DNA of 32,000 nt, from contig NJBF01000037.1 in the NCBI GenBank assembly GCA_003144275.1, forward strand, positions 6,818-38,817, given 5' to 3'. Position 1 is the first letter of the stretch. Each line of letters opens with the position of its first letter. Source of the DNA: Candidatus Heimdallarchaeota archaeon B3_Heim. Its GTDB lineage: Archaea; Asgardarchaeota; Heimdallarchaeia; Hodarchaeales; Hodarchaeaceae. The notes beneath the pieces were generated by a model that made no database searches, had not been told where the DNA came from, and worked only from the letters and a program-made list of their open reading frames with translations. Below, piece after piece: positions 1 to 32,000 of the stretch. Both the position numbers and the translations under genes were made by a program.

Positions 1-292
1 TTAGATAGTATATTGAATCAGTGAAATCCCAAGACCAGAAGGTACGCTGATAGCCAACCTCAAAGGTTTCGCTGTACCGAATTGAAAACGGCACTCTTTT
101 AGAAGATTCGAACGTCCTAGAATCCTGACCATAATGAGAGGGTTTGACAACATCGAAAGGTTGAATTATGGTCTCCATCTGTCTTTGAGTGGGAAAAATA
201 TGTGCCTGTGTTTTACCTGTGATTAGTAAACCATTTTGAGTGACTAGACTCAAGAATAAAAAAATAACAGTAAAAATTATTCGTATCTGCAC
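1..292 (-). CDS. Partial secreted/membrane protein running off the left edge (absent from ORF track)
   Basis: Manual translation: open frame from GTG at 292 (GGTGAAGGA RBS-like; alternative ATG at 325) to the edge: VQIRIIFTVIFLFLSLVTQNGLLITG...QRTFWSWDFTDSIYYL; hydrophobic signal-peptide-like N-terminus. Confidence 0.65.
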   Translation of the reverse strand, partial: MQIRIIFTVIFLFLSLVTQNGLLITGKTQAHIFPTQRQMETIIQPFDVVKPSHYGQDSRTFESSKRVPFSIRYSETFEVGYQRTFWSWDFTDSIYYL

Positions 293-710
293 TCCTTCAC
301 CTTTGTTGTGTATTAAATCCAACATCAGGTGGATATGAATAATCGTTGGGTATAATAATCTACATTTTCGAACAGTCGTTCGAAATTTTATTCCAATTTA
401 ATCAATAAATAAAGAGATTGTAATCGCAATGCCTGGCCAACAGGTGTAACTGAGTGTATGACATTAAGGCCTATTCATTCAGGCCACGATATCTTAAAAT
501 CAGGATTAAGTGAATCTTGAGAAAATTCATGAGTCTTCTCCATAACAGAGTGAGGAATGTCTCCCATTGCTTCACAAGAATTAATTCTGAACTCATTGTG
601 TATTTTTAATTAGAGGAATGTTATGCTTTTCGTAGTATATTATTGAGGAAACTTCAAATAGAATAACACCTCTTCGTATGTAGAATAGATTAGAATCTTA
701 AATAAATAGG

Positions 711-3700
711 TTGAATGCATTGCTTTTGTCTAGGATACATAAACAAGCTAGATCTATGGTCTTTTGCCTCCTGATTATATTCATTATAATCCCAGCTCTT
801 AATTTGAATGAATATAATGATTCTAATAATCATATTTTTGATTTTAATTCAATACCATCATTAACTGATAATAATGAAGATCATTATCTGGAAATTGAGC
901 TGAAAAACCCCTTTTTCTCTATTCAACCCTTTCAACAACCTCGCATTCTCTTTGTTGTAGATAATCCCATTTCTCTAAATGTAGATAAAGATGTACGCTT
1001 TTTTGATTTTATGAACAAGTCTTTAAATTACAATGTTGTGTGTCATGAATCCAATGATTCGTATTCATATGAAAATTTTGACGCTATAGTAATTTCAAGT
1101 TCAGTGGGTGAAGAAAGTACCGTTGATTCATTATCGAACGTACCTATCCCGATTTTTACGATGCAAGCTGGTCATAATAATGAGTTCCAGTTGGGAGATG
1201 ACTTTAGTATCAAGGATTCCGATAAATTTTATATTAACGATGGCGATCATTATGTTTCCCAAAATTTCGACAATAAAAGTTTTTTCACTGTATATGGAGC
1301 TGCAGATCCTATTGGGTATATTTATGATTACACTGCCGTGCCTATTGGCGCGGAAATTAACCCAATTGCTGTTAGAGTTGTCAAGAAAGAATCTGTTTAC
1401 TTTCAAGAAGATGCAGTATGGTTAGTATTAGACAAAGGAGACAAAGATTGGAATTTAACTGCTTCTCCCGAAAGAAGAGCTTTTTGGGGGGCATATTTGG
1501 GGAATTCTCTCACTCTAAGTGGTTGGGAAAGTTGGAATCGCACTTTAAGTTGGATCCTTTATGATGACATTCCTGGAAATTCAACCATCAAAGTAGAGGT
1601 CCTCGATCTAGATAATAAGACTGTTTCTAATGCTCAAGTCACTCTTACTGACTCTGGAAATCACTCTGTAAGTTGGAGTCAGAATACCTCAAGTTATGGC
1701 TACACTACTTTTTCAAATGTTCCTTTTGGCTACTACAATATTACTGTGGAGTATGAAGATTCCATTAATACTGATTTACAATTTCTTGAGGTCGCAGGCG
1801 AGCGTACATACGATATAGAACCATTTTTATCTTATACCGTTCAAATAGATGAATATAGTGATAATGATCCCCCGATTATTACCGATATTCAGTTTAATCC
1901 CCTCAATTCAAATTTTTCTGCAAGTATCTATGATGTAAGTAATATAGATCATGTAAATCTAAGTTTAACTGTCAGAGATTCTTCTAATGGTAGCTTACTG
2001 CGGGATACTGTCTATAACATGGTATCACGGAATAATCTCCTCTATTTTAATGATAGTGCCTTGCAAGGATTACCTCTCACTGGATTAAGTGTGCTGTATA
2101 ACATCACTGCAACTGATGTAGCATTAAACATAGAAGTATCAGAAAATAAGTTCTTCACTCTTGGTGATCTAAATGCACCAATAGTCAATAGTTATAATGT
2201 TACTGACAATGAAGATGGCTCATTAGTATTTTACGCAAATATAACTGATACTGAGAGTCTGGTTCAGGATGTAGTTTTAAGAATTAATGATACATATGAA
2301 AATATGTACGTGAATGCATCTGGATACTGGATTTTTGAAAAACCTGCCCACTTTGGGCTAGTATTGAACTATTCAATATTTTCTGCAACTGATAGCGTTG
2401 GGAATGTGAACAACGACAGTATTAATCCGAATTTTGGATTAATTACACCTCAAGATTCTGTAGAACCTTTGATTTATGCTGTTAGTGATACTCTTGATAC
2501 TCATGAAGAAGGCTTCGTGACTTTTAGGGCTACTGTCGAAGAATCAAATGAATTCCAGAGTGGAATAAATGTAAGTAGTGTTTCAGTACTGCTTTCAATA
2601 TTTAATGGTACATTGTGGGATAATGATACTTTTTATCCAATGACGGCACTCGGGGTAATCACATACGAATTTGAATACCATTTTCGCTATAATGATACTG
2701 TGGTTTATCAAATAGTTGCAGCAGATTTAGCAAGAAATTTGAATTTTGGGGATGAACATAATGACACGATAGATGACAATGCTATCCCCAAATTATCCTT
2801 TAATGCTCAAGAGTTTGGTAATGGAGTTGTCGAATTTAATTCTACAGTAGTCGACTGGCCATATAATGCAACAGTTGTCACTCTCCACTTCACCCAGGAC
2901 TATTTTGGAACCTGGTCTAATGTTTCAATGACTAATATTACTGAGAATTTATACATTTTTCAGGTGTCAAATTTTGACTTTCGACTTCAAGATGTTTGGT
3001 ATTATACGACTGCTATTGATCAATCTTCCAATTTATACGAACCTACATCAGATCAATACCAGAAGGTTGAATTAAGCGATATTATTGCACCGCAAATATT
3101 CTTTATTATAGAAAATTCCACCTCAATCGATGGTCAAATTTTCATTACTTCATGGGCAAATGATCCTTATGGAGATACCCCTAATATAAACAACACGTTT
3201 TACATTAATTTTACAAAACAAGGGGTTACTAGTCAATATGAAATGAACTATGATTCATTCTATTTCTATAAATTCAATCATGTATTCAATTATAATGATG
3301 AAATCAACATCGAAATCTGGACAACAGATAGTGTAGGTAATATCGGAAAAATTGACCGTACTATAATAATAGGTGATTTTTCAGCCCCAAAGATTTTGAA
3401 TACAGGTATATTTGAATACCAAAATGGTACTGTGACGTTTTGGGCAGAAGTTATAGAATTTTCAACTGGGAGTGGTCTTCCTGCGGAAAAATCCTCCGTC
3501 AAACTCGAATATGTATTTATTTCCAGCTTTAATGTATCTATGTCGTGGAATGGCTCTGAAAATGTATATATCTATACTGTATCGGGTTTTGTACCTGGAA
3601 ATGCCTTTACTTATCGAGTGAGTGCGTTTGACAACAGTAATAATTCTGCTGTTACTTTTTGGAATAAAGAGAATATTGAAGATAAGACACCTCCTATCAT

Positions 3701-5105
3701 AAATAGCTCGGGATATTCTGAAACGTTAACGAATCATACATTCACACGACTAGACTTTTGGGTAGATGCTATTGATACATTTGGATCTGTAGTTGGAGTG
3801 ACACTTACAGTAAATTATTTCAATACTACATCATGGATAATTGTTGATGGGGAAATGGTCAACACAGGGAGTTATTATGCATATTCTCTTTATTTGTGGT
3901 GTAATACGTCTTTTAATTATAGTATTCAAGTTTATGATGCAAAACCAAATATTATTGTAATAAATGATTCTAACTTAAGGACTTACTGGGGACCAGTAAT
4001 TATCAAGTCAGGTATAAGACAAAATATAGATAATTCTCTGACGGTATGGGCTAATATTTCAGATTGGGGTTCAGGTATTTCTGAAGTTACTTTAGAATAT
4101 GAATTTATACCTCAAGGTGGATCTGGGGGAAATGCTGCACATCTACAGGTTGAAACGATCTCAATGGAGTTTAATGGGAGTTTATATATTTCTGAACTTA
4201 TATTCTCTGAGGCAGGGACGTTAAGCTGGACTATTATCGCAAAGGATGAGCTAAACTCATTTACTGCAACTGAATCATCTCCCCAACCATTTTTTATTTC
4301 TCTACCCACCGAATCAGTGATTTGGGAGGATCTACTACCCGTTATCTTTGCCGTAGCAATTATTCCTTTGGTTATCGTTTTCACTATTGCTAGTGTGAGA
4401 AGGAGACGATCTCGAAGAATTCAACAGAAAAAGGATATAGAAAGAGCATTAGCAAAGCGTTTTACTGATATTTTAAGTATGCGTTCAATAATTTGTCGAA
4501 ATAAACATGGAATTCCTTTTTATACCACAAATTTTATGGCTGAAGACCAAGATTTAGATTTAACTGCTGGTCTTGCATCAGCTGTGTCTAGTCTTGTATC
4601 TGAAGTATCACAAAGAGCGATGAAAAAAGGTGAATTCGATCTTATAGAACGAGAAGGTTTTAGCATACTATCTCATCATGGGGAATACTCTACTATTAGT
4701 TTAGTTTCTGAAGGAAAATTAAGCCTATATATGAGAGACAGAATCTCCAAACTTCACAATGAACTGGAATCTCGTTTCACTCAAGAACAACTCGAGGATC
4801 CGATGTTTGGAGATCATCCTGAACTTATTCGAGGATTGGTATATAAATACTTGAATGTTGGTTTACTCAGTAAATTAACTATTGATTTTCAACGTTTCAA
4901 AGAGCTTGAGAAGGATTTCAGTGAAGATGAAAGAAAATTCATAACCTATCTTGCTGAAATACCACCGCTAGACGATGGTCAAATTTCATTTTACGTAACG
5001 ACTTTTACATCCTCCATTACTCGTCATGGAGCGTCCTTGGCATTAGCCTACACGCTGTTAGAAAAATGCTTCAAACTAAGAATTATCTATCCTATCACAT
5101 TTTGA
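711..5105 (+). CDS. Large single-pass surface protein: signal/anchor, GATase-like alpha/beta domain, carboxypeptidase-regulatory-like domain, ~8 Ig-like repeats, TM helix, cytoplasmic longin-like domain
   Basis: Repeats start with D-x-x-[PA]P-x-I (DNDPPII, DLNAPIV, DSVEPLI, DIIAPQI, DFSAPKI, DKTPPII) and end in A-x-D-x-x-x-N-type strands; TM LLPVIFAVAIIPLVIVFTIASV followed by RRRRSRR; cytoplasmic IICRNKHGIPFY...DLTAGLASAVSSLVSEV...EFDLIEREGFSILSHHG longin-like pattern. Start may be the ATG of MVFCLL. Confidence 0.8.
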   Translation: MNALLLSRIHKQARSMVFCLLIIFIIIPALNLNEYNDSNNHIFDFNSIPSLTDNNEDHYLEIELKNPFFSIQPFQQPRILFVVDNPISLNVDKDVRFFDFMNKSLNYNVVCHESNDSYSYENFDAIVISSSVGEESTVDSLSNVPIPIFTMQAGHNNEFQLGDDFSIKDSDKFYINDGDHYVSQNFDNKSFFTVYGAADPIGYIYDYTAVPIGAEINPIAVRVVKKESVYFQEDAVWLVLDKGDKDWNLTASPERRAFWGAYLGNSLTLSGWESWNRTLSWILYDDIPGNSTIKVEVLDLDNKTVSNAQVTLTDSGNHSVSWSQNTSSYGYTTFSNVPFGYYNITVEYEDSINTDLQFLEVAGERTYDIEPFLSYTVQIDEYSDNDPPIITDIQFNPLNSNFSASIYDVSNIDHVNLSLTVRDSSNGSLLRDTVYNMVSRNNLLYFNDSALQGLPLTGLSVLYNITATDVALNIEVSENKFFTLGDLNAPIVNSYNVTDNEDGSLVFYANITDTESLVQDVVLRINDTYENMYVNASGYWIFEKPAHFGLVLNYSIFSATDSVGNVNNDSINPNFGLITPQDSVEPLIYAVSDTLDTHEEGFVTFRATVEESNEFQSGINVSSVSVLLSIFNGTLWDNDTFYPMTALGVITYEFEYHFRYNDTVVYQIVAADLARNLNFGDEHNDTIDDNAIPKLSFNAQEFGNGVVEFNSTVVDWPYNATVVTLHFTQDYFGTWSNVSMTNITENLYIFQVSNFDFRLQDVWYYTTAIDQSSNLYEPTSDQYQKVELSDIIAPQIFFIIENSTSIDGQIFITSWANDPYGDTPNINNTFYINFTKQGVTSQYEMNYDSFYFYKFNHVFNYNDEINIEIWTTDSVGNIGKIDRTIIIGDFSAPKILNTGIFEYQNGTVTFWAEVIEFSTGSGLPAEKSSVKLEYVFISSFNVSMSWNGSENVYIYTVSGFVPGNAFTYRVSAFDNSNNSAVTFWNKENIEDKTPPIINSSGYSETLTNHTFTRLDFWVDAIDTFGSVVGVTLTVNYFNTTSWIIVDGEMVNTGSYYAYSLYLWCNTSFNYSIQVYDAKPNIIVINDSNLRTYWGPVIIKSGIRQNIDNSLTVWANISDWGSGISEVTLEYEFIPQGGSGGNAAHLQVETISMEFNGSLYISELIFSEAGTLSWTIIAKDELNSFTATESSPQPFFISLPTESVIWEDLLPVIFAVAIIPLVIVFTIASVRRRRSRRIQQKKDIERALAKRFTDILSMRSIICRNKHGIPFYTTNFMAEDQDLDLTAGLASAVSSLVSEVSQRAMKKGEFDLIEREGFSILSHHGEYSTISLVSEGKLSLYMRDRISKLHNELESRFTQEQLEDPMFGDHPELIRGLVYKYLNVGLLSKLTIDFQRFKELEKDFSEDERKFITYLAEIPPLDDGQISFYVTTFTSSITRHGASLALAYTLLEKCFKLRIIYPITF

Positions 5106-5157
5106 GATGAAAGGAAAGCCGTGGCGTAATTCTGTTAGAAATGAAAGAATTTTGACC

Positions 5158-5430
5158 TCATCGCCATCGTTTGAGAGTTGGGAGGAGGAATTCGAGATAA
5201 TTTTTCGCTTCTTCCAATGTCATATTTCGAGATTTTGATGTAGAAGCAACCGTTAGCTCAATCATTTCCTTAATACTAATTTCAGGTTCAGTAAATCTGC
5301 CAGTTTCGAAACAATCACCGCAATAATCGTTACTTAACGTTCCATCTGCTTGAGTACCTTTATCATCAGGATTTTCTAGGGAAATAGCGCAGCTTTGACA
5401 TATTGGTTTTGTTGGTTTTTTAAAAGTCAA
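5158..5430 (-). CDS. Zinc-ribbon domain protein (Zn_ribbon_2-like)
   Basis: CQSCAISL...GTQADGTLSNDYCGDCFETGRFTEP...EMIE pattern. Confidence 0.85.
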   Translation of the reverse strand: MTFKKPTKPICQSCAISLENPDDKGTQADGTLSNDYCGDCFETGRFTEPEISIKEMIELTVASTSKSRNMTLEEAKNYLEFLLPTLKRWR

Positions 5431-5501
5431 TTTCCGTCATCCTCATCTATCCCTGTTTGTGTTTTAAAAATATATATCGCGGTAAAAAACTCAATACTAT
5501 T

Positions 5502-6206
5502 TTAATCAACGATTTTCACAAGTAAATTATGTAGAGAATCCATATTTAAGCAATGGTTTAAGCAGACATCAATAATTTTTGAATTTATAAACCTAGCAGG
5601 CTCAATAGATGGAGAAATAGCATAGAGTCCATTAAAAAGGAGATATTTAGCTCTTGGGTGAGAATTATCATATCCTCGTGGTGTTCGTTTATAATGCAAA
5701 CCTCCTATATTATAATTTAACCCATTGAGAGACTCGATAACTGTTTCTATCTCCTCACCTTGTTTTGAAACTACTATTTTTCGGTATTTGTCAAGAGATA
5801 ATTTATCAAAACGGTGTAATCCGCCATAAACCCATCCACCTGAAGCATCAAATCCTATAAAAAAACCAGGATGATTCATCTTCTTTCCTGTTCCTTCCCA
5901 AAAGACGGTACGAAGCCTTGTGTTATAGGGAGTTTTATCTTTTTTAAATCGAATATCTCGATGGATTCGCATAATGGAACCAGAGCCGTTTAGCCGTAAA
6001 TCATATCTGATTTCCGTAGATATGTTTTCTTGTAAACTTTCACCTAAGGTAACAACAAATGATTTTGCAGGGTTAATTATATACTCTAGATATTCCTGCT
6101 TATGGTTATTAAACCATTCTCGGTTATTATTTAGTTTTAATTCAGTTAGGAAATCCAAAGTTTCCTTGGGAAACCCTGAAAAATTATTTAGATCCTTCAT
6201 TGACAT
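5502..6206 (-). CDS. DUF2461 (TIGR02453-like) family protein
   Basis: FSGFPKETLDFLTELKLNNNREWF...KQEY; MRIHRDIRFKKDKTPY; LHYKRTPRGY. Confidence 0.9.
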   Translation of the reverse strand: MSMKDLNNFSGFPKETLDFLTELKLNNNREWFNNHKQEYLEYIINPAKSFVVTLGESLQENISTEIRYDLRLNGSGSIMRIHRDIRFKKDKTPYNTRLRTVFWEGTGKKMNHPGFFIGFDASGGWVYGGLHRFDKLSLDKYRKIVVSKQGEEIETVIESLNGLNYNIGGLHYKRTPRGYDNSHPRAKYLLFNGLYAISPSIEPARFINSKIIDVCLNHCLNMDSLHNLLVKIVD

Positions 6207-6371
6207 TCAAATATAATCATTGATATCCTTCTTCCCATGTAATAATTGGGGGAGGCAGCTAAAGCAGGTCCAAGTATTTTTCTGTTTGTAAGAAATTGAG
6301 ATCAATGGTATTTCGTCTTCAGATGTTTCACAGCAGACACATTTTGCTATCGTTTGATTCTGATTTGTCAT
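6207..6371 (-). CDS. Small 54-aa Cys-rich putative zinc-finger protein (below ORF-track cutoff)
   Basis: Manual translation MTNQNQTIAKCVCCETSEDEIPLISISYKQKNTWTCFSCLPQLLHGKKDINDYI; two CxxC pairs; stop abuts the DUF2461 ATG (TGA ATG). Confidence 0.8.
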   Translation of the reverse strand: MTNQNQTIAKCVCCETSEDEIPLISISYKQKNTWTCFSCLPQLLHGKKDINDYI

Positions 6372-6602
6372 CGTTCTTCACTCTAGTATGTGATTACTCG
6401 TAGTTTACCCTTTAATCCTGTCATTAAATAAGTAACTTCCCGATTTACAGAATCACATTCTTGATACTTGTCTATTATTTGTGTAGAGATTGATCGTTAA
6501 AGTGGAACGAAACATTTAATAGGAGATCTTTCAACTAGATGAGGCAAATATGATCAAACAATTACTCGTGATGACTGTTTTCATTTCCATAAATTTAATT
6601 CA

Positions 6603-7190
6603 TTGGAGGTAAAAATATTACCCGTTTGTCGCTCGTGTCATAATTATGTAATGAAGATAGATAAATCTCATCCTTGTCCTCATTGCGGGAATGAAGAACC
6701 GCTTACAAAAGATCGTGAGATTAAATCTGTCATCCCAAATGATTTAATGCATAACTTTGGGGACAATCTTACTGATTTAGCAAATAGAACAAGTTCACTA
6801 AGCTTTGAAGAAATATATGGGGATATCGCTTCTCTTCCAAAAATTTCTAATCTAATAAAAAAGGATCTTGGGGCAGAGAAAATTCAGTCTAGATTGGTGT
6901 CCCAGAACCTACCCCTTGAATTTTTATTTCCTCACCTTGAAAATGCGACCCTTGATCCTGCTTCATTGAAAGTATTCTTCCAATTAGCAGTCGAGTACCA
7001 GATAATTCTAAAAAATGCTTCTACTTTTCAGGAGGGGATGTATCGGTGGAGTCTAATTCTTCCTGATCGTCTACAGAAATTTGGATTGACTCTCGAAGCT
7101 TGGAATAAAATCAGTAGTGTTGGAGACAACGATCCAATAATCCAAGGTGAATTAAGGAAAATCATGAATACGATTAATGAGCCTCTATAA
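6603..7190 (+). CDS. Hypothetical protein with N-terminal Cys4 zinc finger
   Basis: CRSC...CPHC near the N-terminus; 195-aa open frame. Confidence 0.65.
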   Translation: MEVKILPVCRSCHNYVMKIDKSHPCPHCGNEEPLTKDREIKSVIPNDLMHNFGDNLTDLANRTSSLSFEEIYGDIASLPKISNLIKKDLGAEKIQSRLVSQNLPLEFLFPHLENATLDPASLKVFFQLAVEYQIILKNASTFQEGMYRWSLILPDRLQKFGLTLEAWNKISSVGDNDPIIQGELRKIMNTINEPL

Positions 7191-7331
7191 TTTACATCTC
7201 TGCTCTTTTTCTTTTAAATGTCGATTTTGAGGATCTAGATTCTTTGCTAAGCATGGAAAAAAAGAATCAACCTGAATCCATAGATATTCATACTTTATGA
7301 ATGTATCTACTGAACTAGGTTAGTTTGGATG

Positions 7332-7829
7332 CTATTTAATAGCTTGAAACTTCTCGTTAGATGGATCGCTTAGAATTTTTGTTCTTTCAGCCTCAAATTG
7401 TTCTTGGGTTAATATTCCCCTTTCTTTTAGTGCCCCTAACCTTTCTAGTTGACTGATACGATCTTTTGAACGGAAGTTTCTATCAATTGAAGATGATATC
7501 TCTTTATCAACGATAATGGCGCCTTTTCCCATACTGTAGGTGAGTAATAACAATAGAAATCCCACAGCTACCAAAACAATTCCAATTACGATCAATAATG
7601 GGGTTACTAATTCAGGACTGTCAATAAAAATTTGTGCACCTACTCCTTCTATAGTCATAGAATTCACAACCTCCGGAAACACCAGAGGAATCCAAGATAA
7701 CGCCAGTATTATCCCACCCGCAAGTGCTAAGGCAAACCCTGTCACTCCAAGTGTGAACATTAGTAATCCAACGAAAAATCCTCCAATCCCTCTATATCCC
7801 AATTTTATCAAACTTGCACTATCACTCAT
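7332..7829 (-). CDS. Membrane protein with C-terminal SHOCT domain
   Basis: Hydrophobic helices followed by ISQLERLGALKERGILTQEQFEAERTKIL. Confidence 0.85.
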   Translation of the reverse strand: MSDSASLIKLGYRGIGGFFVGLLMFTLGVTGFALALAGGIILALSWIPLVFPEVVNSMTIEGVGAQIFIDSPELVTPLLIVIGIVLVAVGFLLLLLTYSMGKGAIIVDKEISSSIDRNFRSKDRISQLERLGALKERGILTQEQFEAERTKILSDPSNEKFQAIK

Positions 7830-8104
7830 AATAAATCACATTTCGAAAAGTTACTCTTATGATAGAAGTAATAAATTTGGTGTATATATTATAATTGATC
7901 TAGTGACATGACCTGCTCTCTGCCTAGCTATTTCTTTCAATCAACCTTAATAGCTACTTGAAATATTAAAAGAAAGGTCAAATTTCTTGCTATTGCTAGC
8001 CCTAGAGGATTTAAATTTGCTTTTAGAAAACCACCGGTGACAATATAGAGAGGAAAGTTTAGGGACAAAAATTACTCTGAATAACATTCTGCGAGGGGGA
8101 GTTA

Positions 8105-8311
8105 TCAGAATGAGGATCGAATATTGAAGTAAACGGTAAAGTAAAAATTCTTCAATTGGATAAACTGATCAAGTTTGTCTTCGTATTGAAGTCTTTCCGA
8201 TTTATTCTGATTTTCGGAGAAAATTTTTTCCTCTTTTTTACATTCTGCCAATATTTTATCGTAAAATGCTAATCGGTGATCCATATTTTCCCAGAAGTTT
8301 GGATTAAGCAT
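8105..8311 (-). CDS. Small hypothetical protein
   Basis: 68-aa ORF with GAGGA upstream; no recognisable motif. Confidence 0.35.
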   Translation of the reverse strand: MLNPNFWENMDHRLAFYDKILAECKKEEKIFSENQNKSERLQYEDKLDQFIQLKNFYFTVYFNIRSSF

Positions 8312-8600
8312 AATTCATTTCCTCTTCTATATTTACCAATTAACCAATATGTATACATCTTAATAAACTAGAATGAAACAATATTCCGCAGAGGATTATT
8401 CTCTGATGATTTATCTAGAGAAAAGAAAAGCTAAAATGGCTTTATTACCTCACTCGTAATGAAATTAATTTCAAAATAGGATAAAATTCGTTAACTTTGG
8501 CTTCTATATCTATGTAAAAATTTTTAGGGTTTAATTTCATAACAATATTTTTAGACATATCAGCCTCACTTGAAATTCAAATTGAAAATGGTGTACTAAC

Positions 8601-8909
8601 ATGGAAGAAAAAGAATCAATCCTTTACGTTGTTTTAGTAGCAATTACATTGATGATAATGCCAGGAACACTCAACAAGGACAATGCTCTTTATGAAATAT
8701 CTTTATTAGCAATATTAGGGGCAGAAATCTTATTAGCTATAGCAATGGTATTGCTAGCAGTTAAAAATATCCCTTTTCTCACTCCATATCTTCCAGTAGG
8801 ATTAGGAGATAACGTTGTCAAGCTATTAGCTTGGACTGGAGTATTTATTGTAGGGATTTTGTTTGTAATCATCAGTTGGTTAGATTCATTAGATTTATTA
8901 GCAGCTTAG
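8601..8909 (+). CDS. Small 3-TM membrane protein
   Basis: Three hydrophobic segments; GGTG upstream of ATG. Confidence 0.7.
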   Translation: MEEKESILYVVLVAITLMIMPGTLNKDNALYEISLLAILGAEILLAIAMVLLAVKNIPFLTPYLPVGLGDNVVKLLAWTGVFIVGILFVIISWLDSLDLLAA

Positions 8910-8929
8910 AGGAAAATTCGCATTTATCG

Positions 8930-9328
8930 CTATTTTATTTGTTTCATGGCAAAATAAACTTTTAGCATATTATCAAGAGAACCCTCGAATTCAGAAAATA
9001 TACTAGGTTCAATTAATCCTTCTTGGAGATACCCTGCATATTCTTCAAAAAACTGGGTCAAGATCACTTTCATTAGCATGTTTAATTTTCGTTTAGTTGC
9101 ACGTTGTGGAGTTGTAACAATTGCTACAAGAATGGGTCTAATAATTTTATAGATTATTAAATGTTGATCGAGTTTTATTTCTTGAATTGCTTCTCCCATG
9201 ATTCTTTCAGCAAAGTTCGCTATAGCGATAAGAAATCCGCTGATCATATTTGGCTCTGAATCCCCAGTAAAATAGTGCCTCGATACCAAACATAAACCTG
9301 ATTCATGGATTACGTAAATGTCACGAAT
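8930..9328 (-). CDS. Stand-alone longin-like domain protein
   Basis: Frame stays open upstream of the called TTG (9289), giving IRDIYVIHESGLCLVSRHYF...NMISGFLIAIANFAERIMGEAIQEIKL...LIIYK...VAIV; typical Asgard longin-like pattern. True start uncertain. Confidence 0.75.
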   Translation of the reverse strand: MRDIYVIHESGLCLVSRHYFTGDSEPNMISGFLIAIANFAERIMGEAIQEIKLDQHLIIYKIIRPILVAIVTTPQRATKRKLNMLMKVILTQFFEEYAGYLQEGLIEPSIFSEFEGSLDNMLKVYFAMKQIK

Positions 9329-9582
9329 CGGAAGTTTCTTGGTATACTTCGAAGGGGAAATGGGTTTTCAACTCCAACCTATGTTGAGATAATTTCTCCA
9401 CAAAAGAGGGTGGTCACTTTCAAGTATCCCCTTACGCTCCTAGTTTATAACGTACCCAGCTATCGGAATAAGACACATTATTTGGATGAGTGTCATACTT
9501 ATTTGGTTGAGGAAATGAAGAATGTCACGGTTTCGTTTCAAAAAAAAGGGGTTATCTAGTCATTTTCTACTACAAGAATCAT

Positions 9583-10074
9583 TTATTCACATTGTTTGGG
9601 AATGCGATTCATCCCACTGACTTTTGAATGGAAAAAATGAATATTTACAAATCGTTTCAATCCAGGTATTTTTCTGTGACCCATCATACAAGATGACCCA
9701 TTGCTCATTCCATTATCATCACAGATCGCAATACTCTCTTTTGAAATCGTTCCTGGCATAAACCAGATTGCTGGTTTTGGATTTAAATTTGCAGCTTCTT
9801 TCACAACCTCAGTTGTTAACTCTTTCTTGTGAACTACGATAACTACATCTACTGGCTCAGGAAGAGATTTTAGTGTAGGATAAGTAGGTTCACCTTCTAC
9901 TAACTCTTTATCTTCAACAACAGGATAAACTGTATTAACACAATACCAAGAGTCTTCCAACCCTGATTTGAAAAGTCGAAATCCTTTGCTGGATAGTCCT
10001 CCAGTAAATGTTCCTACAATCGCATATTTCATATCTGTGGTAAATCCGTGATCTATTTCAACCATACTACTCAT
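9583..10074 (-). CDS. CoA-binding domain protein (CoA_binding_2-like)
   Basis: YAIVG...VYPV...YPTLKSLPEPVDVVIVV...AIWFMPG...CMM. Confidence 0.8.
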   Translation of the reverse strand: MSSMVEIDHGFTTDMKYAIVGTFTGGLSSKGFRLFKSGLEDSWYCVNTVYPVVEDKELVEGEPTYPTLKSLPEPVDVVIVVHKKELTTEVVKEAANLNPKPAIWFMPGTISKESIAICDDNGMSNGSSCMMGHRKIPGLKRFVNIHFFHSKVSGMNRIPKQCE

Positions 10075-10377
10075 CTCACAAATTACAGCTTATTTTATGA
10101 AAACTGCTTAGTGATTTATATTTGTGAACATAAAGGTAACCAAACATTTGGTTGATAAAGTTTGGTGATGCATTTATTTATGGAGATGATGCAAGCGCTA
10201 GAGAAGTGGTGAGTGAGCAAGCAAACGATTTAGGACTCAATGTTGTAGATCTCAGACCTTTGACCTAAGCACGCTAGTTAGAACCATTGGCAATGCTATG
10301 GATTTTTAGGCTTATCAACAAGGTTATGGATCAGAAATGGCCTTTACGCTCCTAACTAAATAGAAGACTATCTCATT

Positions 10378-11064
10378 TCAGGTGGAAGTGGAGACTTTCA
10401 AAGCGCCATACCCTTGGATGGAAAATACAACTGCCATAATATAGACAATTATTTTCTGTCCCACGACTTGAATGAACAATCCTTCAGTTGTCTCTGCAGC
10501 AGGTCCAAAAAATAATAGAATGAGGTATAGAAAAGAAATGCCTGTAAATGTGAGTAATGTATTCAAATATACACGTGGATAGGTTGTTTGCCTATATAAG
10601 ACAAAAGAGTATATAGTTGAGGCAATGAATGTGAAAAAAAATCCAATCCTCACGGAAAGAAAGTGAGGTTCTAGTAATAGATCCCATGGGGTCAATCCCA
10701 CTCCAATAAAGCCAATAGCCGCGATAATGCCAAAAATTGATCCCACTTGGGATAATCGATAGGTTGAAGCGTCATCCTGGAACAGACTGATCCATGCAGA
10801 GTAAAATAATATCATTGCGATTCCAATGGTCAAAACAGAAGCTGTAAAGAGTATCCAGGCTATGGTATTCGCTTCACCAGAATGTGCCACTGTTCGCCCT
10901 AAATCGCTAAAGAAATTATTTAAAAATGAATAACCTGATGCATCAGGGTTTGTATATGTACCTCCCGTATATACAAGCATGGCTACAAGTGTTAAGACAA
11001 TATAGATACTTGCTCCAAGAAAAACAAGTATAAACGCGCCCCGTCTCCAATTTTGAAAATTCAT
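10378..11064 (-). CDS. DUF998-like multi-pass membrane protein
   Basis: Y-x-GGT...YSFLNNFFSDLG; GFIGVGLTP...H; six hydrophobic helices. Confidence 0.7.
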   Translation of the reverse strand: MNFQNWRRGAFILVFLGASIYIVLTLVAMLVYTGGTYTNPDASGYSFLNNFFSDLGRTVAHSGEANTIAWILFTASVLTIGIAMILFYSAWISLFQDDASTYRLSQVGSIFGIIAAIGFIGVGLTPWDLLLEPHFLSVRIGFFFTFIASTIYSFVLYRQTTYPRVYLNTLLTFTGISFLYLILLFFGPAAETTEGLFIQVVGQKIIVYIMAVVFSIQGYGALKVSTST

Positions 11065-11154
11065 ACTTACACACCTAATATATCTTGTGAGAAAAGAAAT
11101 TAACTTTATGGAATCATTGAACTCCCGCCTGCGATAAAAAACTTTCGAATTTAC

Positions 11155-11877
11155 TCATTCAGTTACTTCAGTTTCATATTCTTCGTGGGCGAATAGAAAA
11201 GTTTTCTCAATCAGAGTATAGAAAACAACTAAAATGATTCCAATGTCAAATAATATAAGGGCTGGTTCTACTAGATGGAAAATCATCATCAACATAATTA
11301 CGTAAACATGATCATGTGAAACAGGTTGTGCTTCCTCAAATAACCAGCTAGAGTATATAGATATAACACTAAGGAAACCAAGAAATCCTAGTGCAATAGC
11401 AACTAGAAACCACACATTAAAACCCATTAATTCTGTTTTTGTGATTGTTATGTTAAAACCTATTGCCATCCACAAGAAAGTACCTTTTCCCCCTTCTAGG
11501 ACGAAATCTAACCATTCACCTGTCGTACTACTTATTCCTCTATTCCGTGCAAGTTGACCATCTACACAATCCATGATTGCTGAAACCCAGTAAATGAAAC
11601 TTGCTAGTAGCAACCAGACAAAATCGTCTCCTGACAAAGCTAAAATCAAAGCACTGAGTACTGCAAGAAGAAAACCAAACCACGTAATTCGATTTGGTGT
11701 TATGAAAGAAAGTGGATCAATGACTTTTACAATCTGGTTTGAAATATTGCGATGAAACCGAAGTGTAAATCCTTCTTTCTTGAACGCATACTGCCCCCCT
11801 TTCTCTTCATTCGGCTTCCCTCCGATTAGTTTGGAACTTAAGTTTCTTAGACTATAATCTGTCTTTTTTTTCCCCAT
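11155..11877 (-). CDS. CDP-alcohol phosphatidyltransferase family protein
   Basis: ITPNRIT; DCVDGQLAR-x8-GEWLD-x3-E signature. Confidence 0.9.
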   Translation of the reverse strand: MGKKKTDYSLRNLSSKLIGGKPNEEKGGQYAFKKEGFTLRFHRNISNQIVKVIDPLSFITPNRITWFGFLLAVLSALILALSGDDFVWLLLASFIYWVSAIMDCVDGQLARNRGISSTTGEWLDFVLEGGKGTFLWMAIGFNITITKTELMGFNVWFLVAIALGFLGFLSVISIYSSWLFEEAQPVSHDHVYVIMLMMIFHLVEPALILFDIGIILVVFYTLIEKTFLFAHEEYETEVTE

Positions 11878-12137
11878 AGTATTTTCCTTCTAGAGAATTC
11901 AGATTTAAATTTGGTATCCATGACAGTAAATAGTGGAAATTTTCAGATTTTTTGGATATTAATGTAACAGAAGCCTCCATATGGCCCTTTATTAAGATTT
12001 ACTATGATAATTTCCTATTTCAAAGTTACAACGGGCATACTTGGCGTGTTTAACCTGAATAAATTCTCTTTTAAATAATCATTTCTTATGGTCACTCAAT
12101 ATAAGCAAGGGATTTTGAAATTAATGAATTTCTCTCC

Positions 12138-12864
12138 TTATTTCAGTGAATTTTTTCTTGCTTTTATGAGATACCAAAATTGATTGGTAATTACTATCTC
12201 TGGAGTAAATCCCACTTTGGCTAATAACGTTGAAACTACGTCTGCTGTCCGATCGTTAGTAACACGGCGTTTACCGTAGGCTGTTTCAATAGCTTTACCG
12301 CTAGGTGTTATAACATGATCATTTTTGTCCGATAATTCCATAGTGTTCATATTCGCTGACCTCTCTCTCTTTCTCTTACAAACTTAAAAGGCGTCCCGCC
12401 CGTACTTCATCAACGCCGAGGTGATGACAAAAAAATTTACTTAGCTCCTAGGTCATATTCCCTTGTAACTTCGTTAGACGAGTTACCCGTCAAAGGCAAG
12501 AGAAGAATGATCCAGACTGGTCGAAAAGTATTGGTGTTTGGGATGTCGCCAGAAGATCTGATGCAAGTAGTCCCAATGGAAAGCAGTAATTCTCTTGTTG
12601 CTAACCTGCCGGATAGTGGATGTGTGACTCATCCTGTCCAGAACTATTTTTCAAATAGTTGTCTGACAAATTTAGTCATGGGGTTTCGCTTCATCAATTT
12701 CAGATTGGAGTTTATCGATAGCAGTTGCTTTTTTTTTCCCAATTTGGGCAATTATCCCCTCACCCCCCCCCAACATCCAGTATAGATCCACTAGGGATTT
12801 CTTGAACATTAATAGTTTGTCTAGGGTACTGAAAAAATTCTTCAAGATTACTTACGATCTTCAT
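12138..12864 (-). pseudogene. Class I SAM-dependent methyltransferase pseudogene (frameshift, element insertion, probable internal deletion)
   Basis: ATG 12864 MKIVSNLEEFFQYPRQTINVQEIPSGSILDVGGG; frameshift in G9 run (12763-12771); then EGIIAQIGKKKATAIDKLQSEIDEAKPH; element 12318-12676; then VITPSGKAIETAYGK...KVGF...FWYLIKARK. Confidence 0.8.
12318..12676. mobile_element. Non-autonomous element (MITE-like), copy 1, 359 bp
   Basis: CATG at 12314-12317 and 12677-12680; subterminal TTGTCCGATAA (12325-12335) and TTGTCTGACAA (12659-12669); inverted near-identical copy at 15352-15706; interrupts a gene. Confidence 0.9.
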
Positions 12865-13010
12865 AGGAATCAAATAACATTTTTTCTATGCTATTAATTA
12901 TTGGTGCGCATCTCAGACCAAAAAATCATGGACGAACGATTTCCATTATTAGACTCTATGTTATTAAAAAAGAAAAAAGAGGAGAAAATATCAAGTGGAG
13001 CCCAAAAAAT

Positions 13011-13214
13011 TTATTTTTCGGCTGCTAATTTGACATCATTCTCTTTTACGGTTTTTCGTCCATTGTGACGTGCAATTTCAACTGAATATTTGGCTAAGTT
13101 CATACCATAGTCAGTTAAGATCTCATTCAAGCGGTTAATTGCGCCAGCAGATACTCTAAAAGCGCCTGCGGTTCGAATGAGTTTTTCTACACGTGCTCGT
13201 GCAAATCCAGTCAT
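13011..13214 (-). CDS. Archaeal histone (HMf-like), 67 aa
   Basis: FARARVEKLIRTAGAFRVS...A...GRKTVKENDVKLA; ATG at 13214 after AAGGTGA RBS. Confidence 0.95.
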   Translation of the reverse strand: MTGFARARVEKLIRTAGAFRVSAGAINRLNEILTDYGMNLAKYSVEIARHNGRKTVKENDVKLAAEK

Positions 13215-13245
13215 ATTTTTCACCTTTTCTCAATATTAAGTTGTT

Positions 13246-13297
13246 CTGAGTCATTTAATAGACTCAGTGGTTACGAAAATCCTCTATATATTTATAA
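13246..13297 (-). promoter_or_regulatory. Histone promoter: TATA box plus 7-8-7 inverted repeat
   Basis: TTATAAATAT on minus strand (13288-13297); CTGAGTC-N8-GACTCAG at 13246-13267. Confidence 0.55.
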
Positions 13298-13559
13298 GTT
13301 TTATTCTACAACAATGCACGTTCTAGATATCTCGATGTTACTTTTTGCACTCGGATTGATTTAGCTAGCTATGGAAAATACTTTTTCACGATCTTCAAGC
13401 TGAACTAGATAATATATTATGTATTCACTGAGGATAGATACTCTATTCATAAATGATTTGAAAAAGACAATAATTTTACCTGATGCTTCTATCAGCCAAG
13501 GGAAATAGATCTGAAAATATAAACTCGCTATCTAGAAAAAAAGGGGGAAGTGAGAGTTT

Positions 13560-15781
13560 TTATACTCTCTTTCTTCTCGAGAGAATAGGAACTGAGATAA
13601 TGACTCCCATGATGCTGATAAACTCCCATCCAGGTGAGAGACTTGGAATGGTGTTATTATCAGTTGTCTCACCAGTGAATGACTCCATAAGCTCAAATTT
13701 GAAGATTGATATTTCAGAGCCATTAGTAGAAATGGAACCAGATATTAATTCAAGCTTTTCAAGTACACCAGTTTGTCTATTCCACTGAAATTCGAGAACT
13801 CCGTCATCAGAAGGTTGAGTTTCATTATAATTCCATGTTAGTCGATAATAATCACTTTCTTCAATTAAATAAGTATTATCGAACATTTTGAAGTTGGATA
13901 GATTTCCATAAATTGGGAGAAAAAGGAAGTTATTAATTCCGTTTCCTAGATAATCATCTGTATTTTTATGTATTTCAACTTCTATACCCCATTCAACAAA
14001 TTCAAACATTATCAGTTTGAGTTGATCTCCCTGAGCTAAAGATAGCGGGATATTTTCTTCTGTGTTTTTATTACGAAACCATTCTGTTAAATCAACTTCA
14101 GCTGATGCACCACTATATTCAGTCAAACTATAGATGAAAGTGTCACCAACTGAAATTGAAAAGTCCTCTTGAGTAAAGCTATCATCAGGTTTTTCATCGA
14201 TTTTTGGTGGATAAAATCCCTTTCTAATCCAAATATTATCCCAAAAAACTAAGGTTTCAGTGTTAATTTCTTGGTTATCAAAACCAAAGCCAATATTTCC
14301 ACATTTAAAGACGTTAAAATCATCATTTGTGAAAATTATATAGGATTCTAGCTCTTCTTCTTGAAGAAATACCTGAGTTATTTGTTTGTCACTTTCTACA
14401 GCAACCGCTATGATTAAACGCCCCCATGTTAGTTGTGATTCCATTGGCATGGAATAAAAAGTAGATTTTTCGCCTACCTCATTTTGAGCTCCAAACTCAA
14501 GAACATTTCTCTGATAGCTATAGCGAACATACTGAACGTCTGCACCACTGTTGAATCGCCATCCAAGTAACAATATATCTCCATTTGCAATGTGAATATC
14601 ATAATCAACCTCAATGGTGTAACTGTACAAGTCTTCATAAGTTTCCAAACCAGATGTTGTTAACCAACCACTTTCTGAAGAAACATTATTGAAATAATAT
14701 CCACGCAACCATTCATTCTCAATATCCCAATTTCCTTCTGGTCCTCCATACCAGACATAAGGATCAAGATTATAGCTGGAAAAGTCATCATAGTAAATAG
14801 TTTCATCAGTTGGGTGGTCTGGAGGCGTGTGATATCCTGTATATACACTAATATTGTCAAATCGTGCAGAAGAGTTATAATATAACCCAAAACCGATATC
14901 CTCTAAATTAGGAACATTCATCATCATACTTGAGATAACTGGTTCTCCATTTACCCAGAGATCAAGTTGTCCACCAGCTACAGCCATATGTACAACGGCC
15001 CATTTGTCCGTTGGAAATTGATAGTCAAAATCATATAAACTTCCATAAGAATCAATATAGTGAGAGTATCCCGATGTTGATCCTAATTCCATTACTGCAT
15101 ATCCAGAGTAATAGTTGAAAATGAAATGAAACTGTTCTTCTCCATACCCTGACAACAAATTTACATCAAAGATTACTGTATATTCACTCATATTGAAGAT
15201 CGTATCGTCTAATACTATATCATCCCACATTTCATTTGTACTAATGCCATTAAGACTATTATCAAGAAAATCACATGCACCGTTCATAACAGTCCAGTAT
15301 CCATTATCTACTTCAAAATCTTGGAAATATACAAGATCATCAGGAGCCATGACTAAATTTGTCAGACAACTATTTGAAAAATAGTTCTGGACAGGATGAG
15401 TCACACATCCACTATCCGGCAGGTTAGCAACAAGAGAATCATTGCTTTCCATTGGGATTACTTGCATCAGATCTTCTGGCGACATCCCAAACACCAATAC
15501 TTTTCGACCAGTCTGGGTCATTCTTCTCTTGCCTTTGACGGGTAACTCGTCTAACGAAGTTACAAGGGAATATGACCTAAAAGCTAAGTAAATTTTTTTG
15601 TCATCACCTCGGCGTTGATGAAGTACGGGCGGGACACCTTTTAAGTTTGTAAGGGAGAGAGAGGTCAGCGAATATGAGAAATATGAAATTGTCGGACAAA
15701 AATGATCATGGCTTGAGGAATAGTTGTTATTAACATCGGTAAAAAGAGAAGGATTAAAAGCATTTTTTTCTGATTTTTCAT
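13560..15781 (-). pseudogene. Secreted surface protein (two lectin/LamG-like beta-sandwich regions, C-terminal PGF-CTERM-like anchor) interrupted by element copy 2
   Basis: Signal peptide MKNQKKMLLILLFLPMLITTIPQAM from ATG 15781 (GGAGGA RBS) rejoins APDDLVYFQDF in frame when the element and one CATG are removed (620 aa); C-terminus PSLSPGWEFISIMGVIISVPILSRRKRV. Confidence 0.85.
15352..15706. mobile_element. Non-autonomous element (MITE-like), copy 2, 355 bp
   Basis: CATG at 15348-15351 and 15707-15710; TTGTCAGACAA (15359-15369) and TTGTCGGACAA (15689-15699), each 7 bp inside an end; about 12 substitutions and a 4-bp indel versus copy 1 by manual comparison. Confidence 0.92.
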
Positions 15782-15940
15782 TTTTTTGAGATCCTCCTTC
15801 TGAAAATTATATAATAATAGAACCTTCTTCATACAAAAGTACCTAGTGAATTTACTCGTTTGTAAGGCTATTAAAATTTGTAAATGGTCAGTATGATCAA
15901 TTCGAAAGATAGTTGAAACACATAAAATCGAGAAAGAGAT

Positions 15941-16591
15941 ATGCAAATTTACTTGATTAGACACGGAGAAAGTACAGGTAACAAAGAAAAAGCTTTTCAG
16001 GGATGGAATAACGTTCATTTAAGTGAACAGGGAAAAATCCAGGCTAAAAAATTGGCTGATTATCTTTTCGGGGAAAAAATTAACCTAAGGATAATATTTT
16101 CTAGCCCTCTCATTCGAGCAATGGAAACTGCAGAACCATTAACGATTTGTTCAACTAGTCCTGATATAATTACAGTTGATGGATTTAAATCGATTAATGT
16201 CGGTGAATGGGGAGGAATTTTGATATCAAGGGTGAAAGAGGATTTTCCAAAGGAGTACAATATTTGGAAGCATTCACCAACAAAATTCCGTTTTCCGAAA
16301 GGGGAATCCTTAACTGATGTTCACAACCGCTCCCAAGCTTCTCTTATACATATCTTGCATAAATATATTGATTTTGGTGGAAATATCGCAATAGTTTCAC
16401 ATATGATTACTATCAAAGCGTTAGCATTGTGGATGCTTGGGAAAAATCTAGGAAACATCTGGAAAAAAGAATATACAGTGCCTAATACTGGTATAATGGT
16501 TTTTAAAGTGGAAAAGGAAGAATCGACCGATTTCAGTTTCCAGCGCGTTGAAATAAATAATCCTATACCACATTTAGAGTCTACAATCTAG
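15941..16591 (+). CDS. Histidine phosphatase family protein (PGAM/CobC-like)
   Basis: IYLIRHGES; FQGW; SSPLIRAMETA; PKGES; IVSH. Confidence 0.92.
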   Translation: MQIYLIRHGESTGNKEKAFQGWNNVHLSEQGKIQAKKLADYLFGEKINLRIIFSSPLIRAMETAEPLTICSTSPDIITVDGFKSINVGEWGGILISRVKEDFPKEYNIWKHSPTKFRFPKGESLTDVHNRSQASLIHILHKYIDFGGNIAIVSHMITIKALALWMLGKNLGNIWKKEYTVPNTGIMVFKVEKEESTDFSFQRVEINNPIPHLESTI

Positions 16592-17202
16592 GAAGAGAGA
16601 GATTTCTTCCCACAATGCGTACAGAAGATACTACCTGCCTCTAATTGCCTTCCACAAGATGGACATTGTGAACCAGATATCGGATCTGATAATGTTTGCT
16701 TATTCAAAGTCTTATCAACATTCTCAGGTGGATAATAACGTTCTTTATACTCTGAAGTTGATCTTTCTTCAATTAATGCACCTAAGGTTCCCGCAATTAG
16801 AAAAAATCCATAAGCTGTAACAAGAGTGTATCCAAAGGATATTGTTGGTAAAAAAAGTCCAATTAAAATAACAAACGCCCCTATTCCTCCAATGAGCGTT
16901 ATGACTGCCCCCTTTTGAGATTTATTAAGGATAAATGGACCTGGTTTGCTGGATGTTACAACTATTAATCCGTTTAGGACTCCTGTCACTAGAAAGAATG
17001 GAAAGGCTATTACGATTGCCAAACCAAAGTCTATATGTTGGGCAAAAATAGACAATAATATAGGAAAAACGCCAATTCCACCAATAAATGTGATCAGAGC
17101 TTCTTTGTAATTCTTCTTCAATCTGTACACCTCTTCGGAAGTAGGAATTATATTTGAGAGTACTGTTCTCGTGTTTATATGATTTTGAATAGAGGTATAC
17201 AT
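16588..17202 (-). CDS. Membrane protein with duplicated two-helix unit and C-terminal zinc ribbon
   Basis: ALITFIGGIG...FG...FFLVTG and AVITLIGGIG...FG...FFLIAG; CPSCG...FCTHCG. ATG 17202 after GGTGA preferred over TTG 17226. Confidence 0.8.
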   Translation of the reverse strand: MYTSIQNHINTRTVLSNIIPTSEEVYRLKKNYKEALITFIGGIGVFPILLSIFAQHIDFGLAIVIAFPFFLVTGVLNGLIVVTSSKPGPFILNKSQKGAVITLIGGIGAFVILIGLFLPTISFGYTLVTAYGFFLIAGTLGALIEERSTSEYKERYYPPENVDKTLNKQTLSDPISGSQCPSCGRQLEAGSIFCTHCGKKSLSS

Positions 17203-17241
17203 TCTCACCATCCTTAGCCTAATCAACTCACTAAGTTGTCC

Positions 17242-17943
17242 CTACTCTGGTGTTTTCCTTTTTATTTGTATTTTAGATATTTTCGTTTTGATTATTGTGG
17301 GAGGGACAGATTCTTCTTCCATTGGTCTTTTTTCTAGGATAGATTTTGGAGGTGTTTTACTCCTGATATCTTTTTTGTGCTTTTGTTTGAATCCTAGTGT
17401 GCTAGGGGGAGGTATAGTTGTTTTGTTGGGAATTTCTGCGGTGATGCGATGTGGAGGAGTCTTGTTTATTATCCGATTTCGTTTCTTTTCAGCAATACCT
17501 CTACGAGTTGGTGGGACATTTTTATGATCCTGGATTTTTTTTCTTCGTGGGGGGACTTTTCGATTTACTAGGCCTTTTTTACGTCTTGATTTTGGGAGGC
17601 TCCCTTTAGTAGATGGAGTTGCCAATTCTTTCCTACCGTGAGTCTGAGTAACAGGAGGAAGATTGTTCGTGCTAGGTATTTGCTTTTTTCTCTTTTCTTT
17701 TGTTCCATGACTGGTGGGATAGGTACCAGATTCTTTTTTTATTAGTCCATTCTCATTTTTTCGCGCAGGAGGTAGCTTAAATTGCTCTTTCAAATCATTA
17801 GGAGTTTTTTGTTGAATAGTAGCAACTTTTTCTTTCATTGGAGTTTTCTCTTTGATTGTATCCTTCGGCTTTTTTGATCGAACTTTGAATCGAGCCACTT
17901 TGTACATACCATCCTGCACTATTTTCAAAAATAACTTCTTCAA
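17242..17943 (-). CDS. Lys/Pro/Arg-rich low-complexity protein with repeated xPP motifs
   Basis: 233-aa open frame in an AT-rich genome, in operon orientation; eight [LVTI]PP motifs. Confidence 0.65.
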   Translation of the reverse strand: MKKLFLKIVQDGMYKVARFKVRSKKPKDTIKEKTPMKEKVATIQQKTPNDLKEQFKLPPARKNENGLIKKESGTYPTSHGTKEKRKKQIPSTNNLPPVTQTHGRKELATPSTKGSLPKSRRKKGLVNRKVPPRRKKIQDHKNVPPTRRGIAEKKRNRIINKTPPHRITAEIPNKTTIPPPSTLGFKQKHKKDIRSKTPPKSILEKRPMEEESVPPTIIKTKISKIQIKRKTPE

Positions 17944-17991
17944 TTAAATGTACATTATTCGATTTTTAACAATTTGGAAATTGCGTAAGGA

Positions 17992-18576
17992 TTATTTTCC
18001 CAGAATAAATCCAATTCCAGAGAAAACGAAAAAGAGACCGTATAATATTCCAAGAAAATCAGATGCAAATGCTCCAGCAATTAGAAATAGAATCCCGAAG
18101 ATAAGAAATGTGAAAATTGCCGTCCATTCGGCGGAAGGCCCCCTCTCAGACTGAGCAGTAATTCTAATGAATTGATAGCGAGTGAAACTTCTTATTAACA
18201 ACGCTGTTGAGACCACTAAATACGGAAAAGCAAGTAAGGAAGGGACTGCAATATGAAGTTCGATGAATTCATTTGAAGGCATCATATTAATTTCAAAGGA
18301 TAATAAAACTTCTTGAAAAATAGGAATAAAGGGACTAGTAAAGACAATTACTAGAGGAATGATATTTGCAAGGGATATAAAGTAGATTTCGTTTAAAGTG
18401 GCATGATGATCAACGTAGTAGAATATCCGTAGGAAGTACAATATAGTAATCGCGGTGTAAATGGATAAGAAAAGGATGTTAAGAGCTAATGTATCCTTAT
18501 TCTGTATAAAAAAGAAAATTGTAGCTGATACGCCAATGAGCATGATAAACCAAGCGATATTATGTCGTATAGCCAT
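17992..18576 (-). CDS. Multi-pass membrane protein in the ubiquitin cluster
   Basis: About 6 hydrophobic segments; 18 bp downstream of the RING gene. Confidence 0.8.
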   Translation of the reverse strand: MAIRHNIAWFIMLIGVSATIFFFIQNKDTLALNILFLSIYTAITILYFLRIFYYVDHHATLNEIYFISLANIIPLVIVFTSPFIPIFQEVLLSFEINMMPSNEFIELHIAVPSLLAFPYLVVSTALLIRSFTRYQFIRITAQSERGPSAEWTAIFTFLIFGILFLIAGAFASDFLGILYGLFFVFSGIGFILGK

Positions 18577-18594
18577 AAGTAATCAATAAACTCC

Positions 18595-19707
18595 TTATTT
18601 TCTGTATTTTTTCTGGAACATTTGAATTATTTTCTGATAACTGGGTCCTGAAATCCGGATCATTTTTACATTATTAATGGGTTTATTACAACGGCTACAA
18701 ATATTAGACACTAGAAGCCATTTTTGAAACTCATCAGCATGAGATGGATGTTTACAACGGGGGCAAATGACTACTTGTTTATCTGATTCTGTGGGAAATT
18801 CATAGCAATAAATACATCGAAAATCGTCCTTTGAAATGTTCTGACCTGCTGGGGTTAAACTGGCAATAAGTGCAGGAGTTAGCTTCCTCTTTGTTCTCTT
18901 TGGCATGTGTATTGGAGGAGCGACCTGAACATTTGATCTCTGGGGACTTCTACTCGCTCTTTCCTGTACTTGAGTTACACGTGATGGCTGTGGAGTTGAT
19001 CGACGAGTTTCTACTGATGTTCTAGAAGATCTAACAGCTCTTCTCTGTGATTGAAAATCTCTAGTGGAAGTTCTAGAAACCCGTCTAAAGGGAATAATTA
19101 CAAATTTGAGTATATAATTTTGAAAGAAGGTTAGGATACTGAAAAGTAAGAAAAATAATGACGATAGTTCAATTGTTTTCTGATCTAACCAAAAAATGGT
19201 GAAAATTACAAGAAAACTTGCATTTAACACAATTATCGATTCAGAAGGAAATCGTCGTCGAAATATGAAAATATTAGGATAGGTTCCAGAATAGTATCTT
19301 CTAATTAGAATTCCGAGGATTGCAAAGAAGGGTAAACAAAATATTAGACTAAATAAATTTAAAAACAGATAGAAAGAATCTAGCTGAAATAAATTTAGGT
19401 TTAAATCTAATTCAATAAATGTTGCATGGAGAATATTTTCAGTATCGTCCAATGTGGCAGTAAATGCAGTCAAACTCCCCCCGATAGCAATCAGGGCAGG
19501 AATACTAATGAAAATTGCTGAAGCTAGTGGAGCATTATATGATCGGTAATATCGCCATTCATCTACTAGTTTGATTAGTAAAATAGCAACGAAAGTGAAA
19601 TAAATTAACGTTATCGAGAGAGAGCTTTGTGGGTTAACGATTTGGCTTAAGAACGCAAAGACCAATCCAGTGAGAAAAACAGAAATATAGACATTTCTTC
19701 CAACCAA
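18595..19707 (-). CDS. Membrane-anchored RING-H2-like E3 ligase candidate (~6 TM, disordered linker, RING)
   Basis: CIYC-x13-CPRCKHPSHADEFQKW-x6-CSRC after an R/S/Q-rich linker; located in the E1/E2/Ubl cluster. Confidence 0.8.
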   Translation of the reverse strand: MVGRNVYISVFLTGLVFAFLSQIVNPQSSLSITLIYFTFVAILLIKLVDEWRYYRSYNAPLASAIFISIPALIAIGGSLTAFTATLDDTENILHATFIELDLNLNLFQLDSFYLFLNLFSLIFCLPFFAILGILIRRYYSGTYPNIFIFRRRFPSESIIVLNASFLVIFTIFWLDQKTIELSSLFFLLFSILTFFQNYILKFVIIPFRRVSRTSTRDFQSQRRAVRSSRTSVETRRSTPQPSRVTQVQERASRSPQRSNVQVAPPIHMPKRTKRKLTPALIASLTPAGQNISKDDFRCIYCYEFPTESDKQVVICPRCKHPSHADEFQKWLLVSNICSRCNKPINNVKMIRISGPSYQKIIQMFQKKYRK

Positions 19708-19730
19708 ATAGATTTCACGACCTCATCTTC

Positions 19731-20552
19731 TCAATCATAGTCATATTCTAAGAACATTGTTTTCCCTTCTGCTAAGGGTAGTAGTGTGCTGATTAATTCC
19801 GGAAGACTTTCTAAAGGACAGTTTAAAACTTCATGACGAGGTTCTTCCCATGTTTTCAAATCTTTTTTTAGCCTGAAGATTTTGAATCCATAATTTCTTC
19901 TGGATATTTTAGTTGGATCAATAACGAGGGCTATCGGCGCCGCGAGTTGAGATCCTTTAGTTCCTAATTTTTGATAGCGAACTTGTGTTCTATAATCCGT
20001 TGTACTCATAAATGCTCCATAAGAAGGATGTGAATGGTACCATCCAAGAATTAGTTCCTTTTTCTTCCTACTTTCATTAAATACTCGCACCATGCTTTGG
20101 GGATCCTCGATTTGGGCATTAACATTTGTGCCATGACCTACTGGAAATGCATCTGTAATCACCAGACACGCAAGGGGAGTGTCTTTATTTTCAATATGTC
20201 CTGTTAACAGCCCTATAACTTCAACCCATTCTACTTGAGGAATTGTTGAATTTGCATACTTTAGAGCATGGAGACTTAGACGGATATAGGCTTTTAATTG
20301 AAGTTTCACTCTTGCTGGATCAATTTCAGGATCTAGATCATCAATATCGAGTAAGTCTTCTTCTCCCTGAGTGCGGTCATTTTTCAACGAAAACGTCTCC
20401 TCTGAAGGAGGAATTTTTTTGGATTCAGTAGTCGGGAATTTTAAAGTAAGAGTTAAATTATCTGGATCATAATTCATGGAGGTATCTCTCAGAAGAAGTT
20501 CGAATAAATTCCGCGGTTTTTCTTTTTTTTTATCTGGCATCAAATAGACCAC
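19731..20552 (-). CDS. JAB/MPN+ (JAMM) metalloprotease, Rpn11/CSN5-like deubiquitinase
   Basis: EVIGLL...GWYHSHPSYGAFMSTTD (E...HxH-x7-S-x2-D); ALVIDP. Confidence 0.93.
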   Translation of the reverse strand: MVYLMPDKKKEKPRNLFELLLRDTSMNYDPDNLTLTLKFPTTESKKIPPSEETFSLKNDRTQGEEDLLDIDDLDPEIDPARVKLQLKAYIRLSLHALKYANSTIPQVEWVEVIGLLTGHIENKDTPLACLVITDAFPVGHGTNVNAQIEDPQSMVRVFNESRKKKELILGWYHSHPSYGAFMSTTDYRTQVRYQKLGTKGSQLAAPIALVIDPTKISRRNYGFKIFRLKKDLKTWEEPRHEVLNCPLESLPELISTLLPLAEGKTMFLEYDYD

Positions 20553-20585
20553 TTTTGCTGGTACTTTACTAATCTTCTCAAATCC

Positions 20586-21113
20586 TCACCACTTCTTTTT
20601 TGCATACTTCTTAGTGATTTTTTTAGCCTTTTCTTTGAATTTACCCTTATTTTTCAGGTATTCCACTGCAGCTTTCTTGTTAAAAACATCATGAGGGTTG
20701 GTGTAAGCTTCATCAATATTGAACATGGCTAAAATTGAGTATATCACTGTGGTAACGTTTTTTGACGGAGACCATCCTTGTGGTTTCCCTACCAAGTCGG
20801 GGTCGACTAATCCAAGACAAATATTCCGTTTTCCCTTGTATTCATCAGGTTTGGGCCAAAAATTCGGGTGCCAAATCGGGGTATGTAATCTTACGAAAGG
20901 AGGAGAATAGGGGTAATTGGAACCAAATTTGATTTCGAGCATAAACTTCCCGTCTTGGTAGGGAGTACCTTTTGGACCTTCGAGAAGAATAGCTAAGTGC
21001 TCTACACTTTTTTTCTCTCCTGGGAAAGCTTTTAGCTGTTTAATCGTCTTTTGCTTGTAAAGAGTTTTTAATTGATTATAATCTTCTGCAATACGTTTAA
21101 TGCGAATAGACAT
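20586..21113 (-). CDS. E2 ubiquitin-conjugating enzyme family protein
   Basis: GPKGTPYQDGKF; YPYSPP; IWHPN; catalytic ICL; WSP. Confidence 0.95.
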   Translation of the reverse strand: MSIRIKRIAEDYNQLKTLYKQKTIKQLKAFPGEKKSVEHLAILLEGPKGTPYQDGKFMLEIKFGSNYPYSPPFVRLHTPIWHPNFWPKPDEYKGKRNICLGLVDPDLVGKPQGWSPSKNVTTVIYSILAMFNIDEAYTNPHDVFNKKAAVEYLKNKGKFKEKAKKITKKYAKKKW

Positions 21114-21119
21114 GATAAA

Positions 21120-22358
21120 TTAACCTTCTAACTTTAGTGTAAGATATGCTTGTGATCCATCGTCAAAACCTGTTACAAGAACTGTCTCACAATCCCTTAT
21201 TTCAGCTTGAGATATTGTTTGTTCCATAGATATTTCCCCAACTTCAGAAGAATCAATCCTAAATATCATAGGAGGAAATTCAGGGTCAATTGGGTAATTT
21301 TTATTATGAGAAAATTTCTCTATTAACCGTGTTAAAGGAAAGTTTCGTTTAACTTTGATACGAAACATTGAAGTTCTTCCCCGTCCACACATCTCGCATT
21401 TGGGATTACGTGGTTTTTCAATCTCATAAAATTTACCCGTTAAACCATTATAAATCAAATAGTTCAATTGGATATTCCCCAATTTCTTATCTGGCTCTGG
21501 TGTGTGAATATGATGTAGTATTTTGACAGCCTCTTGTGATTGAAGAGATGCCATTACGCAATTTATCGTGATAACTGTCGGCTCGTGATTATCAATTATC
21601 TGAATAATCTGGTTGATCGAAAATTGCTCTTCTTGGGGAAAATATTCTTTGAGAAGTTTATTTGCATATAAAACCACATCTTTAACTTCATTTGACTTTA
21701 GAATATTAACTGGTTTTCCGTGTTTTTGTTCGAAGTGTAACTGTCCTTTAAGAATACAATGAGCTGGTCTACGAGGTTTTCCCACAAGTGTACATGCTCC
21801 AAGCTGATCTTGATTACGTTCAGTTAAAGGATCACACTCCAAGCATGCGTTATTGAACGGAGAAACTACATATGTATGGCCATTGTACACTGAAGTGCCT
21901 GCATCAATGAGATATTTCTTGTTATGAACTGCTCTTCGATTTAATTCAGATCTAGCTTCAATAGAGTCAAGACCAGCAATATAAAAATCGACCTTGCTGT
22001 AAATATGAGGAGGTACATCTTGTAAGGGGCAATCATAAGCATCAATGGTGATGAATGGATTCATTTCACGAAGTCTTTTCGCTGCGATCTTTGCTTTTGA
22101 AGCACCCTCTGGTGCACCAATAAACAATATCTGACGATTCAAATTTGAATATTCTATTGTATCAAGATCCACAAGTATTAAGTGTCCAACACCAACCATA
22201 GCCAAGTTTTTAGCTATTTCTACGCCTAAGCCCCCTATTCCCGCAATGAGGACTGAGCTTTGTTTTAGAATTTCCTGGTTCCATCCAGGAAGACGAAATT
22301 GACGATCAAAGCGTCGTTTTTCCTCATGTGTTAGTGTTTTACTTGTGAAATTTGACAT
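21120..22358 (-). CDS. E1 ubiquitin-like activating enzyme (ThiF fold, UBA3/UBA2-like catalytic insert, probable C-terminal ubiquitin-fold domain)
   Basis: RFDRQ; GIGGLG; SNLNRQILF; CLEC and CEMC zinc pairs; GACTLVGKPRRPAHC. Confidence 0.95.
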   Translation of the reverse strand: MSNFTSKTLTHEEKRRFDRQFRLPGWNQEILKQSSVLIAGIGGLGVEIAKNLAMVGVGHLILVDLDTIEYSNLNRQILFIGAPEGASKAKIAAKRLREMNPFITIDAYDCPLQDVPPHIYSKVDFYIAGLDSIEARSELNRRAVHNKKYLIDAGTSVYNGHTYVVSPFNNACLECDPLTERNQDQLGACTLVGKPRRPAHCILKGQLHFEQKHGKPVNILKSNEVKDVVLYANKLLKEYFPQEEQFSINQIIQIIDNHEPTVITINCVMASLQSQEAVKILHHIHTPEPDKKLGNIQLNYLIYNGLTGKFYEIEKPRNPKCEMCGRGRTSMFRIKVKRNFPLTRLIEKFSHNKNYPIDPEFPPMIFRIDSSEVGEISMEQTISQAEIRDCETVLVTGFDDGSQAYLTLKLEG

Positions 22359-22383
22359 ACCATTTGCTCCTCTGAGAGTGGGA

Positions 22384-22734
22384 TTATCCTGCAGTACTTA
22401 CAGGAATAATTAGGACTTCTAGTCCATCTTCCAGATCATAATTTGACAATACATCATCCGAATCCAATGTTCGTCCACTAATTGAAAGGTGAAAGTCTTG
22501 TGTATCTAGTGCAAATATTTCACCAACTGTTGCGGCTAATTCTCGTACAGACAGTTCTGGATCTACAGTTAGTTTTTCTTGTTTTTCATGGCGTCCAATT
22601 GTTGATCGGAAGAATAATGTTATTCGTTGTCCATTTGGGATTTTGGAACGCGGAACTTTCGATTGTATCGATGAATCGTTTTGCCCCTCTTCCTCTTCTT
22701 CTTCAAATTCAATAAACTCTTCATTTTCCGACAT
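22384..22734 (-). CDS. Ubiquitin-like protein B (acidic N-terminus, ends STAG)
   Basis: Beta-grasp pattern FFRSTIG...FHLSISGRTLD...YDLEDG..VLIIP; start at ATG 22734 chosen by parallel with its paralog (ORF track extends to 22881). Confidence 0.85.
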   Translation of the reverse strand: MSENEEFIEFEEEEEEGQNDSSIQSKVPRSKIPNGQRITLFFRSTIGRHEKQEKLTVDPELSVRELAATVGEIFALDTQDFHLSISGRTLDSDDVLSNYDLEDGLEVLIIPVSTAG

Positions 22735-22983
22735 AATTACGGCTTCCCTAGTATTCTCGGTGATAAATTCTGGAAAGATTTTGTCCTTAACTTTCGGAGG
22801 TGTTCCAGTTCTTAAAATTTGTAAAGAGAATACAATCAGTTTCATCGTAATCCTTCCATAAATATCTATCTGAATTTTCAACTATATGCCAGTTAATTGG
22901 GATTGAAGAGTTTCTATCTAGTTTTAATTATTTTCAACCTTTTATTTTTGCAAAAATTGGGAAAAAGTGAATTAATCCCCTTA

Positions 22984-23337
22984 TTAATTCCATCCAGCGG
23001 TTGAATGAGGAATTAAGAGGATTTCATCACCATTTTCGATTCCATAATCTCCGATTGGAGAGCTTTCATCCAGAGTTCGTCCAGCATGAGATAAGTGAAA
23101 ATCATCTGGATCTAATCCAAATATATTCGCTAGTGTATCTCGGACATCTCTCACGGGTGTTTTTTCACCGACGGAGAGTTTCTCTGTTCTCTCAGGGCCA
23201 ACGGTTGATTTAAAGAAAATATTCTTCTTGGGTCCAGAGGTAGTCCCTGTTACGGGTGTCTTCGACTGTGCAGGAGTTTTTGCCTTTACAGACGATGTTT
23301 CTTCAAGATCAAAATCTATATCTTCAAAGTCACTCAT
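22984..23337 (-). CDS. Ubiquitin-like protein A (acidic N-terminus, ends STAG-WN)
   Basis: FFKSTVG...FHLSHAGRTLD...YGIENGDEILLIP; paralog of 22384-22734. Confidence 0.88.
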   Translation of the reverse strand: MSDFEDIDFDLEETSSVKAKTPAQSKTPVTGTTSGPKKNIFFKSTVGPERTEKLSVGEKTPVRDVRDTLANIFGLDPDDFHLSHAGRTLDESSPIGDYGIENGDEILLIPHSTAGWN

Positions 23338-23406
23338 TTTTTATTCACTTTTTTTTCATTTATTGATTGTGTTCCAATTATTTGTGATACATGGAACTCA
23401 TGTAAC

Positions 23407-23468
23407 TTACGTAACCCACCCATTTATAAAACTTACGAAATACCCGTAACACCCGAAATCTATAAATA
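23407..23468. promoter_or_regulatory. Divergent promoter region with two TATA-like boxes and four 9-bp repeats
   Basis: TTTATAAA 23423-23430; TATAAATA 23461-23468; TTACGTAAC 23407-23415; TTACGAAAT, ACCCGTAAC and ACCCGAAAT in tandem at 23433-23459. Confidence 0.6.
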
Positions 23469-23505
23469 TGGGAATAATCAATATTTCTTTTAAGAGGCAA
23501 GTTAA

Positions 23506-23886
23506 GTGTCGAAAGAAGCTCAAAATGTCAAGATTTCTAGTAAGGCATGGGAGATGCTTCGTTGGGCAAAATTTGAACTAACTGAGAAATCTTATAGCGA
23601 TGTACTCATCAAATTAGATGGTACAATTCAGAACAGAGCTCATTCTCTTCAAGAGGAACTTAAGGAGTTTGATGAAGGTCGTCATAGGATTGAAATGAAA
23701 ATCCCAGGAGAAGGGAAAGTAACTAAAAGTTCGAAAACTATTCTACTAAGACCAGATGCTCATAAAATCTTAAGTCGTCTCAAACTTGAAAGTAATACAT
23801 CTGCGTACACATTTTCAGATGCTATTGAGTTTCTGATAAAACAAAATTCAGCTATTTGGGAAAGTATTCCAGATCGCTTGAAATAA
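23506..23886 (+). CDS. Putative DNA-binding protein with two tandem ribbon-helix-helix-like units
   Basis: NVKISSKAWEMLRWAKFELTEKSYSDVLIKL and TILLRPDAHKILSRLKLESNTSAYTFSDAIEFLI. Confidence 0.6.
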   Translation: MSKEAQNVKISSKAWEMLRWAKFELTEKSYSDVLIKLDGTIQNRAHSLQEELKEFDEGRHRIEMKIPGEGKVTKSSKTILLRPDAHKILSRLKLESNTSAYTFSDAIEFLIKQNSAIWESIPDRLK

Positions 23887-23965
23887 TTCAATCTCGTTAT
23901 TTTTTCCTTTTTTCACCAGAGAAAAAAGGGGATTTATGAAATTTGGGTGGAATTTGAGAAAAACT

Positions 23966-24424
23966 TCAAATTCCAATTTTCCAGAAATCAATAATTTGGT
24001 CCGCATGTTCCGCTGATTTAACTTTATCATGCCCTTCTGCGCCATAAATACCCTCAATTAGCCCTTCTTCATTGATTAGATATGTAATTCTTGCAACTCT
24101 GTTTCCTCGTTTAAAGGCACCAAATTTTTTCGCTAGGGCTAATTTTTCATCCATTAAAAGTGGGAAAGGTAGTTTAAACTTATCTATGAATTTTTGATGT
24201 GACTTAGGATTTCCTCCTGATACTCCGTATACTGCTATTCCTTTATCTAGAAACATCTGATAATTGTCTCTAAAGGAACAGGCTTCTTTCGTACAACCTG
24301 GAGTATTATCTTTGGGATAAAAATAGAGGACATACTTAGTACCTTTCAGGCTTTCAGAATCGATTTTAGTTCCTGCTTGTGATTTTGTTGTGAATTCAGG
24401 GGTAGGATCTCCTACTTTCAACAT
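23966..24424 (-). CDS. bcp: Peroxiredoxin, BCP/PrxQ type
   Basis: LYFYPKDNTPGCTKEACSFRD; LPFPLLMD; RITYLI. Confidence 0.95.
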   Translation of the reverse strand: MLKVGDPTPEFTTKSQAGTKIDSESLKGTKYVLYFYPKDNTPGCTKEACSFRDNYQMFLDKGIAVYGVSGGNPKSHQKFIDKFKLPFPLLMDEKLALAKKFGAFKRGNRVARITYLINEEGLIEGIYGAEGHDKVKSAEHADQIIDFWKIGI

Positions 24425-24639
24425 CTTTTTAATCTCCTTTTTCCTTCTTAAACATTCTATCTTAATAAAGTGAGAATTTATTATACACTAATAACCTGAT
24501 TTCTACTATTTCGAAAAATTTAACATTAAAAAACCTAAATTAATCTATACTCTAGATTTAATAAATTTCAAATACTATTCAATCTTATTGACTTGTGAAG
24601 ACAGTAGAATTAATTTTCTTTGAATAGGTGTGTTAATCT

Positions 24640-25509
24640 TTGGTACGAATCCGTAACTTGATATGTTATTTCATTATATCAGTCTTATTCGTAAATTTTC
24701 CTCATTTTATGAATAATCGTGCCGTCCCAAACTCCTTTGGGGTTAATCAAGGGGAGAATATAGAATTTGCTGTTATTGAGAAGCCAGAAAGGCCTGAATT
24801 TACCTTAGGCTCCTCTTTTCCTCTTGGTATCAACATTAGTGATATTAGAGCATTATCGATTCTAACAATGGAAAATTTCACTCTTCAACCCGTTTTCAAT
24901 CCTCTTCCTCCTGAAAATACGAATTTCACTTTAAAAATAATTGAATTAGAGGAGACTTCCAACATTGGAAAAATCAATGTTTCATACCAAGTCAGTGAAA
25001 ATTCTTCTCTCGGAAAGGATGAGTATCAGCTCACACTCCACAATTTATTAGGTGAACCATTCATATCAACCGACTGGCAGGAATGGATTCAGGTTGTAGA
25101 CTCTTTATCGACAAAAGATTCCGTGGATGGAAAGAAAATCGAACAGGTCTCTTATAGTTTAACAGATCAAACCTTTAAAACATCAATAATTATTAAACCC
25201 ATAATTCCGAGTAATTTGCGGTTATATATCACTGGTATGAGAATAAACCAAACATTATGCTATTTCACAAGTACGGGAATTCAAGCGTATTTGGTGATAA
25301 TTTCCACGTTTTCAGTTCGTTTTTTCGGAGATTTCACGTCTGTAACATATTATAAATATATGGGAACAACTTCTGGAGTAGTAGGGAATATTTCTATACC
25401 CAGTGACCGTTTTAATCCACTTCAAATCATTTTCCCTATCGTAGGAGGAATTGGGATCTTTATAATTTCTACTCTGGTCATCATCCTTCTTAGAAAACGG
25501 CTAAAATAG
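24640..25509 (+). CDS. Secreted protein with C-terminal membrane anchor
   Basis: N-terminal signal-like segment; C-terminal IIFPIVGGIGIFIISTLVIILLRKRLK. Confidence 0.75.
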   Translation: MVRIRNLICYFIISVLFVNFPHFMNNRAVPNSFGVNQGENIEFAVIEKPERPEFTLGSSFPLGINISDIRALSILTMENFTLQPVFNPLPPENTNFTLKIIELEETSNIGKINVSYQVSENSSLGKDEYQLTLHNLLGEPFISTDWQEWIQVVDSLSTKDSVDGKKIEQVSYSLTDQTFKTSIIIKPIIPSNLRLYITGMRINQTLCYFTSTGIQAYLVIISTFSVRFFGDFTSVTYYKYMGTTSGVVGNISIPSDRFNPLQIIFPIVGGIGIFIISTLVIILLRKRLK

Positions 25510-25535
25510 CCTTTCACTAGAATGAATCCTAGACT

Positions 25536-25820
25536 TTAGGGAATGGTATAAATTAATTCATAAGTTTGATATGCAAGAGTAAATACCAAGAGTACGAAAA
25601 TTGCTCCGCCAAGGAAAACAAGTGCTTCAATTATAAGAAGAACTGATAAATCCACGAAGAACACTAAAATTATATTCCCAAGATAGCCTATTGAAAAAAA
25701 ACCTACTAACATAGTTGCAGTTCTCCATCTTTTAACAATGCGTGTTTCTTCAAGTAATTTGGAAATTTTTTGAGCATATCTCCAGGCGGAAAAAAAGAAA
25801 CCAATCCTACACCATTTAAT
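25536..25820 (-). pseudogene. Probable membrane-protein gene with damaged or unclear 5' end
   Basis: Open 94-codon frame ...FFFSAWRYAQKISKLLEETRIVKRWRTATMLVGFFSIGYLGNIILVFF...GGAIFVLLVFTLAYQTYELIYTIP*; no early start codon; T7 run at 25790-25796 could hide a frameshift. Confidence 0.45.
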
Positions 25821-26186
25821 TCAATGTTGAAAACTATCGCATCGGTCTGCTCAAAATATGGATGCTTAGACGTGCCCTCTCTTAAAAAGCTTGTTCCAAA
25901 ACTTCATAATTTACCTCCAAATAAAATTTTGGAGATTAAACCGGGAGTTGAGGTCGATGTAGCCATAGATACCACCCCCACTTCAGGAGATCGTCTTCGA
26001 AACGCATTAAGTAGACTCTGAACTTCTTTGAACGAATCTTTGATAAAAGAAGGTTAGCTTAGCTAAGTTCTCAATTTAGTTTTTATGAAACATAATTCAT
26101 ACTGTTCTCTGTAGAAAAGTCATCACCTAATACATATACCCAACGTTTTTCCTTCCTTTCAACCAAAAAAACGAGAAAGATTGTCT

Positions 26187-27446
26187 ATGGCTGAGAATAC
26201 TTCAGTAAGAAACGCTTATATGCTTCTATTCGCTTCCCAGATTGTCAATATCGGTTTTGGATTACTGGCAATCTTTATAACGTTGCTTGCTGACGAAATT
26301 AATCTTCGTCCTCTTGAAATAGGAATTGTCATTTCGATATTTGCTGTTTCACGGGCTATCTCGGCTGCAATTGTTCCAGCGATTTCGGATAAAACGGGAA
26401 GAAGAGGCATACTAATTGGAGCACTATTTGTATATGCTGTTAGTACCACCCTTTTAGGTTTTGCTCGTACGTTTGAAACGCTCTTACTGCTTAGAATTGT
26501 CGAAGGAGCAGCAGCTGGTACAGCTTTTCCTACAGCTGAAGCTTTATTGGTTGATTCTGTTTCTATCGAGGAACGTGGGGCGTGGATGGGAAAATACTTC
26601 ACCACATTTTCTTTTGGATTTATCATTGGTCCCGCGCTTGGAGGAGTCTTATTTACGTTTGGAACAGACTTCTTAAAACTCGCTGTATTAGAGGCATTTA
26701 TCGTTCCATTCATTTTTACTGGATTTTTGGGACTTATTGCTACTATCTTTACTATACTATTTGTTGACGATGTCATTACAGAAGAATCGGTAACTATGGG
26801 GACAGATAACCCATCAGACCAAATGGTTGTTAATACTCCTTATATGTCTTCTTTTCTTCTTGTTGGAGTTCTTTCAGGATTTGCCATAGGGTTGGTTATT
26901 CCTATCTTTACCTTGTACATGACAGATGTATTTGCACTTGATGAAGGGACGATCGGTTTTGTATTTACAATTAGTGGATCAGCTGCTTTATTAGTAAATT
27001 ATCCAGCAGGACGATTGAGTGATAAAATTAATCGAATGAGCATTGTTATCGTGGGGATGGTGTTTGCAGGATTAGGGTTCATTGGTGTTGCGTTTAGTAC
27101 ATCGTTAATTATGGTAATAATTTTCTTTATTTTCCGACAAATGGCGTTTCAAGCATATTTACCAGCATATAGGGCGTTTCAAGCAGATAAAATTCCTCCA
27201 ATGATTAGGGGTAAAGTGATGGGCAGAATACAATCCGCATTCAACGCTGGATTGGTTCTTGGTCCCCTCCTTGGTGCTGTAATTTATGAATTTTATGCAC
27301 ACAAATCTGTTTGGTTTTTCATTAAGGGGTTTACTTTCTTTGGTGGTGGAGTTCCATTTCTTATTGCGGGGATCTTTGGTATAGTACAAGTGTTTATTGC
27401 TATATATATAAATAAGCAAGAAAGAGAGAAATCATTACAAATTTGA
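26187..27446 (+). CDS. Major facilitator superfamily transporter
   Basis: About 12 TM; motif A SDKTGRR and GRLSDKINR; LRIVEG; GPALGG. Confidence 0.93.
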   Translation: MAENTSVRNAYMLLFASQIVNIGFGLLAIFITLLADEINLRPLEIGIVISIFAVSRAISAAIVPAISDKTGRRGILIGALFVYAVSTTLLGFARTFETLLLLRIVEGAAAGTAFPTAEALLVDSVSIEERGAWMGKYFTTFSFGFIIGPALGGVLFTFGTDFLKLAVLEAFIVPFIFTGFLGLIATIFTILFVDDVITEESVTMGTDNPSDQMVVNTPYMSSFLLVGVLSGFAIGLVIPIFTLYMTDVFALDEGTIGFVFTISGSAALLVNYPAGRLSDKINRMSIVIVGMVFAGLGFIGVAFSTSLIMVIIFFIFRQMAFQAYLPAYRAFQADKIPPMIRGKVMGRIQSAFNAGLVLGPLLGAVIYEFYAHKSVWFFIKGFTFFGGGVPFLIAGIFGIVQVFIAIYINKQEREKSLQI

Positions 27447-27552
27447 TTTAAAGTTCCTCTTTACTTTTTATCTCCCTCAAATAAATTTTAGAGCAAATCT
27501 AGTACCGCAAGTGCTAAAAACACAATAAACATTCAAGTGAACGATAAGAGTT

Positions 27553-28371
27553 TTAATTTTGATCAATCTCTATTTTTTTTGCTACATAAATAATAGAAAA
27601 TGGAATAATCTGATTTATTCTTGTGAATTGCTCATCTATTCTCTTATTATGATAGGCAACTTCTTCAAGGTCGATTGTCTTCAATTCTTCAATTGTATAT
27701 CCCCTTGGTTCAATCACTCTCTCTAGGATTAACCCGTTCTTTAAGAGTCCATTTACAAATTCTTCATAACGATGAGCTCTATCACTAAATGTAGCAATTG
27801 GAGTTTTCGTATTATCAATCCAATCCCAAGTTGAAGGTTCCGAACCAAAGTAAGATTGTACTTTTTTAATTGAATCTTCCTCTAGTGCTTCCCACAGAAC
27901 ATACTGGAGGGGGTGTATTGTACAAAGAACCACTCGCCCGTTTAAACGGAGAATACGGCTAATTTCAGATAACACATTCTCAATATTACTTACATAACTG
28001 ATTGCGTGAACTGAAACAACTAAATCAAAGGAAGCATTCTGTAATGAGGAAAGATTCTCCATATCTCCGTGAAGAAAGGTTATATTGGCTTTTTCTCTAG
28101 AAGCTAATAATCGAGCGTGATTTAGTTGTTGTTCTGAGATGTCTAAGGCTGCAACATTCTTAGCTCCCATTTTTGCAAGCACAATTGCTATTTGACCTCC
28201 CCCACATCCTAGTTCAATGACATCTAAACCTTTTACATCTCCTATTACATTAAGTTCCTTCTCACCTGGGCTATATGGGGCATAATGAATATCATCTAGT
28301 GAAATACTTGTGCTTAACTGATAATATTCGCTCAGTTTATCCCAAGATTGTCTATTATTCTCATTTGACAA
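27553..28371 (-). CDS. Class I SAM-dependent methyltransferase
   Basis: VIELGCGGG; LDISEQQL; SFDLVVS; RILRLNG. Confidence 0.92.
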   Translation of the reverse strand: MSNENNRQSWDKLSEYYQLSTSISLDDIHYAPYSPGEKELNVIGDVKGLDVIELGCGGGQIAIVLAKMGAKNVAALDISEQQLNHARLLASREKANITFLHGDMENLSSLQNASFDLVVSVHAISYVSNIENVLSEISRILRLNGRVVLCTIHPLQYVLWEALEEDSIKKVQSYFGSEPSTWDWIDNTKTPIATFSDRAHRYEEFVNGLLKNGLILERVIEPRGYTIEELKTIDLEEVAYHNKRIDEQFTRINQIIPFSIIYVAKKIEIDQN

Positions 28372-28383
28372 GGGAACACCTTC

Positions 28384-29733
28384 CTACACGCGATCCAAAA
28401 CCCTTTCCAGAATATTTAGAAGTGTTTCTACATCTTCTTTCGTGGTGTAGCGATCTTGCGATCGATGGAGTAATCCATTCCTGTGTTGACGAATAAATTT
28501 TAATGATTTATTTTCTTGGACTGTCAGCAGTCGTTCCCGTAATAAGCTATTTACAATTGATAACCACGATTGATCATCTTTTGGATAGGCATCGCGTTTC
28601 CAAAGGGCATGCCGGAATAGTGATTCTACTGATCTCCAAAGGAACAAAAAAGTCGAGATTTGTTCGTCATTGGTGCTTTCTTCCCAGCGTTCTAGCTTTT
28701 TTCTTGTATATAAAATATCAATTTTGATAGATTCAGTTTCTTCTTCCGTTGATACAAGTTCTTCAATTACACCGGTTATTTCCTGACCAAGATAAAATTG
28801 TAATTCGAGCTCTTTCCTTTTTTCTGGAGAAAGATCCATCTTACTAAGCATTAGAGAATACTGTTTCAAAACTAGTGTTTTTGCAACTTCTCTCTGGGAG
28901 AACTCACGAATTTCCTCATTTAGCGGTGATTCTATAAATTCGAAATACAATTTGGAAACAAGATCCCAGTTGCCAGCTAGTTTTCGTCCTAAACGGTCTT
29001 CTAATGGAAATTTTCTGAGAGATTCAAGCTCTATGTGGCGGGATTGATCATTAAAAGTTTCACTATGTGCCGTAACTACAAGATTATAGGATAACTGATT
29101 TATCAAGCTTGTGACAATCCTCCTGGAATGAAGAAACAAGAAACCTGATACAAATACGAATGAAAGAAACATTAAGCCAAAAAAGAACACATTTTGGAGA
29201 TTTATAATTTGATCTATATAAAGAAAATCAAGATCGATAGAAGAGTAATGAAGGTAAGCTATTGTAGTAGTGTTAAGAACATTTATTAATCCAAAAGAAA
29301 TTGAAAAGAGGAATAGGGTTTCTCGAAAAGAACACAATCGTTCATTGGGTATTGCGTCGTTTCTGGTAAAATAAGGATCAATGTATCCTCGTCTAAACAC
29401 ATTTTTTAATTCCGGAAGAAGGATCAATCTAATATTTTGCCTTAAGTCTTCTTTAATATTCGCTTCAAGATGGATAGAATCGAGATAGAATATTTTGTCT
29501 AGATCCTCAGATAGTTCTTTGTGATACTTTTCTGCTGCTTTAGTAACCTTCAGGATAATGTAAGGGCTATAAACGTAAAACATATAGGAGGGAAAAACTA
29601 GAAATAGTGCAGGTAGAAAGAGAAATAGTTCGACTCTATTCGCCATGAAAAAAAGGTATGCTTCAATCAATCCTATTTCATACATAAATGGAAAAAGTAT
29701 TCCAATAACAAATCGATTTTCACGTAAAGTCAC
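28384..29733 (-). CDS. Membrane protein with C-terminal HEPN-like domain
   Basis: About 4 N-terminal TM segments; C-terminal FLFLWRSVE...IRQHRNGLLH (R-x4-H). Confidence 0.65.
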   Translation of the reverse strand: MTLRENRFVIGILFPFMYEIGLIEAYLFFMANRVELFLFLPALFLVFPSYMFYVYSPYIILKVTKAAEKYHKELSEDLDKIFYLDSIHLEANIKEDLRQNIRLILLPELKNVFRRGYIDPYFTRNDAIPNERLCSFRETLFLFSISFGLINVLNTTTIAYLHYSSIDLDFLYIDQIINLQNVFFFGLMFLSFVFVSGFLFLHSRRIVTSLINQLSYNLVVTAHSETFNDQSRHIELESLRKFPLEDRLGRKLAGNWDLVSKLYFEFIESPLNEEIREFSQREVAKTLVLKQYSLMLSKMDLSPEKRKELELQFYLGQEITGVIEELVSTEEETESIKIDILYTRKKLERWEESTNDEQISTFLFLWRSVESLFRHALWKRDAYPKDDQSWLSIVNSLLRERLLTVQENKSLKFIRQHRNGLLHRSQDRYTTKEDVETLLNILERVLDRV

Positions 29734-31436
29734 AGGTCTCTCAATTCCGTGGTAATTTTTTCAGAATGTTTTACTTTATAGTGACGTCCTAAACTGAATA
29801 GGACAGTAAGTACAATCAAATACATAAGTACTAGTATTGATACCAGCATCAAATTAATGACGGGGAATGAGTACGCCCAAAGAAGTGTGACTACAGACAA
29901 TAGCATTATCATCATAAGAGCGATAAGGAACGTCTTTCTGATCACTTGGCCTTCAATCCCAATTTGATCAATGGTGGCGGCCGCATTTTGAACTTTAGCC
30001 GGAGTTATAACACTTGCTAATCCTCCTCCTACACCATTTGCAGTAGCAATCGTCATAGGATCTAAACCTAAAGCATTACTAGTTTTAACATGGTAACGGG
30101 TAAACATTACAATGGAAGAAGTCTCACTGCCAGAAACAAATCCACCAAAAAATCCTATCAAAGGAACCAAAAGAGGAAAGATAATTCCAAAGTTCGTCGA
30201 GGTGAAATCTGAAAGAATTGCTACCATGTTGAGTGAGGGATTATTTGGGGCAGAATTATTGAGTATCCAAGCGACTGCAAAAAAAGAAGCTGAGGAGATC
30301 ATTGGTCGAACTGCACGTTTCCGAAATACTGATAGTGTTTTTTTCAACATTTGTCAGTCGGTAGGAATGATAAGAAATGATACTGCCACAGCGAGCATTA
30401 CCCAGGTGTAGGCTTGCCAAAGAAGACGTGTTTTGATAGTAAATTGACCTATTTGAACTGGAAAAGTCAATGTATTAAAAAGAAGATTAAATACCGAAGG
30501 AATTAGATTTGTTAAACACGCAAAAATAATTAAGAGGATCCATGGAGAAAATGCCCTTCGTAATGATATTTGTTCCTCTATATGACGATCTTCTTCCGAT
30601 AAACTTGTTCGATTAATTATAGGGTACCCCTGACTTAAAGCAAAAAGTCCTAGTACAATAATAACAGCAATTCCTGAGAGAATTCCAGTCAAAGTAACAA
30701 TCCCAAGAAAATTCGAAATAACTGCAGTTACCCCTGCAGTGGTTCCCGTTAATACAGCAATAATAATCGATTGAGGATCTTTCATCATTTTCCAACCCCC
30801 TGCTAAGAATAACATTGATAATGCTATCCCAGTGGAAATTAAAGGCATATACAAACTGAAAGTCATTCCTACTTCTTGGAGTGTTGGAGCAGATGATTGA
30901 AGAATGCCAAGTTCAGATAAGGTATTCATTTCTCCTGTAAACACGACAGCTGGAATCGCAAGTAATGCATATGTTGTTAATGGATCATAACCAATCGCAG
31001 GTAAGGCTACAGCAACAACTGGTGGAAATCCCAGAGCTATCATGATTGGAGGTAATATAGATACTGGGGTGGCCCCAATAGCTACCAGAAAGCATCCAAA
31101 ACCGAAGTTTAAGAACAGAATTTGCCAAGCAGGATGAGAACCTTTCAATGTCTTTATGAAAATTATTATACGTTTTAGAGCCCCAGTTTCTCCCATATAA
31201 GTAATCATAAAGATTGATGCTCCAACCATTAGAGTTATTTTAAATGAGTCTACAACTCCCGCTAATGAAATTGTCAATATATCAGGAATTGTTGTTGAAA
31301 GAATATAAGCAATTAAGGAAATAAACAACCAGACTAATATTCCCGTCGTGTCCGCTTTCCACTTTTTTACAACAAGTAGGTAGATTGCTAAAGCAAAAGG
31401 AGAAAGAATGAGCATAAATTGCAGTAAATCAGTCAT
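29730..31436 (-). pseudogene. lctP: L-lactate permease family transporter interrupted by one in-frame TGA (30354-30356)
   Basis: Two same-frame ORFs (...IIPTD TGA QMLKKT...) join to 568 positions; GFFGGFVSGSETSS, ANGVGGGLASVITPAK, ALPAIGYDP motifs. Confidence 0.85.
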
Positions 31437-31660
31437 ATTATGTCAGTTCCTTTTTTAAAGATGTTTACAGAGTCCACTATTCGTCATCTTATAATTTGTG
31501 TTATACTATTCTTTGGGAGAAATCGATTGTTAACATATCGAGTATATGAAATAGCTGATGTCTTTTGAAAAGCTATAAACAAACTTCAGAACCTCAAAAA
31601 ACCCTACAACAAGAACAAGGCTTAAATAGGAGAAAAAAATAGTAAATCAATGTGGAACTA

Positions 31661-31670
31661 TTATATAAAT
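31661..31670 (+). promoter_or_regulatory. TATA box of the second histone gene
   Basis: TTATATAAAT ~38 bp upstream of the ATG; AAGGTGA RBS. Confidence 0.55.
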
Positions 31671-31707
31671 CCACGAAAAATATCATTTGAGAAAAGGTGA
31701 AATAAAA

Positions 31708-31911
31708 ATGGCAGGATTTGCACGTGCAAGAGTTGAAAATTTGATTCGTACCGCAGGCGCTTTTAGAGTATCTGCTGGCGCAATTGATCGTCTTAATGAA
31801 GTGTTAACTGATTACGCTATGAGTATGGCAAAATATGCTGTAGACATTGCAAAGCACTCCGGAAGGAAGACTGTCAAGGAATCAGACATTAAACTCGCAG
31901 CAACCAAGTAA
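31708..31911 (+). CDS. Archaeal histone (HMf-like), 67 aa, paralog of 13011-13214
   Basis: FARARVENLIRTAGAFRVS...KHSGRKTVKESDIKLA; 53 of 67 residues identical to the first histone. Confidence 0.95.
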   Translation: MAGFARARVENLIRTAGAFRVSAGAIDRLNEVLTDYAMSMAKYAVDIAKHSGRKTVKESDIKLAATK

Positions 31912-32000
31912 AGAATATCTCTTTACTAAAATTTCATAAGGAGGAGTCTCTTTCTCTCTCTTTTCTTCTTAGTTTATTACGTTTTTTATCTATAAATAAC

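Follow-up and report, generated by a model that had tools for sequence, protein, structure and literature searches.

Two repeat copies of ~360 bp, 95% alike and in inverted relative orientation, lie in the window (the whole stretch of 32,000 nucleotides analysed here, from Candidatus Heimdallarchaeota archaeon B3_Heim), and they raise the question of what kind of element they are, what it derives from and which enzyme moves it. The inverted arms align over 317 nt at 97% and over 56 nt at 91%, and another alignment gives 95.4% over 368 nt. An earlier note, made from the letters of this DNA, described two CATG-flanked copies of 359 and 355 bp, figures that correspond to the interior lengths between the CATGs. 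It also placed a palindromic box 7 bp inside each end, one of them mismatched; all four were located, and the TTGTCNGACAA box is present in both copies with exact spacing at all four ends. The limits and ends of the two copies are given below.

12314-12680, plus strand: miniature copy 1, 367 bp with both CATGs, left end at 12314 and right end at 12680
12314-12317 and 12677-12680: CATGs bounding copy 1, with 359 bp between them
12314-12335, plus strand: left end of copy 1, consisting of CATG, 7 bp and the box TTGTCCGATAA
12325-12335, plus strand: left box of copy 1, TTGTCCGATAA, with one mismatch to the palindrome
12659-12669, plus strand: right box of copy 1
15348-15710, minus strand: miniature copy 2, 363 bp with both CATGs, right end at 15348 and left end at 15710
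15348-15351 and 15707-15710: CATGs bounding copy 2, with 355 bp between them
15359-15369, minus strand: right-end box of copy 2
15689-15710, minus strand: left end of copy 2, consisting of the box TTGTCGGACAA (15689-15699), 7 bp and CATG (15707-15710)

The outermost 7 bp inside the CATG are the least conserved portion of the ends. The box has arms of 5 bp and, with a centre of 1 nt, cannot form a useful hairpin; the right end possesses a separate hairpin that has no counterpart at the left end.

The two copies belong to a family that is dispersed through this Hodarchaeales-type Asgard genome, which holds ~23 full miniature copies (~360 bp, 69-100% identity) without a transposase-sized ORF as well as at least 5 intact copies of tnpB in full-length elements of ~1.42 kb. 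CATG-N7-TTGTCNGACAA is found 54 times here and 47 times in genome G013, against 0 times for the reversed control pattern, which puts it beyond chance. Both ends are common to the miniature and to 5 full-length elements of ~1.42 kb, and the repeat is therefore no longer unassigned, as the earlier note had it. The ORF of the parent element encodes TnpB, based on matches to Pfam PF07282 and PF01385 and to NCBIfam NF040570 (215 bits; cut-off 100), and alignments show an intact zinc finger and intact RuvC D/E/D residues in 5/5 full-length TnpBs. The earlier note had allowed for ends that match a catalogued IS family, which holds in part: they are the ends of a tnpB-bearing element, and the family thus belongs to the IS200/IS605-IS607 world. 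It had also called for longer copies with the same ends as a route to the transposase; such copies exist as the ~1.42-kb tnpB elements, and these have no transposase between their ends.

The ends of the full-length elements are inverted repeats in which ~20/23 bases are symmetric and the box and its spacing are mirrored. In 7 genomes, every end pair is spaced at either ~360 bp or ~1.34-1.43 kb, tnpB was the sole cargo found between CATG-N7-box end pairs in 22 genomes, and there are 33-bp remnants that consist of both ends only. The tnpB-only architecture is likewise seen in other Hodarchaeota/Heimdallarchaeota MAGs, and the few relatives yielded by metagenome contigs are every one tnpB-only.

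Copy 1 is colinear with the tnpB element at positions 10966-12383 of contig C61 in four blocks.

Miniature 1-22: tnpB element 1-22
Miniature 34-58: tnpB element 75-99
Miniature 148-184: tnpB element 762-798
Miniature 251-367: tnpB element 1303-1418

The miniature retains four parts of its parent, namely both ends, the promoter/start-codon region, a RuvC-I coding remnant and the tnpB 3' tail of 117 nt. The internal features that correspond to these parts are as follows.

12383-12391, plus strand: TATA-like CTTAAAAGG of copy 1, homologous to the tnpB promoter/start-codon region
12418-12427, plus strand: GAGGTGATGA of copy 1, in the same block of promoter/start-codon homology (12383-12427)
12458-12506, plus strand: 5' structured block of copy 1, a GTAAC...GTTAC hairpin plus closing stem, from the RuvC-I coding stretch of tnpB
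12564-12680, plus strand: omega-RNA-like scaffold of copy 1, 117 nt, the tnpB 3' tail plus the right end
12642-12660 and 12659-12669: hairpin P3 and box of the copy 1 scaffold, which terminates in AGTCATG
12681-12696, plus strand: predicted guide part of an omega RNA that would read through from copy 1 (analogy to the TnpB systems of PMC10055086 and 10.1101/2023.11.20.567912)
15348-15464, minus strand: omega-RNA-like scaffold of copy 2
15348-15351, 15359-15369, 15368-15386 and 15394-15410: right-end CATG, box, P3 hairpin and GGATG/CATCC stem of the copy 2 scaffold

Three stem-loops that the earlier note had described in copy 2 (15368-15386, 15394-15410 and 15542-15563) were all found in place. 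The block at 12383-12427 is kept in all miniature subfamilies in alignments and, given its homology to the corresponding region of tnpB, may serve as a promoter. The RuvC-I coding remnant has been reshaped into a hairpin, and the resulting 5' structured block is nearly invariant across 23 copies, its closing stem changing from UUCCCUU/AAGAGAA in one subfamily to CUCCCUC/GAGGGAG in another. A conserved ORF in the miniature was considered and rejected because a stop codon arises in subfamily B; the frame is broken between subfamilies.

Conserved secondary structure in the 117-nt tnpB 3' tail, which ends at the right end of the element, is supported by covariation. In the scaffold alignment, 12/12 pairs of P1 and 5/8 pairs of P3 have changes on both sides, and 90% of the cells are paired versus 29-45% when the partner strand is slid; in the remaining helices, one-sided changes give G-U pairs. 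A motif resembling GGAUAG-N-GGAUG...CAUCC is also present in the tail of a relative that is linked to a serine TnpA. The folding energy of the scaffold is not unusual (z = -1.17), and an Rfam search in E-value mode with one full element and copy 1 gave no match. Pairing of the 5' block with P1 was rejected as a candidate because CAAGAGAA and TTCTCTTG do not covary. By analogy with known TnpB systems, the tail is a putative omega (guide) RNA scaffold. Taken in full, including the omega RNA, the explanation that the copies are non-autonomous MITE/PATE-type derivatives of a tnpB-only element formed by internal deletion is very probably correct. The repeat is a PATE/MITE carrying a putative omega RNA, a kind of element that is already known.

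Insertion sites were compared with their empty counterparts. G013 lacks copy 2 at the orthologous site and has AGCCATGGCT there, and a metagenome contig joins 15347 to 15707 to give the same empty site; the palindromic target that the earlier note had restored on paper is therefore seen directly in two sources. Six empty sites in a sister genome pair each have exactly one CATG, such that a CATG site gains the element and one further CATG on insertion, and this gain bears out the description of the repeat as a non-autonomous mobile element. Miniature copies differ in presence or absence between sister genomes, and the family has therefore moved recently, in at least two sister genomes. At 32 sites, the left CATG is preceded by A in 16, C in 12, G in 3 and T in 1, and the right end has T at this position. 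From the flank statistics, the extended target is (A/C)CATG(A/G), which is asymmetric, and (A/C)CATG is the likely TAM. Empty sites with a single CATG fit insertion at a tetranucleotide, a 4-bp duplication and a shared recombination core equally well, the last two being the alternatives between which the earlier note did not choose.

Both copies affect the annotation of the genes in which they lie.

13560-15781, minus strand: gene split by copy 2, start codon 15781-15779, with the insertion at codons ...Q-A-M-A... in a hydrophobic stretch
12141-12851, minus strand: remnants of a class-I SAM methyltransferase gene, flanking copy 1 on either side

The ORF of the gene split by copy 2 is intact in G013 (629 aa), and removing 359 bp restores one frame. 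The hydrophobic N-terminal stretch of its product, read by eye, is a putative signal peptide, and the protein has a weak match to ConA-like lectins that is below the cut-off. Copy 1 is not a simple insertion, as it replaces ~218 bp of the methyltransferase gene between two CATGs. A metagenome contig matches the flanks of copy 1 as far as 12317 and again from 12677; in place of the element it has 218 other letters. The methyltransferase ortholog in genome G018 is intact (Pfam Methyltransf_25/11). The 2.7 kb that separate the two inverted copies are colinear with G013, and an inversion of this segment was rejected on that ground.

A transposase with these ends was not found in 22 genomes of the genus. 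The genome is a MAG of 103 contigs (94% complete) whose contigs break in the CATG/box repeats, and a partner gene could therefore be unassembled. Orphan ends near a split DDE pseudogene on contig C82 look coincidental because a second end is absent. The leading guess, held at somewhat below even confidence, is that an IS607-type (serine) enzyme moves the family by conservative site-specific recombination, with a TIR-type (DDE) enzyme nearly as likely. TnpB phylogeny and the logic of a shared core favour an IS607-like serine recombinase, and the symmetric ends favour a TIR-type enzyme. In a quick TnpB tree, which has only 6 rows with a linked transposase and an arbitrary root, the clade falls in a group in which every member with a linked transposase has one of the serine type, and this group is split from the Y1-linked group with an SH-aLRT of 100. 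An earlier tree with fewer Asgard rows did not separate serine from Y1 affinity, and NCBIfam IS607_TnpB gives 52 bits versus a cut-off of 350. As in IS607 elements and IStrons (PMC6188088; 10.1101/2023.11.20.567912), an identical short core occurs at both junctions and in the target and the empty site is scarless. As in the IS607 IStron (10.1101/2023.11.20.567912), the TAM would overlap the core and would differ from the element's own right end in the base just upstream (TGGG versus TCGG there, (A/C)CATG versus TCATG here). The core is CATG rather than the GG of IS607, however, and symmetric ends with a single palindromic box take the place of the asymmetric arrays of direct-repeat motifs in IS607. 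That symmetry counts against a serine enzyme, given that published serine-linked TnpB elements are asymmetric. In this genus, IS607-type TnpAs are associated with other TnpBs and with unrelated ends, and none sharing the ends of this family was found in the genome or in the class. The sole resolvase in the genome is Hin-like and adjoins a reverse transcriptase; 8 matches to tyrosine recombinases were counted.

Alternatively, and still tentatively, the family could be a TIR transposon whose transposase is of the DDE type or otherwise recognises TIRs, with CATG or its central AT as the target-site duplication and with tnpB and the omega RNA as cargo. Published serine- and Y1-linked TnpB elements have asymmetric ends and DDE-linked ones have inverted repeats (PMC10691335); symmetric ends such as the near-perfect, mirrored inverted repeats seen here are reported there for DDE-linked TnpBs only. 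Like the DDE (e.g. IS630)-linked TnpB transposons (PMC10691335), the full-length element has TnpB and a 3' omega-RNA region within inverted terminal repeats together with an apparent short duplication, which in this case would be the 4 bp by which occupied and empty sites differ. In addition, the both-ends-only remnants and the internal-deletion miniatures resemble products of abortive gap repair. Several results count against such an enzyme: no DDE gene lies between such ends at either spacing in the 7 genomes, the DDE_Tnp_1 elements of the genome have TIRs unrelated to the CATG/box ends, and no IS630-type DDE was found in the genome. The target is CATG and not TA, poor conservation of the outermost 7 bp is unusual for DDE termini, and the TnpB lineage, which groups with serine-linked TnpBs, differs from that of DDE-linked transposons as far as the small tree shows. 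An element of this type would resemble DDE/IS630-linked TnpBs and the eukaryotic Fanzor1 elements.

Less probable is that the CATG/box family constitutes a distinct class of TnpB transposon in Hodarchaeales, its symmetric ends and 4-nt core serving a transposase other than a linked TnpA of the Y1 or IS607 type. This transposase could act in trans and belong to a new or unexpected enzyme family, or it could be a serine recombinase with a palindromic core. The family is unlike the Asgard Cas1-linked TnpB transposons in that Cas1 (PF01867) had no match in G000, G013 or G031, three genomes rich in CATG/box elements.

It is unlikely that the repeat is an ordinary IS200/IS605 PATE, moved without duplication as single-stranded DNA by a Y1 (HUH) TnpA, in which case CATG would double as the target motif lying 5' of the left end and as the motif cleaved at the right end. 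The empty sites do fit insertion 3' of a tetranucleotide, the asymmetry of the extended target agrees with such an enzyme, and a conserved terminal oligonucleotide as well as near-terminal palindromes, in some cases the same at both ends, are known from archaeal IS605-type elements and PATEs (PMC3119063). The box with its 5-bp arms and 1-nt centre, the one-sided right-end hairpin and the mirror symmetry of the ends argue otherwise, as does the position of the TnpB clade apart from the Y1-linked clade. Y1 TnpA (PF01797) had no match in this genome, and the 22 genomes of the genus hold only 2, both degenerate and adjoining an unrelated TnpB.

An IS1111/IS110-type or other recombinase element unrelated to TnpB, which the earlier note had likened to this repeat for its subterminal repeats and structured end, is highly improbable: the genome has no match to a DEDD transposase of this type (PF01548, DEDD_Tnp_IS110), the structured non-coding end is the covarying tnpB 3' tail, and the repeat aligns colinearly with the tnpB element, at its two ends as well as in 2 internal blocks.

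PATEs bearing omega RNA that depend on TnpB in trans have been described in Geobacillus stearothermophilus (PMC10055086), and archaeal PATEs formed by core deletion in Haloquadratum (PMC3119063). Like these, the miniature is gene-less, retains the two ends and the putative guide-RNA scaffold of a tnpB element after loss of the core, has a short conserved oligonucleotide at its junctions and is proposed to depend on TnpB and a transposase in trans. It differs in lacking a Y1 TnpA, in having the same tetranucleotide at both junctions and mirror-symmetric ends with a short palindromic box of double-strand type where PATEs have two same-strand hairpins, and in its host, an Asgard archaeon. Haloarchaea have IS1341-type tnpB-only elements with 3' sense-overlapping RNAs (PMC4615843). 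The present family is similarly an archaeal tnpB-only element with a predicted non-coding RNA overlapping the 3' end of tnpB; it differs in that a separate gene-less miniature family carries the RNA module and in that its ends and target are defined.

A cycle may be proposed in which the mobilising enzyme would be supplied in trans and act on the CATG core and the symmetric boxes. The omega RNA would be transcribed from the retained promoter of the miniature and read through into the right flank, which would serve as the guide. TnpB from full-length copies could load this miniature-derived RNA in trans. Following excision of a miniature, TnpB would cut the empty site and recombination would restore the element, and occupied sites would be spared by the element's own right end, TCATG, which differs from the (A/C)CATG TAM.

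What had been an unassigned repeat becomes a defined system, a recently active TnpB/omega-RNA family of an Asgard lineage in which the role of the RNA is a predicted one. It comes with a scaffold of only 117 nt, a likely TAM, (A/C)CATG, that can be tested, and guide-only satellites that occur naturally. Elements that carry only tnpB make up the majority of all tnpB loci. The CATG/box family has moved recently, yet none of the transposases found shares its ends, which are unlike the published Y1- and serine-type ends; the identity of the enzyme would show how tnpB-only elements spread. Asgard archaea are placed nearest to eukaryotes in published phylogenies. If the family does form a distinct class, it would be a prokaryotic counterpart of the RNA-guided nucleases that ride TIR transposons in the manner of Fanzor.

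Both CATG-bounded copies reported in the earlier note, with a palindromic box 7 bp inside each end, are present at the limits it gave, and its three stem-loops were found in place. The copies are 95% identical. The box (TTGTCNGACAA, 11 bp) lies exactly 7 bp inward of each CATG in both copies, and copy 1 carries a single mismatch to the palindrome in its left-hand box.

Features of the window
12141-12851: copy 1 locus, SAM-methyltransferase gene interrupted (from the G018 ortholog and a metagenome contig)
12314-12680, + strand: miniature copy 1, CATG at both ends
12458-12506, + strand: miniature 5' block in copy 1, nearly invariant across miniatures
13011-13223, - strand: archaeal histone-fold gene (Pfam CBFD_NFYB_HMF)
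13560-15521, - strand: 653-aa frame that opens at an ATG inside copy 2 and exits the right end into the split gene body
15348-15710, - strand: miniature copy 2, CATG at both ends, opposite orientation to copy 1
31687-31911, + strand: archaeal histone-fold gene

The two histone-fold genes appear as a 209-nt inverted repeat with 73% complementarity.

The contig (C86) belongs to a MAG of 3.95 Mb (103 contigs, 94% complete, 3.9% contaminated). Of the miniatures in this genome, 17 are full-length and 76-100% identical to copy 1, about six others are more diverged, and fragments are numerous. Five elements of ~1.42 kb were traced from fragments that match the right-hand ~117 bp alone. One is C61:10966-12383 and the others lie on contigs C69, C44, C57 and C8; each has one ORF of ~420 aa, and additional copies of the element are interrupted by contig ends. 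The ORF encodes TnpB, as it matches Pfam Cas12f1-like_TNB and OrfB_IS605 as well as the NCBIfam 'RNA-guided endonuclease TnpB family' (215 bits, cut-off 100), and the RuvC D, E, D triad and the zinc finger (CxxC...CxxC) are kept in all five copies. The blocks of the miniature are colinear with the C61 element, and no conserved reading frame was found among the miniature subfamilies. The miniature is an internal-deletion derivative of the tnpB element and is non-autonomous.

Colinear blocks of the miniature and the C61 element
Miniature 1-22, C61 element 1-22: left end
Miniature 34-58, C61 element 75-99: left-end interior
Miniature ~70-115, aligned to C61 by eye: TATA-like box and GAGGTG..ATG tnpB start region
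Miniature 148-184, C61 element 762-798: RuvC-I coding stretch
Miniature 251-367, C61 element 1303-1418: tnpB 3' tail and right end, 90% identity

Contig depth summed across the interior of the element (window 12404-12705 and 15273-15574) exceeds flank depth ~3- to 100-fold, varying by run, in four sediment/cold-seep metagenomes; this is not a copy-number estimate but indicates that related copies are abundant in those communities.

The full-length left end reads CATG-ATCAAAT-TTGTCTGACAAC and is mirrored by the right end, GTTGTCTGACAA-ATTTAGT-CATG, with ~20 of 23 bases matching as an inverted repeat. Among 22 genomes of the genus, CATG-N7-TTGTCNGACAA is found at 54 places in this genome, 47 in its sister genome G013 and 25 in G031, at a few in four others and at none in the remaining 15, and a reversed control pattern is absent from all 22. 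Paired ends are always ~360 bp or 1.34-1.43 kb apart and enclose either tnpB or nothing. Six orthologous empty sites contain exactly one CATG each, among them the empty copy 2 site in G013, AGCCATGGCT, and one metagenome contig joins window position 15347 to 15707, the copy 2 site without its element. The other five of the six are occupied in G013, in one case by a full tnpB element, and empty in this genome; two insertions are common to both. The miniature thus targets CATG and has moved recently. The target beyond CATG is asymmetric: the base 5' of the left CATG is A at 16, C at 12, G at 3 and T at 1 of 32 sites in this AT-rich genome, and the base 3' of the right CATG is A at 19, G at 7, T at 6 and C at 4 of 36 sites.

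At one further locus (L149; G013 C203:978-1339), the orthologous site in this genome lacks CATG and has CTAATAAG where G013 reads G-CATG, which may reflect either a footprint or sequence divergence. At some left ends the right-end-type outer 7-mer, ACTAAAT, stands in place of ATCATTT or GTTGAAT (L149; in this genome, C82:203-224 versus C8:203-224), so the two kinds of end seem able to exchange their outer 7 bp. This genome also contains 33-bp remnants (C8:64499-64531, C35:1462-1494 and C50:11147-11179), each a single box between the outer 11 bp of a left end and those of a right end. The interior was lost exactly at the repeated box, possibly by recombination, slippage or abortive repair.

Copy 1 is more than a simple insertion, since the element replaces ~218 bp of the SAM-methyltransferase gene between two CATGs. 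G013 lacks the methyltransferase gene at this locus and carries there a tnpB fragment that is truncated at its 5' end and oppositely oriented. The locus could be a hot spot or the product of a transposase-mediated adjacent deletion to a second CATG. From its reading frame, the copy 2 insertion could yield an N-terminally replaced protein lacking a hydrophobic, signal-peptide-like N-terminus.

Over its right-hand 117 nt the element behaves as a structured RNA would. Across 27 distinct aligned sequences, drawn from tnpB elements and miniatures, both sides of helix P1 vary in 12 of 12 pairs and both sides of P3, the hairpin adjoining the box, in 5 of 8; 90% of cells are paired versus 29-45% with slid partners, none of 500 shuffles reached the observed score, and RNAalifold independently recovers the same helices. 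The other helices, namely GGAUG/CAUCC, UGUC/GACA through the box and a possible pseudoknot between the GGAUG/CAUCC loop and the terminal AGUCAU, are invariant and so carry no covariation evidence; their few one-sided changes give G-U pairs, and in a 57%-identical relative GGAUG/CAUCC has one compensatory and one broken pair. Fold energy by itself is unremarkable (z = -1.17), and an Rfam search with a full element and with copy 1 matched no family. The scaffold overlaps the final ~29 codons of tnpB and stops at the transposon end, a position that fits an omega RNA. Miniature subfamilies differ in the closing stem of the separate 5' block, which is UUCCCUU/AAGAGAA in one and CUCCCUC/GAGGGAG in another.

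None of the usual candidate enzymes was found with these ends. The mobiliser is perhaps a serine recombinase of the IS607 type, a tentative assignment favored by a TnpB tree, by a core common to both junctions and the target, by scarless empty sites and by a palindromic box that suits a dimeric DNA-binding protein. In that tree (30 rows), the family and a solo 41-45% clade fall within a group in which every transposase-linked member is serine-linked, split from a bacterial group with Y1-linked members at SH-aLRT 100 under thin sampling and an arbitrary root; an earlier tree gave no resolution of the family's affinity. The IS607-type TnpAs of the genus and class are paired with other TnpBs, 23-41% identical to those of the family, and their elements have unrelated ends made of direct repeats. 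The sole resolvase in this genome is Hin-like and lies beside a reverse transcriptase; this region (C2:5626-7451), at a contig end, combines a 417-aa reverse transcriptase-like ORF with the Hin-type serine recombinase and with a large ORF resembling a methyltransferase, and is possibly an island of the defence or retron-like kind. A TIR/DDE-type or other enzyme is only slightly less likely than a serine recombinase. Mirror-symmetric ends speak for a TIR-type enzyme, as does the published rule that inverted repeats are limited to DDE-linked TnpB elements (PMC10691335); no IS630-type DDE gene was found, and the DDE_Tnp_1 elements of this genome have different TIRs. The analogy to IS1111-type elements drawn previously found no backing, as no IS110/IS1111-type gene was found in this genome. 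Cas1 was looked for in the three family-rich genomes and not found. A Y1 enzyme is improbable, since the box is unable to fold into a hairpin and the left end lacks one; Y1 TnpA is absent from this genome, and the genus has two decayed copies adjoining an unrelated TnpB. The share of probability left after the serine, TIR-type and Y1 readings falls to something new.

Based on published TnpB biology (PMC10055086; 10.1101/2023.11.20.567912), the retained promoter would drive a transcript that reads across the scaffold and on into the right flank, giving a guide RNA for the element's own insertion site, which TnpB from full-length copies would load in trans. After a copy excises, the restored (A/C)CATG-plus-flank site would be cut and repaired from a sister chromosome still carrying the element. 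T is nearly absent before the left CATG and invariant before the right-end CATG. The contrast between (A/C)CATG and the right-end TCATG parallels the discrimination between TGGG and TCGG measured for an IS607 IStron (10.1101/2023.11.20.567912), suggesting that (A/C)CATG may be the TAM. More speculatively, repair that fails or switches template at the repeated box might generate the miniatures and the 33-bp remnants.

The nearest transposase-linked Asgard relatives of the family, at 34-41% identity, are the TnpBs of two IS607-type elements with an HTH-serine recombinase and TnpB (L243, G013 C54:5796-7584; L244, G007 C52). L243 shares with the family's tail a GGAUAG-N-GGAUG...CAUCC-like motif, which in L243 lies downstream of the serine-TnpA-linked tnpB. 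At L251 (G012 C240:28857-29804), a TnpB-like region lies within a very long open frame (1280 aa, or 789 aa within the stretch examined). This frame may represent a fusion, or an inactivated copy that is read through. Published examples include haloarchaeal PATEs that arose by core deletion of IS605-type elements (PMC3119063) and bacterial PATEs without genes that keep an omega RNA and depend on TnpB in trans (PMC10055086). What is new here is recent movement with no partner enzyme found, an end architecture that combines a CATG core at both junctions with a single mirrored palindromic box, and an Asgard host.

Follow-up and report, generated by a model that had tools for sequence, protein, structure and literature searches.

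Can an archaeon tag its membrane proteins with a ubiquitin-like (Ubl) system built around a membrane-embedded ligase, and what would such tagging be for? This question is raised by a stretch of 32,000 nucleotides (the window) from Candidatus Heimdallarchaeota archaeon B3_Heim, an Asgard archaeon of the Hodarchaeales. An ORF check of the window returned nine minus-strand ORFs within 16588–23337, reproducing in full the gene list, positions, strand and 6–48 bp gaps of a first-pass annotation of this DNA; from Ubl-B onward, the genes are spaced by 25, 6, 33, 23, 18, 48 and 15 bp. That annotation had proposed a complete set of Ubl, E1, E2 and JAMM genes around a polytopic membrane RING protein, and both family matches and synteny agree. 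Judged from sequence, the locus is a complete Ubl tagging operon with a predicted six-helix membrane RING ligase.

Modifiers, enzymes and gene order

The operon encodes two modifiers. Ubl-A (22984–23337, minus strand; 117 aa) has a ubiquitin fold (Pfam ubiquitin, 1.2e-8) preceded by an acidic N-terminal extension, and among solved sequences it lies closest to ubiquitin and to the Caldiarchaeum Ub-like protein. With a C-terminus of ...IPHSTAG-WN, it is a predicted precursor carrying a tail of two residues (WN) beyond STAG; the ending ..IP[VHF]STAG is invariant across all orthologues, with 0–3 residues beyond the motif. Ubl-B (22384–22881, minus strand; listed ORF 165 aa) is a second ubiquitin-fold modifier (Pfam ubiquitin 1e-3, below the cutoff), 47–49% identical to Ubl-A over the fold, and terminates exactly at ...IPVSTAG. 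Its true start is probably Met50 (about 22734), giving 116 aa, since similarity to distant orthologues begins near residue 46–79. A Gly-Gly end is absent from the modifiers of this operon, whose orthologues all finish in ...STAG (Ala-Gly).

The operon also encodes three enzymes. The E1 Ubl-activating enzyme (21120–22358, minus strand; 412 aa) combines a ThiF adenylation domain (2e-52) with a C-terminal region, and its best solved relatives are UBA1 (1.8e-34) and the NEDD8-E1 UBA3 (5e-28 over residues 30–326), with MoeB behind (1.5e-23). The E2 Ubl-conjugating enzyme (20586–21113, minus strand; 175 aa) has a UBC fold with HPN...Cys (UQ_con, 1e-26) and relatives including UBE2R2, Ubc13 and UBE2T at about 1e-16; all E2 orthologues read full-length keep the motif HPNFWP...NIC. 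The third enzyme is an Rpn11-like JAMM/MPN+ metalloprotease (19731–20552, minus strand; JAB 2.6e-15) for which 6fjv, the Rpn11-like protein of Caldiarchaeum, ranked first among solved relatives (9e-12), ahead of CSN5 and Rpn11. Its H-x-H-x7-S-x2-D motif was kept in 17 of 17 orthologues, and it is probably the enzyme that both processes the Ubl precursor and removes Ubl from conjugates.

The order Ubl-E1-E2-JAMM-membrane RING was kept in every locus examined, namely 11 of the same genus, eight of other families of the class and nine of three other families of the phylum. These syntenic loci come from Heimdallarchaeia as well as from Loki- and Borr-labelled lineages, where the RING protein is the last gene of the operon. 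As the first-pass annotation had expected, the membrane RING gene adjoins E1/E2 in every orthologous locus examined. The RING protein was matched in 10 of 10 high-quality relatives, its operon position and neighbours are conserved in essentially all genomes of the genus, and of the 40 genomes sampled from one of the further families of the phylum, 31 contained high-scoring full-length matches. Because gene order is conserved across so many genomes, a chance arrangement is ruled out. Divergent from Ubl-A lies a 126-aa gene (23506–23886, plus strand) that may regulate the operon as a ribbon-helix-helix-type protein (its RHH-like match, VAPB_antitox at 1.9e-5, falls below the cutoff). It keeps this divergent position in most loci of the genus and is also found beside the operon in two further families of the class (L026, L027).

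The membrane module and its RING-less paralogue

The membrane RING protein (18595–19707, minus strand; 370 aa) begins with a six-helix membrane module (19084–19707, minus strand; residues 1–208) that carries a beta-hairpin between helices 3 and 4 in an AF2 model (pLDDT about 85–95). Its predicted topology is N-in/C-in with the RING in the cytoplasm, because the charge distribution (cytoplasmic loops +3/−2 and +5/−1, tail +19/−3, outer loop 0/−6) obeys the positive-inside rule. The module is followed by a disordered Arg/Ser/Thr-rich linker (18862–19083, minus strand; residues 209–282; pLDDT <50 for residues 208–273); across 114 family members, the linker contains 16.5% R and 6.4% K, and the tail after the RING 17% K and 8% R. 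A profile of the membrane module retrieved just 85 cluster representatives among 1.84 billion proteins. The RING motif was present in 62 of the 64 representatives of at least 330 aa; by this profile, the module occurs almost always fused to the variant RING.

The adjoining gene (17992–18576, minus strand; 194 aa), which the first-pass annotation had listed simply as a membrane protein, is more exactly a RING-less paralogue of this module, with six helices and a beta-hairpin (hereafter TM4). Aligned by hhalign to the RING-protein family, TM4 scored a probability of 93.3% (E 2.6e-7, 168 columns). Its AF2 model (pLDDT 88, pTM 0.80) has the same order of helices and hairpin as the RING protein and could be superposed (TM 0.82, rmsd 2.6) on residues 5–190 of a 'RING-type domain-containing protein' in AFDB. 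All 120 members of the TM4 family are labelled 'hypothetical'. TM4 sits directly beside the RING gene in every locus of the genus and in the majority of the class's other families; it lies apart from that gene or on the other strand in two class members (L026, L040), had no match in L028 and, among the loci examined, was found in the Heimdall class only.

TM4 and the two genes beyond it had been put forward as additional components of the system, a proposal that suits the broadly conserved TM4 but not its neighbours. The first of these is a 233-aa Lys/Pro-rich low-complexity protein (17242–17943, minus strand; K 20%, P 12%) without a match in Pfam and NCBIfam, whose positional homologues (25–50% identity, low-complexity sequence) occur within the genus only. 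The second (16588–17226, minus strand) has four membrane helices and, at its C-terminus, a zinc ribbon (Zn_Ribbon_1 2.7e-6); it is present in the three closest genomes only and is probably not a core component. Both are lineage-specific add-ons, probably peripheral to the core.

The first-pass annotation had also likened the operon to eukaryotic ERAD. On such a reading, the RING protein and TM4 would make up a channel-like complex, tag misfolded membrane or secreted proteins from the cytoplasmic side, and pass them to Cdc48 and the proteasome to be extracted and broken down, as Hrd1/Der1 do. The overall layout bears the likeness out, in that the N-terminal polytopic domain, basic linker and cytoplasmic RING-H2-like finger are shared with Hrd1/gp78. 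The RINGs of Hrd1 (synoviolin) and gp78 (AMFR) were also among the profile matches, weakly (E 0.27–0.9), the genome encodes four Cdc48-type ATPases, and two paralogous membrane subunits could in principle make a lateral gate. The membrane module itself lends the comparison no clear support. Its residues 1–142 gave one structural match to a chain of the HRD1-SEL1L-XTP3B complex (9uav_B; Z 8.1, rmsd 3.4, 114 residues, 4% identity), but this value lies within the tool's helical-bundle noise range, and a model of the paralogue by itself, run against three libraries, did not give the match again. Searched against all PDB sequences, the membrane-module profile (A6) had zero matches at E≤10 and the paralogue profile (A5) only three weak rhodopsin matches (E≥0.12), with no ERAD component among them. 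Structure and profile searches detected no relative of the module among solved or predicted structures, and the suggested comparison with Hrd1-type proteins gave no reproducible structural relative. Additionally, the Pfam/NCBIfam matches of the operon proteins include no Hrd3/Sel1L-, Derlin- or Usa1-like family, and no Cdc48 or proteasome gene lies in the neighbourhood. We consider this proto-ERAD reading unlikely.

Tagging might instead serve sorting or regulation, with the ligase marking membrane proteins such as transporters, S-layer anchors and receptors for the budding of vesicles through ESCRT or for activity control, as in eukaryotic MARCH/Rsp5-type tagging. An Rpn11-like deconjugase within the operon suits a reversible signal of this kind, and ESCRT-III/Vps4 genes are clustered in the genome with genes for UEV-like proteins and ubiquitin. 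Ubiquitin binding and a link to ESCRT are documented for Asgard UEV domains (PMC9192718; bioRxiv 10.1101/2023.07.25.550441). However, the ESCRT-linked cluster lies on another contig and is one of two further Ubl loci in the genome, both with modifiers ending in GG; its own set comprises a GG-ended ubiquitin, an E1-like gene, an E2 and a soluble small RING of 70 aa. Since the other Ubl loci are GG-ended and the ESCRT-linked one has its own RING, the STAG operon looks like a separate, dedicated system, and no link of the STAG-Ubls to UEV/ESCRT readers was found. We consider this sorting or regulatory reading unlikely as well.

The variant RING domain and the proposed mechanism

Family profile and fold matches identify the C-terminal part of the ligase (18598–18861, minus strand; residues 283–370; AF2 pLDDT 85–90) as a variant RING domain. 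The window's own RING sequence, taken alone, fell below all Pfam cutoffs (zf-RING_2, PF13639, 16.9 bits vs a cutoff of 27.3). Across the family, zf-RING_2 matched 14 of 20 members (best 1e-6) and Prok-RING_1 matched 19 of 20, and the family profile matched the RING-H2 domain of RNF24 (2ep4) at E 2.4e-6, the remaining matches being mostly RING-H2 E3s. A fold search with residues ~285–369 returned RING/U-box domains exclusively, with Foldseek probability up to 1.0. Fold comparison gave TM 0.70 and rmsd 2.0 over 59 columns for RNF4 (2xeu) and TM 0.75 for RNF165, structure comparison gave Z 8.7 for 3lrq and 7.9 for Ring1b, and AFDB Swiss-Prot matches were RING/U-box E3s without exception.

The residue pattern is C298-x2-C301 ... 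C315-x2-C318-x-H320-x2-H323-x2-E326 ... W330 ... C337-x2-C340. It does not follow the canonical eight-ligand Cys/His cross-brace spacing, and seven Cys/His residues are conserved (C298, C301, C315, C318, H323, C337, C340). At the ligand-6 position, 61 of the 62 family representatives carry Glu. Three residues ahead of ligand 3 stands an additional, invariant Cys (C315), the ligand-4 His320 is unconserved (Tyr/Phe/Arg in many members), and the 'linchpin' residue after the last Cys varies (N/D/S/G). The 'RING-H2' label of the first-pass annotation is thus right as to RING but not as to type: with Glu at the ligand-6 position, His320 unconserved and C315 invariant, we filed the domain as a variant RING and not as a canonical RING-H2. 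I299, directly after the first Cys, has a conservation of 90% or more, and W330 never varies (62 of 62 representatives); from RING-E2 structures generally, we take these two positions to be E2 contacts.

Because ligand 6, the ligand-4 His and the linchpin are all non-canonical, E2 activation is not to be assumed. The same departures (Glu at position 6, an unconserved linchpin) would fit a finger that is no ligase at all but a zinc-binding docking module, such as a Ubl/E2 receptor or regulatory domain on a Ubl-regulated transporter or enzyme. Partial and weak similarity to UBZ, seen in 17 of 20 members, and to the C-terminal zinc fingers of IFT121/IFT144, which are not known ligases, points the same way, but the UBZ matches span about 10 residues around one CxxC. 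In contrast, catalytic RING-H2 E3s provide the best and the sole significant matches over the full domain, comparison of folds leads to RING/U-box E3 domains, many of them solved with E2s, the Ile and Trp at the presumed E2 contacts are conserved, and the operon has no other E3 candidate. A docking module is very unlikely on this evidence. Antiviral defence of the Bil, CBASS-Cap2-Cap3 or 6A-MBL type, with the Ubl put on viral or host targets, is brought to mind by the Ubl, E1, E2 and JAB operons that serve bacterial defence (PMC10557695) and by partial E1 matches to PADLOC E1-E2 models (best 2.9e-17) and NCBIfam 6A-MBL cap2_3 (1.2e-8), but is extremely improbable: the E1 matches are limited to the generic ThiF domain and the JAB match is weak, no defence model matches the E2, either Ubl or either membrane protein, the E1 is far nearer eukaryotic UBA1/UBA3, and the operon is near-universal in the genus at a conserved position, unlike patchy defence islands.

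We favour, with moderate confidence, a self-contained Ubl conjugation operon in which a variant RING ligase embedded in the membrane serves as the dedicated E3. In this mechanism, the JAMM protease would cut the two-residue tail from Ubl-A and undo conjugates. The E1 would adenylate the terminal Gly of the Ubl and hand the Ubl to the E2, and E2~Ubl would dock on the cytoplasmic RING by contact with the invariant Trp330 and with the conserved Ile that follows the first Cys. From there, the Ubl would be moved onto lysines of membrane or membrane-proximal proteins chosen by the membrane module. In Heimdallarchaeia, where the module appears to have been duplicated, the RING-less copy most likely pairs with the ligase, so that an active subunit and a RING-less one would make up a heteromer; we infer this physical pairing from adjacency and paralogy. 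The Loki- and Borr-labelled RING protein may work alone or as a homo-oligomer. Conceivable fates of the tagged proteins are degradation through Cdc48/proteasome, sorting and regulation.

The ligase is undescribed in searchable papers, and its relatives are annotated 'hypothetical'. What is new here is the RING-less paralogue, the synteny across lineages and a membrane module without a detectable relative among solved or predicted structures, and ubiquitin-type tagging at the membrane may predate eukaryotes. An ERAD-like working of the operon is speculation by analogy; in its specific form, in which the RING protein and TM4 would make up a bilayer ligase complex that recognises membrane proteins and tags them for Cdc48/proteasome extraction, it is decidedly unlikely. 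If true, it would provide a prokaryotic functional forerunner of ERAD-type membrane ligases, with a membrane fold lacking a detectable eukaryotic descendant and a dedicated Ala-Gly-ended modifier running in parallel with the cell's own ESCRT-linked ubiquitin system.

Comparison with known systems

The ubiquitylation operon of Caldiarchaeum subterraneum and Asgard archaea comprises Ub, an E1-like and an E2-like protein, a small RING finger protein ('srfp') and an Rpn11-like protein (PMC5654768, PMC6043591, PMC3082918). Its component set and operon logic are like those found here, where E1 and E2 are of eukaryotic type and the JAMM protease is closest to the Caldiarchaeum enzyme, and there, too, one modifier is a precursor with a short C-terminal tail. 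The E3 of that operon is a small soluble RING, whereas here a six-helix membrane module forms part of an E3 of 370 aa, which is joined in Heimdallarchaeia by a RING-less paralogue. Furthermore, the modifier there ends in Gly-Gly; here two modifiers in tandem end in Ala-Gly (STAG), and the RING has Glu at ligand 6.

Hrd1/synoviolin and gp78/AMFR have the same domain order as the ligase described here, with a multi-pass membrane domain, a basic or disordered linker and a cytoplasmic C-terminal RING-H2-type finger. Their membrane domain has eight helices in place of six plus an external beta-hairpin, without detectable sequence similarity or reproducible structural similarity, and the Hrd1 partners Hrd3/Sel1L, Derlin and Usa1 have no counterpart at this locus. 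The RING-H2 of RNF24 (2ep4), to which the finger is most similar in sequence, can be aligned with it at each ligand, and the C-x2-C pairs and the Trp coincide. Where RING-H2 has Cys as ligand 6, the finger has Glu; it also has an additional invariant Cys, and its ligand-4 His is often replaced.

RING heterodimers with one inactive partner include BRCA1-BARD1, RING1B-BMI1 and MDM2-MDMX. The putative pairing of the ligase with TM4 follows a similar idea, with an active ligase and a silent paralogue encoded or expressed alongside it. Unlike in BRCA1-BARD1-type pairs, the paralogy here lies in the membrane module, and the inferred partner is RING-less entirely.

Layout of the operon and its soluble components

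The best-supported reading of the minus-strand operon at 16588-23337 is a dedicated ubiquitin-like (Ubl) cascade with its E3 in the cytoplasmic membrane. The ORF listing gave nine successive genes, all on the minus strand: Ubl-A, Ubl-B, E1, E2, a JAMM protease, a membrane RING protein, its RING-less paralogue, a Lys/Pro-rich protein and a Zn-ribbon membrane protein. Gaps downstream of Ubl-B measure 25, 6, 33, 23, 18, 48 and 15 bp, confirming the compact arrangement (6-48 bp from Ubl-B onward) described in the first-pass annotation. Ubl-A and Ubl-B are spaced by ~100 bp as listed, or by ~250 bp if Ubl-B begins at Met50, a start favoured by the conservation pattern in distant orthologues. GC content is even at ~35% throughout the window. 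A scan for bacterial-type promoters and terminators, which is not applicable to archaeal promoters, found promoter-like sites to be rarer than in shuffled sequence. Unremarkable genes flank the operon, encoding a peroxiredoxin, a histidine phosphatase, an MFS transporter and a methyltransferase. A divergent gene of 126 aa at 23506-23886 (+), with a weak ribbon-helix-helix match (VAPB_antitox-like, 1.9e-5), adjoins the operon in most genomes of the genus, as well as in two further families of the class, and is therefore a candidate dedicated regulator. A search of sequencing runs gave 17 DNA runs, metagenomes of marine sediments and cold seeps, with a highest share of sampled words of 0.31; none of the runs listed was an RNA run.

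Both modifiers belong to the ubiquitin family, with Ubl-A matching Pfam ubiquitin at 1.2e-8 and Ubl-B weakly at 1e-3, and they are 47-49% identical over the ubiquitin fold. In all orthologues the modifiers terminate in ...IP[V/H/F]STAG, exactly or with one to three residues added, which makes Ala-Gly, in place of Gly-Gly, the conjugating end. The copy that carries the C-terminal tail differs by genome: it is Ubl-A here (WN) and Ubl-B in several relatives (IK, SIN, IYY, Y, I). Acidic N-terminal extensions of ~40 residues precede the ubiquitin fold in both modifiers (22384-23337 (-)) and at all orthologous loci.

The E1 matches ThiF at 2e-52 and lies nearer to eukaryotic UBA1 (1.8e-34) and UBA3 (5e-28, residues 30-326) than to MoeB (1.5e-23). 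The E2 is a UBC-family enzyme (UQ_con, 1e-26; UBE2R2, Ubc13 and UBE2T, ~1e-16) whose HPN...Cys motif is kept in every orthologue read at full length. Among solved structures, the top relative of the JAMM protease is the Rpn11-like enzyme of Caldiarchaeum (9e-12), followed by CSN5 and Rpn11, and the motif H-x-H-x7-S-x2-D is present in 17/17 orthologues. In the proposed cascade, the JAMM protease would both mature the Ubl and remove it, the E1 would activate it and the E2 would carry it to an E3 that, anchored in the cytoplasmic membrane, would act on membrane or membrane-proximal proteins. We infer the E3 activity, as we do the class of substrate and the fate of the conjugates.

A membrane protein ending in a variant RING

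The membrane RING protein (18595-19707 (-), 370 aa) was modelled by AlphaFold with a mean pLDDT of 77.7. The model has six long helices (2-24, 30-57, 64-80, 118-140, 157-176 and 181-208), the third and fourth of them separated by a beta-hairpin, then disorder at residues 208-273 and a confident C-terminal domain (pLDDT 85-90). Loop charges obey the positive-inside rule, placing the N-terminus, loops 2-3 and 4-5 and the Arg-rich tail in the cytoplasm and the acidic hairpin loop outside. The RING would therefore lie on the cytoplasmic side, where the E1 and E2 are. Across 114 family members the linker (18862-19083 (-)) is strongly Arg-biased (R 16.5%, K 6.4%), neighbouring proteins having more Lys than Arg; avoidance of Lys as self-protection from auto-modification was rejected, the Lys content being ordinary though Arg is enriched. 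Past the RING, the same members end in a short tail richer in Lys (K 17%, R 8%).

The protein alone gave only sub-threshold Pfam matches (zf-RING_16, 0.023; Prok-RING_1, 0.05). In scans of single members, the best zf-RING_2 match reached 1e-6, and 19 of 20 members matched Prok-RING_1. A profile of the C-terminal 88 residues matched the solved RING-H2 domain of RNF24 at E 2.4e-6. In this alignment the C-x-H-x2-H-x2-C core corresponds to C318-x-H320-x2-H323-x2-E326, the RING-H2 Trp to W330, and ligands 7 and 8 to C337/C340. The rest of the list was mostly RING-H2 E3s (EL5, Arkadia, RNF165, RNF4, RNF38); synoviolin (0.27) and AMFR (0.66) were on it too. The predicted fold agrees, all good matches of the model covering residues ~285-369 and being RING or U-box E3 domains. 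Foldseek gave probabilities up to 1.0 (RNF4, TM 0.70, rmsd 2.0), a search without Foldseek returned 3lrq (Z 8.7) and Ring1b (Z 7.9), and AFDB Swiss-Prot yielded RING/U-box E3 domains as well.

In 27-30 aligned members, C298, C301, C315, P316, C318, P321, H323, E326, W330, C337, R339 and C340 are invariant, and residue 320 varies among His, Tyr, Phe and Arg. We conclude that the finger is a genuine member of the RING superfamily, but not a canonical RING-H2. Its zinc sites are likely to be C315/C318/C337/C340 and C298/C301/H323, the latter completed by Glu326 or water. A further match of the RING profile (18598-18861 (-)) is to zinc fingers at the C-terminus of the intraflagellar-transport proteins IFT144/WDR19 (E 4.6e-4), with a CPHC-x-[FY]-PA stretch common to both, and Pfam Zf_2nd_IFT121 matches 16/20 family members. 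These resemblances between sequences hint that the archaeal finger may be linked to the degenerate RING-like fingers of protocoatomer-type proteins.

Conservation of the proposed ligase gene and its RING-less paralogue

The first-pass annotation had singled out the membrane RING gene beside E1 and E2, and relatives bear this out. Within the genus, the order Ubl-A, Ubl-B, E1, E2, JAMM, membrane RING, paralogue is found in 11/11 loci. Other families of the class keep E1, E2, JAMM and membrane RING together in all eight loci, two of which have the block E2-JAMM-RING-paralogue set beside Ubl-E1. Outside the class, nine of nine loci from three families show the order Ubl-E1-E2-JAMM-membrane RING. 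In a phylum sample of 201 genomes scored for full-length matches to the membrane RING protein, high-scoring matches occurred throughout the window's class; outside it, 31 of the 40 genomes of one family had them, as did part of those sampled from three others, and one further family had no match in 43 genomes. A related-locus search in named genomes, its pattern too specific, gave only close Hodarchaeales relatives. Exact cluster look-ups showed that the distant carriers are labelled Lokiarchaeota/Promethearchaeia and Borrarchaeum and are all annotated 'hypothetical protein'; some relatives carry an automatic RING annotation. The finger motif, including its Glu, is identical in the Loki- and Borr-labelled lineages. 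One relative (G019:C103:5113-6216) has a single in-frame TGA in its RING-protein orthologue.

Among 1.84 billion proteins, a profile of the membrane module found only 85 cluster representatives, most of them 340-465 aa long with the module N-terminal. The finger motif is present in 62/64 representatives of at least 330 aa; of these 62, 61 have Glu at ligand 6 and all have the Trp. In essence, the module and this RING variant therefore form a single fixed architecture.

Adjoining the RING gene is a RING-less membrane protein (17992-18576 (-), 194 aa). Pairwise BLASTP between the two was not significant (E 0.42), and their paralogy is visible only by profile-profile and structural comparison. 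The two families align over 168 columns (93.3% probability, E 2.6e-7) and run co-linear through helices 1 to 6. Folded alone (pLDDT 88.2, pTM 0.80), the paralogue shows three helices, a hairpin and three helices, as in the RING protein. Among the AlphaFold DB clusters, it best matches, itself excluded, the first 190 residues of a 'RING-type domain-containing protein' (TM 0.82, rmsd 2.6, E 2.3e-6), and the next two matches are also RING proteins. Conservation in both membrane families peaks in two cytoplasmic loops, those that follow helices 2 and 4. Neither tblastn nor profile search found a paralogue downstream in the nine outside-class loci, and the free copy seems to have arisen by duplication inside the Heimdall class. 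It is probably a partner of the ligase in Heimdallarchaeia; a complex prediction for the membrane module (residues 1-212) and the paralogue, run without controls, scored 0.04 against a mark of 0.32, a value that weighs neither for nor against the pairing.

All three genes downstream of the membrane RING gene had been proposed as components of the system. The proposal holds best for the paralogue, kept in the Heimdall class; the Lys/Pro-rich gene has positional homologues within the genus only, and the Zn-ribbon gene is limited to the three closest genomes. In one relative (genome G018, L015:7317-8223) an insertion of ~900 bp separates the paralogue from the Lys/Pro-rich gene.

Comparison with ERAD and other ubiquitin systems

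The initial proposal of an ERAD-like membrane quality-control system fared less well. In a search without Foldseek, the whole model did place chain 9uav_B of the human HRD1-SEL1L-XTP3B complex second (Z 8.1, rmsd 3.4, 114 residues, 4% identity), a Z value that, by the search tool's own warning, helical bundles attain by chance. We dropped this likeness when it was absent with the paralogue's model in a wide PDB structure search, Foldseek PDB and the Atlas, the top rows of all three being designed bundles and generic helical hairpins. Against all PDB sequences, neither membrane-family profile matched an ERAD component; the RING-protein module had no match at all and the paralogue only weak rhodopsin matches. 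Searches of the ESM Atlas for the membrane module, by features and by structure, returned nothing usable (all TM <0.5). The analogy with ERAD is therefore one of layout only.

A role in defence is improbable: the defence-system models match generic ThiF and JAB domains only and the near-universal, syntenic presence within the lineage argues against a defence island.

The genome holds two other Ubl loci, so the operon is a third, separate system. On contig C10 (L057:1079-17460), an E2 (150 aa), a small RING (70 aa), a ubiquitin (80 aa), an E1-like protein (349 aa) and a UEV-like E2 variant accompany two Snf7/ESCRT-III genes and a Vps4-sized gene. This ubiquitin is GG-ended with a three-residue tail (...TTGG-MVR), and the locus appears to be the published Asgard ubiquitin-ESCRT cluster (PMC9192718). 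Contig C57 (L058:1519-4800) encodes an E2 (183 aa), a Ubl (109 aa) ending ...QIKGG and an E1 (412 aa) 40% identical to the one in the window, with no adjoining RING or JAMM gene. STAG modifiers, JAMM protease and membrane E3 occur only in the window's operon among the three systems. Four Cdc48-type ATPases are encoded elsewhere in the genome.

Were the ligase inactive, or a tether only, the finding would shrink to a lineage-specific variant of a known operon. The dedicated membrane-anchored cascade that we favour would be a small clonable system (two modifiers, E1, E2, JAMM, ligase, paralogue) for the role of membrane ubiquitylation before the endoplasmic reticulum. Among present 'hypothetical protein' annotations, the analysis defines a six-helix membrane module without a known fold family, a RING variant in which Glu occupies a zinc-ligand position and an Ala-Gly-ended family of ubiquitin-like modifiers. 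Across the searchable full-text literature, no Asgard ubiquitin operon is described as encoding a polytopic membrane RING, and a prior mention may exist in closed-access work. As far as that literature extends, the RING proteins of Asgard and Aigarchaeota systems are small and soluble, and in Asgard archaea it is ESCRT readers that connect ubiquitin to membranes. Here the only E3 candidate of a dedicated E1/E2/deconjugase operon is an integral membrane protein, which alters the small-soluble-RING picture of Asgard systems; its conservation in Heimdall-, Loki- and Borr-labelled lineages would make the membrane placement of a ubiquitin-type ligase an archaeal rather than a eukaryotic invention.
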